Assembly: GCA_037446375.1 (NCBI GenBank)
Contig: JBBIIS010000005.1
Location: forward strand, 1 to 48,991
Direction: 5' to 3'
Length of the DNA stretch: 48,991 bases
DNA from: Bacteroidota bacterium
Lineage (GTDB): Bacteria > Bacteroidota > Bacteroidia > Bacteroidales > VadinHA17
Below, piece by piece: positions 1 to 48,991 of this stretch. How positions within the stretch are numbered: the first letter of the stretch is position 1; each line of letters opens with the position of its first letter. The position numbers and the translations under genes are program-made. A model generated the notes under the pieces. It saw only the letters and a program-made list of their open reading frames with translations, was not told where the DNA came from and ran no database searches.

Positions 1-493
1 ATATGGATCCTCCCCATAGGTTTCATGACCTCTTCCCCATCTTGGATCGCGGAAGATATTTATATTGGGGGACCAGAATGTAAGTCCCTGGTAAATACCT
101 GTTTTACCTCTTCTCTGGAACTCATTGTATTTCGCCCGTGCCTCATCTGATATTGAAGAGGCCACGTTTAGCAAGAGTTGTTCATCCCACGAATTGGCAG
201 CAGTGATAGCCTGGGGGAAAACTGTTGCGTAGCCGGCTCTTGCAACCCCGTGAAGCGCTTCATTCCACCATGTATATGCTGGTATGCCAAGCCTTGGTAT
301 GGCAGGTGCGGTGTACAAAAGCTGATCTGCTTTTTCCTGGAGTGTCATTCTTGATACCAGGTCGTTCACCCTCTCTTCAGTCGAAAGTGACGTATTGCGG
401 TAAGGCAGATCCGATGAAGAGTTCTGTGAAAAGGCTGTTATGCAAGCCGCCTGAAATATGATTGAAAGAAATGCGAGTATTGTTTTTTTCATG
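1..493 (-). CDS. Glycoside hydrolase family 3 (beta-glucosidase/beta-xylosidase type), N-terminal part only; the gene runs off the left edge
   Basis: Reverse-complement translation from ATG at 493-491 gives [23 protein letters not shown] (signal peptide), then ...LQEKADQL...[18 protein letters not shown]...FPQAI...SWD...[25 protein letters not shown]. These are typical GH3 N-terminal domain motifs. It is missing from the ORF track because no stop lies inside the window. Confidence 0.85.
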
Positions 494-516
494 ATGTTTC
501 GGCTATTCAGTACTGT

Positions 517-1827
517 TTATACTTTGGGTAATTTCCATGGATCCCTGTAATTGGGTACTAGGTACTGGTTGGCATCATTGTCATTCGTAAATTTTGTTCC
601 GTCCCAGACTAGTTTCTTACCCGTGCGGTATGCTATATTTCCGAGGGCGGAGAACTTGGCAATATGTGCTGCGATATCAGGTGTCACGTGTGTATTAAAG
701 TCACGCCTTTTAATACAATCGAGGTGATTTGCCACATGGTTCTTCAGCCCTTCGCCGGTACCGTTCTTCCATGGAACTGCTTCCATCCTTCTGACATCAT
801 TTACAACCTCGGGAATAACTTCCCAGCCACCCCGGTCCACCACAAGAGTTCCGTTCTCACCTACAAATCCAAGAACTGCATTCCTCTTATATCCGCCATC
901 ATTTATCCCGATGGCATGGTCCCACATCACATTAAAACCATCAAATTCGTATATAGTCTGGAGGCTGTCGGGAGTCTCACAGGCATCATCCGGATAACCA
1001 TATTTCCCTCCCATAGCCATTATTGATTTGGGCGCGGTAACACCCATCCCGAAAAGGGCAAAATCAAGAAGATGAACACCCCAGTCTGTCATAAGGCCTC
1101 CCGCATAATCCCAGAACCATCTGAAGGTAAAATGGAACCTGTTCCTGTTGAAGGGTCTTGAAGGAGCCGGTCCGAGCCACATATCATAATCTACACCTGC
1201 AGGTACCGGTTCATCAGCAACTACGGGTATAGAAGTGTTCCATCCCTGGTATGAGTAAACCCTGACAAGACGTATTTTTCCAAGTTTGCCCGACTTTATA
1301 AAATCGACGGCATCAAGCCAGTGAGGATCACTTCTCTGCCATTGTCCGACCTGTACAACACGCTTGTATTTTTTAGCGGCCTTTACCATCAGGTTGCACT
1401 CCTCAATTGTCCTGCCTATCGGCTTTTCGCAGTAGACATCCTTCCCTGCCTCGCATGCGGAGATCATATGCAGACAGTGCCAGTGGTCGGGTGTGCCAAC
1501 AATTACAAGATCAATATCCTTATTGTCAATGACCCTTCTCCAGTCCTTATAGAGATTAGCCGGTGTGGCTCCCCTGATCTTCTGAACATCTGCAGCCCTT
1601 CGCTGCAGTACATTGTTATCAATATCGCAAAGAGCAAGGCACTCAACACCGGGATGCTTCAGAAACTCTGACAGGTCAGCAAATCCCATTCCGTTGCAGC
1701 CAATAAGGCCTACGTTAATCCTGTCTGACGGAGCACAACCTGTAATCGAGCTTGAAAAGGCAGGAAGAAGACTTATGCCTGCTGTCGTCAATGCAGTTGT
1801 TTTTATAAAATTTCTGCGTGTTGTCAT
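517..1827 (-). CDS. Gfo/Idh/MocA-family NAD(P)-dependent oxidoreductase with a twin-arginine (TAT) export signal
   Basis: N-terminus MTTRRNFIKTTALTTAGISLLPAF is a TAT-type signal. Rossmann motif VGLIGCNGMG, and EKP motif (VYCEKPIG) typical of Gfo/Idh/MocA. ATG start at 1827. Confidence 0.85.
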   Translation of the reverse strand: MTTRRNFIKTTALTTAGISLLPAFSSSITGCAPSDRINVGLIGCNGMGFADLSEFLKHPGVECLALCDIDNNVLQRRAADVQKIRGATPANLYKDWRRVIDNKDIDLVIVGTPDHWHCLHMISACEAGKDVYCEKPIGRTIEECNLMVKAAKKYKRVVQVGQWQRSDPHWLDAVDFIKSGKLGKIRLVRVYSYQGWNTSIPVVADEPVPAGVDYDMWLGPAPSRPFNRNRFHFTFRWFWDYAGGLMTDWGVHLLDFALFGMGVTAPKSIMAMGGKYGYPDDACETPDSLQTIYEFDGFNVMWDHAIGINDGGYKRNAVLGFVGENGTLVVDRGGWEVIPEVVNDVRRMEAVPWKNGTGEGLKNHVANHLDCIKRRDFNTHVTPDIAAHIAKFSALGNIAYRTGKKLVWDGTKFTNDNDANQYLVPNYRDPWKLPKV

Positions 1828-1906
1828 ATCAATATGTTTTTTGGGTTAGTATTTGTCACTGTTTTATTATTATCAGAATCAATGTATTATTATTTGATTT
1901 ATACGA

Positions 1907-2031
1907 CCCCCTTTCCCATTTCCCCTATGGGGAGGGCCGGCGTTAAGTCACGGCAATTTATTCCGGGATAGAGAAGGAGCCGGGTTGCATGGAGGCCCCA
2001 GCGGCAGTCAGGCTGGTTCGGGGAAATTGCC
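1907..2031 (-). repeat. Intergenic modular repeat, copy E1 (modules C, truncated A, B; inverted relative to E2/E3)
   Basis: RC of 1991-2031 (ggcaatttccccgaaccagcctgactgccgctggggcctcc) aligns at roughly 80% with 11134-11175. RC of 1907-1938 aligns at roughly 80% with 9332-9365. RC of 1952-1979 shares both ends (ctccttctc ... aaattgcc) with 11086-11128. GGCAATTT (1952-1959) and AAATTGCC (2024-2031) are complementary and could close a stem. Confidence 0.75.
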
Positions 2032-2061
2032 ATTTTATTCATGATTCACGATATTGATTAA

Positions 2062-3225
2062 CTATTGCTTTACCGAGAATCTGTAAATAGTTCGTGAAGC
2101 AAATGTTTCGCCAGGGCTGAGAACTGTTTCCGGGAAATCAGGATGATTGGGACTATCTGGGAAATGACCCGTTTCCAGACAGAGACCCGACCTGTATATA
2201 TATGGCTTCCCGCCGTGACCAATTTGTTTTCCGTCAAGGAAATTACCGCAATAGAACTGTACTCCGGGCTGATCTGTCATAACTTCCATGAGCCTTCCTG
2301 TAGAAGGATCATAAACTGTAGCATCTACTGGCTCTGCGTTATCGAGTACAAATGTATGATCATAGCCCTTCCCCATCTTAAGCTGGTCGTAGGGATCATT
2401 GATCCTCTCACCTACCGTATGAGGCTTAGTGAAATCGAAAGGTGTCCCATCCACTTTGCGAAGCTCTCCCGTCGGAATAAGTGTTGAATCGACAGCAACG
2501 AACCTTGAGGCTTTAATTTCAAGTTCATGGTCAAGGATATTACCATTTCCTGCACCATGAAGATTAAAATAGGCATGGTTTGTAATATTGAGGACAGTCT
2601 TCCTGTCCGATATACAGCTGTAGTCAATTATGATCTCATTCTGATCGGTCCATGTATAAATAACCTCCGCATCAATATTTCCCGGATAGCCTTCCTCCAT
2701 GTCGGGACTATGATACTTGAAACTGACAGTCGGGTACTTTTTATCTGCAACAGGCTTGCAATCCCAGACAACACTATGCCATCCGCCGGGTCCTCCATGA
2801 AGTGAGTTGGGCCCGTTATTGAGAGTGAGTAAATACTCCTTTCCGTCAAGTGAGAATCTGCCTTTGGCGATCCTGTTCGCATATCTTCCAACAACTGCAC
2901 CAAAATACGGATCACCCTTTACCATACTTTCAAAAGTATCATAGCCAAAGGTGACATTATCCTTTTTCCCGTTCCTGTCAGGCACCTCGATCAATGTTAT
3001 CCTGGCACCGAAATTTGTCAGCTTTAACACGTTGCCATCTTTGTTTGTAAGTGTGAGCAGATAAACATCCCTGCCTTTGAAATTCCCGTAAAATTCCTTC
3101 TTGACCATATCAATGCTTTTAGGTGGTTGATTGCAGGCAGTGAATACCATGCCTGAAGTAAAAATTGTTATTAATATCAGACTTGTTTTTTTCATCATTA
3201 GGTTCATTTCGTTCCTCCCTTTCAT
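2062..3225 (-). CDS. galM: Aldose 1-epimerase (galactose mutarotase family), lipoprotein-type signal
   Basis: Family motifs: ARITLIEVPD, GRYANRI, LNNGPNSLHGG, NHAYFNL, ETGHFPDSPN. ATG at 3225 overlaps the upstream stop (ATGA). The alternative ATG at 3207 is preceded by AGGGAGG with a 6-nt spacer and gives MNLMMKKTSLILITIFTSGMVFTAC. Confidence 0.9.
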   Translation of the reverse strand: MKGRNEMNLMMKKTSLILITIFTSGMVFTACNQPPKSIDMVKKEFYGNFKGRDVYLLTLTNKDGNVLKLTNFGARITLIEVPDRNGKKDNVTFGYDTFESMVKGDPYFGAVVGRYANRIAKGRFSLDGKEYLLTLNNGPNSLHGGPGGWHSVVWDCKPVADKKYPTVSFKYHSPDMEEGYPGNIDAEVIYTWTDQNEIIIDYSCISDRKTVLNITNHAYFNLHGAGNGNILDHELEIKASRFVAVDSTLIPTGELRKVDGTPFDFTKPHTVGERINDPYDQLKMGKGYDHTFVLDNAEPVDATVYDPSTGRLMEVMTDQPGVQFYCGNFLDGKQIGHGGKPYIYRSGLCLETGHFPDSPNHPDFPETVLSPGETFASRTIYRFSVKQ

Positions 3226-5231
3226 TTTAAAGTTGCACTGAACTGCCTGGCCGGTAATCCTTCACTGTTGAAAAGTGAAGCAACAGAACAGTTTCGCCAG
3301 CAGTATCTTACAGAAGTCGGCTCAACTACAATTGGTGATTCGACCCAAACTTCATTTTTGACGATTTTTGCTGATGCTTTAACGAATTTATTATCTTTTC
3401 CAGCTATCTCGAACTCATTGAGCTTATTGTCCTTTGCAATAAGACCGGTAGGGACATTAGCAAACTTAATCTTCAGTATTTTGCCCTCCTTGGCAAGCGA
3501 TTTGAATACCGGACCGTCCAGGTCCATTTTTTTCCCGTAATCATTTACAAGGGCAAGAGCTGCAAGCCTGTCGCCAACTTCCATCTTGAAGGGAGGATGA
3601 ATATTCATCACAGTGGCAATATCAAGAGTTATGACCATTCCTGTTTTGGGAAGCTCAAGAGCTTTTGTCTGGGCTTCTCTCAGCGGGGCAAGTTCTGTTG
3701 AGTCAGCACCTGAATATATATAAGGTGCGATCTGAACAAAATAGAAAGGGAAATCGCCCTCATTCCATGCCTCTCTCCAGTTCCTGATCATAAGAGGGAA
3801 GATCTTAGCGTACTGTTCGGCCCTGCCTACGTTGGCCTCTCCCTGGTACCATATCGCTCCTTTTATCCTGTAATCTTTTGCAGGGTTTACCATCCCGTTA
3901 AAAAGAGAGGCGGGAGTGTTCGGACCTATTGAAACTGGTCTTTTCTGTGCAAAATAATCATTCTTTAAGACGTCGAAAATATAGAATTTGCCTCCTGAAA
4001 GTTCAGCAACCGGCTGATATTTCCATTCACCTTCGATATCAAGTGCCCCTTTACCCGAACCTTTGAGCGCTATCTTCATGGATCCCTTTTTGCCATAAAG
4101 TCCGCCTCCGCCACCTGTATCCATCACCCTTACCGCTATTACATTTGTTCCTTTCTTTACAAGGCTCCCGGGAACTTCGTAGTTCCTGTCCTTCTGCCAG
4201 GCACCTGTCATCTGCATCTGACCCACAGGTTCTCCGTTAAAATAGGTACAGTCCATATCATCAATTGGTCCGAGAGAAAGGGTAAGGTTCTTTCCTGCAA
4301 GAGCTTCAGTGATCGTAATATTTTTCCTGAACCATATAGCACCATCGAAATCACCAATTACATTCTCGAAGAGCTGGGGCAGATTCATGGCTGGCCATGC
4401 ACTGTCGTCGAAAGTTGGTTTCGCAGCATCCTTATCTCCGAAATCAAGATCCTTCCATTTATCATCAGTAGTCCTTATTGCCTGCTGCTTATGCCCTTCC
4501 AGCCATTTATTGTATTCCCCGGCGAGTGGGGCCGATTCCTTTATTGCCTTCATTTCTGAAACAAATTCGACAGCGTTCTCAAGTGCTCCAGATGAAGTCC
4601 ATGCCTCAGAAGGTGTGCCTCCCCATGAAGATTCAAGAAGTCCGACTGGCTGCCTGATCTCTTCATGAAGCCGCTTGCCAAAGAAAAAGCCTGTTGCACT
4701 GAACTGTTTCACTGTTTCAGGCGTGCATACTACCCACTTCCCTGTGCAATCATCAAGAGGCTCAGCTGATACCCTTTTCTGAAGTATGAAAAGATGGATG
4801 CCGGGAATATTTGCACCCGCAATTGTTTTTGCCGAGTACATTATTGTATCGTTTGGCGGCCATCCTTCCATTGGCATTTCCATATTCGACTGGCCTGAAC
4901 AGAACCATACGTCACCGCATAAAATATTACTTATTGTAATTGAAGTATCAGACGCCGCGATCTTTATAGAATAAGGACCTCCGGCCTCAGGAGCAGGTAT
5001 CGTCACTTTCCATTTATTATCCTCCCCCGCTTTGGTACTTATCTCCTTTGACCAGGATGGGGTAACACTTATATCTTTACCTTTCATTGCCTTGCCCCAG
5101 ATATTGGCATCCATCTTCTGCTGGATAACCATGTTGTCACCAATAAGCGACGGAAGGCTCAGCTTTGACGGACCTCTGCTGCATCCTGCAATAAGCAGGA
5201 GAATCAGAAATAACAGTGATAATCTTTTCAT
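3222..5231 (-). CDS. SGNH/sialate O-acetylesterase-family carbohydrate esterase with an inserted galactose-binding-like domain; lipoprotein
   Basis: Signal LLLIAGCS. GQSNM catalytic serine block (FCSGQSNMEMP). WYQGE block. Central domain (FDDSAWPAMNLP...WFRKNITI...NVIAVRV) resembles a sugar-binding jelly roll. Confidence 0.8.
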   Translation of the reverse strand: MKRLSLLFLILLLIAGCSRGPSKLSLPSLIGDNMVIQQKMDANIWGKAMKGKDISVTPSWSKEISTKAGEDNKWKVTIPAPEAGGPYSIKIAASDTSITISNILCGDVWFCSGQSNMEMPMEGWPPNDTIMYSAKTIAGANIPGIHLFILQKRVSAEPLDDCTGKWVVCTPETVKQFSATGFFFGKRLHEEIRQPVGLLESSWGGTPSEAWTSSGALENAVEFVSEMKAIKESAPLAGEYNKWLEGHKQQAIRTTDDKWKDLDFGDKDAAKPTFDDSAWPAMNLPQLFENVIGDFDGAIWFRKNITITEALAGKNLTLSLGPIDDMDCTYFNGEPVGQMQMTGAWQKDRNYEVPGSLVKKGTNVIAVRVMDTGGGGGLYGKKGSMKIALKGSGKGALDIEGEWKYQPVAELSGGKFYIFDVLKNDYFAQKRPVSIGPNTPASLFNGMVNPAKDYRIKGAIWYQGEANVGRAEQYAKIFPLMIRNWREAWNEGDFPFYFVQIAPYIYSGADSTELAPLREAQTKALELPKTGMVITLDIATVMNIHPPFKMEVGDRLAALALVNDYGKKMDLDGPVFKSLAKEGKILKIKFANVPTGLIAKDNKLNEFEIAGKDNKFVKASAKIVKNEVWVESPIVVEPTSVRYCWRNCSVASLFNSEGLPARQFSATLK

Positions 5232-5257
5232 CTTAACTAATTTTAAGTATTGTCATA

Positions 5258-7669
5258 TTATTCGATAACCCATTCATGTATCCCTCCTGAGAAATTTTTT
5301 TTAAGCTTTACCATGATCCGCACAGCTGAAGTTGTAACCGGGGAGAAATTTACTGAATCCCACTCGTCCTTTGAAATTTTGTATGATGAAGGTTCCTTTA
5401 CAGGCTTCCACTGATCACCTGACCTGTACAATATCTTCCATTCATCCGGGATCCTGCATCCCCCGTCAGGACCATCATCGAACCAGTAAACTTTTGATCT
5501 TGAAACGGTCGCTACATTTTCTAGATCATATTCAACCCACTCCCATTTGTTTGTATCGGGCCACCAGTGGTAATAGCGCGAGGATTCATCATTGGAGCTT
5601 CTGGGTTCTGTCTGATCCTTCACAGCGGAAAGAGATTTTGTTATCTTGCTTGCGGTTATTTTGCTCCTGTATGCCAGAGTGGGGGCCGGAAAAGGCCTGG
5701 AGGAACTGTCATCTATGGGAAGCCATACACTCATCTCGCCGGAGCCCCTGTTATTCCAGAAAGCATAAGGGATAAGCAGAAGAGGCTGATCAGCACCAGT
5801 TTCGATCTTCCCGGTAAGGGTCTTTCTGGTTTGATAACCGGTAGCCCTGATTATTTCTGTCCCCCCCAGAAGATCATCATTATATTCTGCTGTCAGCGGG
5901 GCCTTTTTTCTGAGAACAAGGTTCAGAATTTTTCCATCATTGTTATCAGGCCACTCTGCACAGTAAATAACAGGACCTCTCTGTATTGCAAGCTTACCTA
6001 TGTCGTCTCTTATTTTTCCGTTGGCAGTTATCTTTCTTACAGCCATTGGAAAATCGATCTCAAGAGTATCCCCTTTTTCCCATTTGTGATCCAGTACCGC
6101 ATAGCCCTCGCTGATGCTTATTTTTTGCACCACTCCGTTCAGAACAAGGGTGATACTCTCCCTGGTAGTGTCCGCATAGGTGTAAAGGTTACCCGGCAAT
6201 GCCTCATTTACTGCCCATCCTGGTATCCTGATTCTTAGATTGAATCTGCTCTCTTTTTCAGGATTGACGCCAATAATAACTTTGCCATCCCAGGGAAACC
6301 CTGACTTCTGTGATATATTCACCTTGTCGGTCCCGACATTGAATTCTGCAGTATTGGATATGAAAAGGTTGATATACAGATCTTTATCTGTCACAGCATA
6401 TATATAACCCGGTATAGCGGGGATAAACCTGCAAACATTCGACGGGCAGCAGGCACACCCGAACCATGCACTTCTTTCCTGTTGTCCGGCCGATTCAAGA
6501 ACATTGGGATAGAAAAATCTGTCGGCAGAGAGAGAGACACCAGAAAGCATTGAGTTATATAAGGTCTTTTCAAGAACATCATAATACTTCGACTGACCGT
6601 GAAGGAGAAAAAGCCTCTGATTAAAAAATATATCACCTATTGACGCACAGGTTTCACAATAGGCCGACATATTGGGCAGAACAAATGGTTCTGCAAAACC
6701 TTCATTACCTCCTGATGCGCCAATTCCGCCTGTTATATACATTTTGCCATAAACAATATCCTCCCAAATCTTAGTTATTGCATTCAGATACTTTGGATCA
6801 TTTTCAAGGGCAGCAATATCTGCCATCCCGGAATACATATATGTTGCTCGCACTGCATGTCCGACAGCAGTTGTCTGGTCAACGGGCTTCAGGTTTGCCT
6901 GGTTATACTGCTGGCCCTTAGGCCCTCTGACATCGAGGAAGAACTTAGCCAGATCGAGGTATTTTTGTTCTCCTGTCACCCGGTAAAGCTTTACAAGTCC
7001 CATCTCAATAACCTGGTGACCTGGATAGACCTTGCATCTGTCCCAGCCAAAATCCCTGTTGACAAGATCGGCCGATTTAATTGCTATATTAAGCAGTGAT
7101 CTTTTTCCTGTCGCCTGGTAATGAGCAACTGCAGCCTCGTAAAGATGACCGAGGTTATATAATTCATGACTCAATATTGAATCATTCAGCCACCTTTTTT
7201 TGTTTGCCCAGGGATGAAGGCCGGCTCCGCCATGCATTTCAGCTATTGTCCTGTTCGTGTAGAGATAACCATCGGGTTCCTGGGCCTTCCCAATTTTCAT
7301 AATAAGTGTATCCAGCCACAATTCGAGCTTCGGATCGGGGAAGGTCTGAAGTGAATAGCTGGCCCCCTCAATTATCTTGAATACATCAGAATCGTCGAAA
7401 GGATAAATTGTCTGAAACTTTCCTGTATCAAGCTTCCCGGCGATCTCGAAGTTTTTGATCCTTCCTGTCGATTCACAATATCCGAAAGCGATCGGGATTG
7501 TAACATCGGCATTTTTCTTTATTCGTGGTTCCCAGAAATTATCTGTAAGCTTAACGGATGTAAAAGGAACCGGATGGATTGGATAATCGACCGATGCCCT
7601 TTTCTTTGAACACCCGGTAACAAGGATAAAAAGGGCTGGAAAAATCAAAAATTGTATGAGTTTCTTCAT
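5258..7669 (-). CDS. GH127 beta-L-arabinofuranosidase (DUF1680) with a C-terminal discoidin/F5-8-type domain; lipoprotein
   Basis: Signal ILVTGCSK. Cys-rich GH127 active-site blocks AYCETCAS and FGCACCPSNVCRF. Length 803 aa. Confidence 0.85.
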   Translation of the reverse strand: MKKLIQFLIFPALFILVTGCSKKRASVDYPIHPVPFTSVKLTDNFWEPRIKKNADVTIPIAFGYCESTGRIKNFEIAGKLDTGKFQTIYPFDDSDVFKIIEGASYSLQTFPDPKLELWLDTLIMKIGKAQEPDGYLYTNRTIAEMHGGAGLHPWANKKRWLNDSILSHELYNLGHLYEAAVAHYQATGKRSLLNIAIKSADLVNRDFGWDRCKVYPGHQVIEMGLVKLYRVTGEQKYLDLAKFFLDVRGPKGQQYNQANLKPVDQTTAVGHAVRATYMYSGMADIAALENDPKYLNAITKIWEDIVYGKMYITGGIGASGGNEGFAEPFVLPNMSAYCETCASIGDIFFNQRLFLLHGQSKYYDVLEKTLYNSMLSGVSLSADRFFYPNVLESAGQQERSAWFGCACCPSNVCRFIPAIPGYIYAVTDKDLYINLFISNTAEFNVGTDKVNISQKSGFPWDGKVIIGVNPEKESRFNLRIRIPGWAVNEALPGNLYTYADTTRESITLVLNGVVQKISISEGYAVLDHKWEKGDTLEIDFPMAVRKITANGKIRDDIGKLAIQRGPVIYCAEWPDNNDGKILNLVLRKKAPLTAEYNDDLLGGTEIIRATGYQTRKTLTGKIETGADQPLLLIPYAFWNNRGSGEMSVWLPIDDSSSRPFPAPTLAYRSKITASKITKSLSAVKDQTEPRSSNDESSRYYHWWPDTNKWEWVEYDLENVATVSRSKVYWFDDGPDGGCRIPDEWKILYRSGDQWKPVKEPSSYKISKDEWDSVNFSPVTTSAVRIMVKLKKNFSGGIHEWVIE

Positions 7670-7675
7670 TTCATG

Positions 7676-9241
7676 CTATTTTGAAATCTCAAGAACAACA
7701 ATTGATTTAGCCGGCAGGGTGATCATCAACCCTCCCTCCTTTATTTTGAATCCGGTAAAATTTGCCGGCTTGATATTTTCAGGCTTCTCGAATGAATTAA
7801 AAGTATTCATTTCACCTGATGTCAATATTTCTCCCTTTACATTTTTAATGGCAGCTCCGATTAAAGGACAATCGAGTATTATTTCTTTTCCGGGATTAAG
7901 GTTGGCGACGGATATGTGTATTTTTCCATCCTTATCAACAGATGCGGAGGCTGATATTGCAGGTATTTTTTTATCTCCCATAACGTAGTCCTCACATTTA
8001 AGATCACTTCTTAAAAGCCTGGCATCCTGGTGTATCCTGAACATTCTGAATACGTGGTAAGTAGGTGTAAGAACGATCTTATCATCCTTTGTAAGTATCA
8101 CAGCCTGAAGAACATTTACGGTCTGTGCAAGGTTTGCAACCTTTACCCTGTCGGCATGCTGATTGAATATATTAAGATGGATTGCCGCTGAAATGGCATC
8201 GCGTAAAGTATTCTGCTGATAGAGGAATCCAGGGTTTGTGCCTGGTTCAACCTTGAACCAGTTCCCCCATTCATCAACAACAAGTCCCTTTGTCTTTCCG
8301 GGATCATAGCGGTCCATTATTGCACTATGCCCCTTTATAAGGTCATCCATCTTGTAGTTTAAACGGAAAGTTTCAAACCAGTCGGATTCTTTAAACACAG
8401 TTGCGCTATTCATATTTCCCCATCCGCCTGGAACCGAGTAATAATGAAGCGAAAGGCCCTGAAACATGCCACGTGTACCGGGATCCTTCATTAAGGTCTC
8501 CGTCCATTCATAGTTGTTATCGTTGGCACCGCATGCTATCCGGTATAGATTATTACCTGCATAATCTCCGAGGTAGGTTGAATATTGCCTCATGACATCA
8601 GAGTAAAAATCAGCTGTCATATTTCCGCCGCATCCCCAATTCTCATTTCCTATTCCCCAGTATCTTACTTTCCATGGCAGTTCATGACCGTTCTCCTTAC
8701 GGAACAGAGTCATCGGACTAACTGAATTTGAAGTGAGGTATTCGACCCATTCTGCCATCTCCCTTACTGAACCCGAGCCAACATTGCCAGTAATATAGGC
8801 ATCACAGCCAACAAGTTCCGTCAGTTTCATGAACTCATGGGTGCCGAAAGAGTTATCCTCGGTAACACCTCCCCAGTTCGTATTTACAATTGAAGCTCTT
8901 TTATTCTGCGGACCTATTCCATCCTTCCAGTGATAGGTATCGGCGAAGCATCCTCCCGGCCAGCGCAGGGTCGGTATCTTCATCTCTTTAAGGGCTGAAA
9001 TGACATCGTTCCTTATACCATCGGTGTTAGGGATCTTTGAATCGCGTCCTACCCATATCCCGCCGTAGATGCACCCGCCGAGATGTTCCGAGAACTGTCC
9101 GTAAATATCCTTGCTGATTACCGGACCGGGATTGTTGGCAACGATTACGAGCTGATTGACTGGCAGAGATTCTTTCTGTGCGGATAAGTCAGACCCTGCA
9201 AGAAATAATCCGCCTGCTAAAAATGTTACTATCCATTTCAT
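7676..9241 (-). CDS. abfA: GH51 alpha-L-arabinofuranosidase, secreted
   Basis: LRWPGGCFAD, YWGIGNENWGCGG (acid/base Glu block) and VDEWGNW (nucleophile Glu block) are classic GH51 signatures. N-terminal signal peptide. Confidence 0.9.
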   Translation of the reverse strand: MKWIVTFLAGGLFLAGSDLSAQKESLPVNQLVIVANNPGPVISKDIYGQFSEHLGGCIYGGIWVGRDSKIPNTDGIRNDVISALKEMKIPTLRWPGGCFADTYHWKDGIGPQNKRASIVNTNWGGVTEDNSFGTHEFMKLTELVGCDAYITGNVGSGSVREMAEWVEYLTSNSVSPMTLFRKENGHELPWKVRYWGIGNENWGCGGNMTADFYSDVMRQYSTYLGDYAGNNLYRIACGANDNNYEWTETLMKDPGTRGMFQGLSLHYYSVPGGWGNMNSATVFKESDWFETFRLNYKMDDLIKGHSAIMDRYDPGKTKGLVVDEWGNWFKVEPGTNPGFLYQQNTLRDAISAAIHLNIFNQHADRVKVANLAQTVNVLQAVILTKDDKIVLTPTYHVFRMFRIHQDARLLRSDLKCEDYVMGDKKIPAISASASVDKDGKIHISVANLNPGKEIILDCPLIGAAIKNVKGEILTSGEMNTFNSFEKPENIKPANFTGFKIKEGGLMITLPAKSIVVLEISK

Positions 9242-9287
9242 ATCAAATAATATTTAAAGAAAGTCAAATCCGATCTAAAAATTTTAC

Positions 9288-9365
9288 CCCCTTCCCAGCC
9301 TTCCCCCGGCTGGAGCGAAATGAAACTACAAGGCCCTCGCCCATGGGGAAAACGGCAAAGGGGTG
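9288..9365 (+). repeat. Intergenic modular repeat, copy E2 (modules A + C)
   Basis: 9288-9330 aligns with 11086-11128 at 35 of 43 positions by eye. 9332-9365 aligns with RC of 1907-1938. Internal hairpin CCAGCC(9295-9300)/GGCTGG(9308-9313). CCCCTT (9288-9293) is complementary to AAGGGG (9358-9363), closing a 76-nt unit. Confidence 0.75.
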
Positions 9366-9374
9366 TTTTGATTT

Positions 9375-11048
9375 TTATTTGAATTCATTTTCAACGAATG
9401 AGCCCAGTTTTTTATACCTGTTATAAAGCATTTCATAACGTTCTGCATTAGCCTTATCGGGATGGTATTCCAGTTCAAATCCGCCACCCATGGCTTTCTG
9501 TGCTGCAGAGATATCCTGGTGGATCCCTGCAACAACAGAGGCTGCCATTGCAGATCCGAGAGCGCATGTTTGTTCCGACCTTGCCACCTTAATTGGCATA
9601 TTGAGAACATCGCACACAATCTGCATAACAAAGGGATTTTTCTTTGAAACTCCTCCGATTGCTATCACACCGTCAATCCTGACCCCTTCGGAAATGAAAC
9701 GCTCGTTTATCATCCTGGAACCAAATGCAGTGGCTTCGACAAGCGATTTAAATATCCTCGGAGCATCCGATCCCAGAGAAAGTCCGGTAATTGCCCCCTT
9801 CAATGCCTGGTTGGCATCGGGAGTGCGTCGTCCGTTAAGCCAGTCGAGTGCTGTAATTGCAGTCTCTTCAGTTGATAGCTTCTGAGCTTCCGCACTAAGT
9901 TCAGCAATAATTTTTTCGGATGCTTTCTTTTTAATTCTCTGTCTGTCCGTCTTATCTATCCATTTCATATCCGAAACTATCTTTTCTATGGGCCACATCA
10001 GCATCCTTCCAAACCAGGCATATACATCACCAAAGGCAGATTGCCCTGCTTCAAGTCCAAGCATACCAGGGATAATTGATCCATCTACTTGTCCGCAAAT
10101 GCCGGCAACCAGCTTCTCTCCATCCTTATGCAAGGGTGAAACAAGCATATCGCATGTCGATGTTCCCATCACCTTTACGAGGAAATACTGACTTATCTCT
10201 CCACCCACCGCGCCCAGGTGAGCGTCGAAAGCTCCCGCACCAACCTTCACATTATGAGGAATTCCAAGCTTGTCGGCCCAGTCAGCAGTTATGATCCCGG
10301 CTACGGAATCGCAGGCGTAAGTTTCTGAATAAAGTCTCCTGCGAAGGTCTCCAAGGTAAGAATCAAGCCTTCCAAGGAACTTCTCATCGGGCAGGCCATT
10401 GAAGCTTGCATGCCACATGGCCTTATGGCCTGCCGCGCATCTGCTTCTTATTATTTTCAGGGGATCAGTTACTCCGGTAAGCAGGGCAGGTATCCAGTCG
10501 CAATGCTCGACCCACGACCATGCGCTTTTTTTTACCTTTTCATTATTTCTTACAACATGAAGTATTTTCGACCAGAACCATTCGGAGGAGTAGACGCCTC
10601 CCTCAAATTTTGTATAGTCCACCCCTCCCCAGCTCTTTGCAAGCTCGTTTATCAAAGCTGCTTCAGCCACACCTGTATGATCTTTCCAGAGGACGAACAT
10701 AGCATCGGGGTCATCCTTAAAATCATTCTTAAGGGATAGAGGGGTACCTTCCCTGTCAACTGCTACTGGAGTCGAACCTGTAGTGTCTACAGTTATGCCG
10801 GCGATATTCTGAGTAATATTTTTACTCAATCCTTTCAGTGCTCCTTTCACGGAATGCTCAAGTCCCTCAACATAATCAAGAGGATGCTGTCTGAACAGGT
10901 TTTTAGCGGGATCACAATACAGACCTTTTTTCCAACGTGGATATTCAAATACGGAGCTTCCTGCAAACTCTCCGTTTGAGGCATTCACAACAACCGATCT
11001 TACCGAATCAGTGCCATAATCTATCCCGATAACATACTTGTCTGCCAT
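9375..11048 (-). CDS. araB: L-ribulokinase
   Basis: FGGY kinase N-terminus YVIGIDYGTDSVR. 557 aa, typical AraB length. Lies between araD and the arabinofuranosidases. Confidence 0.9.
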   Translation of the reverse strand: MADKYVIGIDYGTDSVRSVVVNASNGEFAGSSVFEYPRWKKGLYCDPAKNLFRQHPLDYVEGLEHSVKGALKGLSKNITQNIAGITVDTTGSTPVAVDREGTPLSLKNDFKDDPDAMFVLWKDHTGVAEAALINELAKSWGGVDYTKFEGGVYSSEWFWSKILHVVRNNEKVKKSAWSWVEHCDWIPALLTGVTDPLKIIRSRCAAGHKAMWHASFNGLPDEKFLGRLDSYLGDLRRRLYSETYACDSVAGIITADWADKLGIPHNVKVGAGAFDAHLGAVGGEISQYFLVKVMGTSTCDMLVSPLHKDGEKLVAGICGQVDGSIIPGMLGLEAGQSAFGDVYAWFGRMLMWPIEKIVSDMKWIDKTDRQRIKKKASEKIIAELSAEAQKLSTEETAITALDWLNGRRTPDANQALKGAITGLSLGSDAPRIFKSLVEATAFGSRMINERFISEGVRIDGVIAIGGVSKKNPFVMQIVCDVLNMPIKVARSEQTCALGSAMAASVVAGIHQDISAAQKAMGGGFELEYHPDKANAERYEMLYNRYKKLGSFVENEFK

Positions 11049-11085
11049 TGAATAATTGGTTAAATAGTTTTTTTAATTAATTTAT

Positions 11086-11175
11086 CTCCTTCTCAGCCTT
11101 CCCCCGGTTGGAGCGACAAGAAATTGCCCGGTGGGCAATTTCCGCGAACAATCCTGACTACCGCGGGGGCTACCC
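11086..11175 (+). repeat. Intergenic modular repeat, copy E3 (modules A + B)
   Basis: Module A (11086-11128) and module B (11134-11175) match E2 and E1 respectively. The junction is a perfect hairpin: AAATTGCCC (11121-11129), GGT loop, GGGCAATTT (11133-11141). Confidence 0.75.
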
Positions 11176-11202
11176 TGAATTAATATTTAACGCTATTGGT
11201 AT

Positions 11203-11904
11203 TTATTGCAAATTCTTCTTATCCTGTCCGTAATAAGCATTCTTCCCGTGTTTTCTGAAGTAGTGCTTATCCAGTAAAGCCTGGTCAACAGGTTCGGTCC
11301 TCCCAAGCAGGACAGTATAGAAAGCCATCCTCGCTATCTCCTCCAGAGCAACTGCGTTATATACGGCCATTTCGGGATCACTTCCCCAGGTAAATGGTCC
11401 ATGTGAGCTTACAAGCACTGAAGAGACATCCGACGGGTCAAGTGCAGAGAGTCTTTCGACAATGACCCTTCCTGTATTTATCTCATACTCTTTTATTATC
11501 TCTTTCCTGCTCAGAGCTCTTGTGCAGGGGATGACACCATGGAAATGGTCGGCATGAGTCGTACCGAAAGGTGGTATATCCTTACCTGCCTGTGCCCAGG
11601 ATGTTGCATAGGTGGAGTGTGTATGTACAACTCCTCCTATTACATTAAAGGCATTATAGAGGATCAGATGCGTTGGTGCGTCAGTTGATGGCTTGTGTTT
11701 CCCTTCAACTTTCTTTCCCTCCCAGTCAATAACTACCATATCATCGGGGGTCATTCTGTCGTATTTGATCCCTGAAGGTTTTATGACAATATAGCCCGAC
11801 TCCCCGTCCTTTCCACTGACGTTACCCCAGGTATGCACAACAAGGCCGTTTTCAACGAGGTCGATGTTTGCAAGGTAAACTCTCTCTTTAAGCTTTTCAA
11901 GCAT
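11203..11904 (-). CDS. araD: L-ribulose-5-phosphate 4-epimerase
   Basis: Class II aldolase/adducin fold motifs: HTWGNVSG, PSTDAPTH, VVHTHSTYAT. 233 aa. Confidence 0.9.
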   Translation of the reverse strand: MLEKLKERVYLANIDLVENGLVVHTWGNVSGKDGESGYIVIKPSGIKYDRMTPDDMVVIDWEGKKVEGKHKPSTDAPTHLILYNAFNVIGGVVHTHSTYATSWAQAGKDIPPFGTTHADHFHGVIPCTRALSRKEIIKEYEINTGRVIVERLSALDPSDVSSVLVSSHGPFTWGSDPEMAVYNAVALEEIARMAFYTVLLGRTEPVDQALLDKHYFRKHGKNAYYGQDKKNLQ

Positions 11905-11928
11905 ATAATTGCATTTTAGATTATGAAA

Positions 11929-12675
11929 TCAGCTTACATCCAGATTAAAATAGAATCCATTCTGTTTAAAGCTTTCATATTTTTCACTTATAAACCTGTA
12001 ATAGAAGGCTCCTTTTTTTGAAGTCAGCTTCTCTTTTTCATCAAGCTTCTGAAGAAGGTCCATTGCCAGGATCTTCTTCCTGAAATTTCTCTTGTCAATA
12101 CTCCTCTGATAGATTGCTTCATAGAGCTCCTGAAGATGGACAAGCGTGAATTTCTCAGGAAGCAGTTCAAAGCCCACAGGGTTTATTTTCAACTGGCTCC
12201 TGAGACAGCTAAGCGCTGTTGCCACCATCCGGTGATGATCAAAAATAAGCTCAGGAAGGTCTGATAATGAACGCCAGTGAGCGCCATTATTCATTTTCAG
12301 GCTGTTATCGATATCCTGCTGCTTAATAAGGGCAAAGTATGAGGTAGATATTACTCTGGCACCAGGGTCTCTGTTCAAATCGCCGAAAGTATGCGACTGC
12401 TCGAGATAGACATTTTTAATACCGGTCAGGTTATAAAGTATCCTCGAGGCTGCATCGCCGAGGCTTTCATTTTCCATCACAAAACCACCTGCAAGTGACC
12501 ATTTGCCTTTGGCTGGCTCAAAGCTCCGCTTGATAAGAAGAAGCCTTATCTGCTTTTCTAGAATATCATAGCCGAAAATAATACAGTCAACCGCTACAAG
12601 GTGCCGTGTAACAGATGGATAAATATTCATTTTATCAGGCTGTAAATCATTCCTATAAGTTTCAGTATAATCCAA
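11929..12675 (-). CDS. araR: NUDIX-domain transcriptional regulator (NrtR/AraR-type) of arabinose utilisation
   Basis: NUDIX-fold N-terminal half (VAVDCIIFGY...WSLAGGFV) plus a C-terminal winged-helix-like half. Embedded between araA and araD, as for the NUDIX-type AraR described in Bacteroides. The track start at 12675 is TTG; the first ATG is at 12630 (MNIYPSVTRHL...). Confidence 0.7.
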   Translation of the reverse strand: MDYTETYRNDLQPDKMNIYPSVTRHLVAVDCIIFGYDILEKQIRLLLIKRSFEPAKGKWSLAGGFVMENESLGDAASRILYNLTGIKNVYLEQSHTFGDLNRDPGARVISTSYFALIKQQDIDNSLKMNNGAHWRSLSDLPELIFDHHRMVATALSCLRSQLKINPVGFELLPEKFTLVHLQELYEAIYQRSIDKRNFRKKILAMDLLQKLDEKEKLTSKKGAFYYRFISEKYESFKQNGFYFNLDVS

Positions 12676-12707
12676 GATTTAATAATACCTGATGAGGCCG
12701 GAGTCTG

Positions 12708-14201
12708 TCATTTAATTCCGTCGGCCAGATGGTAATATATCTCGTTCCACCTGAGCTCATTTCTGAAGGCAGCCAGGTCAAGTCCTTCTCCAATTCTGAC
12801 ATATTCTATTCCCATCATGCCGGTAAAATCTTCTATATAGCTGGCATCAATGGCGGAGCTGAATCCGGTATGGTGAGCCCCTCCTGCAAATATCCAGGCA
12901 GCTGCGGCTGATTTTAGATCCGGCAGCGGATTCCAGAGAATGCTTGCAACAGGAAGCTTTGGCATGTCAGGGCACCTGACTACTTCAACTTCATTTACAA
13001 TCATCCTGAACCTGTTTCCCATGTCAATCAGTGAAGCATTAATTGCACGGCCTGTTGAGGACTTAAACACCAGCCTGGCCGGATCTGCCTTGCCGCCGAT
13101 CGAAAGAGGATGAACTTCGACAGCTGGTTTGCCAAGAGCGACTGACGGGCAAACTTCGAGCATGTGTGCGCCTAATACCCTCATTCCCTTTGGATCAAAA
13201 TGGTAGGTATAATCCTCCATAAAGGAGGTACCGCCTTTCAGCCCGGAAGCCATTACCTTCATTGAGCGCACAAGAGCCGCAGTTTTCCAGTCGCCTTCAG
13301 CACCAAATCCATAGCCTTTTGCCATCAGTCGCTGCACAGCAAGCCCGGGTAATTGTTTGAGGCCGTGAAGATCTTCAAATGTTGTCGTGAAGGCTTTGAA
13401 ACTGCCGGCTCTCAGGAAATTCTCAAGACCGATCTCAATTCTTGCAGCCTCTTTAAGAGTTTCAGATGATGAGACTGCCTTCGTCATCTTATATTCGTCA
13501 CCATAATCTCCAATAAGTTTCCTTACTGCAGTATCTTTAACATCATTTACGGATTTCACCAGGTCGCCGACCCCATAGCCATAGACAGAATAGCCCATCT
13601 GCATCTGGGCGCTAACCTTGTTCCCTTCAGTGACTGCCACATCGCGCATATTGTCGCCGAACCTTGCAACTTTCAGTGTCTTAGCATCTGCCAGGGCCGC
13701 TGCGGACCTTATCCAGACTGATATTCCTGCAACAGTTTCCGGATCCATGTAATGGCCAACTATTACCTTCCTGTTCAGCCTCATACGTGCAGATATGAAA
13801 CCAAACTCCCTGTCACCATGAGCCGACTGATTCAGATTCATGAAATCCATATCAATGGTATCCCACGGGATGTCCCTGTTAAGCTGCGTATGAAGGTGAA
13901 GGAATGGCCTGTTAAGGATACTCAGTCCCCTGATCCACATTTTGGCTGGAGAGAAAGTATGCATCCAGGTTATCAGGCCGATACAGTTCGGATCGCTGTT
14001 TGCCTTTGAACAGAGTTCAGATATAGAATCAGGAGTTGTAAGAACAGGCTTGAATACAACTTTCGTGACAACAGAGGGTGACCTCTCGAGAAAAGCAGCA
14101 ATTTCAGCTGAGTCCTCAGCAACCTTTTTCAGGGTATCCGGGCCATACAGATGCTGGCTTCCTGTTACAAACCAGACTTCAAGTTTTTTCAGATTTTCCA
14201 T
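12708..14201 (-). CDS. araA: L-arabinose isomerase
   Basis: 497 aa. N-terminus [13 protein letters not shown] and blocks FGAEGDWK and HMLEVCPS are typical AraA. Confidence 0.92.
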
Positions 14202-14225
14202 CTTAGTTTTATATTTCCTTAGTTT

Positions 14226-15863
14226 CTACCAGAAATAAATGTAGAAGGCGACACAGATGCCAATAACAATCACGGAATTTATGACATCCCATGCTGACCA
14301 GCTTGCTCTTGATTCCGCTATCTGCTCGGGCGACCTTGAGAAATAGGTGATTCCCTTTAGCTGCAGTTCATTTGCTTTAGGTGTTACAAAGCTTAGGCCC
14401 ACCATTAATGCCATCGTGAATACAAAAAGGAATAATTCAAAATGCAGCCAGTTGATATCTGTAATTGGCTGGAAGATGGCCGGCTTGAAAATAAGCAGAA
14501 GTAATCTTAGCATCCCAAGCGTGAAACCTACTGTAAGTCCCCACTGTCCTGCTTTCGGAGTGATCCACTTATTGAAAACACCCAGGAGGAAGACAGCCGC
14601 TATAGCCGGGGCTATCAGAGATTGTACATTCTGCAGGTACTCATAAAGTACTGATCCAAGTCCTTTCATTAGAGGAATCCAGACAAGGCCCAGAACAACC
14701 ACCGATATTGTAGCTATCCTGCCGATCCATACAAGTTTGTGTTCAGTTGCCTCTGGGTGATATTTCTTGTAAAAATCAATTGTGAAAAGGGTTGCTGACG
14801 AATTGAAATGAGCTGCAAGCGATGTCATTAGTGCGGCCAGAAAGCCGACAACTATCAACCCCTTTATACCTATGGGAAGAAGATATGTGACAAGGCTTCC
14901 ATAGGCTTTATCATTGCCATCAAACATCATCATACCCTTTGCTTTCAGAACAGCTGCTATCATACCCGGGATAAGGAAAAGAAATACAGGTGATATCTTG
15001 AGATAACCGGCAAAAATCGATCCGCGGCGCGCCTGGGTAAGGTTCTTTGCAGCAAGTGCACGCTGAACAATATGCTGGTCTGTACACCAGTACCAGAAGC
15101 CTATAATGGCAGCGCCAAGGAACACCCCTATTCCCGGGAATTTAGGATCTGAGGCAGGACGCAAAAGGTGCATATTCAGAGCATTCATGTCATTGGTATA
15201 TTTGACCATTTCGTGCCATCCGCTGAAAAGGCCTCCGTTGCCTAGCTTCAAAAGCCCAAGTATAAGTATTGTCAGCGCCCCTCCAAGGAGTATAGGTGTC
15301 TGAACAACTGAAATTGTCATAATTCCTTTCATCCCGCCCAGAACCGTAAAAATTCCGGTGAGAAGTACAAGTCCCACAGCAGCGATCCAGAAAAAGTCTA
15401 TGCCTCCAATGCTCTCTATGCCAAATACGGTCTTCAGGAATATCCCACCGGTATAGGCAGTTACAGAAACTTTTGTAAAAACATATCCGACAAGTGTTAT
15501 TATTGAAAGAAGAGAGCTTGTGCTCTGATTGTATCTCATCTGCAGGAATTCAGGCATTGTAAATACCTTGCTGCGCTGATAAAAAGGTACGAAAACCCAG
15601 CCAAGAATAAGTATCATCCATCCATGTACCTCCCAGTGCGCCATTGCCATACCGCTCTGCGCACCCGATCCCGCAAGACCGACAAGGTGCTCAGAACCAA
15701 TATTTGCGGCAAATATCGCAGCGCCCACCGCAAGCCATGTTTCACTCCTTCCTGAAAGAAAGTAATCTGATGACGTATCTTCTTTATGCTTTATCACCCA
15801 AAGGACGATTCCCACAAGGACAAGAAAGAAGATGACAAGTACGATCCAGTCTAGTGTTCCCAT
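14226..15863 (-). CDS. Sodium:solute symporter (SSS/SGLT family), probable arabinose/pentose uptake
   Basis: 545 aa polytopic membrane protein. SSS N-terminal block DYFLSGRS..W.A.GA.I.A.NIGSEH.VGL.G. First gene of the ara cluster. Confidence 0.85.
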   Translation of the reverse strand: MGTLDWIVLVIFFLVLVGIVLWVIKHKEDTSSDYFLSGRSETWLAVGAAIFAANIGSEHLVGLAGSGAQSGMAMAHWEVHGWMILILGWVFVPFYQRSKVFTMPEFLQMRYNQSTSSLLSIITLVGYVFTKVSVTAYTGGIFLKTVFGIESIGGIDFFWIAAVGLVLLTGIFTVLGGMKGIMTISVVQTPILLGGALTILILGLLKLGNGGLFSGWHEMVKYTNDMNALNMHLLRPASDPKFPGIGVFLGAAIIGFWYWCTDQHIVQRALAAKNLTQARRGSIFAGYLKISPVFLFLIPGMIAAVLKAKGMMMFDGNDKAYGSLVTYLLPIGIKGLIVVGFLAALMTSLAAHFNSSATLFTIDFYKKYHPEATEHKLVWIGRIATISVVVLGLVWIPLMKGLGSVLYEYLQNVQSLIAPAIAAVFLLGVFNKWITPKAGQWGLTVGFTLGMLRLLLLIFKPAIFQPITDINWLHFELFLFVFTMALMVGLSFVTPKANELQLKGITYFSRSPEQIAESRASWSAWDVINSVIVIGICVAFYIYFW

Positions 15864-15933
15864 TAATTTGCTATTAAGTTAAGGTTAGTTGAGAATAACT
15901 GTATATCTGCAAGAATTTGTCTGAACAGGATAT

Positions 15934-15955
15934 GGTAAACAGTTAAATATTTACC
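15934..15955 (-). promoter_or_regulatory. Candidate operator: inverted repeat GGTAAA-N10-TTTACC just downstream of the putative -7 box of the ara cluster
   Basis: Plus strand reads GGTAAACAGTTAAATATTTACC. The 6-bp arms are perfectly complementary. It lies about 70-90 nt upstream of the symporter ATG (15863). Confidence 0.3.
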
Positions 15956-15964
15956 GCACCAACA

Positions 15965-15972
15965 CAAATCTA
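15965..15972 (-). promoter_or_regulatory. Candidate Bacteroidota sigma-A -7 box (TAnnTTTG) for the arabinose cluster
   Basis: RC of caaatcta is TAGATTTG, a match to TAnnTTTG, about 100 nt upstream of the first gene's ATG. Confidence 0.35.
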
Positions 15973-16091
15973 ATAAATAAATTAATTGTAATATATACAC
16001 TTATAACTTTATTTTCATTAAAATATCTTAAAATAAAACGGAAAATGTGTTTGATGCGGTAATGTCAATAAATAGCCTGGGAGAAAGAGGT

Positions 16092-16877
16092 TCAGGCAGA
16101 TTCCCAGAGCTTCAGGTTTTCAATAATAAAGTTGATAACGTTCTGGTTATCCTCCTTGCCATTACCGCTTATATTGAAAGGCTCACCGAATTTAATATGG
16201 ACCTCTTTCGTATGGTCCATCCTGCCGATCTCCTTTATCAGTTTTCCATTACCCCAGAAATCAGTCTTTATAGCAACGGGAACTACAGGAACACCGGCCT
16301 TCTTTGCAAGCTTCACTCCCATTGAATTGAATTCTGAAGGAATAAAGATTGTGCTTCTTGTGCTTTGCGGAAAAATAACGATTGAAATTCCCTGGGAAAG
16401 AAGATCATATCCTTCGTTCATTACGGTCTCAAAATCTTTCCTTGGATCTGTCCTTCCAACTACAATAGGATTTCTGGATTTCATTACGTCGCCAAAAAGG
16501 GGATGACGGACGAGGCTCTTCTTTACAACAAAGGTCACCTTCCTGTGCGGCTGAATAAGGCATGGAAATATCATTGTTTCAAGTGTACTGATATGGTTAC
16601 TGAGGAAGACCACTGGGCCATTTACCCTGACAATGTTATCCATTCCTTCAATATTGAACTTCCCTCCGATCTTTTCAAGAACCCTTAATATCTCAAATGA
16701 TGAATCGGTCCACTCCTTATCTCCGTATTTACCTCTCTTCGCTTCCTTCCTTGTCCTGAAAACTATCCGCCCATAGCCAAAAACAAAATGCAGCCAGCTG
16801 TCGCGACGAAGCCAGTTGAAGAATCCATTTTTTCTCCCTGGTGACTTATATTCGTATGAATCAAAATAACCAAACAT
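16092..16877 (-). CDS. Lysophospholipid (1-acyl-sn-glycerol-3-phosphate) acyltransferase family protein
   Basis: Acyltransferase block I variant NHISTLE (HX4D/E) and block III-like FPQSTR. 261 aa. Confidence 0.7.
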   Translation of the reverse strand: MFGYFDSYEYKSPGRKNGFFNWLRRDSWLHFVFGYGRIVFRTRKEAKRGKYGDKEWTDSSFEILRVLEKIGGKFNIEGMDNIVRVNGPVVFLSNHISTLETMIFPCLIQPHRKVTFVVKKSLVRHPLFGDVMKSRNPIVVGRTDPRKDFETVMNEGYDLLSQGISIVIFPQSTRSTIFIPSEFNSMGVKLAKKAGVPVVPVAIKTDFWGNGKLIKEIGRMDHTKEVHIKFGEPFNISGNGKEDNQNVINFIIENLKLWESA

Positions 16878-16979
16878 AGATAGGTTTCGGATTTGAGATT
16901 TCGGATACCAAAAAGATAATTCTGTTGTAATCTTCGCGTTCGCGCCTTTACGCCTTTAAGCCATATTTTACTTTTGTCT

Positions 16980-17540
16980 TCATTCCTGATTTCCCATCAG
17001 AATATCTTTTTTCTCCTTATAAAGCCTCATGCTTTCAACAACAATTTCATAGGCCTCTTCCCTCTGGACAAACTGTTCGACGGTGACGTTCTTGTGTTCT
17101 TCTTTCTTATAATCCTCAAAAAATCTTCGCAGTTCCACAAGTGTATGAGGAGGCAGTTCGCTCAGCTCATTTATATGGCTGACAGACATATCGTTCTTTG
17201 CAACGGCAATTATCTTGGCATCCTTTTCCTGTTCATCGATCATCTCCATGGCCCCTATCACCCTTGCTTCGACTATTGTCATCGGGTAGACATCAATTGA
17301 ACAAATCACCAGTATATCAAGAGGGTCATGATCGTCGCAGTATGTCTGGGGAATAAATCCGTAATTTGCCGGATAATGCACAGATGAGAAAAGCACCCTG
17401 TCAAGCTTTAGCAGCCCGGATGCCTTATCCATTTCGTACTTGCCTTTTGACCATTTCGGTATCTCAATTATTGCTTTAACAATTACCGGGGCTTCCTCTC
17501 CGGTGGGTATTGAATGCCAGGGATGTGCGCCGCTCTTCAT
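16980..17540 (-). CDS. ppa: Inorganic pyrophosphatase (family I)
   Basis: IEIPKWSKGKYE, YPANYGFIPQT and DGDPLD-like DHDPLDILV motifs. 186 aa. Confidence 0.9.
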   Translation of the reverse strand: MKSGAHPWHSIPTGEEAPVIVKAIIEIPKWSKGKYEMDKASGLLKLDRVLFSSVHYPANYGFIPQTYCDDHDPLDILVICSIDVYPMTIVEARVIGAMEMIDEQEKDAKIIAVAKNDMSVSHINELSELPPHTLVELRRFFEDYKKEEHKNVTVEQFVQREEAYEIVVESMRLYKEKKDILMGNQE

Positions 17541-17616
17541 ACTTCAGGTTTTAATTAATAACTAAAACAGAAAATGCTCATTTTTCAGACAGTTTGCCTG
17601 CCGGACATCTGATAAA

Positions 17617-17624
17617 CAAAGTTA
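17617..17624 (-). promoter_or_regulatory. Candidate -7 box (TAACTTTG) upstream of ppa
   Basis: RC of caaagtta is TAACTTTG, a match to TAnnTTTG, about 75 nt upstream of the ppa ATG. Confidence 0.3.
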
Positions 17625-17692
17625 TTAAATATATATAAGAAAAGTCAAAACAGTAATATATGCAATGGTTTCGGAAATTGATGCCGTAGTTT

Positions 17693-18946
17693 TTATTTAT
17701 TTATAACGGGCATGATCAAAAGTGCTGCTGACAGACCCACAAGAACAACAACTGCGATCCAGCTTATAATATTATTTGTCGGCTTGTTTACATGTTCTCC
17801 CATGATTTTCTTATTGTTAATTATAAGGATCATGCTTACGAGTACAACAGGAAGAAGTATTCCGTTGAGTACCTGTGACCAGAGCGATATTTTTATAAGG
17901 GGTGCATTGGGGAAAAGGATGATTATCGCCGATATAACTATAATTGCAGTATAAAGAATGTAGAATTCCCTTGCTTCATCCCATTTTTTATCAATGCCAG
18001 CTTCAAAGCCAAATGCTTCGCAAACATAGAATGCGGTCGCAAGGGGAAGTATAGTTGCAGAAAACACAGATGCAATGAACAGGCCGAAAGCATAAACCTG
18101 CGACGCAAGCTGACCGGCCAGAGGCTTAAGAGCCAGTGCAGCATCTTTGGCTTCATTTATCTGCACTCCGTTTTCATGAAGTGTGGAAGCACATGCCACG
18201 ATAATGAAAAATGCGACAACTACTGTAGCAACACTGCCTATAACAATATCAGCAACTGTATACTTGTAATTCTTCATCTTCAGACCCTTCTCAATAACAG
18301 AGGACTGCATATAGAACTGCATCCAGGGTGCAATGGTAGTTCCTACCAGACCAATGACCATGGCAAGGCTCTGTGTATTCATTTCCATCTTTGGATGAAT
18401 AATAGACATTCCGATCTCTCCCCAATGAGGCTTTCCCATTAAGGCAGAAATGATATATGAAAGCAGTGATACACTGAAAATCAGAAAGATCCTTTCTGCA
18501 ATTTTATAGGTCCCTTTGACTACAAGTATCCAAACCATAAAACTGGCGATCGGTACGGCTATATATTTACTTATTCCAAAAACCTCCATACTTCCGGCAA
18601 CGCCTGCAAACTCGGTTGTCGTATTTCCGATATCTGCAAGCAGAAGTCCAATGAAAATAAAAAAAGTCACTTTTACCCCGGCGTTCTCCCGTATCAGGTC
18701 AGCAAGCCCTTTACCGGTCACTATACCCATACGTGCATTCATCTCCTGAATCACTATCAGAACTATAAATGCCGGGATAAGTGTCCATAGAAGTCCGTAG
18801 CCATATATTGCACCGGCTACAGAATAAGTCGTAATACCTCCGGCGTCATTATCAACGCTTCCGGTAATTATCCCAGGACCAAGGATAGCAAAGAATATTG
18901 CCAGTTGCCTGAAGAATTTTTTAGCTACAAATTTATCTTTGAACAT
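17693..18946 (-). CDS. NRAMP(SLC11)-related divalent cation transporter with a non-canonical metal-binding site (NRMT-like, possible Mg2+ transporter)
   Basis: TM1 block LGPGIITGSVDNDAGGITTYS has D-A-G-G (18836-18847) where NRAMPs have D-P-G-N. TM6 block GTTIAPWMQFY has A-P-W where NRAMPs have M-P-H. Overall topology is NRAMP-like (417 aa). Confidence 0.8.
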   Translation of the reverse strand: MFKDKFVAKKFFRQLAIFFAILGPGIITGSVDNDAGGITTYSVAGAIYGYGLLWTLIPAFIVLIVIQEMNARMGIVTGKGLADLIRENAGVKVTFFIFIGLLLADIGNTTTEFAGVAGSMEVFGISKYIAVPIASFMVWILVVKGTYKIAERIFLIFSVSLLSYIISALMGKPHWGEIGMSIIHPKMEMNTQSLAMVIGLVGTTIAPWMQFYMQSSVIEKGLKMKNYKYTVADIVIGSVATVVVAFFIIVACASTLHENGVQINEAKDAALALKPLAGQLASQVYAFGLFIASVFSATILPLATAFYVCEAFGFEAGIDKKWDEAREFYILYTAIIVISAIIILFPNAPLIKISLWSQVLNGILLPVVLVSMILIINNKKIMGEHVNKPTNNIISWIAVVVLVGLSAALLIMPVINK

Positions 18947-18954
18947 AATTTATC

Positions 18955-20232
18955 CTATTTTCTTTTCCTGGTCCTTCTCTTATTGTTGAGGTCTTCAACC
19001 ACATCATCAACTACGACCATTCCCTCAAGATGATTTCTATGGTCAACTACCGGGACAGCAAGCAGATTATATTTTGAAACTATTTCAGCTATATCATCAA
19101 TATCCTGCTCGTCATAAAGAAAGACTGGTTCGTTTTTCATTATTTTTTCAAGCGTGGTACCGGGGCTTGAAATTACAAGGTCCCTCAGTGTAAAAGAACC
19201 AATCAGCTCCTCGTCAGAATCCGTCACAAATAGATTGTAAAGTTCGGCCTGTTCAGGCTTTTTATCCCTCAGTTCGCGGAGTATATCGTCGACAGTCCTT
19301 GATGGATGATATGACAGATAATCTGTTGTCATAAGACTTCCTACCATATCATCTTCATACTCCAGAAGTTCCCGTACCTCCTTGGATGACTCGGCCTCCA
19401 TCTCCTTCAAAAGCATCTCAGCCTTATCGTCTTCGAGTTCATCAAGAATATCTGCGACCTCATCGGCAGGCATCTTTTCAAGCACATCGGCTGCCTTCTC
19501 TACCGGAAGGTTTTCCACAATATGCACCTGGGCATGCGATTCAAGTTCCTCAAGAACGTCAGCAGCTTTCTCCTCATCGAGAGATGAGAAAATTGACATA
19601 CTTGATTTTTTTCCAAGATCCTCCAGTATGTCTGCAATGTCTGAAGGATGAAGTGTATGAAGCTTTGAATAGCTTTTTGAAAGCTTTATATTAAAATTAG
19701 AAAAATCGATCGCCTGAACATCTTCCCATAAAATAAACTTTGCCGGGATGGTGGCATTCAGGAGGCCAAGAAGCCTTTTCATTATTATTGACACCCCCAA
19801 CCTTCTGAGCAATCCTTCGATCCCGATGTCAACCGCAAGCGGGAAAGTTCCCTGGGATAGCATTACAAGCCTCACATCATTTACACGAACGAGCTTACGA
19901 CCGTTCATGTCAACTATCTGCTTATCCAGCATATTTTCGACAAGAAGCAATCCATTTAGCACGTCCTCTTCGGGGAGAGCTGCAAGTTCCTTGCATGTCA
20001 CTCCAAGCCTTTCCCTCTCCTTCAGAACCGTGAAATGCTGAAAAGAATAGAAGCCCGTCTCTTTACCGGTCTTCAGCTTAACACCGGTAACTACCTGGCG
20101 ACCTGAATCATTTGTACTACCGGGAATGGAATTGATAAGAATATCTTTTATGATACCAACAGCATCACCGTCAATATCAAATGCTTCTTTACCAATAATT
20201 CCGCTCAGGTAAAAAGTTGTATAAGCAGTCAT
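18955..20232 (-). CDS. Soluble PRC-barrel-like + MgtE N-terminal domain + CBS-pair protein, with no membrane domain
   Basis: Acidic helical MgtE_N-like repeats (DIADILEDL, AADVLEELE, AADVLEKMPADEVADILDELEDD), followed by a CBS pair (VGSLMTTD...; LLAVPVVDHRNHLEGMVVVDDV). No hydrophobic segments. ATG preceded by AAAGGAGG. Confidence 0.75.
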   Translation of the reverse strand: MTAYTTFYLSGIIGKEAFDIDGDAVGIIKDILINSIPGSTNDSGRQVVTGVKLKTGKETGFYSFQHFTVLKERERLGVTCKELAALPEEDVLNGLLLVENMLDKQIVDMNGRKLVRVNDVRLVMLSQGTFPLAVDIGIEGLLRRLGVSIIMKRLLGLLNATIPAKFILWEDVQAIDFSNFNIKLSKSYSKLHTLHPSDIADILEDLGKKSSMSIFSSLDEEKAADVLEELESHAQVHIVENLPVEKAADVLEKMPADEVADILDELEDDKAEMLLKEMEAESSKEVRELLEYEDDMVGSLMTTDYLSYHPSRTVDDILRELRDKKPEQAELYNLFVTDSDEELIGSFTLRDLVISSPGTTLEKIMKNEPVFLYDEQDIDDIAEIVSKYNLLAVPVVDHRNHLEGMVVVDDVVEDLNNKRRTRKRK

Positions 20233-20237
20233 TTAAA

Positions 20238-20264
20238 CCTCCTTTCTTTCGATACGGAAGGAGG
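20238..20264 (-). promoter_or_regulatory. SD-sequestering hairpin in the leader of the MgtE_N/CBS-NRAMP operon
   Basis: Minus-strand RNA CCUCCUU-(13 nt)-AAGGAGG forms a perfect 7-bp stem. The 3' arm is the Shine-Dalgarno sequence, 5 nt before the ATG at 20232. Confidence 0.5.
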
Positions 20265-20361
20265 CGCGTTTATGGTACGGGCAACCCTTCAGTATCTGGG
20301 TTAAAATAAAATATTCGCAGGGCCGTCGTCCATCTGTACTGTTAATTCTTGATTTGCGTGC

Positions 20362-20369
20362 CAAAAATA
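20362..20369 (-). promoter_or_regulatory. Candidate -7 box (TATTTTTG) for the MgtE_N/CBS-NRAMP operon
   Basis: RC of caaaaata is TATTTTTG. It implies a leader of about 120 nt. Confidence 0.3.
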
Positions 20370-20595
20370 AGTTTCGATTCTTTACTTTCCAAAAAAGCCG
20401 GAGATTTTTTTGAAACTAAGTTGAATTATTTTTTACCACCAGTCGCTTCCCTGATATTGAGTGGTTTGTTCCATGCTATTTTAGCGTATGAGCCAGGCAG
20501 CGGGAAATGCACCCACGCCGAAGTACCGGTACGTCCCTCCTTTGGTTAAGTAGAGGAAAGTCATAAGCCCTCTGTATTCTGAAAAGAGAATCAGT

Positions 20596-21345
20596 CTAGA
20601 TCAAAAATGGAATTACCGCCTTTCTCTTCTTCGGATAATCAGGGAAGGTCTTCCTGTACCACTGATGAGATGCACATGCCCTCGGAAAGAGGTTTGCAAA
20701 TGTGAACACAGCAAATGCAAGACCTGGCAGTGAGTACGTTATAAGTGCCCATCCCGACCATTCAACGATCTCTCCGAAATAGTGAGGGTTTGAAATATAC
20801 TTAAAGAGCCAGCCTACCGGAATCACATATTCATCAGGATTGCTGTTTCTCAATTTTCGCAGCTTTTCATCTGCAGTTTTGTTAATTATAAAACCGGCAA
20901 TGAAGAGCAGGAATCCGGCGAGGAACTGCCATCTCATAATCCATGAGAATGAATAGACAACATAGCTGAACAGACCGTAGCCATTTATAAAGCCGTTAAA
21001 GCAGTTGAATATGAATGCCATTGAAACAATCAGTATTGGATACGGCTTATTATGGCCCGATTGCATGAATGAGTATATGAATGTCCTGTGAATGTAATGA
21101 GCCATCCACAGGCTGATGAAAATTATCTGCGGAAGCTCTTTCTGAGGAGCCGTAAGAAAAAAGTATAACATTATCACCGGAGAGGGGAGCTCCATTATCA
21201 TCCAGGCCCATTTTGTTTTGACAGCGGGGCCCCAGCCCTTTCTGAGAAATTTCCCGTAGGGCGCTGAAACGAAGAACAGAAGTATAAAAATAAGGATGGC
21301 AAAACTAAGAATGAGTATCAGAGAAGCTTTATAGAGACCCGTCAT
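20596..21345 (-). CDS. Steroid 5-alpha-reductase (SRD5A/TECR) family membrane reductase
   Basis: The C-terminal region (IPVGWLFKYISNPHYFGEIVEWSGWAL...FTFANL...HQWYRKTFPDYPKKRKAVIPFLI) closely parallels the SRD5A C-terminal domain, including the IIPFLF-type end. Confidence 0.85.
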   Translation of the reverse strand: MTGLYKASLILILSFAILIFILLFFVSAPYGKFLRKGWGPAVKTKWAWMIMELPSPVIMLYFFLTAPQKELPQIIFISLWMAHYIHRTFIYSFMQSGHNKPYPILIVSMAFIFNCFNGFINGYGLFSYVVYSFSWIMRWQFLAGFLLFIAGFIINKTADEKLRKLRNSNPDEYVIPVGWLFKYISNPHYFGEIVEWSGWALITYSLPGLAFAVFTFANLFPRACASHQWYRKTFPDYPKKRKAVIPFLI

Positions 21346-21501
21346 TATTGAGATTTATTTATATTTTTTTACAAAAAACTATCTTTTTTGAGAGTGTTTC
21401 CTCGGTTATCAAAAATAGGCAAATAAGCGTATTCAGCTACTTTTTAATTGAAAATTACCTTCTAATTTATGCCTGATAACATTCTATTCTGCATTTTTAC
21501 A

Positions 21502-21509
21502 TATATTTG
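21502..21509 (+). promoter_or_regulatory. Candidate -7 box (TATATTTG) upstream of the alpha-oxoamine synthase gene
   Basis: Exact TAnnTTTG match 25 nt upstream of the GTG start at 21534. Confidence 0.35.
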
Positions 21510-21518
21510 CACGTTTAA

Positions 21519-22718
<1,200 letters not shown>

Positions 22719-22722
22719 TAAT

Positions 22723-23532
22723 ATGAAGAAAGTAATACTTATCACCGGTGTTTCAACAGGATTCGGCAAAGAGACAGCTTCACTTCTTGCTGAAAGAGGT
22801 CATTCTGTCTATGGTACAATAAGAAATCCCATCGAAACCGATCCAAAGGTTAATATCCTTAAAATGGATCTTACAAATGAGGAATCAATAAAAGCAGCGG
22901 TCGAAACTATAATAAGCAAAGAGGGCCGCATAGACGTCCTGATAAATAATGCCGGCATGCATATCGGCGGACCAGCTGAGAATTCTCCGATGGATCACGT
23001 AAAACTTATAATGGATACTAATTTCCTCGGACTCGTCAGAGTTACAAGATCAGTCCTTCCCTATATGAGAAAAGAACAATCCGGAACAATAATCAATTTC
23101 AGTTCCATAGGAGGATTGATGGGACTTCCGTTCCAGCCATATTATTCTGCAGCAAAATTTGCAATAGAAGGTTTTTCGGAAGCACTAAGGATAGAGCTTT
23201 TGCAGTTCAATATCAAAGTTGTGGTGATAAATCCAGGCGATTTCAATACAAACAACACAAACAACAGGAGGAGGTTCCTTGCTCCGACTAATGAGAATGA
23301 TCCATACTACAAAAACTTCCAGAGCGCCCTTGCAAGTATGGAAAAGGATGAAACGAACGGATGGAAGCCCGTCGTCCTCGCAAGAAAACTTGTAAAGATC
23401 GCAGAGTGCAAAAATCCTTCAGGCAGATATAAGATCGGATCATTCATTCAAAGGATCTCAGTAACTGTCAAAGGACTTGTCTCTGCAAAAACATGGGCAA
23501 ATATCCTCGCAATGTTTTACAACATTAAGTAA
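22723..23532 (+). CDS. Short-chain dehydrogenase/reductase (classical SDR)
   Basis: TGVSTGFG cofactor motif, NNAG, and the catalytic YSAAK. The ATG at 22723 (MKKVILITG) is preferred over the longer track ORF that overlaps the upstream gene. Confidence 0.85.
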   Translation: MKKVILITGVSTGFGKETASLLAERGHSVYGTIRNPIETDPKVNILKMDLTNEESIKAAVETIISKEGRIDVLINNAGMHIGGPAENSPMDHVKLIMDTNFLGLVRVTRSVLPYMRKEQSGTIINFSSIGGLMGLPFQPYYSAAKFAIEGFSEALRIELLQFNIKVVVINPGDFNTNNTNNRRRFLAPTNENDPYYKNFQSALASMEKDETNGWKPVVLARKLVKIAECKNPSGRYKIGSFIQRISVTVKGLVSAKTWANILAMFYNIK

Positions 23533-23629
23533 CATTCCAGGTAGTTATTAAGCATTTTTTTTATTTGGTACGGATTGTTTAACTTTCAGTCCGGTTATAT
23601 TCCATTTGCCATACTTAAAACTTCGATTT

Positions 23630-25156
23630 ATGAAACTTCTTACAACAATTGCTTTTGCCATGATACTCAGTTCAGCAGCTGCACAGGTAAACGAAACAGG
23701 ACTCTTCGGGAATAATTCTGATATAGGGAAACCATTGATCTCAGGTTCAGGATCATATAGCCCCACCGACCAGTCCTACGATCTTAAGGGATCGGGCTAT
23801 AATATCTGGTTCGGGAGGGATGAATTCCGTTTTCTCTTCAACAGGATAAAGGGTGATTTCATCCTCACAGCCAACTTTGAATTCGTGGGAGAGGGAAAGA
23901 ATCCTCACAGGAAGATCGGATGGATGATAAGGACATCCGATGAGGATAATTCGCAGCATATCTCGGCGGTTCTACATGGCGACGGACTGACTGTACTCCA
24001 GTGGAGAGAGCTTAAAGGAGCCTTCATGAGAGATCCGGAGGATGAGATCCGCGCAACAAAGTCAAAATATTCAATTATCCAGCTCGAAAGAGCCGGCAGG
24101 ACAATAACGATGAGGGCTGCTCATCCCGGCGAGCCCCTTCAGCTTATCGGCTCAAAGGAGATGCAGACACTGCCCGACGAGGTTCTTGCGGGACTATTTA
24201 TCTGTTCGCACGATACAGCTTCGACCGAAGAGGCAAAAGTGTGGAATGTACGCATCGATCAGCCCGTTGGTGAAAACTATAACCCGGGCAGGAACGGATA
24301 CCTCGGTTGCAGGCTTGAGACGATGAATGTCTTTGATTGCAAAAGGAAGATCATTTATGAGAAGCCCGACAGGTTCGAAGCACCGAACTGGATGCCCGAT
24401 GGTAAAAAAATTCTCTTTAACATGGAAGGTTCTATTTACAAGATACCTGTTGATGGCGGCTCCCTCGAAAAGCTCAACACTGGGTTCGCCGATAAAAACA
24501 ACAACGACCATAGTATCTCATTCGACGGTAAGCTTCTCGCAATAAGCAATCATCGCGACGGAATGCCTGGCGGAGGATCAACTGTTTATTATCTTCCTCT
24601 CGAAGGAGGCACACCGAAACTCATTTCCGAAAAGACACCTTCATATCTTCATGGCTGGAATCCGAATAATAAGGAGGTCGTCTATGTAGCGATGCGCGAC
24701 GGAAGTACTGTATTTAATATCTATAAAAACTCACTGGATGGGGGGAAAGAGGTTCAGCTTACAACAACTGCAAAAGGCGAGCATGTTGACGGCTGTGAAT
24801 ATTCTCCTGACGGAAAATATATTTACTACAACGGAAGCGCTTCCGGAACAATGCAGCTTTGGCGCATGAAACCGGATGGCTCAGGAAAGGAACAGATCAC
24901 CTTCGATGAATACAACAACTGGTTCCCCCATGTATCACCCGACGGAAAATGGATAGCCTTTCTTTCATTCCCTCCCGATATTGAAGTCAATGGTCACCCG
25001 GCCTATAAAAGGTGCATGCTGAGACTAATGCCTGTAAACGGCGGAGGAACAAGGGTCATAGCATATCTTTATGGCGGGCAGGGTACAATAAATACACCCT
25101 CGTGGTCACCCGACAGCAAGAGTATTTCCTTTGTATCAAATTCAGGCGGGAAGTAA
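23630..25156 (+). CDS. Secreted two-domain protein: N-terminal beta-sandwich-like domain of unclear family plus a TolB-type (PD40) beta-propeller
   Basis: Signal MKLLTTIAFAMILSSAAAQ from the ATG at 23630. Repeated PD40-like blocks: WMPDGKK, SFDGKLLA, YSPDGKYIYY, VSPDGKWIAF, WSPDSKSISF. Confidence 0.7.
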   Translation: MKLLTTIAFAMILSSAAAQVNETGLFGNNSDIGKPLISGSGSYSPTDQSYDLKGSGYNIWFGRDEFRFLFNRIKGDFILTANFEFVGEGKNPHRKIGWMIRTSDEDNSQHISAVLHGDGLTVLQWRELKGAFMRDPEDEIRATKSKYSIIQLERAGRTITMRAAHPGEPLQLIGSKEMQTLPDEVLAGLFICSHDTASTEEAKVWNVRIDQPVGENYNPGRNGYLGCRLETMNVFDCKRKIIYEKPDRFEAPNWMPDGKKILFNMEGSIYKIPVDGGSLEKLNTGFADKNNNDHSISFDGKLLAISNHRDGMPGGGSTVYYLPLEGGTPKLISEKTPSYLHGWNPNNKEVVYVAMRDGSTVFNIYKNSLDGGKEVQLTTTAKGEHVDGCEYSPDGKYIYYNGSASGTMQLWRMKPDGSGKEQITFDEYNNWFPHVSPDGKWIAFLSFPPDIEVNGHPAYKRCMLRLMPVNGGGTRVIAYLYGGQGTINTPSWSPDSKSISFVSNSGGK

Positions 25157-25185
25157 ATATATCCACCTTCAGATCATTTTATAGC

Positions 25186-27726
25186 TTAAAGCTTCTCCAT
25201 TCCCGTAATCTTAAATGCTTTTACAGGGATTGTACCGAAAATTGTATTGAGGAAGGGCTTGCCATCTTTCAATCCTGCATTTCCAAATCCGGTTTCGGTT
25301 GAAATAAAGCTATTAAAATCGCCGACTTCAGATTCAATGAAAAGCTCCTGGGTAACGGCATCATACCTTACGCCGGTAAGGCCCTGAAGAAGAGCATAGC
25401 TCGACATAGCCCTGGCATACCAGTGACCGCATTCATATTCATCGAACGGATTCCTAACCCTGCCATCATACCTTTCGCGGCAGGCTCGTACTATATCAAG
25501 TCCTTTCCTGACTTCTCCGTTCATCATTAAATGCGACGCAACCTGATACTCGAACCCTGTCCATACCTCATTGCTGTAAGGAAATGGAAGTGATAGAGCA
25601 CCGCCTTTTGGCCATGTGCATAAAATGAGTCCTCCCTCCTTTCCAAGAGCGTAAGCCGGCCTTTGAGGATTTGAATGATTGCTCAGGTCTGTGCTGAAAT
25701 TGTATTTATAAACTGCGTTTAGATGATCTTTAACCTTCTCAGGATCAACAATATTTCCGATTCCACAAACTGCTGCTATCCATGTGCCCAGTACGCCATC
25801 TGAGAGACAGCCTGTTCCGTACTGATATTTTGGTCCTTCCCGTAGGAGCCGGCTCTTCTCCTCCGGCGGAGTATTATTTTTCGGGTCATTCATTGCTATC
25901 TCCGGATCAGCAGCATTCAGCCCTTTCCACACCACTTTCTGGAAGAAATACTCCCCGTTGAAAAGCTGTGATTCCATTGCGGTCTTTCCCTTCTCATAGA
26001 GGGCCTCGTATTTTTTTACGTCCTCTCCAAGATAACCACCCATCATTGTCATTGATTTCAATGCACCCAGATAAAAGCTTGTACACATCCCGTCTGGTCC
26101 CCAAAACTCAATATCATAAGTATTATGATGCGGTTCCTCAAGTGTTCCGGTTGACCTTGGATCCCATGTACTTATGCAGTAATCAATGCTTTTTACCATT
26201 TCCGGGTACATTTTTTTCAGCCATTCCGTATTTCCGCTTATTCTCCAGTCGCGGAACATTTTCATTATGCCACCCAGCTGGCCGTCAGAAGCAGCGTAGA
26301 AGTTATTCGCAACGGGCCTCACTGGCAGCGCAGATCTGAATGTCTGGTGACCGCCTGGATCCTGGCTTGGGCCGAATTCAGTTTCGCGCAATGAACGTTC
26401 AAGAACAGGGAACAGATGGGAAATTGCCTGGGCATAGTTCCATACATGGGTGCAGGATCCGGCACAGCAGCCCCAGTTATCGCCGCATCCTTCCCAGCTC
26501 CAGAGCTTTCCGTCTGGCTGCCTCATAACTGTCGGAGACTTCAGTATAGTAAGATTCGCGGCTACTGCCTCAATCACCTCTGGAGGAAGTGATATCGAGT
26601 AAAATGAATCTCTGAAGAGACCTGATTTCCGCTTAAGATCATCATAGTTTGTTGTCCAGTAGTCTGAGACCTCGTCTATCCCTGAGAATTTCCCTGAATA
26701 CCATGGCTTGTAAAAAGGAAGCTTGCATGAACAACCCGGATCATTGCAATCCTCTTTAGTTCTGCTCTTGTCATCTTCACCATATTTCAGATCGCTGTCA
26801 GGCACGTACCATGTCATCATCAGCCTGACAATCCTGGTCTCGCCCGGAGCAAGTGTAAAGGGAACAAATATTGTCGCTCCCGGTGCATTTTCATCTACAG
26901 GAGGGTTATTCCGCGCCTCAGAATTCATGATGTTTTTCCAGGCCATTGTGAGGGGATCCCACCAGCCGCCCCTGAACCAGCAGTAATCGATCGTTGCAGC
27001 AGGCTCGCTGGTGAAAATTGCAAAATAGCCTTTCGATTCAGGCTTGCCCTTTATGCCATCTTCTGAAAGTACGAAGCCGTTAGAAATGGCTTTTATCGAA
27101 TTCCTGCCTCCCTGCTGTGACATAAAATTTCTGGAGCTGTACGAAAAGACCGCTTCTATCTTTGAGGAGCTGGTGTTTTTGAATGTGTATTCAATTGCCC
27201 CTGCCGGCAGACTTGAATTATCCTGGTCGGTGGGAATGAACGGACTCCACCCTGTCAGGCTTACAGTCATTGGAATATCGCCATCCTTAAGATCGACGGT
27301 AGCGAATGGAAATCTTGCAAGGAACCTGGCCTCCTCAAAGCGAGGCAGACCATAAGTCGTCCCTTCCGATCCGTTGCCCGAGCCGGGCTGTCCGAATTTT
27401 TTCCAATCGGGAACAGGGCCCTCAAGCACTTTTGTTCCATTTTCCAGACCCTTTACGGATATTGCCGCAAACATACACGGCTCATTATACATTTCCGGGT
27501 GATTCCGTACGGACATATGAGAGATAGCGCCTGTACCTTCCAGGCAAAACATCCCGGCCCCGATTCCCCCTATGGGGAAAGCTATTCTGTCGAGATATTT
27601 TCCTTCATAATAACTGTTAAACAAATGGCTGCCTTCATCACTTTTATTGCCTGCCCGTGAGCAGTAGATTAAACAAGAGAGAGGTATTAAAACAGCTATT
27701 GCAAAATTTTTCGTACTCATTTCCAT
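25186..27726 (-). CDS. GH116 family glycosidase (GBA2-type beta-glucosidase/glucosylceramidase fold)
   Basis: N-terminal block FPIGGIGAGMFCLEGTGAISHMSVRN is typical of the GH116 N-domain. A large (alpha/alpha)6-like C-terminal domain follows. 846 aa; alternative start at 27720. Confidence 0.75.
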   Translation of the reverse strand: MEMSTKNFAIAVLIPLSCLIYCSRAGNKSDEGSHLFNSYYEGKYLDRIAFPIGGIGAGMFCLEGTGAISHMSVRNHPEMYNEPCMFAAISVKGLENGTKVLEGPVPDWKKFGQPGSGNGSEGTTYGLPRFEEARFLARFPFATVDLKDGDIPMTVSLTGWSPFIPTDQDNSSLPAGAIEYTFKNTSSSKIEAVFSYSSRNFMSQQGGRNSIKAISNGFVLSEDGIKGKPESKGYFAIFTSEPAATIDYCWFRGGWWDPLTMAWKNIMNSEARNNPPVDENAPGATIFVPFTLAPGETRIVRLMMTWYVPDSDLKYGEDDKSRTKEDCNDPGCSCKLPFYKPWYSGKFSGIDEVSDYWTTNYDDLKRKSGLFRDSFYSISLPPEVIEAVAANLTILKSPTVMRQPDGKLWSWEGCGDNWGCCAGSCTHVWNYAQAISHLFPVLERSLRETEFGPSQDPGGHQTFRSALPVRPVANNFYAASDGQLGGIMKMFRDWRISGNTEWLKKMYPEMVKSIDYCISTWDPRSTGTLEEPHHNTYDIEFWGPDGMCTSFYLGALKSMTMMGGYLGEDVKKYEALYEKGKTAMESQLFNGEYFFQKVVWKGLNAADPEIAMNDPKNNTPPEEKSRLLREGPKYQYGTGCLSDGVLGTWIAAVCGIGNIVDPEKVKDHLNAVYKYNFSTDLSNHSNPQRPAYALGKEGGLILCTWPKGGALSLPFPYSNEVWTGFEYQVASHLMMNGEVRKGLDIVRACRERYDGRVRNPFDEYECGHWYARAMSSYALLQGLTGVRYDAVTQELFIESEVGDFNSFISTETGFGNAGLKDGKPFLNTIFGTIPVKAFKITGMEKL

Positions 27727-27740
27727 CTTAATTTGTCTGA

Positions 27741-28928
27741 TCAGTTTATCTCAAGGCCCTGCCATCCCGGAAGCTTTGGAAACTTAACATGAGGCTCAGT
27801 CTGGTACCAGAAACATACTGAAGCCATGTCGGATTTCTGTGCAAGGTATCGTCCTCCCTTGTGCCATCCCAGATCCTGGATCGTAATCTTCATATCTTTG
27901 TCAAACCTTATCGGATCCATAATATGCCAGCGGAAAAGTCCGAAGCGCTGCATGATATCATAATGACCATCGCCTTTTATGACCTGGTGGAGCCCGGAGT
28001 AAGGAGTACAGAATTCGGTATAGTCAGATTCATCAACCCCTGCTGCATTCTTCCTGTTTGTGTCAAAATCATATGAACCGCAGAAATAATCTTCAGTGCC
28101 GGTACCACATATCGTCGGGAACTGGGTATCTCCATCCATGTAAAATTTTATCTCTCCTTCGCCCCACCATCCGTTGTTTTGAACACCAACTGCAAGGTAA
28201 ACTCCGACATACTGACCCTTTCCCCTTATACCGTCGGCGATGGTATAAACAGATGTTTCATCGGGGTTTGATCTCCTGAACTGGGCATGGAAATATCCTG
28301 CATCCTCCGGCACTTCTGTCAGTGTATAATCTACCTGATAATAAAGCGACATAGTTTCACTGTCATCAATATTCTCCATCGTTATCCTGCATTTCTTTCT
28401 GAATGGCATCGACCAGTAGCAATTGAATGCACTGCCCGGATTAACGCAGACAGCGAGCGATGAGAGCGGCGAATATTTTCCCCAGCCCATCCCGAAGAAA
28501 TCACCAACCGGGCATTCGACTGAAGGTTCAGTTTCATCATCCCAGTAAAACCTTAAGATTGAATAGCGCCAGTTCCCGGTGGGCGTCATCCAGATATGCT
28601 GTATTGCTCCAGGTCCAGTTATTTCAGCCATTGTGAAAGTTTCACCAGGCTTAATGCGGACGAAAGGGTTTATCTTCCAGCCAAGGCCGAGGTCACGGGC
28701 AGCGCCTGATGCATTTGCAACATTCCGCTTATCGCGGTTAGCCGGATCAGCTATGCCGGCTTTACCTTTTTCACCGGTGAAATTTTCAGGGCTTATCGAA
28801 CGGGTTTTGGCATCTGATAGTCGTGACAGGTTTCCCATGTTCATATCCAGGCCGTTGAATTTCGCCTGGGAGAATGCCATGAATGGCAGCAACATTAAAA
28901 TCATTGAGAATAGGAATGTCTTTTTCAT
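27741..28928 (-). CDS. DUF2961 / GH172 family protein, secreted
   Basis: ITGPGAIQHIWMT block and WWGEGEIKFYMDGD block are characteristic of DUF2961. Signal peptide MKKTFLFSMILMLLPFMAFSQA. Confidence 0.75.
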   Translation of the reverse strand: MKKTFLFSMILMLLPFMAFSQAKFNGLDMNMGNLSRLSDAKTRSISPENFTGEKGKAGIADPANRDKRNVANASGAARDLGLGWKINPFVRIKPGETFTMAEITGPGAIQHIWMTPTGNWRYSILRFYWDDETEPSVECPVGDFFGMGWGKYSPLSSLAVCVNPGSAFNCYWSMPFRKKCRITMENIDDSETMSLYYQVDYTLTEVPEDAGYFHAQFRRSNPDETSVYTIADGIRGKGQYVGVYLAVGVQNNGWWGEGEIKFYMDGDTQFPTICGTGTEDYFCGSYDFDTNRKNAAGVDESDYTEFCTPYSGLHQVIKGDGHYDIMQRFGLFRWHIMDPIRFDKDMKITIQDLGWHKGGRYLAQKSDMASVCFWYQTEPHVKFPKLPGWQGLEIN

Positions 28929-29155
28929 ATACTGGATTTTTAATTTGTAGTTTGTCCCCTGGATAACTTCATTTAAAATTAAGAAATTCCATTGAATTTC
29001 ATTTTGTATTTTTAAACTTTGCTCTTGTCCGGGTTAAAGATTTCGGGAAGAAATCAATTTTGAATTTAGCGGAAACTTACTCAGATTCAGGTGAGACATA
29101 TTTACTTAACAGATAAATCCTATTTATACATAAGTCGTAAAGAATAACACGGAGA

Positions 29156-30757
29156 ATGAAGCTAAAATTCACAATACCGCATAATCTTGTAATAGTATTC
29201 AGCATCATTATTGTTGCTGCCATATTGACGTGGATAATTCCGGGGGGAAAATATGATCGCAAGCCTGTCGTTGTAAACGGGATAGAGAGGAGCATTATAG
29301 TAAATGGATCCTTTCATTATGTTGAAAATCAGCCCCAGACATGGCAGATCTTCTCTGCTTTCTACAAGGGATTCATAAACATGGCTCACATCATAGTCTT
29401 TATTCTCATGGTAGGCGGTGCTTTCTGGATTATAAATGAAACCAGGGCAATAGATGTAGGCATTTTCGCTTTTCTTGGATTCACTAGGAAGATGGAGAGA
29501 TACAGGGGTATTAAAATGCTGGGGGTAAATAATATTATTATTACCCTTGTAATGATACTTTTCAGCCTTTTCGGGGCGATTTTCGGGATGAGCGAAGAGA
29601 CAATAGCCTTTGCCGTCATTTTCGTACCTCTGTCAATTTCAATGGGTTATGATTCAATTATCGGGATAGCCCTCTGCTATTTTGCGGCCCATATCGGATT
29701 TGCAGCAGCCATCCTGAACCCCTTTACAGTCGGGATAGCACAGGGGCTGGCAAGTGTCCCGCTCTTCACAGGAATTGAATACAGGACACTCTGCTGGATG
29801 ATAGTGACATTTGCCGGTATATCAATGGTGCTCCTTTATGCTGCCCGCATCAGAAAGAACCCCGCCAGAAGTCCGATGTATGAAGCTGATGAGTACTGGA
29901 GAAGCAAGGGGAATTCCCATATTGAATCTATAAAGTACAATACTCCTCTTTCGGGCTGGATAGTAGCAGCTCTGACATCAGTTGCCCTTCTTCTTTTCGC
30001 TTTCAACCATCCTCTTACTATAATTAATTTCGGACTCTCGAAAGTTACTGCACCTATTCTTCCTGTGGCCGCCGGCCTGTTTATACTCAGCAGTATCATA
30101 ACACTGAGAAAATCGATCCATTTTTTTGTTCTTAATGTCCTCGCCTTTACTATGATCTATCTTGTGATCGGAGTTCTCGGATATCAATGGTATATTATGG
30201 AGATCGCGGCTCTTTTTCTTGCTATGGGACTTGTTTCAGGCTTCGCGGCATCAAAGAGACCGGGTGAGATTACAAAACTCTTTATTGAGGGGGTAAAGGA
30301 TATAGTCTCAGCATCTCTGGTTGTCGGATTTGCCGGGTGTATCATCGCAATACTTACAGATGGCCAGATAATTGATACTGTTCTCAATAGCCTCTCAGGT
30401 GCCTTGCATGGAGCAGGCAAAATGTCTTCTATAACTGTAATGTATTTTTTCCAGTCACTTCTGAACCTTATAATTACATCCGGTTCTGCGAAGGCAGCGC
30501 TCACAATTCCCATAATGGTCGAGTTTTCAGATATAGTCGGTCTTACAAGGCAGGCCACAATTATGGCATTTCAGTTTGGCGCCGGCTTTACAGACATGAT
30601 TGCACCTACTTCTGGTGTATTGATGGGTGTCCTCGGAATGGCAAGAATACCGTATGTGAAGTGGCTAAAATGGATAATGCCGATCCTGCTGGTACTTGTA
30701 TTGATAGGTTTTCTGCTTCTGATTCCGACCGTAACAATGAAGCTGAATGGCTTTTAG
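29156..30757 (+). CDS. YfcC/DcuC-like (C4-dicarboxylate anaerobic carrier superfamily) membrane transporter
   Basis: 533 aa polytopic protein. The N-terminal block FTIPHNLVIVFSIIIVAAILTWIIPGGKYD is typical of YfcC-family proteins. Confidence 0.7.
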   Translation: MKLKFTIPHNLVIVFSIIIVAAILTWIIPGGKYDRKPVVVNGIERSIIVNGSFHYVENQPQTWQIFSAFYKGFINMAHIIVFILMVGGAFWIINETRAIDVGIFAFLGFTRKMERYRGIKMLGVNNIIITLVMILFSLFGAIFGMSEETIAFAVIFVPLSISMGYDSIIGIALCYFAAHIGFAAAILNPFTVGIAQGLASVPLFTGIEYRTLCWMIVTFAGISMVLLYAARIRKNPARSPMYEADEYWRSKGNSHIESIKYNTPLSGWIVAALTSVALLLFAFNHPLTIINFGLSKVTAPILPVAAGLFILSSIITLRKSIHFFVLNVLAFTMIYLVIGVLGYQWYIMEIAALFLAMGLVSGFAASKRPGEITKLFIEGVKDIVSASLVVGFAGCIIAILTDGQIIDTVLNSLSGALHGAGKMSSITVMYFFQSLLNLIITSGSAKAALTIPIMVEFSDIVGLTRQATIMAFQFGAGFTDMIAPTSGVLMGVLGMARIPYVKWLKWIMPILLVLVLIGFLLLIPTVTMKLNGF

Positions 30758-30916
30758 ATTTGTCTTGCAGTCTTGCAGTATTATTGTTTAAAGAGTTAAA
30801 GTTTTGTTAAAACAAAACGATAAATAAACTTTTATCACAATTTTATAGTTTTATCTCAGAAGCGATTGGCAAAGAAGACTTAACTTTAGTACACAATATA
30901 TTCTAAACCTCATTCA

Positions 30917-32209
30917 ATGAATCTGAAGCGGCTCTTGATAATTTCAACTTTTCTGATTTCATCCGGTCTGCTGTTTAGTCAGGAAAGTTTTAGGGACACT
31001 CTCAGGATTTCTATAAGACAGGCCGACAGTACTTTTCTGGCACAGAACCTGTCTCTCCTTGCTGAAAAATGCAATGTCAATGCCTCCAGGGCTCAGATAA
31101 TACAGGCCAGGTTATTTAAGAATATTACAATCTCAATTGAGCAGAACGTGTATAATACTGAATACACTACAAACGGCGGTCGTCCATGGTTCGATTTTAC
31201 AGACAAGGGCGAAACAAGCGTCCAGCTCCAGAAATTATTCCTCCTCGCAGGGAAAAGGAATAAACTGATACATTTGGCCGAATCGGGTGCAGTACGGGAA
31301 GAGCAGGTATATTTTGATCTTCTGCGAACACTTAAATATTCCCTTCACAGTCAGTTTTACAATATCTATTTCCTTCAGCAGATATTAAAAGTTTATGACC
31401 GGGAGATCCTGTCGATAAAAAAACTTTCACACGTGTATGAGGATCAGTCAGAAAAAGGATTTGTATCAAAAAAAGAATTTCTGAGGATCAGATCGATGCT
31501 GTTCTCGCTTGAAAATGAAAAGCTTGGATATATAAATCAGATGATATCCGCACAGACAGAATTCAACACGCTGATGCATACAGGCAATTTGTATTATGAT
31601 GTCCAGACCGATCCTGCAAAATTCACCGGCAGACCTCTTGAAAGCCTGAAGCTTCAGTCACTTATTGATACTGCATATATCTACAGGTACGATTTAAGAG
31701 GTGCCAGAACCGACCTGGATATCAGCAACCTTAACCTTGCTTATCAGAAATCTGTTGCTGTACCCGATCTTACCCTGTCTGGAGGCTGGGACAGGAATGG
31801 AAGCTTTGTTCATAACTACAATTTCATTGGGCTTCAGTTTGATCTCCCGTTCTTCGACAGGAACCAGGGAAACATAAAGAGCGCCCGATTCAATGCCGAG
31901 AGCAGCAAATACAAGCTTCAGAGCGCTGAAGAGCAGGTAAAGGCCGATGTAATCAACGCATATTCAACTGCAATTGAGACTAACCGCCTTTATAACGGAT
32001 TTGATAACAGGTTCATAGATGACCTGGAGGTTATGAATAATGAGCTTCTGAAGAATTATGAGAAAAGAAACATAAGTCTTATTGAATTTATTGATTATTA
32101 TGATGCCTATAAAACGAATGTTATTCAGCTTAATACTCTACTCAATAACCGTACAAATTCCTTCGAGAACATTAATTTTTCAGTCGGCAAAGATGTTTTT
32201 ACAAAATAA
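30917..32209 (+). CDS. TolC-family outer-membrane efflux protein
   Basis: 430 aa with a signal peptide and two coiled-coil/beta repeat halves. It precedes the adaptor and RND pump genes. Confidence 0.8.
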   Translation: MNLKRLLIISTFLISSGLLFSQESFRDTLRISIRQADSTFLAQNLSLLAEKCNVNASRAQIIQARLFKNITISIEQNVYNTEYTTNGGRPWFDFTDKGETSVQLQKLFLLAGKRNKLIHLAESGAVREEQVYFDLLRTLKYSLHSQFYNIYFLQQILKVYDREILSIKKLSHVYEDQSEKGFVSKKEFLRIRSMLFSLENEKLGYINQMISAQTEFNTLMHTGNLYYDVQTDPAKFTGRPLESLKLQSLIDTAYIYRYDLRGARTDLDISNLNLAYQKSVAVPDLTLSGGWDRNGSFVHNYNFIGLQFDLPFFDRNQGNIKSARFNAESSKYKLQSAEEQVKADVINAYSTAIETNRLYNGFDNRFIDDLEVMNNELLKNYEKRNISLIEFIDYYDAYKTNVIQLNTLLNNRTNSFENINFSVGKDVFTK

Positions 32210-32225
32210 AATCAAGTCAGGATCA

Positions 32226-33311
32226 ATGAAGAAATTATTACTGATTTCCTGTTCCGTTCTGTTTCTTCTGGGCTGTCGGAATCATAAAGCTGCTTCAACC
32301 TCAAGCGTTGAAAGCAGATTCTGCATCCCCGATAGCTTAAAGAAGCAGATCATTATAGATACGGTCAGGGTAAAAAATGAATTCAACGAGCTGAAGCTTC
32401 TTGGAAAGGTTACTTTCGACCAGGACAAGGTTGTAAGAATCTATCCCCTTGTAAGCGGAATAGTAACTGATGTCAGGGTATCCCTTGGCACTTTCGTAAA
32501 AAAGAATCAGGTTCTTGCGGTAATGAAAAGTTCTGAAATGGCAGGGGCTGAGAATGATGCTGTTACAGCCCGTTCAAATCTGGCAGTTGCCACAAAAAAC
32601 TATGAAGCTGCTTCTGATATGTTTAAAAGCGGTATTATGTCGGAAAAGGAATTCGCTTTATCTCAGACAGACCTTGATAAGGCAAAGTCAGAGCTTCAAA
32701 GGGCAAATACGGTTCTTTCAATATACGGATCTGACCAGCAAAATGATTACGTTATCAAAGCACCGATATCAGGCTTTATTGTTGAAAAATTTGTAAATAC
32801 CAATATGCAGATAAGGCCCGACAACGGGACCAATCTTTTCACAATTTCAGACCTGAGAAAAGTATGGATACTTGCCAATGTTTATGAATCAGATATTTCA
32901 GAGATCAGGGAAAATGAGAAAGTTGAGGTGTCAACAATCTCCTATCCTGATAAAGTATTTATTGGAAAAATAGATAAGGTGTACAATGTGTTGGACCCCG
33001 ACAACAAAACAATGAAGGTTCAGATACAACTCGACAACCCTGATTATATGCTCAAGCCTGAAATGTTTGCCGTAGCGATGGTTTACCAGTTTACAAATGA
33101 CAAGTTACTTGCCGTACCCGCCAATGCTGTTATTTTTGACAGAAACCAATACTGGGTACTTGTTTATCACGACGATTGCAATATCGAAGCCCGGAGCCTT
33201 GATGTTGTTTCTTCAAATCAGAAAGACACATATGTGCGATCGGGAGTAAGAGATGGAGACATGGTTATCACGAACAGGCAGCTTCTGATCTATAACGCTA
33301 TCTATCAGTAA
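32226..33311 (+). CDS. Efflux RND periplasmic adaptor (HlyD/CzcB-type) lipoprotein
   Basis: The ATG at 32226 gives MKKLLLISCSVLFLLGC (lipobox). Biotinyl-lipoyl-like block G.V..V.V..G..VKKNQVLAVM and a coiled-coil hairpin. The longer track ORF would overlap the TolC gene. Confidence 0.85.
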   Translation: MKKLLLISCSVLFLLGCRNHKAASTSSVESRFCIPDSLKKQIIIDTVRVKNEFNELKLLGKVTFDQDKVVRIYPLVSGIVTDVRVSLGTFVKKNQVLAVMKSSEMAGAENDAVTARSNLAVATKNYEAASDMFKSGIMSEKEFALSQTDLDKAKSELQRANTVLSIYGSDQQNDYVIKAPISGFIVEKFVNTNMQIRPDNGTNLFTISDLRKVWILANVYESDISEIRENEKVEVSTISYPDKVFIGKIDKVYNVLDPDNKTMKVQIQLDNPDYMLKPEMFAVAMVYQFTNDKLLAVPANAVIFDRNQYWVLVYHDDCNIEARSLDVVSSNQKDTYVRSGVRDGDMVITNRQLLIYNAIYQ

Positions 33312-33331
33312 ACTACCAGTCTTATCAGGCT

Positions 33332-36300
33332 ATGAACCAGCTCATTAAAAGCATAATTGCATTCTCGCTGAAGAACAGGCTTTTTGTCTTCTTCGGCATA
33401 TTCATAATAGTGATCTGGGGGATTATCAGCTATCTGAAAACCCCTGTTGAAGCTTTCCCTGATGTGACAAATACTGAGATCACAATTATTACTCAGTGGC
33501 CGGGAAGAAGTGCTGAAGAGATTGAAAGGTATGTCACAATTCCAATCGAAATTGAGATGAATTCCGCTCAAAAGAAGATTGATGTAAGATCAACCACACT
33601 CTTTGGACTGTCGGTGGTTAAGGTTATATTCGATGATGATGTCGAGGATGCTTTTGCCAGGCAACAGGTAAACAATCTGCTGTTATATGTCGATCTTCCC
33701 GAAGGGATCAGGGCGGATGTTGAACCCCCGTACGGTCCGACCGGAGAAATTTACAGATACACTCTTCAAAGCAATACGCGCACGGTCAGAGAGCTGAAAA
33801 CTATGCAGGACTGGATAATAGAACGCCAGATCAGGTCTATCTCAGGAATCGCAGATGTTGTGAGTTTCGGAGGCGAAGTTAAAACGTATGAGATTCAGGT
33901 CGACCCCAACCTTCTTGCAAAATACCAGATAACACCTCTTGAAGTTTACCAGGCAGTAAACAGGAGCAATATAAATGTAGGTGGAGACGTTATTGAGCAC
34001 AATACCCAGGCCTATGTTGTCAGGGGGATCGGTGTTCTTGACAGATTTTTTGAGATCGGAGAAATAATCATAAAGAATATAAACGGCAGTCCAATCCTTG
34101 TTAAGAATGTGGCATCAGTAAATGAATCCAGCCTTCCACGACTCGGGCAGGTTGGAAATGACGAGAGATCGGATGTTGTCGAAGGGATTGTTGTAATGAG
34201 AAAGGGTCAGAATCCGGGCGAAGTTATTTCAAATCTTAAAGCAAAGATTGAGGAGCTTAACACAAGGATCCTTCCGTCAGATGTCAAAATTGTTACTTTT
34301 TATAACAGGGAGGACCTAATTAATTATGCCACACATACTGTATTGCATAACCTTCTTGAAGGTATAATTTTTGTCACTATCATCGTACTGCTTTTCATGG
34401 CGGACTGGCGAACGACCCTCGTCGTTTCCCTGATAATTCCTCTCGCACTACTTTTTGCATTTATCTGCCTCCGGCTGAGAGGCATGTCGGCAAACCTTCT
34501 ATCGATGGGAGCGATAGATTTCGGGATAATAATCGATGGTGCGGTTGTGATGGTTGAAGGCATCTTTGTGGCACTCGACAGTAAGGCCAGGGAAATAGGT
34601 ATGACCAGGTTCAACCGGATTTCAAAGCTTGGATTGATAAAGGAGACTGGCGTGGAAATGGGAAAATCGATCTTTATTTCAAAGCTTATTATAATAACTG
34701 CATTATTACCCATTTTCTCTTTCCAGAAAGTAGAAGGAAAAATGTTCTCTCCTCTGGCTTATACACTTGGATTTGCACTCCTCGGGGCTCTGATCTTTTC
34801 ACTGACATTTGCCCCTGTGATGTCAAGCTTCCTGTTTTCAAAGAATGTGAAGGAGAGGCATAACTTCTTCCTCAATTTTGTTATTAAGAATACGACAGCT
34901 GCCTTTGAACGCGTTTATGGCAATAAGAGACTTAGCCTTTCTATTGCCGGACTTGTACTTGTTCTTACTTTCTTTTCATTCAGGTTTCTTGGTTCAGAAT
35001 TCCTTCCACAGTTAAATGAAGGAGCTATATATGTAAGAGCCTCCATGCCAATGAGTATATCTCTTAATGAAGCTGTAAAGATCTCAGAAGACATGAGGCA
35101 TATCCTTAAATCATTCCCTGAGGTTAAGCAGGTTCTTTCCCAGACAGGAAGACCGAATGACGGGACTGATGCCACAGGTTTCTATAATATAGAGTTCCAT
35201 GTTGATATCTACCATACTAAAAAAATGGAATTAAAGAAGAATCGTGAGGAACTCATAAGCAGGATGATAAAGAAACTTTCAAAATATCCGGGAATCGATT
35301 TTAACTTTTCCCAGCCTATCCAGGATAATGTTGAAGAAGCAGTCTCAGGTGTTAAGGGTTCTCTTGCAGTCAAGATATTTGGAGATAATCTGGATATTCT
35401 TAATCAGAAAGCCGACAGCGTCTATAATATAATGAAAGATATCAAGGGGGTTGCCGACCTTGGTGTGATAAAAAATATAGGGCAGCCTGAATTTCGTATC
35501 GAGCTCGACGAAGATAAAATGGCACTCTATAATGTAGCTACAGCCGACTGCCAGGCTGTAATTGAAATGGCTATTGGAGGAAAGGCGGCATCGACCTTCT
35601 ACGAAGGATACAAAAAATTTGACATCCGGATCCGTTATCTTCCCGAATATCGCACAACTGATGAGGAGATCGGGAACCTGATGGTTCCGACTCTTTCAGG
35701 CACACAGATACCAATAAAGGAGATAGCTAAAATAAGAAAAGTAACAGGGCCTATTCTTATTTTCAGGAATAATAACAGCCGCTTCATCGCGCTTAAGTTT
35801 TCTGCAAGAGGAAGGGATATGGGATCTACTGTTGCCGAAGCCCGATCGAAAGTTAATAGGGCAATTGTTCTTCCTAAAGGATATTCAATATCATGGGAAG
35901 GTGATTTTGAAAACCAGCAGAGGGCCTCAAAGCAACTTAGCCTCGTGGTACCAATAAGCCTTGTCCTGATCTTCCTGATCCTTTTTATTCTCTATGGAAA
36001 CGGCACGGATGCAGGGCTTATTCTTGCAAGTGTTCCGTTTGCAACGGTGGGAGGAATACTTGCTCTCCATCTTACCGGCACAAACTTCTGCATATCTGCC
36101 GGAATAGGGTTCATTGCTCTTTTCGGGATTTCAATTCAGAACAATGTAATTCTCTTGTCGAGATTTAAAAAATATCTCCACGAAAGGATGGAGCTTGATA
36201 CATCAATACGTACTGGTGTCATTTCGAGAATAAGGCCGGTTGTCATGACTGCAACGCTTGCTGCCATCGGGCTCTTCCCTGCTGCAATATCAACAGGAAT

Positions 36301-36442
36301 AGGCTCTGAATCATCAAAGCCGCTTGCAATAGTTGTGATCGGAGGACTGGTATCAGCAACAACAATGACACTATTTATTTTCCCAATAATAGTAAAAGGG
36401 GTCTATAAGCTCAGGATGAGAAAATCCGCTGCCCTGGATTAA
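33332..36442 (+). CDS. CusA/CzcA-type heavy-metal efflux RND permease
   Basis: 1036 aa, 12-TM RND layout. N-terminus IIAFSLKNR...PVEAFPDVTNTEITIITQWPGRSAEEIERYVT.PIE is typical of the HME-RND group. Confidence 0.85.
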   Translation: MNQLIKSIIAFSLKNRLFVFFGIFIIVIWGIISYLKTPVEAFPDVTNTEITIITQWPGRSAEEIERYVTIPIEIEMNSAQKKIDVRSTTLFGLSVVKVIFDDDVEDAFARQQVNNLLLYVDLPEGIRADVEPPYGPTGEIYRYTLQSNTRTVRELKTMQDWIIERQIRSISGIADVVSFGGEVKTYEIQVDPNLLAKYQITPLEVYQAVNRSNINVGGDVIEHNTQAYVVRGIGVLDRFFEIGEIIIKNINGSPILVKNVASVNESSLPRLGQVGNDERSDVVEGIVVMRKGQNPGEVISNLKAKIEELNTRILPSDVKIVTFYNREDLINYATHTVLHNLLEGIIFVTIIVLLFMADWRTTLVVSLIIPLALLFAFICLRLRGMSANLLSMGAIDFGIIIDGAVVMVEGIFVALDSKAREIGMTRFNRISKLGLIKETGVEMGKSIFISKLIIITALLPIFSFQKVEGKMFSPLAYTLGFALLGALIFSLTFAPVMSSFLFSKNVKERHNFFLNFVIKNTTAAFERVYGNKRLSLSIAGLVLVLTFFSFRFLGSEFLPQLNEGAIYVRASMPMSISLNEAVKISEDMRHILKSFPEVKQVLSQTGRPNDGTDATGFYNIEFHVDIYHTKKMELKKNREELISRMIKKLSKYPGIDFNFSQPIQDNVEEAVSGVKGSLAVKIFGDNLDILNQKADSVYNIMKDIKGVADLGVIKNIGQPEFRIELDEDKMALYNVATADCQAVIEMAIGGKAASTFYEGYKKFDIRIRYLPEYRTTDEEIGNLMVPTLSGTQIPIKEIAKIRKVTGPILIFRNNNSRFIALKFSARGRDMGSTVAEARSKVNRAIVLPKGYSISWEGDFENQQRASKQLSLVVPISLVLIFLILFILYGNGTDAGLILASVPFATVGGILALHLTGTNFCISAGIGFIALFGISIQNNVILLSRFKKYLHERMELDTSIRTGVISRIRPVVMTATLAAIGLFPAAISTGIGSESSKPLAIVVIGGLVSATTMTLFIFPIIVKGVYKLRMRKSAALD

Positions 36443-36463
36443 TTGGAATAACCAGAGCAGCCC

Positions 36464-37792
36464 CTACATCACTGCGTGAATCCTGACACCCAGAGCATGC
36501 ACCGGACCCCTGTCCATATTATATGCCGGATCAAGGATAAACTGGTAATCGGGACTTATCCATAACGGATATCCCCCTAGCCGGAAAGAGTAATATATCT
36601 CAGTTATTTTTTCGGAACTATAATTAAGATTCCCATCTCCGATAATAAAACCATAACCACCCTTTTTAAGGTAGTCGCGGTGAAATTTTGATATTCCATT
36701 AACCAGAAAGGCAACTCCCAAACGATCCTCACTCCTTTTCCATAACGAGCCATTCAATACCACTCCTGTGCTGAATGATCTGTCTATTTCTGTAAAGGCC
36801 CATGTCTCATTCTGACCATCATTCCATCCTGCCCTTAGAAAAAATCCTATGCTTTTCCCCAGATTATGTTCAATATTCAGACCAAGCCCATATTTTGTGT
36901 TTCCTCTTCGATTAACGCTGTCAACGGATGGCGGAGCATTTTTTTTCAAACCCCATGCAATAGCTTCATTGTAATTGCCCATCCTTGCCAGGGTATAAAA
37001 TGCGATTAGTTTTACATTGCCCTCCTGACCAAATAATTTGTACTTATGTTCAAATTCAAGTGCATGAGATCTTGCCTTTAGAATGTCTCGGTCCATTACA
37101 TGACCATTCGCAGTTTCAGATACCATCACTACTGCAAATCTCAACGCCCAAGAAAGTTTAACCAGCTGGGTTGTAACACCATAAGTATAGCCTCTTGTAT
37201 TTGCCGGATAATCCCATGCACCAACTCCCATAAGAGCCCAGTTGTAAAACTGTGTCCTGGGATCATGGCTAAAGCTGTTAAGGTCAAAGTAATCCAGAAC
37301 GCTGAATTTACCCATTGATATTGAGATATATGAAAGAGGCCGTTCTCCTTTAAGCTGGTTAGCATCATCATCCACAGCAGTTTTTTCTGAAGAAAGTGGA
37401 ATTATCTGCTCCAGAAGTAAGCGGGCAATATATGCCCTTGGTGCAGGATTGTCAACACGATACACCTCACCATTTGGAAAACCAGCAACTCCTGTTGACT
37501 GAGAGAAGCCTTTTCCGCAGGTTAATTCGGGATTAAAAAATACAGAGGCTCCATTCCACAGTTTCATTCCCATAAATAAGGTTGTTGAAACCGAAATAGG
37601 TTCTTCACTGGTCGGAATCAGGCTGTTCTTTCCTGTATATTTTGCATTGAACGGAGGGTGATATTGCGAAATTATAGTATTCTGAAAATGAAAATTGAAT
37701 CTCTGGTCAGCATTCAAAGAGTCACCTGCAGGCTGCGCCAAAACCACTAAAGGATAAAGTAATATTGAGATAATGAATGATCTTTTAATCAT
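36464..37792 (-). CDS. OprB-family (carbohydrate-selective) outer-membrane porin
   Basis: Block FNFHFQNTIISQYHPPFNAKYTGKNSL...FFNPELTCGKGFSQSTGVAGFPNGEVYRV resembles OprB-type porins. The ATG at 37792 (MIKRSFIISILLYPLVVLAQ) is preferred over the TTG at 37822. Confidence 0.6.
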   Translation of the reverse strand: MIKRSFIISILLYPLVVLAQPAGDSLNADQRFNFHFQNTIISQYHPPFNAKYTGKNSLIPTSEEPISVSTTLFMGMKLWNGASVFFNPELTCGKGFSQSTGVAGFPNGEVYRVDNPAPRAYIARLLLEQIIPLSSEKTAVDDDANQLKGERPLSYISISMGKFSVLDYFDLNSFSHDPRTQFYNWALMGVGAWDYPANTRGYTYGVTTQLVKLSWALRFAVVMVSETANGHVMDRDILKARSHALEFEHKYKLFGQEGNVKLIAFYTLARMGNYNEAIAWGLKKNAPPSVDSVNRRGNTKYGLGLNIEHNLGKSIGFFLRAGWNDGQNETWAFTEIDRSFSTGVVLNGSLWKRSEDRLGVAFLVNGISKFHRDYLKKGGYGFIIGDGNLNYSSEKITEIYYSFRLGGYPLWISPDYQFILDPAYNMDRGPVHALGVRIHAVM

Positions 37793-37917
37793 ACTTTTTA
37801 ACGTTGGGTTTTGGTCCGCCAAAGATAACTTTAATGGTAAAACTAAAAAATGTGATTACGGTGTATTATAATATTGTGACCAGATTCTCCAAACAGCTAC
37901 TTCAGACAAAAAAGCAT

Positions 37918-39963
37918 CTACCTGTTAATCTTTTCAAGAGAAATGGTGTTCTCAATTATCTCCTTGCCAGGAGCAAGTCTTTTAAATGGCAGTAGTTCCT
38001 TCATCTCTCTGATGTAGTTTGATGATCCATTCATATCTTTGATCTCCGCACAGTAACGCGCGGCCTTGAGAAATATATCATAATATCTTCTGCCAATATT
38101 TTCAGATATTCCATCCAGTAATATCGTACTGTCGGCATAGCCTTTCAGATCGTACCTGCTTATGTTTTCTAAAATTGCCTTATAGCCCACCCTGTTAAGT
38201 GTATCGGGTACAAACTTATAGATAAGACCCTCATCCCGGAGGTAAGGGCTGATCCATTTAAACAGATCGGGATCAATTACACTTTTAATGAAATAGAGAG
38301 GTCTCTCCCACCTGTTGTTTTTTATAATATCAAAAAGGATAACATCCTGCAGCCAGTTTGAGTTGTCGTGTCTGATGGCTGGAAATGTCATTCTCACACT
38401 ATCTGTATCAGTATTATAATTCTTCCTGACATCTGATGAAAGCGGGATAGAAACATTTTGTTGCTTCCAGTCGCCAAAAATAAATTCGCTAAGGTTAATT
38501 CCATCACCTTTGTATGGCAGATCCCTGTGGTGCCTGAGCGCCGACTTTACATACCAGTCAGCATTCAGCAGGCTAAGATTGAGATGAATAATATCAGGTC
38601 TTATTTTTAATGCCTCCTGTGTATAGATCACAGGAAAATAATCATTATCTCCATAGCTGAAAACTATTCCTCCCCGATCGATCGATTTAATCAGATTTCC
38701 GGCATATTCAGTTGCAAAGTTGTTACCCGCGCCATTATTTTTCCTGATATTATGTAGATATTGATTAAAAAATGCTGAGCAGAGTAGTATTGCCAGGAGT
38801 GCATAGAGGCTCCACCTTTTAACGCGGCCGGACTTGTTTATTAAGCGGATTACATATTCAAGGCCGCAGAAAATAAAAATTGAAAATATTATGAAGGTCG
38901 GCAGATAATGTCTGTAAATGCTGCGGAAGTAATTAGCCGGAAGATTAAAGTATATTATTGATACAACAATTGTTACAAGAAAAAATATAAAAAGGGAAAT
39001 AGCCAGTTTCCTGTTCCGCCTGAATAATGAAACGAGCCCTGCCAATCCAAATAACCCGGGAATAAATCCTTCAATAATTGTCGTGTGATCAAAATAGAAG
39101 AAGTTATTTTCAAATCCCCTGAGGTAATAGGGGATCTGGTAAGTGATTAGCGGGCTCTTGCGTGTGATTATATCAAGAAGAAAATTGCCCCCGTATTGTT
39201 TCAAGGAAAAATAATACCACCATCCAGCCAGATTATCAGGCTGTCCCATATTCATCGATGGATCACCTCGTGAGATGGGGATGTAAAGAAGCTGAAGAGA
39301 AAGTCCCAGCACCAAACCTGAGAAAGCGGCCAGATAGGACCTGTAATTAAGAAAAGCCTTTGGCTTCCTCATCAGGACCAGCAGAAGAACACCGGGCATA
39401 AGTACCGCATTGGTCCTGTGGACACTGAAGTCGAGGCCAAAAAGCAAAGCAATTATAAAGAGCTGTTTCCACGAATCTTCCCTTTCCGATCGCTCCCACC
39501 ATCTGAGAACTGAGAGCAAAATAAGTGTAGTGAACAATCCGGTCAGGACATATGGAGCAAACATTATCGAGTATTCCCAAAGGGTGGAACTGGCCAGGAT
39601 CATGCCCGAGCCAATTATAATTATCAGATCTTGCGGAAATAATAAAGCATCGCTTTCTTTCTCAGAAAGGTTGTTTTCAATTTTTCTGAAAGCTGAATAA
39701 CAGCCGGTAACGGCAAGTGAACCGACTACACCGGTAAAAAGGTTGAAAAGAAAGGCCGGGTCGTGCGATGGCAGCTTGGAGAGAAGCCACCCGGAGATCG
39801 TAAGCAGAAGAGATCCTGGAGGACCAGAAATACCCAGCCCGGCCGCCGCTCCTGCATATTCGCTCGTTTCCCACCATGTTATCGAGGGATAGGCTGTGGA
39901 CCAGTATAAAACAAGTCCGATAACGAATATGGATGCTGAAACTATAAACGCTCTTTTATTCAT
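37918..39963 (-). CDS. DUF2723 (TMEM260-like) polytopic membrane glycosyltransferase-like protein
   Basis: N-terminal block YPSITWWETSEYAGAAAGLGISGPPGSLL matches the DUF2723 signature. About 10 TM segments precede a soluble C-terminal domain. 681 aa. Confidence 0.65.
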   Translation of the reverse strand: MNKRAFIVSASIFVIGLVLYWSTAYPSITWWETSEYAGAAAGLGISGPPGSLLLTISGWLLSKLPSHDPAFLFNLFTGVVGSLAVTGCYSAFRKIENNLSEKESDALLFPQDLIIIIGSGMILASSTLWEYSIMFAPYVLTGLFTTLILLSVLRWWERSEREDSWKQLFIIALLFGLDFSVHRTNAVLMPGVLLLVLMRKPKAFLNYRSYLAAFSGLVLGLSLQLLYIPISRGDPSMNMGQPDNLAGWWYYFSLKQYGGNFLLDIITRKSPLITYQIPYYLRGFENNFFYFDHTTIIEGFIPGLFGLAGLVSLFRRNRKLAISLFIFFLVTIVVSIIYFNLPANYFRSIYRHYLPTFIIFSIFIFCGLEYVIRLINKSGRVKRWSLYALLAILLCSAFFNQYLHNIRKNNGAGNNFATEYAGNLIKSIDRGGIVFSYGDNDYFPVIYTQEALKIRPDIIHLNLSLLNADWYVKSALRHHRDLPYKGDGINLSEFIFGDWKQQNVSIPLSSDVRKNYNTDTDSVRMTFPAIRHDNSNWLQDVILFDIIKNNRWERPLYFIKSVIDPDLFKWISPYLRDEGLIYKFVPDTLNRVGYKAILENISRYDLKGYADSTILLDGISENIGRRYYDIFLKAARYCAEIKDMNGSSNYIREMKELLPFKRLAPGKEIIENTISLEKINR

Positions 39964-39980
39964 AACCGTTTCCCGGGAAA

Positions 39981-40664
39981 TTAAGATATAAGCCTTGCAA
40001 TGAAAAATGCCGCACCTGCAGCAAGCACACCGGTAATTACTGTTTTCAGTCCTCCTGCGAAGGGCCCGTTTCCTGTTAATTTTGTTTTAATGTACCCAAA
40101 AATGAAAAGGAACAGAATTGTTACGGCAGATGAAATAATGAGTCCCTCCCGGGGAGTTTTTGTAATAAAGTATCCCGTAAGCGGAACAATTCCTCCGATA
40201 ATGTACGAAAGGCCTATATTGAAGGCACTTTTTGACGCTCTTTTCTCATCAGGTTTTTCCATCCCAAGTTCAAACCTCATCATGAATTCAACCCATTTGT
40301 CTTTATTCCTGCTGAGTTCCAGTGAAATCTCGTCCTGCAACCCCGGGCTGAGGCCATACTGCTCAAAAACATCTTTCACCTCCTGTATCTCCCTGTCGGG
40401 AACAGTTTCAACCTCATCATATTCGCGCTTCAGTTCCGAATCATAATGATCAACTTCTGTCCTGCCGGCAAGATATCCGCCCAAACCCATTGCGATTGAT
40501 CCGGCAACAATCTCAGCCATGCCAGCGGTGATCACAATGCCGTTGCTTGAAACAGCGCCGCTTAATCCGGCGGCAAGGGCAAACGGAACTGTCAGTCCAT
40601 CCGACATCCCGATGACAATATCTTTCACAAGATCGGAAGCTGTAAAATGCTTTTCAGTATGCAT
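39981..40664 (-). CDS. VIT1/CCC1-family iron/manganese transporter
   Basis: VIGMSDGLTVPFALAAGLSGA block, an acidic cytoplasmic helix bundle (EYDEVETVPDREIQEVKD) and C-terminal TM segments. 227 aa. Confidence 0.85.
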   Translation of the reverse strand: MHTEKHFTASDLVKDIVIGMSDGLTVPFALAAGLSGAVSSNGIVITAGMAEIVAGSIAMGLGGYLAGRTEVDHYDSELKREYDEVETVPDREIQEVKDVFEQYGLSPGLQDEISLELSRNKDKWVEFMMRFELGMEKPDEKRASKSAFNIGLSYIIGGIVPLTGYFITKTPREGLIISSAVTILFLFIFGYIKTKLTGNGPFAGGLKTVITGVLAAGAAFFIARLIS

Positions 40665-40845
40665 AATGATATTTCTGCTAATTTGTTTATCGGCTAATCC
40701 TTCTCTGCTAACCCGAAATTAGGAATATTTATCGTATAAGCATAATTGAACAAATATCAAATTCTTTTGTTTCAAAAATATAAATATCTAAATTAACCTT
40801 TGGTCCTGAATTATATTAAGACCATTAAACCAAAATCTCGTAAAT

Positions 40846-41712
40846 ATGAAAAAGACAGTTTTTTTCTTACTTTCAATGATCACGATGACAGGTTCAGTCC
40901 TCGCACAAGGATTCTATATCAGAGCCGGCGGAACATACGGGCTCCCGGTCGGAACATCAGTTATTGGTAACCAGTCAACCTCCACCATTGATTATTCCGG
41001 AGGAAATGCAAATTCCGGATCTACTAAGGCAGTTTCAGCATCGTATGGGGCAGGGCCGAATTTCTCTGTTGCAATAGGGTACAAATTCAATCAGAATTTC
41101 ATGTTCGATCTGGGGGGTCAGTACCTTATGGGCAATAAGTACAAGACCTCTTCCTATACAAAATATAAATACTCAACCTATTCATCCACCGATAGTGATT
41201 TCCTGGATACTCAAGCCAGGGGATTTTTCCTGAATCCATCCTTTGTCTTTTCAGCAGGGTTTGGCAAGGCAGCACCTTATGGCAGGTTCGGACTTGTTGT
41301 AGGAATCCCTCAATTGACCAAAAATGAATCATATTTTAATAATGGCGACGGGACTATCAGGTATGATAAAAGCTGGGTCTATAAGAAAGGATTAGCCTTT
41401 GGTTATCAGGCAGCTATCGGGATGAACTGGAAATTATCAGAGAAACTTGACATTTATACTGAACTGAATATTCTCAATCTGACATGGTACCCGGCACAGT
41501 CAGATCTGACAAAGTACATCAATAGTGGTCAAGATGTTCTTGCTAATCAGTCAGTTTCACAGAAACAGACAAATTATGACAAAAGTTATGATCCAACCGC
41601 TTCTCAGGATCCTACCAAACCTTCCACTCAGCTCAGAGAATCAATGCCATTCTCAGCTATTTCAGCTAATGTGGGCATAAGATTTACCATGTTCCAGAAA
41701 AAAGATGAATAA
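40846..41712 (+). CDS. Outer-membrane beta-barrel protein (uncharacterised)
   Basis: Signal MKKTVFFLLSMITMTGSVLAQ. Alternating beta-strand pattern rich in G/Y/S/T. Ends in an aromatic-rich terminal strand (IRFTMF), followed by a strong terminator. Confidence 0.55.
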   Translation: MKKTVFFLLSMITMTGSVLAQGFYIRAGGTYGLPVGTSVIGNQSTSTIDYSGGNANSGSTKAVSASYGAGPNFSVAIGYKFNQNFMFDLGGQYLMGNKYKTSSYTKYKYSTYSSTDSDFLDTQARGFFLNPSFVFSAGFGKAAPYGRFGLVVGIPQLTKNESYFNNGDGTIRYDKSWVYKKGLAFGYQAAIGMNWKLSEKLDIYTELNILNLTWYPAQSDLTKYINSGQDVLANQSVSQKQTNYDKSYDPTASQDPTKPSTQLRESMPFSAISANVGIRFTMFQKKDE

Positions 41713-41736
41713 TATCTGATCTTAATTAATATTTAT

Positions 41737-41775
41737 GAACCCTGCCGGATGCTTTTCAGCAGGGTTCTTTATTTA
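41737..41775 (+). terminator. Rho-independent terminator
   Basis: Perfect 9-bp stem GAACCCTGC (41737-41745) / GCAGGGTTC (41759-41767) with a 13-nt loop, followed by TTTATTTA. Confidence 0.8.
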
Positions 41776-41833
41776 TGCTTTGATGTTCACATCCTATTTG
41801 ATAAATTTGTCTGAACAAATCCCATTCCGTAAT

Positions 41834-42685
41834 ATGAAAAAGTTAATTACATCAACGTTCCTCCTTGCTGGGTTCTTTCTATTCTGCCGTGCACAGGAAG
41901 CTCCCCTTAGGATAATAGTATTCGGAGCACATCCCGACGATTGTGATGAGACATTCGGCGGAACTGCTCTCCTGTTTGAAAAGCTTGGATACAAAGTCAA
42001 GTTTGTCTCTCTTACAAACGGTGATGCAGGGCATGAATCAATGGGTGGAGGCGCACTTGCAAAAATCAGGATGAAGGAAGCAGCCGAAGCCGGTAAGCGC
42101 TTCGGTGTCGAGTACGACGTAATGGACAATCACGATGGTGAGCTGATGCCTACACTTGAAAACAGGCTGAAGGTCATCAGGGAGATCAGGAACTGGAAAG
42201 CCGATTTGGTTATTTGTCCTCCTCCCGACGACTACCATCCCGACCATCGCTATACAAGCATACTGGTTCAGGACGCATCATATATGGTTATTGTACCAAA
42301 TGTGGCTCCCGATACGCCTCCGCTGAAGAAGAATCCGGTTTTCCTATATCCCGGCTTTTCAGCACCGGAGATCGCTGTTGACATTGACGCAGTTTTTGAT
42401 CAGAAAGTTTATGCAATGTCGGCTCACGAATCGCAGTTCTTTGACTGGCTTCCCTGGACACGGGGCGAGCTTGATAAGGTCCCGCAGGGTAAAGAGGAAC
42501 GTCTTAAGTTCCTGGCGAACGAGATAGAACCTGCAAATCAGGTAGAAAAGGACTGCCTTGTAAAATGCTATGGCGAAGACCGCGGGAAGAAAGTAATTCA
42601 TGCCGAAACATTCAGACGCACTCCTTATGGAAGACACATCACTTCTGAGGAACTGATGAAGATATTCCCGATGTTCAGGAAATAA
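41834..42685 (+). CDS. PIG-L/LmbE-family N-acetylglucosaminyl deacetylase with a signal peptide
   Basis: The ATG at 41834 gives MKKLITSTFLLAGFFLFCRAQ. Zinc-binding block FGAHPDDCD and later H-containing blocks (GDAGH, HPDH). The longer track ORF would read through the terminator. Confidence 0.8.
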   Translation: MKKLITSTFLLAGFFLFCRAQEAPLRIIVFGAHPDDCDETFGGTALLFEKLGYKVKFVSLTNGDAGHESMGGGALAKIRMKEAAEAGKRFGVEYDVMDNHDGELMPTLENRLKVIREIRNWKADLVICPPPDDYHPDHRYTSILVQDASYMVIVPNVAPDTPPLKKNPVFLYPGFSAPEIAVDIDAVFDQKVYAMSAHESQFFDWLPWTRGELDKVPQGKEERLKFLANEIEPANQVEKDCLVKCYGEDRGKKVIHAETFRRTPYGRHITSEELMKIFPMFRK

Positions 42686-43931
42686 CAGGTTTTATCCTGA
42701 ACCATAGCAGCCCGCCTGCAACAGCTATGACAGCCGCAACATGAAGGGCATTTTCCCATCCGATCCAGCTTGCAATCAGAGGGGTCAGAGCAGGGGAAAT
42801 CAGTCCGCCAATGTTACTGCCCATATTCATTATACCTCCTGCAGTTCCACTCCTTTCACCTGCTATCCGCATCATCATTGTCCAGAATGGTCCCTCGACA
42901 CTAAGGATAAGGGCCGTGGCAAATGCAAGCGAAAGAGCTGCCATTACAGCATTACCCGTATGAGCTCCGATTGAAATCAGGATTCCCGAACCCACCATAC
43001 CAAAGATCGGTATTATCCTTCGTCCCCGTACTTCGCCTGGTTTCCCTGCTACAAGACGGTCAGATATATATCCGCCTAGCGGGATAGAAATTATTGAAAG
43101 CACCCAGGGAAGACTGCTCATCCATGCTCCGCTCAGCAGCCCGAAATGTCTCTCCTGTACAAGATAAAGGTAGAACCATGAAACAAAGATATATCCGACA
43201 TAACCCTGCAGGGTATAGCTGATTGTAAGCAGAATGAATGCAGGTGATTTCAGCTTACCCGTCCCATTCTTCACATTGCTTCCCTCTGCAGCCGTTAAAG
43301 CCTCTGAAGTCTCTGAAGCCTTCTTCTCTTCGTATATCCTCTTTGGCTCTCTGATCCTCAGCCAGATAAGAGCAATAATAAGAGCGGGAAGCGCCGATAC
43401 AACCAGGGCCGGCCTCCAGCCCCAATGCACCATGACATTTGAAACAAGCGGAGGTGCAATTGCCGATCCCAATCCGATGGATGCTATTACTATACCGTTA
43501 GCCCTTCCCTGCTGTTGTGGCAAAACCCATTTCGATACTCCCTGGGCAGCCCCGGGATACGCAGGTGATGCAGTTATGCCAAGGATAAAACGGATCACCA
43601 TAAACAATATAACGGAAGCTGCTGCTGTTGCCTGGAAAACTCCCCATCCGACAATTGACTGAAGCACTGTAAATATAACCCAGAACCAAGCAGCTATCGT
43701 GAGAACACGCCTTGCACCCCATCTTTCAGCCAGGGCTCCCGACGGTATCTGGAAGAGTGCGTAACCAAGCAGGAAGGCACTGAATATCTTTCCCATTGCC
43801 ACTTGTGAAAGACCAAATTCCTTCATCAGAAGAGGAGCTGCAGTCGAAACATTGACCCGTGCAATGTAACCTGCTGTGGCAGTTGCACTTAACATTATAA
43901 CTATCCGCCATAATTTTCTGCTGCCGCTCAT
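42675..43931 (-). CDS. MFS transporter (anion:cation symporter-like)
   Basis: 418 aa, 12 predicted TM segments. Motif G.LAERWGARRVL after TM2. The start overlaps the upstream GNAT stop (ATGA). Confidence 0.8.
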   Translation of the reverse strand: MSGSRKLWRIVIMLSATATAGYIARVNVSTAAPLLMKEFGLSQVAMGKIFSAFLLGYALFQIPSGALAERWGARRVLTIAAWFWVIFTVLQSIVGWGVFQATAAASVILFMVIRFILGITASPAYPGAAQGVSKWVLPQQQGRANGIVIASIGLGSAIAPPLVSNVMVHWGWRPALVVSALPALIIALIWLRIREPKRIYEEKKASETSEALTAAEGSNVKNGTGKLKSPAFILLTISYTLQGYVGYIFVSWFYLYLVQERHFGLLSGAWMSSLPWVLSIISIPLGGYISDRLVAGKPGEVRGRRIIPIFGMVGSGILISIGAHTGNAVMAALSLAFATALILSVEGPFWTMMMRIAGERSGTAGGIMNMGSNIGGLISPALTPLIASWIGWENALHVAAVIAVAGGLLWFRIKPVIS

Positions 43932-44383
43932 CTTATTCTTTTATGAAGAAGGATCTCAGATTGTCCTTCAAGTATATAATCAACAAATTCTCCGACTTTT
44001 TTATATCCAAGATTTTCGTAAAGTGACCTTGCTCTGGGATTGAAAGAGGAGACACACATAAAAAAATGTTTTGAAGTCGTTCTGAAGTACTCTTCAGCGT
44101 AGCCGAGTAATTCCCTTCCGATTCCCATACTTCTGAAATTACTTCCAACAACTATCGATTTCAGGTAAGGGGAGCTTGCAAGCCCTCTTGGATGTATCAC
44201 CATTGCACCACATATCTCCGACCCTGACCGGGCTACAAGAACCAGATATTCCCGGTCGAGACAAAATTTAAGACAGCTATCAAGAGTCGTCCCGAGTGTT
44301 ATCCATGGTTCCGAGGTGGCTATCATTCCTGCAGTAATGTAGCGTTCCTCATCGGTGGCCTCTGAAATAGTTAAATGTTGCAT
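43928..44383 (-). CDS. GNAT-family N-acetyltransferase
   Basis: 151 aa. Acetyl-CoA binding block VVGSNFRSMGIGRELL (Q/R-x-x-G-x-G/A) and C-terminal YENLGYKKVGE. Confidence 0.8.
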   Translation of the reverse strand: MQHLTISEATDEERYITAGMIATSEPWITLGTTLDSCLKFCLDREYLVLVARSGSEICGAMVIHPRGLASSPYLKSIVVGSNFRSMGIGRELLGYAEEYFRTTSKHFFMCVSSFNPRARSLYENLGYKKVGEFVDYILEGQSEILLHKRIR

Positions 44384-44600
44384 GCGCTCTTTAGTTAATG
44401 ATTGAGTCTCATCTGCCGATCTCGTTTGCGATAAAATTAAACTTTATTCCAATGGAAAATTCAATCAATCTCAATTTTAAGGAATAATCAGTGAACTATG
44501 ATTGTCTATTTATTAAAACTAATCTGTAATTTCGGACCGTTTTAATGCATCTTCTTTCTGATGTGCTGTCAGGAAGAATTAGAAATAAGACTATTTAGGA

Positions 44601-45917
44601 ATGAAAAGATCGCTTATTATACCGGGCTTGGTAGTAGTGGCTGCAATTGCGGCATTGCTCGTATTTAACAGGATGGCATCCACAAAGAAGAATGTCAAAA
44701 TGTTCACTCAGGCTTCCTCCGGGAATTTTGAGATCACAGTTGCAGGAGCCGGTGAGCTTGTCCCCGAAAAGTCAATCGATATAAAAGGTCCTGTTCTTAA
44801 CACCTCTCCGCAAGGTGGCGGAAGAGGAATGGATATGCGCTTCATGGACCTCAAGATACAAGACCTTGTTCCAGAAGGAACTCTTGTAAGTGAGGGAGAT
44901 TATGTTGCCCAGCTCGACAGAACAAACTACGATAACACATTAAAGGATGAGTTACAGAATCTCACTACACTAAATGCCAGTCTGGAGCTGAAAACTCTTG
45001 ATACAACCGTTACCCTTACGGCGCTTAGAGACGATATCAAGAATCAGACCTATGCCGTAGAGGAGGCCAAAATCGTCCTTGATCAGTCTAAATTTGAGCC
45101 CCCTGCCACAATACACAAGGCAGAACTTGACCTCGACAGACAGAAACGTGCGCTTGAACAGCTTAAGAAATCCTATGGCCTTAAGGCTGCACAGACACTT
45201 GTCGATATCAATACTGTTAAGCTAAGCGTGACAAGGAAGGCAAAACTGGTACAAGACCTTCAGGATTACCTTGCCGGCTTTACTATCAAGGCTCCATCAT
45301 CCGGTATGGTGATCTACAAAAAGAATCAGCTGGGGACAAAAACAAAGGCGGGGTCCTCAATTAATTTCTTCGACATGACAGTCGCCACTCTTCCCGATCT
45401 TACAGTTATGCTATCGAAAATATATGTAAGTGAAGTGGAAGTTGCTGATGTGAAACCAGGACAGAGAGCAGATATATCGATTGACGCTCTTCCGGGCAGA
45501 ACTTATAAGGGGGTGGTTTTAAGCATCGCTAACGTAGGTGAACAATTGCCAAATTCCGATGCTAAAATGTTTGAGACCCTTATCAAGATCGATGGCACTG
45601 ACCCCGATTTAAGGCCTGCAATGACAACAAGCAATAAGATCACCCTGAAGACCCTGGGCAACGCTGTATTCATCCCTACTGAGTGCATTCAGGCCGGACC
45701 AGATAGCATTCCTTTTGTTTATATGAAAAATAAGACAAAGCATATTGTCCTTCTCGGAGACTCAAATGAGAAATATACGATTGTTGAAAAGGGGATCGAA
45801 CCGGGAGCATCGATCTATCTCATGCCGCCTGAGGAGCCTGAAGGATTCAAAACAATGGGTAAAGAGCTGATCCCTCTGATAAGGCAGAAAGAAATGACTG
45901 CAGTTTCAACAAGGTAA
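44601..45917 (+). CDS. HlyD/MacA-type membrane-fusion (periplasmic adaptor) protein
   Basis: N-terminal TM anchor, a long coiled-coil segment (residues ~110-220), and a beta-barrel block (FTIKAPSSGMVIY, VSEVEVADVKPGQRADISIDALPG). Confidence 0.75.
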   Translation: MKRSLIIPGLVVVAAIAALLVFNRMASTKKNVKMFTQASSGNFEITVAGAGELVPEKSIDIKGPVLNTSPQGGGRGMDMRFMDLKIQDLVPEGTLVSEGDYVAQLDRTNYDNTLKDELQNLTTLNASLELKTLDTTVTLTALRDDIKNQTYAVEEAKIVLDQSKFEPPATIHKAELDLDRQKRALEQLKKSYGLKAAQTLVDINTVKLSVTRKAKLVQDLQDYLAGFTIKAPSSGMVIYKKNQLGTKTKAGSSINFFDMTVATLPDLTVMLSKIYVSEVEVADVKPGQRADISIDALPGRTYKGVVLSIANVGEQLPNSDAKMFETLIKIDGTDPDLRPAMTTSNKITLKTLGNAVFIPTECIQAGPDSIPFVYMKNKTKHIVLLGDSNEKYTIVEKGIEPGASIYLMPPEEPEGFKTMGKELIPLIRQKEMTAVSTR

Positions 45918-46136
45918 ATCCTCCTGCCGGCAAGCTTCTCATTCCACGCAGGGGACGGGAGTCATGCTGAAGCGACCGCATGGAACCATGTCCAGCAAAG
46001 TGGGAAGAGCTTAATGAAGTTACTTTATGATCAATAATTTTACGACTATTTTTAATTGCCGGTGTACATATTATTTTATTATTTTTAAGTTTACGGTGTA
46101 ATGCAGCCGCGATAAGTTTAATAACCTCTCAATAAT

Positions 46137-46940
46137 ATGGATCAGACGGGAATGCCCAGGAATATCTTCAAATATCTCTATTACAGGGCCACCGCCATCA
46201 TGCACTACCTGCTCCAGATCGCTTTTCCGCCAACGATAGACAATTATAAGAAGATCCCTATAATTATAAATAACTTCAACAGGGCAGGCTACCTTAAAAA
46301 GCTTATTGACAGTCTCGAAAAAAGAGGATATACAAATATCCATATTATTGATAACTGTTCCTCTTACCCTCCACTGCTTGAGTTTTATGAAACATGCAGA
46401 TATAATATTTTCAGGCTTGAAAAAAACCTTGGCGCATATGCCCTATGGAAATCTGGGCTTATAAGGAAATTCAACAAAGACTTTTTCGTTTATACCGATT
46501 CTGATGTTGAGCCAATCGAGGAGTGCCCCGATGATTTCCTGCAATTCTTCCTCGAAACGTTGAAAAGGCATAAGTATGCCAGCAAAGTGGGTTTCTCACT
46601 TAAGATAGATGATATCCCCGATTGTTTCAAGCCGAAGAAAGCAGTTATTGATCATGAACAGACTTTCTCCCGCTTCTATCTGCCTGAAGAATCGGTATAT
46701 ATTGCTCCCATCGACACGACTTTTGCATTATACCGACCCAGATCTTCCTGGAAGCATGCAAATTACAATATAGAGATATATAGAACAGCCTATCCGTATA
46801 TGGCAAGGCATCTTCCATGGTACCTCGATAGCTCAAAACCTGATGAAGAGACAATCTATTATCTTGAAACTGCAAACAAGACAGCAACCTGGATCAGGAA
46901 AGACAAGGTTCTTGCGGAGATCCGTGACAGGAGAAATTAG
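46137..46940 (+). CDS. Glycosyltransferase family 2-like protein
   Basis: IPIIINNFNRAGYLKKLIDSL...IHIIDNCSSYPP (nucleotide-binding beta-alpha-beta) and a DxD-like motif in YTDSDVEP. The start codon is uncertain. Confidence 0.6.
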   Translation: MDQTGMPRNIFKYLYYRATAIMHYLLQIAFPPTIDNYKKIPIIINNFNRAGYLKKLIDSLEKRGYTNIHIIDNCSSYPPLLEFYETCRYNIFRLEKNLGAYALWKSGLIRKFNKDFFVYTDSDVEPIEECPDDFLQFFLETLKRHKYASKVGFSLKIDDIPDCFKPKKAVIDHEQTFSRFYLPEESVYIAPIDTTFALYRPRSSWKHANYNIEIYRTAYPYMARHLPWYLDSSKPDEETIYYLETANKTATWIRKDKVLAEIRDRRN

Positions 46941-46990
46941 TATATTTAATATGCCCGGTCATTACGTTTTCATTTCAAAATCAATAAGAC

Positions 46991-48544
46991 ATGAACAGTA
47001 TTTTTAAGAAGCTTATCTATTGGACCTCCAAAATAAAGAGAAGCACTCTTCTGAAGATCTCATTTATTGCAATGGGAGTCGCATCAACTGCATGGTTCAT
47101 TATAAGGGTTATCCCTAAACCATCAAGGGCTACTTATCCCTGTATGAAAGCAGCAGCACCGCTAATGTCAGGTTTTGTAATCTATTTACTTTCATTGACC
47201 GGCGCATTTGCAGCTTTCAGAAGAGCAAAGCTCAGCTTCAGCCGAATGAAATATATGTATGGCGGACTGTTTTTACTTGCAGGAGTTCTCTTTTCATTTG
47301 TTTTGATGACCGCAGGTGATGAGAAGGCAGAGGCAAAAAGTCCGCACCAATGGCTGGCCGTCCCGAATGTACCCGTTGGAATAGCAAAAGGGATCTTCCC
47401 CGGAAGAGTTGTATGGGTTCATGATCCGGCTGTAACTCAATGGGACGGTAAGAACGGAAACTGGTGGGATGAAAATGTTGTATCACAGAAAGAGGCTGAC
47501 AATATGCTAAACAGCTCACTTACTTCTCTTACCGGTGAGAGTTCTGAGAAAATGGCATGGATCGCCCTGTTTAAATACTTCAATGAAAAGCAGCACAGGA
47601 AGATTCTTACCTACAGGTCAGGCCAGAAGATAGCTGTTAAGATAAATGTGAACAATACATACAGCCACAAGGACTCGGAAGAGATAAATGCAACCCCCCA
47701 ACTGGTTCTTTCTTTAATAAGAAGTCTTGTAAGCGAAGCCGGCGTTCCCCAGAAAAATATTACAATATTCGATGCAAGCCGCCAGATAACAGATAACATT
47801 TTCAATAAATGTCACTCCGCGTTCCCAGATGTGATTTTTGTAGACAATATTGGCGGGGATGGCAGAGTTAAGTCCACATATGCCGATAATGCAATTCCTT
47901 ACTCAGCCGATAACGGGAAGCTGGCTACCGGACTGGCAACATGTGCCGTTGAGGCAGATTACCTGATTAACATGGCTCTTCTAAAAGGTCATGTGGGACA
48001 GGGGGTGACACTCTGTGCAAAAAACTGGTACGGAGTTACAAATATCGACAGAGACTGGCATAAAAATGCACATGATCATTTCAACCCTGAAAGGGATGGA
48101 AAACCAGGGTACCTTACATTTGTAGACTACATGGCTCATAAGGATCTCGGGAATAAGACAATGCTCTTCCTGATTGATGGAATCTATGGATGCAAGCTGG
48201 TAAATGGTGCGCCGGGGCCGAAATGGCAGATGGCTCCATTCAATAATAGCTGGGGCTGCACCCTTCTCTCATCGCAGGATCAGGTGGCAATAGATGCTGT
48301 CGGACTTGACTTCATAAGCTCTGAGTGGCCTGATGCTCCCGATATAGCATTCAGCGATATGTATCTTTATGAAGCTGCTATGGCTGATAACCCTCCATCA
48401 AAAACAAAATATGACCCGCAAAGAAACAATTTAAAAATTTCAAGCCTGGGTGTAATGGAGCATTGGAACAACCCTGCTGAAAAGAAATACAGCCGGAACC
48501 TTGGCAAAAAGGAGGGTATTGAACTTGTACAGAGATCGCTCTGA
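46991..48544 (+). CDS. Membrane-anchored DUF362-domain protein
   Basis: Three N-terminal hydrophobic segments. DUF362-like blocks follow: GQKIAVKINVNN, ITIFDASR, and INMALLKGHVGQGVTLCAKNWYG. Confidence 0.5.
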   Translation: MNSIFKKLIYWTSKIKRSTLLKISFIAMGVASTAWFIIRVIPKPSRATYPCMKAAAPLMSGFVIYLLSLTGAFAAFRRAKLSFSRMKYMYGGLFLLAGVLFSFVLMTAGDEKAEAKSPHQWLAVPNVPVGIAKGIFPGRVVWVHDPAVTQWDGKNGNWWDENVVSQKEADNMLNSSLTSLTGESSEKMAWIALFKYFNEKQHRKILTYRSGQKIAVKINVNNTYSHKDSEEINATPQLVLSLIRSLVSEAGVPQKNITIFDASRQITDNIFNKCHSAFPDVIFVDNIGGDGRVKSTYADNAIPYSADNGKLATGLATCAVEADYLINMALLKGHVGQGVTLCAKNWYGVTNIDRDWHKNAHDHFNPERDGKPGYLTFVDYMAHKDLGNKTMLFLIDGIYGCKLVNGAPGPKWQMAPFNNSWGCTLLSSQDQVAIDAVGLDFISSEWPDAPDIAFSDMYLYEAAMADNPPSKTKYDPQRNNLKISSLGVMEHWNNPAEKKYSRNLGKKEGIELVQRSL

Positions 48545-48597
48545 AACGGTAACGCTTATTATCAACGTAATAGCGGAACTCTTTTTACAGTTGCGGC

Positions 48598-48620
48598 AGT
48601 ATTGTCCATTCGACAATACT
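48598..48620 (+). terminator. Perfect 9-bp hairpin downstream of the DUF362 gene (possible terminator; weak T tract)
   Basis: AGTATTGTC (48598-48606), loop CATTC, GACAATACT (48612-48620). Only a short T-containing tail follows. Confidence 0.35.
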
Positions 48621-48712
48621 TCTGTCACTTTAGCGTTTAACCTGACACATAATCATCATTGAAATTTGTCAGACCGAAGATTTCAGATATCTTGCCAAAA
48701 TTATAGTTATTG

Positions 48713-48991
48713 ATGACTGAAATAATAATCACTGTAGCAATAGCTGGCCTGCTTGCAGGATTCATTTTTTCAATGCCAGTGGCGGGCCCGATAAGCATAC
48801 TTATCACTTCAAATGCTCTTAAGGGAAAGGTACGCTATTGCCACAGGGTTACGATCGGGGCTTCTTTTGCCGACTTTTTTTATGTATTTATTGCATTCTT
48901 TGGTCTCACAAAGCTTTACTCCCTCTATAAGCCTGCCCTGCCCTTTATCCTGGCAGCCGGTGCTTACTTTATAATCTTTACCGGTTTCAGG
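48713..48991 (+). CDS. LysE/RhtB-family amino-acid exporter, N-terminal part; the gene runs off the right edge
   Basis: The ATG at 48713 gives MTEIIITVAIAGLLAGFIFSMPVAGPISILITSNALKGK..., with the P-x-GP block typical of the LysE superfamily. The frame stays open to the window end. Confidence 0.5.
   Translation, partial: MTEIIITVAIAGLLAGFIFSMPVAGPISILITSNALKGKVRYCHRVTIGASFADFFYVFIAFFGLTKLYSLYKPALPFILAAGAYFIIFTGFR

Follow-up and report, generated by a model that had tools for sequence, protein, structure and literature searches.

A Bacteroidales copy of the nrmT operon: an NRMT-clade transporter, a putative magnesium sensor with a PRC-barrel N-terminus and a candidate leader peptide

The DNA analysed here (the window) is a stretch of 48,991 nucleotides from a Bacteroidales genome (contig JBBIIS010000005.1). 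Two ORFs follow each other on its minus strand, on which all features described below are located: a gene for a soluble protein of 425 aa (18955..20232), referred to as the partner, and directly downstream a gene for a transporter of 417 aa (17693..18946). The gap between them comprises 8 nt (18947-18954), and order, strand and positions are those given in the initial annotation. The gene pair is a two-gene magnesium-uptake module known since 2014 (Shin et al., PMC4072509). That study described a gene for the MgtE cytosolic domain directly upstream of the transporter gene and on the same strand, and this arrangement is found in the window. The pair is a Bacteroidales copy of this widespread nrmT operon and an ordinary member of its kind. 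A search of public contigs for an exact copy of the partner protein recorded none.

The transporter matches the Pfam Nramp profile (PF01566) with E=2e-96 over positions 1-356 of 357, which bears out the NRAMP (LeuT-type) fold proposed for it. Its best relative of solved structure is EleNRMT from Eggerthella lenta (7qia; E=5.8e-111, 374 bits, residues 9-415), whereas any MntH is matched with 1e-25 at best and with no more than 93 bits. The sequence and its alignment with 7qia locate the metal-site motif of TM1, D34-A-G-G37 (EleNRMT D55-A-G-G58), at 18836..18847; compared with D-P-G-N it retains the Asp but has Gly instead of the Asn, as in the NRMT clade. The TM6 motif G202-T-T-I-A-P-W208 (18323..18343; EleNRMT T224, A227, W229) has I205-A-P-W208 in place of M-P-H and carries the NRMT-type replacements of Ala by Thr (T203) and of Met by Ala (A206), giving the pattern T-x-x-A. 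Both substitutions had been noted in exactly this form, and the membership in the NRMT clade suspected from them is confirmed by the search scores and by the hallmarks of the binding site, all of which are identical: D34, G37, T203, A206, W208, E112 and Q358 correspond to D55, G58, T224, A227, W229, E133 and Q379 of EleNRMT. The site D34-A-G-G37/T203-T-I-A206-P-W208 is thus that of a solved Mg2+ transporter, and the helix-3 glutamate and the helix-10 glutamine are conserved as well. The two proton-pathway histidines of helix 6b are absent, their positions being taken by W208 and M213 (W229 and N234 in EleNRMT). Judged by its sequence, the downstream gene encodes an NRMT-clade NRAMP homologue with the EleNRMT metal site, which resembles EleNRMT and CA_C0685 of C. 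acetobutylicum in the fold, in the D-A-G-G and T-x-x-A-P-W signature and in the loss of both histidines. It differs from EleNRMT by a Met instead of an Asn at the second histidine position, by its Bacteroidales host and by the missing M-box.

EleNRMT carries hydrated Mg2+, and also Mn2+, without proton coupling; its residue T224, which is T203 in the window, is required for Mg2+, and it was reconstituted alone, without a partner (PMC8806188). CA_C0685 and CA_C3329 of C. acetobutylicum likewise complement without a partner (PMC4072509). Mg2+ transport without H+ coupling is known only for EleNRMT and these C. acetobutylicum proteins (PMC8806188, PMC4072509).

The C-terminal part of the partner corresponds to the cytosolic part of MgtE, as had been proposed together with the absence of a pore; Pfam, TIGR00400, the PDB search and an AF2 model all agree on this. 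Pfam assigns MgtE_N to residues 194-295 (E=1.6e-26) and two CBS stretches up to residue 414 (E=7e-17), so that the MgtE_N helical domain spans residues ~188-295 (19348..19671) and the CBS pair residues ~297-414 (18991..19344). In a sequence search of the PDB residues 191-416 align to the cytosolic domain of Thermus thermophilus MgtE (2yvy, E=6.6e-33), and the AF2 model (pLDDT 81.8; full-length pTM only 0.50) superposes on MgtE cytosolic domains with a target-normalised TM of 0.8. Only positions 19-252 of the 450 in TIGR00400 (mgtE) are matched, from which we conclude that the pore domain is missing: the five-helix membrane domain (~253-450) is absent. We rule out that the partner is an MgtE channel, although MgtE_N and the CBS pair are present, because the match stops at position 252, because its score of 160 bits stays below the cut-off of 232.75 and because the protein ends 11 residues past the CBS pair. 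It ends in a basic tail (…LNNKRRTRKRK, 18958..18990), located where the plug helix of MgtE enters the membrane domain. The model places a helix at residues 408-424, and basic C-terminal tails recur in orthologues across phyla.

Comparison with T. thermophilus MgtE (TtMgtE; 2YVY/2ZY9), with which the partner shares the N domain and the CBS pair at ~30% identity, suggests that the acidic residues forming the Mg4, Mg6 and Mg7 sites are kept as putative Mg2+ ligands. D225, D257 and D261 align with TtMgtE E59, D91 and D95 (Mg7, Mg4 and Mg6, respectively), and D410 in the CBS pair aligns with D247 (Mg4). Among the orthologues the positions of D91 and D247 are retained in 25/28 and 61/61 sequences, that of D95 in 26/28, and D or E occupies the position of E59 in 24/28. 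The Mg5 site is lost (TtMgtE D226 is N389 in the partner), and the equivalents of D214 and E216 vary among partners. Three of the five side chains that bind ATP also differ (Y170 to N, N203 to K, F227 to L), and the comparison gives no support for the CBS pair of the window partner as an ATP sensor. Besides the shared Mg4, Mg6 and Mg7 positions, and unlike MgtE, the partner has no continuation of the plug helix, no transmembrane domain and an additional PRC-barrel extension.

This extension had been described as two PRC-barrel-like modules, of which the first stands and the second has weak profile similarity. Module 1 (residues ~5-80, 19993..20220) matches Pfam PRC (PF05239) in 27 out of 28 orthologues (best E=2.2e-8; residues 6-34, E=9.5e-6 in the window partner) and is recovered in the AF2 model and by Foldseek. 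The divergent module 2 (residues ~94-170, 19723..19953) matches Pfam PRC in only seven of the 28 (best E=0.0013), but a profile-profile comparison (hhalign) of the two modules gives a probability of 74% with E=2.9e-5. It is the best-conserved stretch of the whole protein and contains its most conserved motif, made up of invariant alignment columns, D103-x-Q105..R116-x-N118-D119..D135..G140-x-x-R143-R144 (19801-19926). The model of residues 1-185 (pLDDT 76.7, pTM 0.70) shows module 2 as a beta unit followed by two helices. With this model Foldseek finds archaeal CdpB1/CdpB2 (8qzo) as best match (138-166 columns, E=4e-4), a likeness at the level of the fold only (9-12% identity), and then reaction-centre H subunits, MTH1859 and RimM. 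CdpB1 and CdpB2, in which the PRC barrels act as protein-protein adaptors, function in cell division, a biology unrelated to that of the partner. Taken together, profiles and model point to a tandem PRC-barrel unit of ~185 residues at the N-terminus.

The survey of co-occurrence between NRMT genes and MgtE_N/CBS genes which had been proposed as a check was seeded with 10 close NRMT sequences, an alignment of 53 sequences being too diverse. The partner was found directly upstream of nrmT in 73 of 80 loci, that is in 73 of the 76 loci which have upstream DNA, and these loci represent over 10 phyla, archaea among them; they belong to Bacteroidota, Ignavibacteriota, Omnitrophota, Bacillota, Spirochaetota, Syntrophales, Nitrospirota, Acidobacteriota, Methanobacterium and one Nanoarchaeota MAG. 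In all 73 partners the PRC part and the MgtE_N-CBS part lie within one upstream ORF. The pairs are co-oriented and fixed in order, most gaps lying between -4 and +20 nt, and more than 4,800 homologues of the partner have the same ~420-aa architecture. The partner is missing at three loci with upstream DNA (L055, L064 and L076), at the first of which an M-box directly precedes nrmT. The association of the two genes is genuine and of ancient origin. CBS and Nramp domains occur in one ORF in two partial metagenome proteins (P0210, P0233); we give these no weight as natural fusions of partner and transporter because both are truncated and may be artefacts of gene calling.

This survey would hardly be compatible with the idea that the two genes merely share a transcript while the partner regulates something else, a reading for which the three loci without a partner could be quoted and to which we assign a very small probability, given the fixed order and short or overlapping gaps in bacterial and archaeal phyla, the single architecture of the homologues and the fact that other neighbours are not conserved. 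The downstream inorganic pyrophosphatase gene (ppa), for which a functional tie was rejected, adjoins in only 4/80 loci, all of them close relatives.

The pairing itself is not new, contrary to what the initial annotation had assumed. Shin et al. already reported the adjacent gene for an 'MgtE N-terminal cytoplasmic domain' and suggested that this conserved neighbour may provide cytoplasmic feedback regulation or be a metal chaperone (PMC4072509). The window partner is like Acp2976 of A. capsulatum and the split pair of C. acetobutylicum in lying directly upstream on the same strand, in its MgtE_N and CBS domains and in the proposed feedback role. Co-expression of Acp2976 and Acp2977 gave no added Mg2+ rescue, in an assay which read rescue and not inhibition, and Acp2977, next to which a partner is encoded, rescued a mutant in Mn2+ uptake fully but a Mg2+ mutant only at millimolar Mg2+ (PMC4072509). 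The PRC-barrel N-terminus, present on 73/73 partners here, was not found discussed for the 'MgtE-like fragment' genes of Shin et al., nor was a discussion of its tandem nature or its invariant motif; no paper joining 'PRC-barrel' with 'MgtE' was found in the literature collection searched.

Upstream of the partner gene the window contains a candidate leader. TTTG at 20390..20393 is a candidate -33 element, located 20 nt upstream of the -7-like box TATTTTTG (TAnnTTTG, 20362..20369); TTTGG is invariant in 10 aligned Bacteroidales leaders, and MgtA and CorA leaders have the -7 box as well, 25-30 nt before their uORF. Both boxes were read from the sequence and the leader alignment, and together they form a candidate promoter of the Bacteroidota type. 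The upstream ORF ATG GAC GAC GGC CCT GCG AAT ATT TTA TTT TAA (MDDGPANILF*, 20301..20333) is, by its conservation, a candidate Mg2+-sensing leader peptide. Its pattern has one match in the window, compared with 0.06 expected by chance, and 28 Bacteroidota loci have it in the form M-D-[D/E]-x-P-A, with 9-19 codons. The same uORF precedes genes for Mg-translocating P-type ATPases (MgtA-type; L142, L199) and CorA genes (L101, L186, L190) in metagenomes.

Two hairpins are predicted behind it by folding. P2 (AACCC..GGGTT, 20283..20302) begins within the stop codon of the uORF and is weakly supported: in an alignment fitted to the model 67% of the cells pair and 2/5 pairs change on both sides. The second, GCCTCCTT..AAGGAGGT (20237..20265), is predicted from folding and covariation to sequester the start region of the partner, including the Shine-Dalgarno-like AGGAGG at 20238-20243, 5 nt before the start codon. 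In MAFFT alignments of the 28 leaders the variable hairpins are misaligned, so that RNAalifold retrieved next to nothing from them, and therefore structure was assessed by per-sequence folding, shuffles and a covariance model. Nearly all leaders form the sequestering hairpin in their minimum-energy fold, and it is the only element recovered in an RNAalifold consensus of 9 close sequences; GGAG pairs with a probability of 0.88 compared with 0.70 in shuffles (p=3e-8), and in an alignment fitted to the model 87% of the cells pair and 6/11 pairs change on both sides. Masking the initial 30 nt of the uORF in silico, to mimic a ribosome, increases the predicted accessibility of the main start region from 0.33 to 0.41 (39/55 leaders, p=4e-4). 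The stability of the leader as a whole is unremarkable (z = -0.41), and an anti-sequestor formed by the 3' strand of P2, sought by eye, showed no consistent complementarity. A long-range helix joining the start of the uORF to the segment that precedes the sequestering hairpin is marginal (0.51 vs 0.44, p=0.01), and we do not claim it.

In 10 Bacillota loci the M-box (ykoK, RF00380) occupies the corresponding position before this operon, but neither it nor any other Rfam family was detected in the window (gathering score and E<=1), and it is absent also from 16 Bacteroidota loci. Bacteroidota nrmT operons thus appear, as far as the sequences tell, to carry a conserved uORF and hairpin where Bacillota carry the M-box. 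A description of this leader was not found in the literature, and it may be new. In MgtL, the leader peptide of enterobacterial mgtA, EPDP straight after the Met causes translation to be aborted more at low Mg2+ (bioRxiv 10.1101/2021.02.02.429294). MDDGPANILF has the layout of mgtL, being a short ORF, the first one in the leader of a gene for Mg2+ transport, with acidic and proline residues right after the Met (MEPDPT in mgtL, MD[D/E]xPA here) and with alternative RNA structures downstream. It differs in that sequence homology is lacking, the phylum is another one, the same leader occurs on three transporter families, and a hairpin sequestering the start site is found in place of a Rho-dependent attenuator.

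Alternatively, the leader could be a structured RNA, either a riboswitch or a protein-binding site, with the uORF as an untranslated coincidence. In many minimum-energy folds the ATGGACGA block is able to pair with a segment further downstream, AT-rich sequence would by chance have an in-frame stop within 9-19 codons, and beyond codon 6 nucleotides (the CUGAUAUAG loop) are conserved rather than a peptide. However, codons 2-6 vary mostly at third positions (GAC/GAT/GAA/GAG, GGC/GGG/GGA, CCT/CCG), with 11 minority bases at first, 15 at second and 43 at third positions; the ATG is invariant, the uORF is the first ORF of the transcript at 25-30 nt from the -7 box, the long-range helix lies only marginally above shuffles and no Rfam family matches. 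We regard the structured RNA as unlikely, though it is the strongest competitor.

We propose that the partner acts in trans as a gate for the transporter, by analogy with MgtE, in which the homologous cytosolic module is an inhibitory Mg2+ sensor, and in line with the earlier feedback proposal (PMC4072509). A carrier that is uncoupled and driven by the membrane potential would have to be shut off by some means, as is the case for the channels MgtE and CorA, and the partner is probably a Mg2+ sensor that is cytoplasmic and detachable. When internal Mg2+ is high, its N and CBS domains would close on each other as they do in MgtE, and it might dock on the transporter via the conserved PRC-like module 2, the basic C-terminal helix or both, so as to block the inward-facing carrier or lock it. 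Expression would be a second layer of control, exerted by the M-box in Bacillota and by the acidic/proline leader peptide and hairpin in Bacteroidota. If the analogy with mgtL holds, translation of the putative leader would abort or pause more at low Mg2+ and the hairpin would open; which Mg2+ state opens it is suggested by thermodynamic folding.

For this explanation as a whole, an nrmT operon with the partner as detachable sensor or brake and a second control layer on expression, we see an even chance. The more specific conjunction, that Bacteroidota importers of Mg2+ (nrmT, MgtA-type, CorA) share an mgtL-like M-D-D/E-x-P-A leader replacing the M-box and that the partner is a detachable gate docking by its PRC-like module, falls somewhat short of that. 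Several observations speak against the explanation: CA_C0685, CA_C3329 and EleNRMT work alone, co-expression of Acp2976 and Acp2977 changed nothing in one published test, Acp2977 looked like a Mn2+ transporter, three loci (L055, L064, L076) do without a partner, and in the partner Mg5 is lost, 3/5 ATP ligands differ and the pTM of the full-length model is 0.50.

Alternatively, the partner could be a positive factor and not a brake, namely a metallochaperone or a subunit tuning affinity, Mg2+/Mn2+ selectivity or stability. 'Metal chaperone activity' was offered by Shin et al. (PMC4072509), the acidic sites of the partner are conserved and the gene spacing suggests translational coupling, hence perhaps a fixed stoichiometry of partner and transporter. 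The adaptor role of PRC barrels in CdpB1/CdpB2 would also suit such a subunit. Nevertheless, the transporters reach full activity in its absence, rescue was not improved by co-expression and the homologous module of MgtE is inhibitory, which makes this reading improbable in our view.

Slightly less probable still is that the pair serves mainly Mn2+ or another divalent cation which the partner senses, the Mg2+ label having been over-generalised from two homologues. The behaviour of Acp2977 in the Mn2+ and Mg2+ mutants, the transport of Mn2+ by EleNRMT and the missing M-box in the window would fit. Against this, the window transporter has the exact EleNRMT site including T203, M-boxes precede orthologues which are 65-76% identical, and the leader type of the window is common to MgtA-type and CorA genes. 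The M-boxes at the 10 Bacillota loci and this shared leader also uphold the link between the operon and Mg2+ made by the initial annotation.

As regards the gene pair itself, an association known since 2014 gains only one more member and a broad survey. What the survey contributes is that the partner is near-obligatory across phyla and always has the putative tandem PRC-barrel unit; three Mg2+ sites of MgtE are kept as well. The invariant D-x-Q/R-x-N-D/G-x-x-R-R motif and these sites define concrete mutants, with which the role of the partner becomes easier to test. If gating in trans is true, the MgtE sensor would have to be seen as a regulatory module portable from one transport fold to another, unrelated one. 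Confirmation of the leader peptide would establish a second and independent case of translation-based Mg2+ sensing, in a phylum with unusual translation initiation, and would provide a sequence tag for Mg2+-regulated genes in Bacteroidota.

Two adjoining ORFs on the minus strand, at 18955..20232 and 17693..18946, lie exactly where the initial annotation had placed them, and the identities of both genes are near certain. The first encodes a soluble PRC-barrel/MgtE_N/CBS protein of 425 aa (here called the partner); after a gap of 8 nt it is followed by nrmT, which encodes a 417-aa transporter of the NRAMP-related Mg2+ transporter (NRMT) clade. The transporter matches the Nramp family over its full length (E=2e-96). 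Its closest solved relative is EleNRMT (7qia, E=5.8e-111, residues 9-415), whereas the best MntH reaches only 1e-25. The residues of EleNRMT singled out in PMC8806188 all have a counterpart in the transporter at a constant offset of 21: D55, G58, E133, T224, A227, W229 and Q379 correspond to D34, G37, E112, T203, A206, W208 and Q358. The assignment as NRMT is therefore borne out, and the motifs pointed out in the initial annotation are found at the precise positions, D34-A-G-G37 at 18836-18847 together with I205-A-P-W208. The position of the second proton-path histidine is taken by Met. EleNRMT carries Mg2+ and Mn2+, for which Magnesium Green and calcein assays were used, is not coupled to protons and requires T224 for Mg2+ (Ramanadane et al., PMC8806188). 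Searching 1.84 billion representative proteins gave 789 clusters at E<=1e-30, and their full-length representatives show, with variations, a D-x-G-G / T-T-x-A/T/S-P-W/Y theme.

An inorganic pyrophosphatase gene (16980-17540, minus strand) lies 152 nt downstream of nrmT. Since only 4 of 80 related loci have such a gene close by, it is probably a matter of local synteny rather than a part of the system. The plus strand carries a CFB-type serine palmitoyltransferase gene (21534-22718; NF047600, 694.6 bits, above its cut-off) and an ORF for a 3-ketodihydrosphingosine-reductase-like SDR (22663-23532; 320.7 bits, below its cut-off of 400), which by their profile matches form a sphingolipid-synthesis gene pair. 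As listed, these two ORFs overlap by 56 nt, and therefore the SDR start is probably located further downstream. The window appears to come from a Bacteroidales-like MAG: besides this CFB-type gene, its nearest relatives at the protein level bear Bacteroidales/Bacteroidia names.

Studying the neighbourhood of nrmT in other genomes reveals that the gene pair is strongly conserved. Ten NRMT sequences were used to retrieve 80 loci from species-representative genomes, and the PRC half and the MgtE_N-CBS half of the window partner each served to search the six-frame ORFs of these loci. In 73 of the 80 loci the ORF directly upstream of nrmT on the same strand matches both halves. At four of the seven partner-less loci (L002, L033, L058, L060) the contig holds no upstream DNA; once these are set aside, the MgtE_N/CBS partner is conserved at 73 of 76 loci, leaving L055, L064 and L076 as true exceptions. 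The co-occurrence that the initial annotation had suggested surveying is thus widespread: the bacterial loci belong to Bacteroidota, Ignavibacteriota, Omnitrophota, Bacillota, Spirochaetota, Syntrophales, Nitrospirota and Acidobacteriota, the archaeal ones to a Methanobacterium and a Nanoarchaeota MAG. The gap between the genes is -4 to +20 nt in most loci. More than 4,800 partner homologues were scored; among the matches listed almost all have 409-440 aa (the outliers being one of 454 aa and one of 542 aa) and none has a membrane domain. Two truncated metagenome proteins from the representative-protein search above, P0210 and P0233, combine CBS and Nramp domains within one ORF, and may represent either rare partner-transporter fusions or gene-calling artefacts.

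The partner had been described as carrying the sensor parts of MgtE but no pore, and this description holds. After a PRC-barrel match (residues 6-34) come MgtE_N (194-295, E=1.6e-26) and, up to residue 414, two CBS stretches. Of the NCBIfam mgtE model only positions 19-252 of 450 find a match, below cut-off, and the partner therefore lacks the membrane domain. Residues 191-416 align to the cytosolic domain of Thermus thermophilus MgtE (2yvy, E=6.6e-33), and an AF2 model of the partner (pLDDT 81.8, pTM 0.50) fits MgtE cytosolic domains with a target-normalised TM of about 0.8. The C-terminus is formed by a helix and a basic tail (...NNKRRTRKRK) at the position where MgtE runs on into the plug helix and the membrane domain; basic tails are found again in distant orthologues.

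A tandem beta unit makes up the first 185 residues. Of the two PRC-barrel-like modules proposed earlier, the first is a clear PRC barrel (Pfam match in 27 of 28 orthologues), while the second stands in part: Pfam recognizes it in 7 of 28 orthologues, and its similarity to module 1 (hhalign 74%, E=2.9e-5) makes it a probable divergent relative. Modelled on their own with AF2, residues 1-185 (pLDDT 76.7, pTM 0.70) match CdpB1/CdpB2, reaction-centre H subunits, MTH1859 and RimM, all of them PRC-barrel proteins. In the open-access literature we found no paper with both "PRC-barrel" and "MgtE". Nine residues of module 2 (D103, Q105, R116, N118, D119, D135, G140, R143, R144) are invariant in 28 sequences from many phyla. 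Because this best-conserved stretch of the whole partner exceeds even the MgtE-like part in conservation, it would be the likeliest docking surface.

The Mg2+ ligands of T. thermophilus MgtE (PMC5882242) were mapped onto the partner, the numbering being checked against the four isoleucines that served that study as NMR probes. The ligand positions of Mg4 (MgtE D91/D247, partner D257/D410; kept 25/28 and 61/61), Mg6 (D95, partner D261; 26/28) and Mg7 (E59, partner D/E225; 24/28) are preserved, and Mg5 (D226/D250, partner N389/variable) is lost. Of the ATP ligands taken from PMC5529423, the window partner retains R187 and D188 but has N, K and L for Y170, N203 and F227, which makes ATP sensing doubtful.

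The identity of the parts, their linkage and the connection to Mg2+ are established, as the initial annotation had read them; the association itself is not new. The association of nrmT with an adjacent MgtE-like gene was already reported by Shin et al. 2014 (PMC4072509), who found M-box riboswitches in many such operons and speculated about "cytoplasmic feedback regulation" or chaperone activity. The window pair is therefore another case of a known association. In the same study co-expression of A. capsulatum Acp2976 with Acp2977 rescued Mg2+ uptake no better, and Acp2977 rescued Mn2+ uptake. We found no later characterisation of the partner in the open-access literature. As uncoupled carriers that run on the membrane potential, NRMTs would need a brake, as do MgtE and CorA. 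The partner could act as a detachable Mg2+ sensor of the MgtE type, which would close at high cytoplasmic Mg2+ and inhibit the carrier. The published negative co-expression does not bear on this, because rescue was scored and over-accumulation was not; regulatory mutants of MgtE came to light through sensitivity to Co2+, Ni2+ and high Mg2+. We regard gating in trans as roughly an even bet.

The leaders of the operon are of two kinds. An M-box (RF00380, 91-151 bits) precedes it in ten Bacillota loci (L024, L037, L041, L045, L048, L050, L051, L055, L057, L071); in L055, which has no partner gene, it stands directly before nrmT. Neither the window nor any of 16 Bacteroidota loci gave a match to RF00380. 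Bacteroidota leaders are conserved blockwise, with TTTG and TAnnTTTG promoter-like boxes, the invariant ATGGACGA about 100-120 nt ahead of the partner start codon, a hairpin, and a long hairpin in which a CUUCCU-type sequence pairs with AAGGAGG just 5' of the start codon. No Rfam family matches this arrangement. In 28 of 28 loci, picked without regard to the leader, ATGGACGA opens a short ORF of 9-19 codons with the pattern M-D-[D/E]-x-P-A; in the window this candidate uORF is MDDGPANILF (20301-20333, minus strand). Over codons 2-6 the first codon position has 11 minority bases, the second 15 and the third 43 (e.g. GAC/GAT/GAA/GAG, GGC/GGG/GGA, CCT/CCG), and this third-position excess points to coding constraint.

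The hairpin region 3' of the uORF (20237-20302, minus strand) is predicted to hide the partner start region. Almost every leader forms this sequestering hairpin in its minimum-energy fold; the hairpin is also the RNAalifold consensus among close relatives, and its GGAG pairs with a probability of 0.88 vs 0.70 in middle-shuffled controls (46/55 leaders, p=3e-8). A covariance model built on nine sequences detects the leader in 26 Bacteroidota loci including the window, and in none of other phyla. In the alignment fitted to this model 81% of cells pair (73% when shuffled, 44-56% when slid), and the main helix shows both-sided changes at 6 of 11 pairs. A strong AGGAGG (20238-20243, minus strand), conserved across Bacteroidota loci, lies 5 nt ahead of the partner start codon. 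Bacteroidota are generally considered not to depend on Shine-Dalgarno pairing; the AGGAGG may here serve mainly as one hairpin strand.

Further genes for Mg2+ transporters have the same leader in front of them. Metagenome contigs were scanned for exact matches to ATGGACGANGGNCCTGCG, a pattern in which the first six codons are fixed by design. This gave at least 120 stretches; those in GC-rich coding sequence were set aside as chance. Among the matches listed, 33 AT-rich ones have a short uORF followed by partner and nrmT, and five have one followed by another gene. In L142 (position 1344, plus strand) and L199 (minus) this is a magnesium-translocating P-type ATPase (NF011702, 561 bits, first 400 residues), in L101 (1084, plus), L186 and L190 (both minus) a CorA (PF01544, E down to 3e-51, GMN motif). 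In all five a TAnnTTTG box precedes the uORF by 25-30 nt. L142 and L199 preserve the sequestering hairpin together with the opening codons of the partner gene as a stub, which suggests capture of the leader by recombination. In the CorA leaders a hairpin is followed by a second small ORF (MN[K/T]K...).

A uORF common to three unrelated families of Mg2+ importers is what would be expected of a Mg2+-responsive control element. Its closest precedent is mgtL, a Mg2+-sensing leader which it resembles: there an EPDP placed directly behind the initiator Met makes the ribosome unstable, to a greater degree at low Mg2+, which turns mgtA on (bioRxiv 10.1101/2021.02.02.429294). No open-access literature tying mgtL-like leaders to Bacteroidota was found. 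When the first 30 nt of the uORF were treated as occupied in constrained folding, accessibility of the main start region rose from 0.33 to 0.41 (39/55 leaders, p=4e-4), and occupying the stop region gave no rise. This is a modest hint from modelling that uORF occupancy would open the main start region, a direction of the switch which we infer. While the PRC-barrel anatomy and the conserved motif of the partner add useful details, it is the putative leader peptide of the Bacteroidota that looks new.
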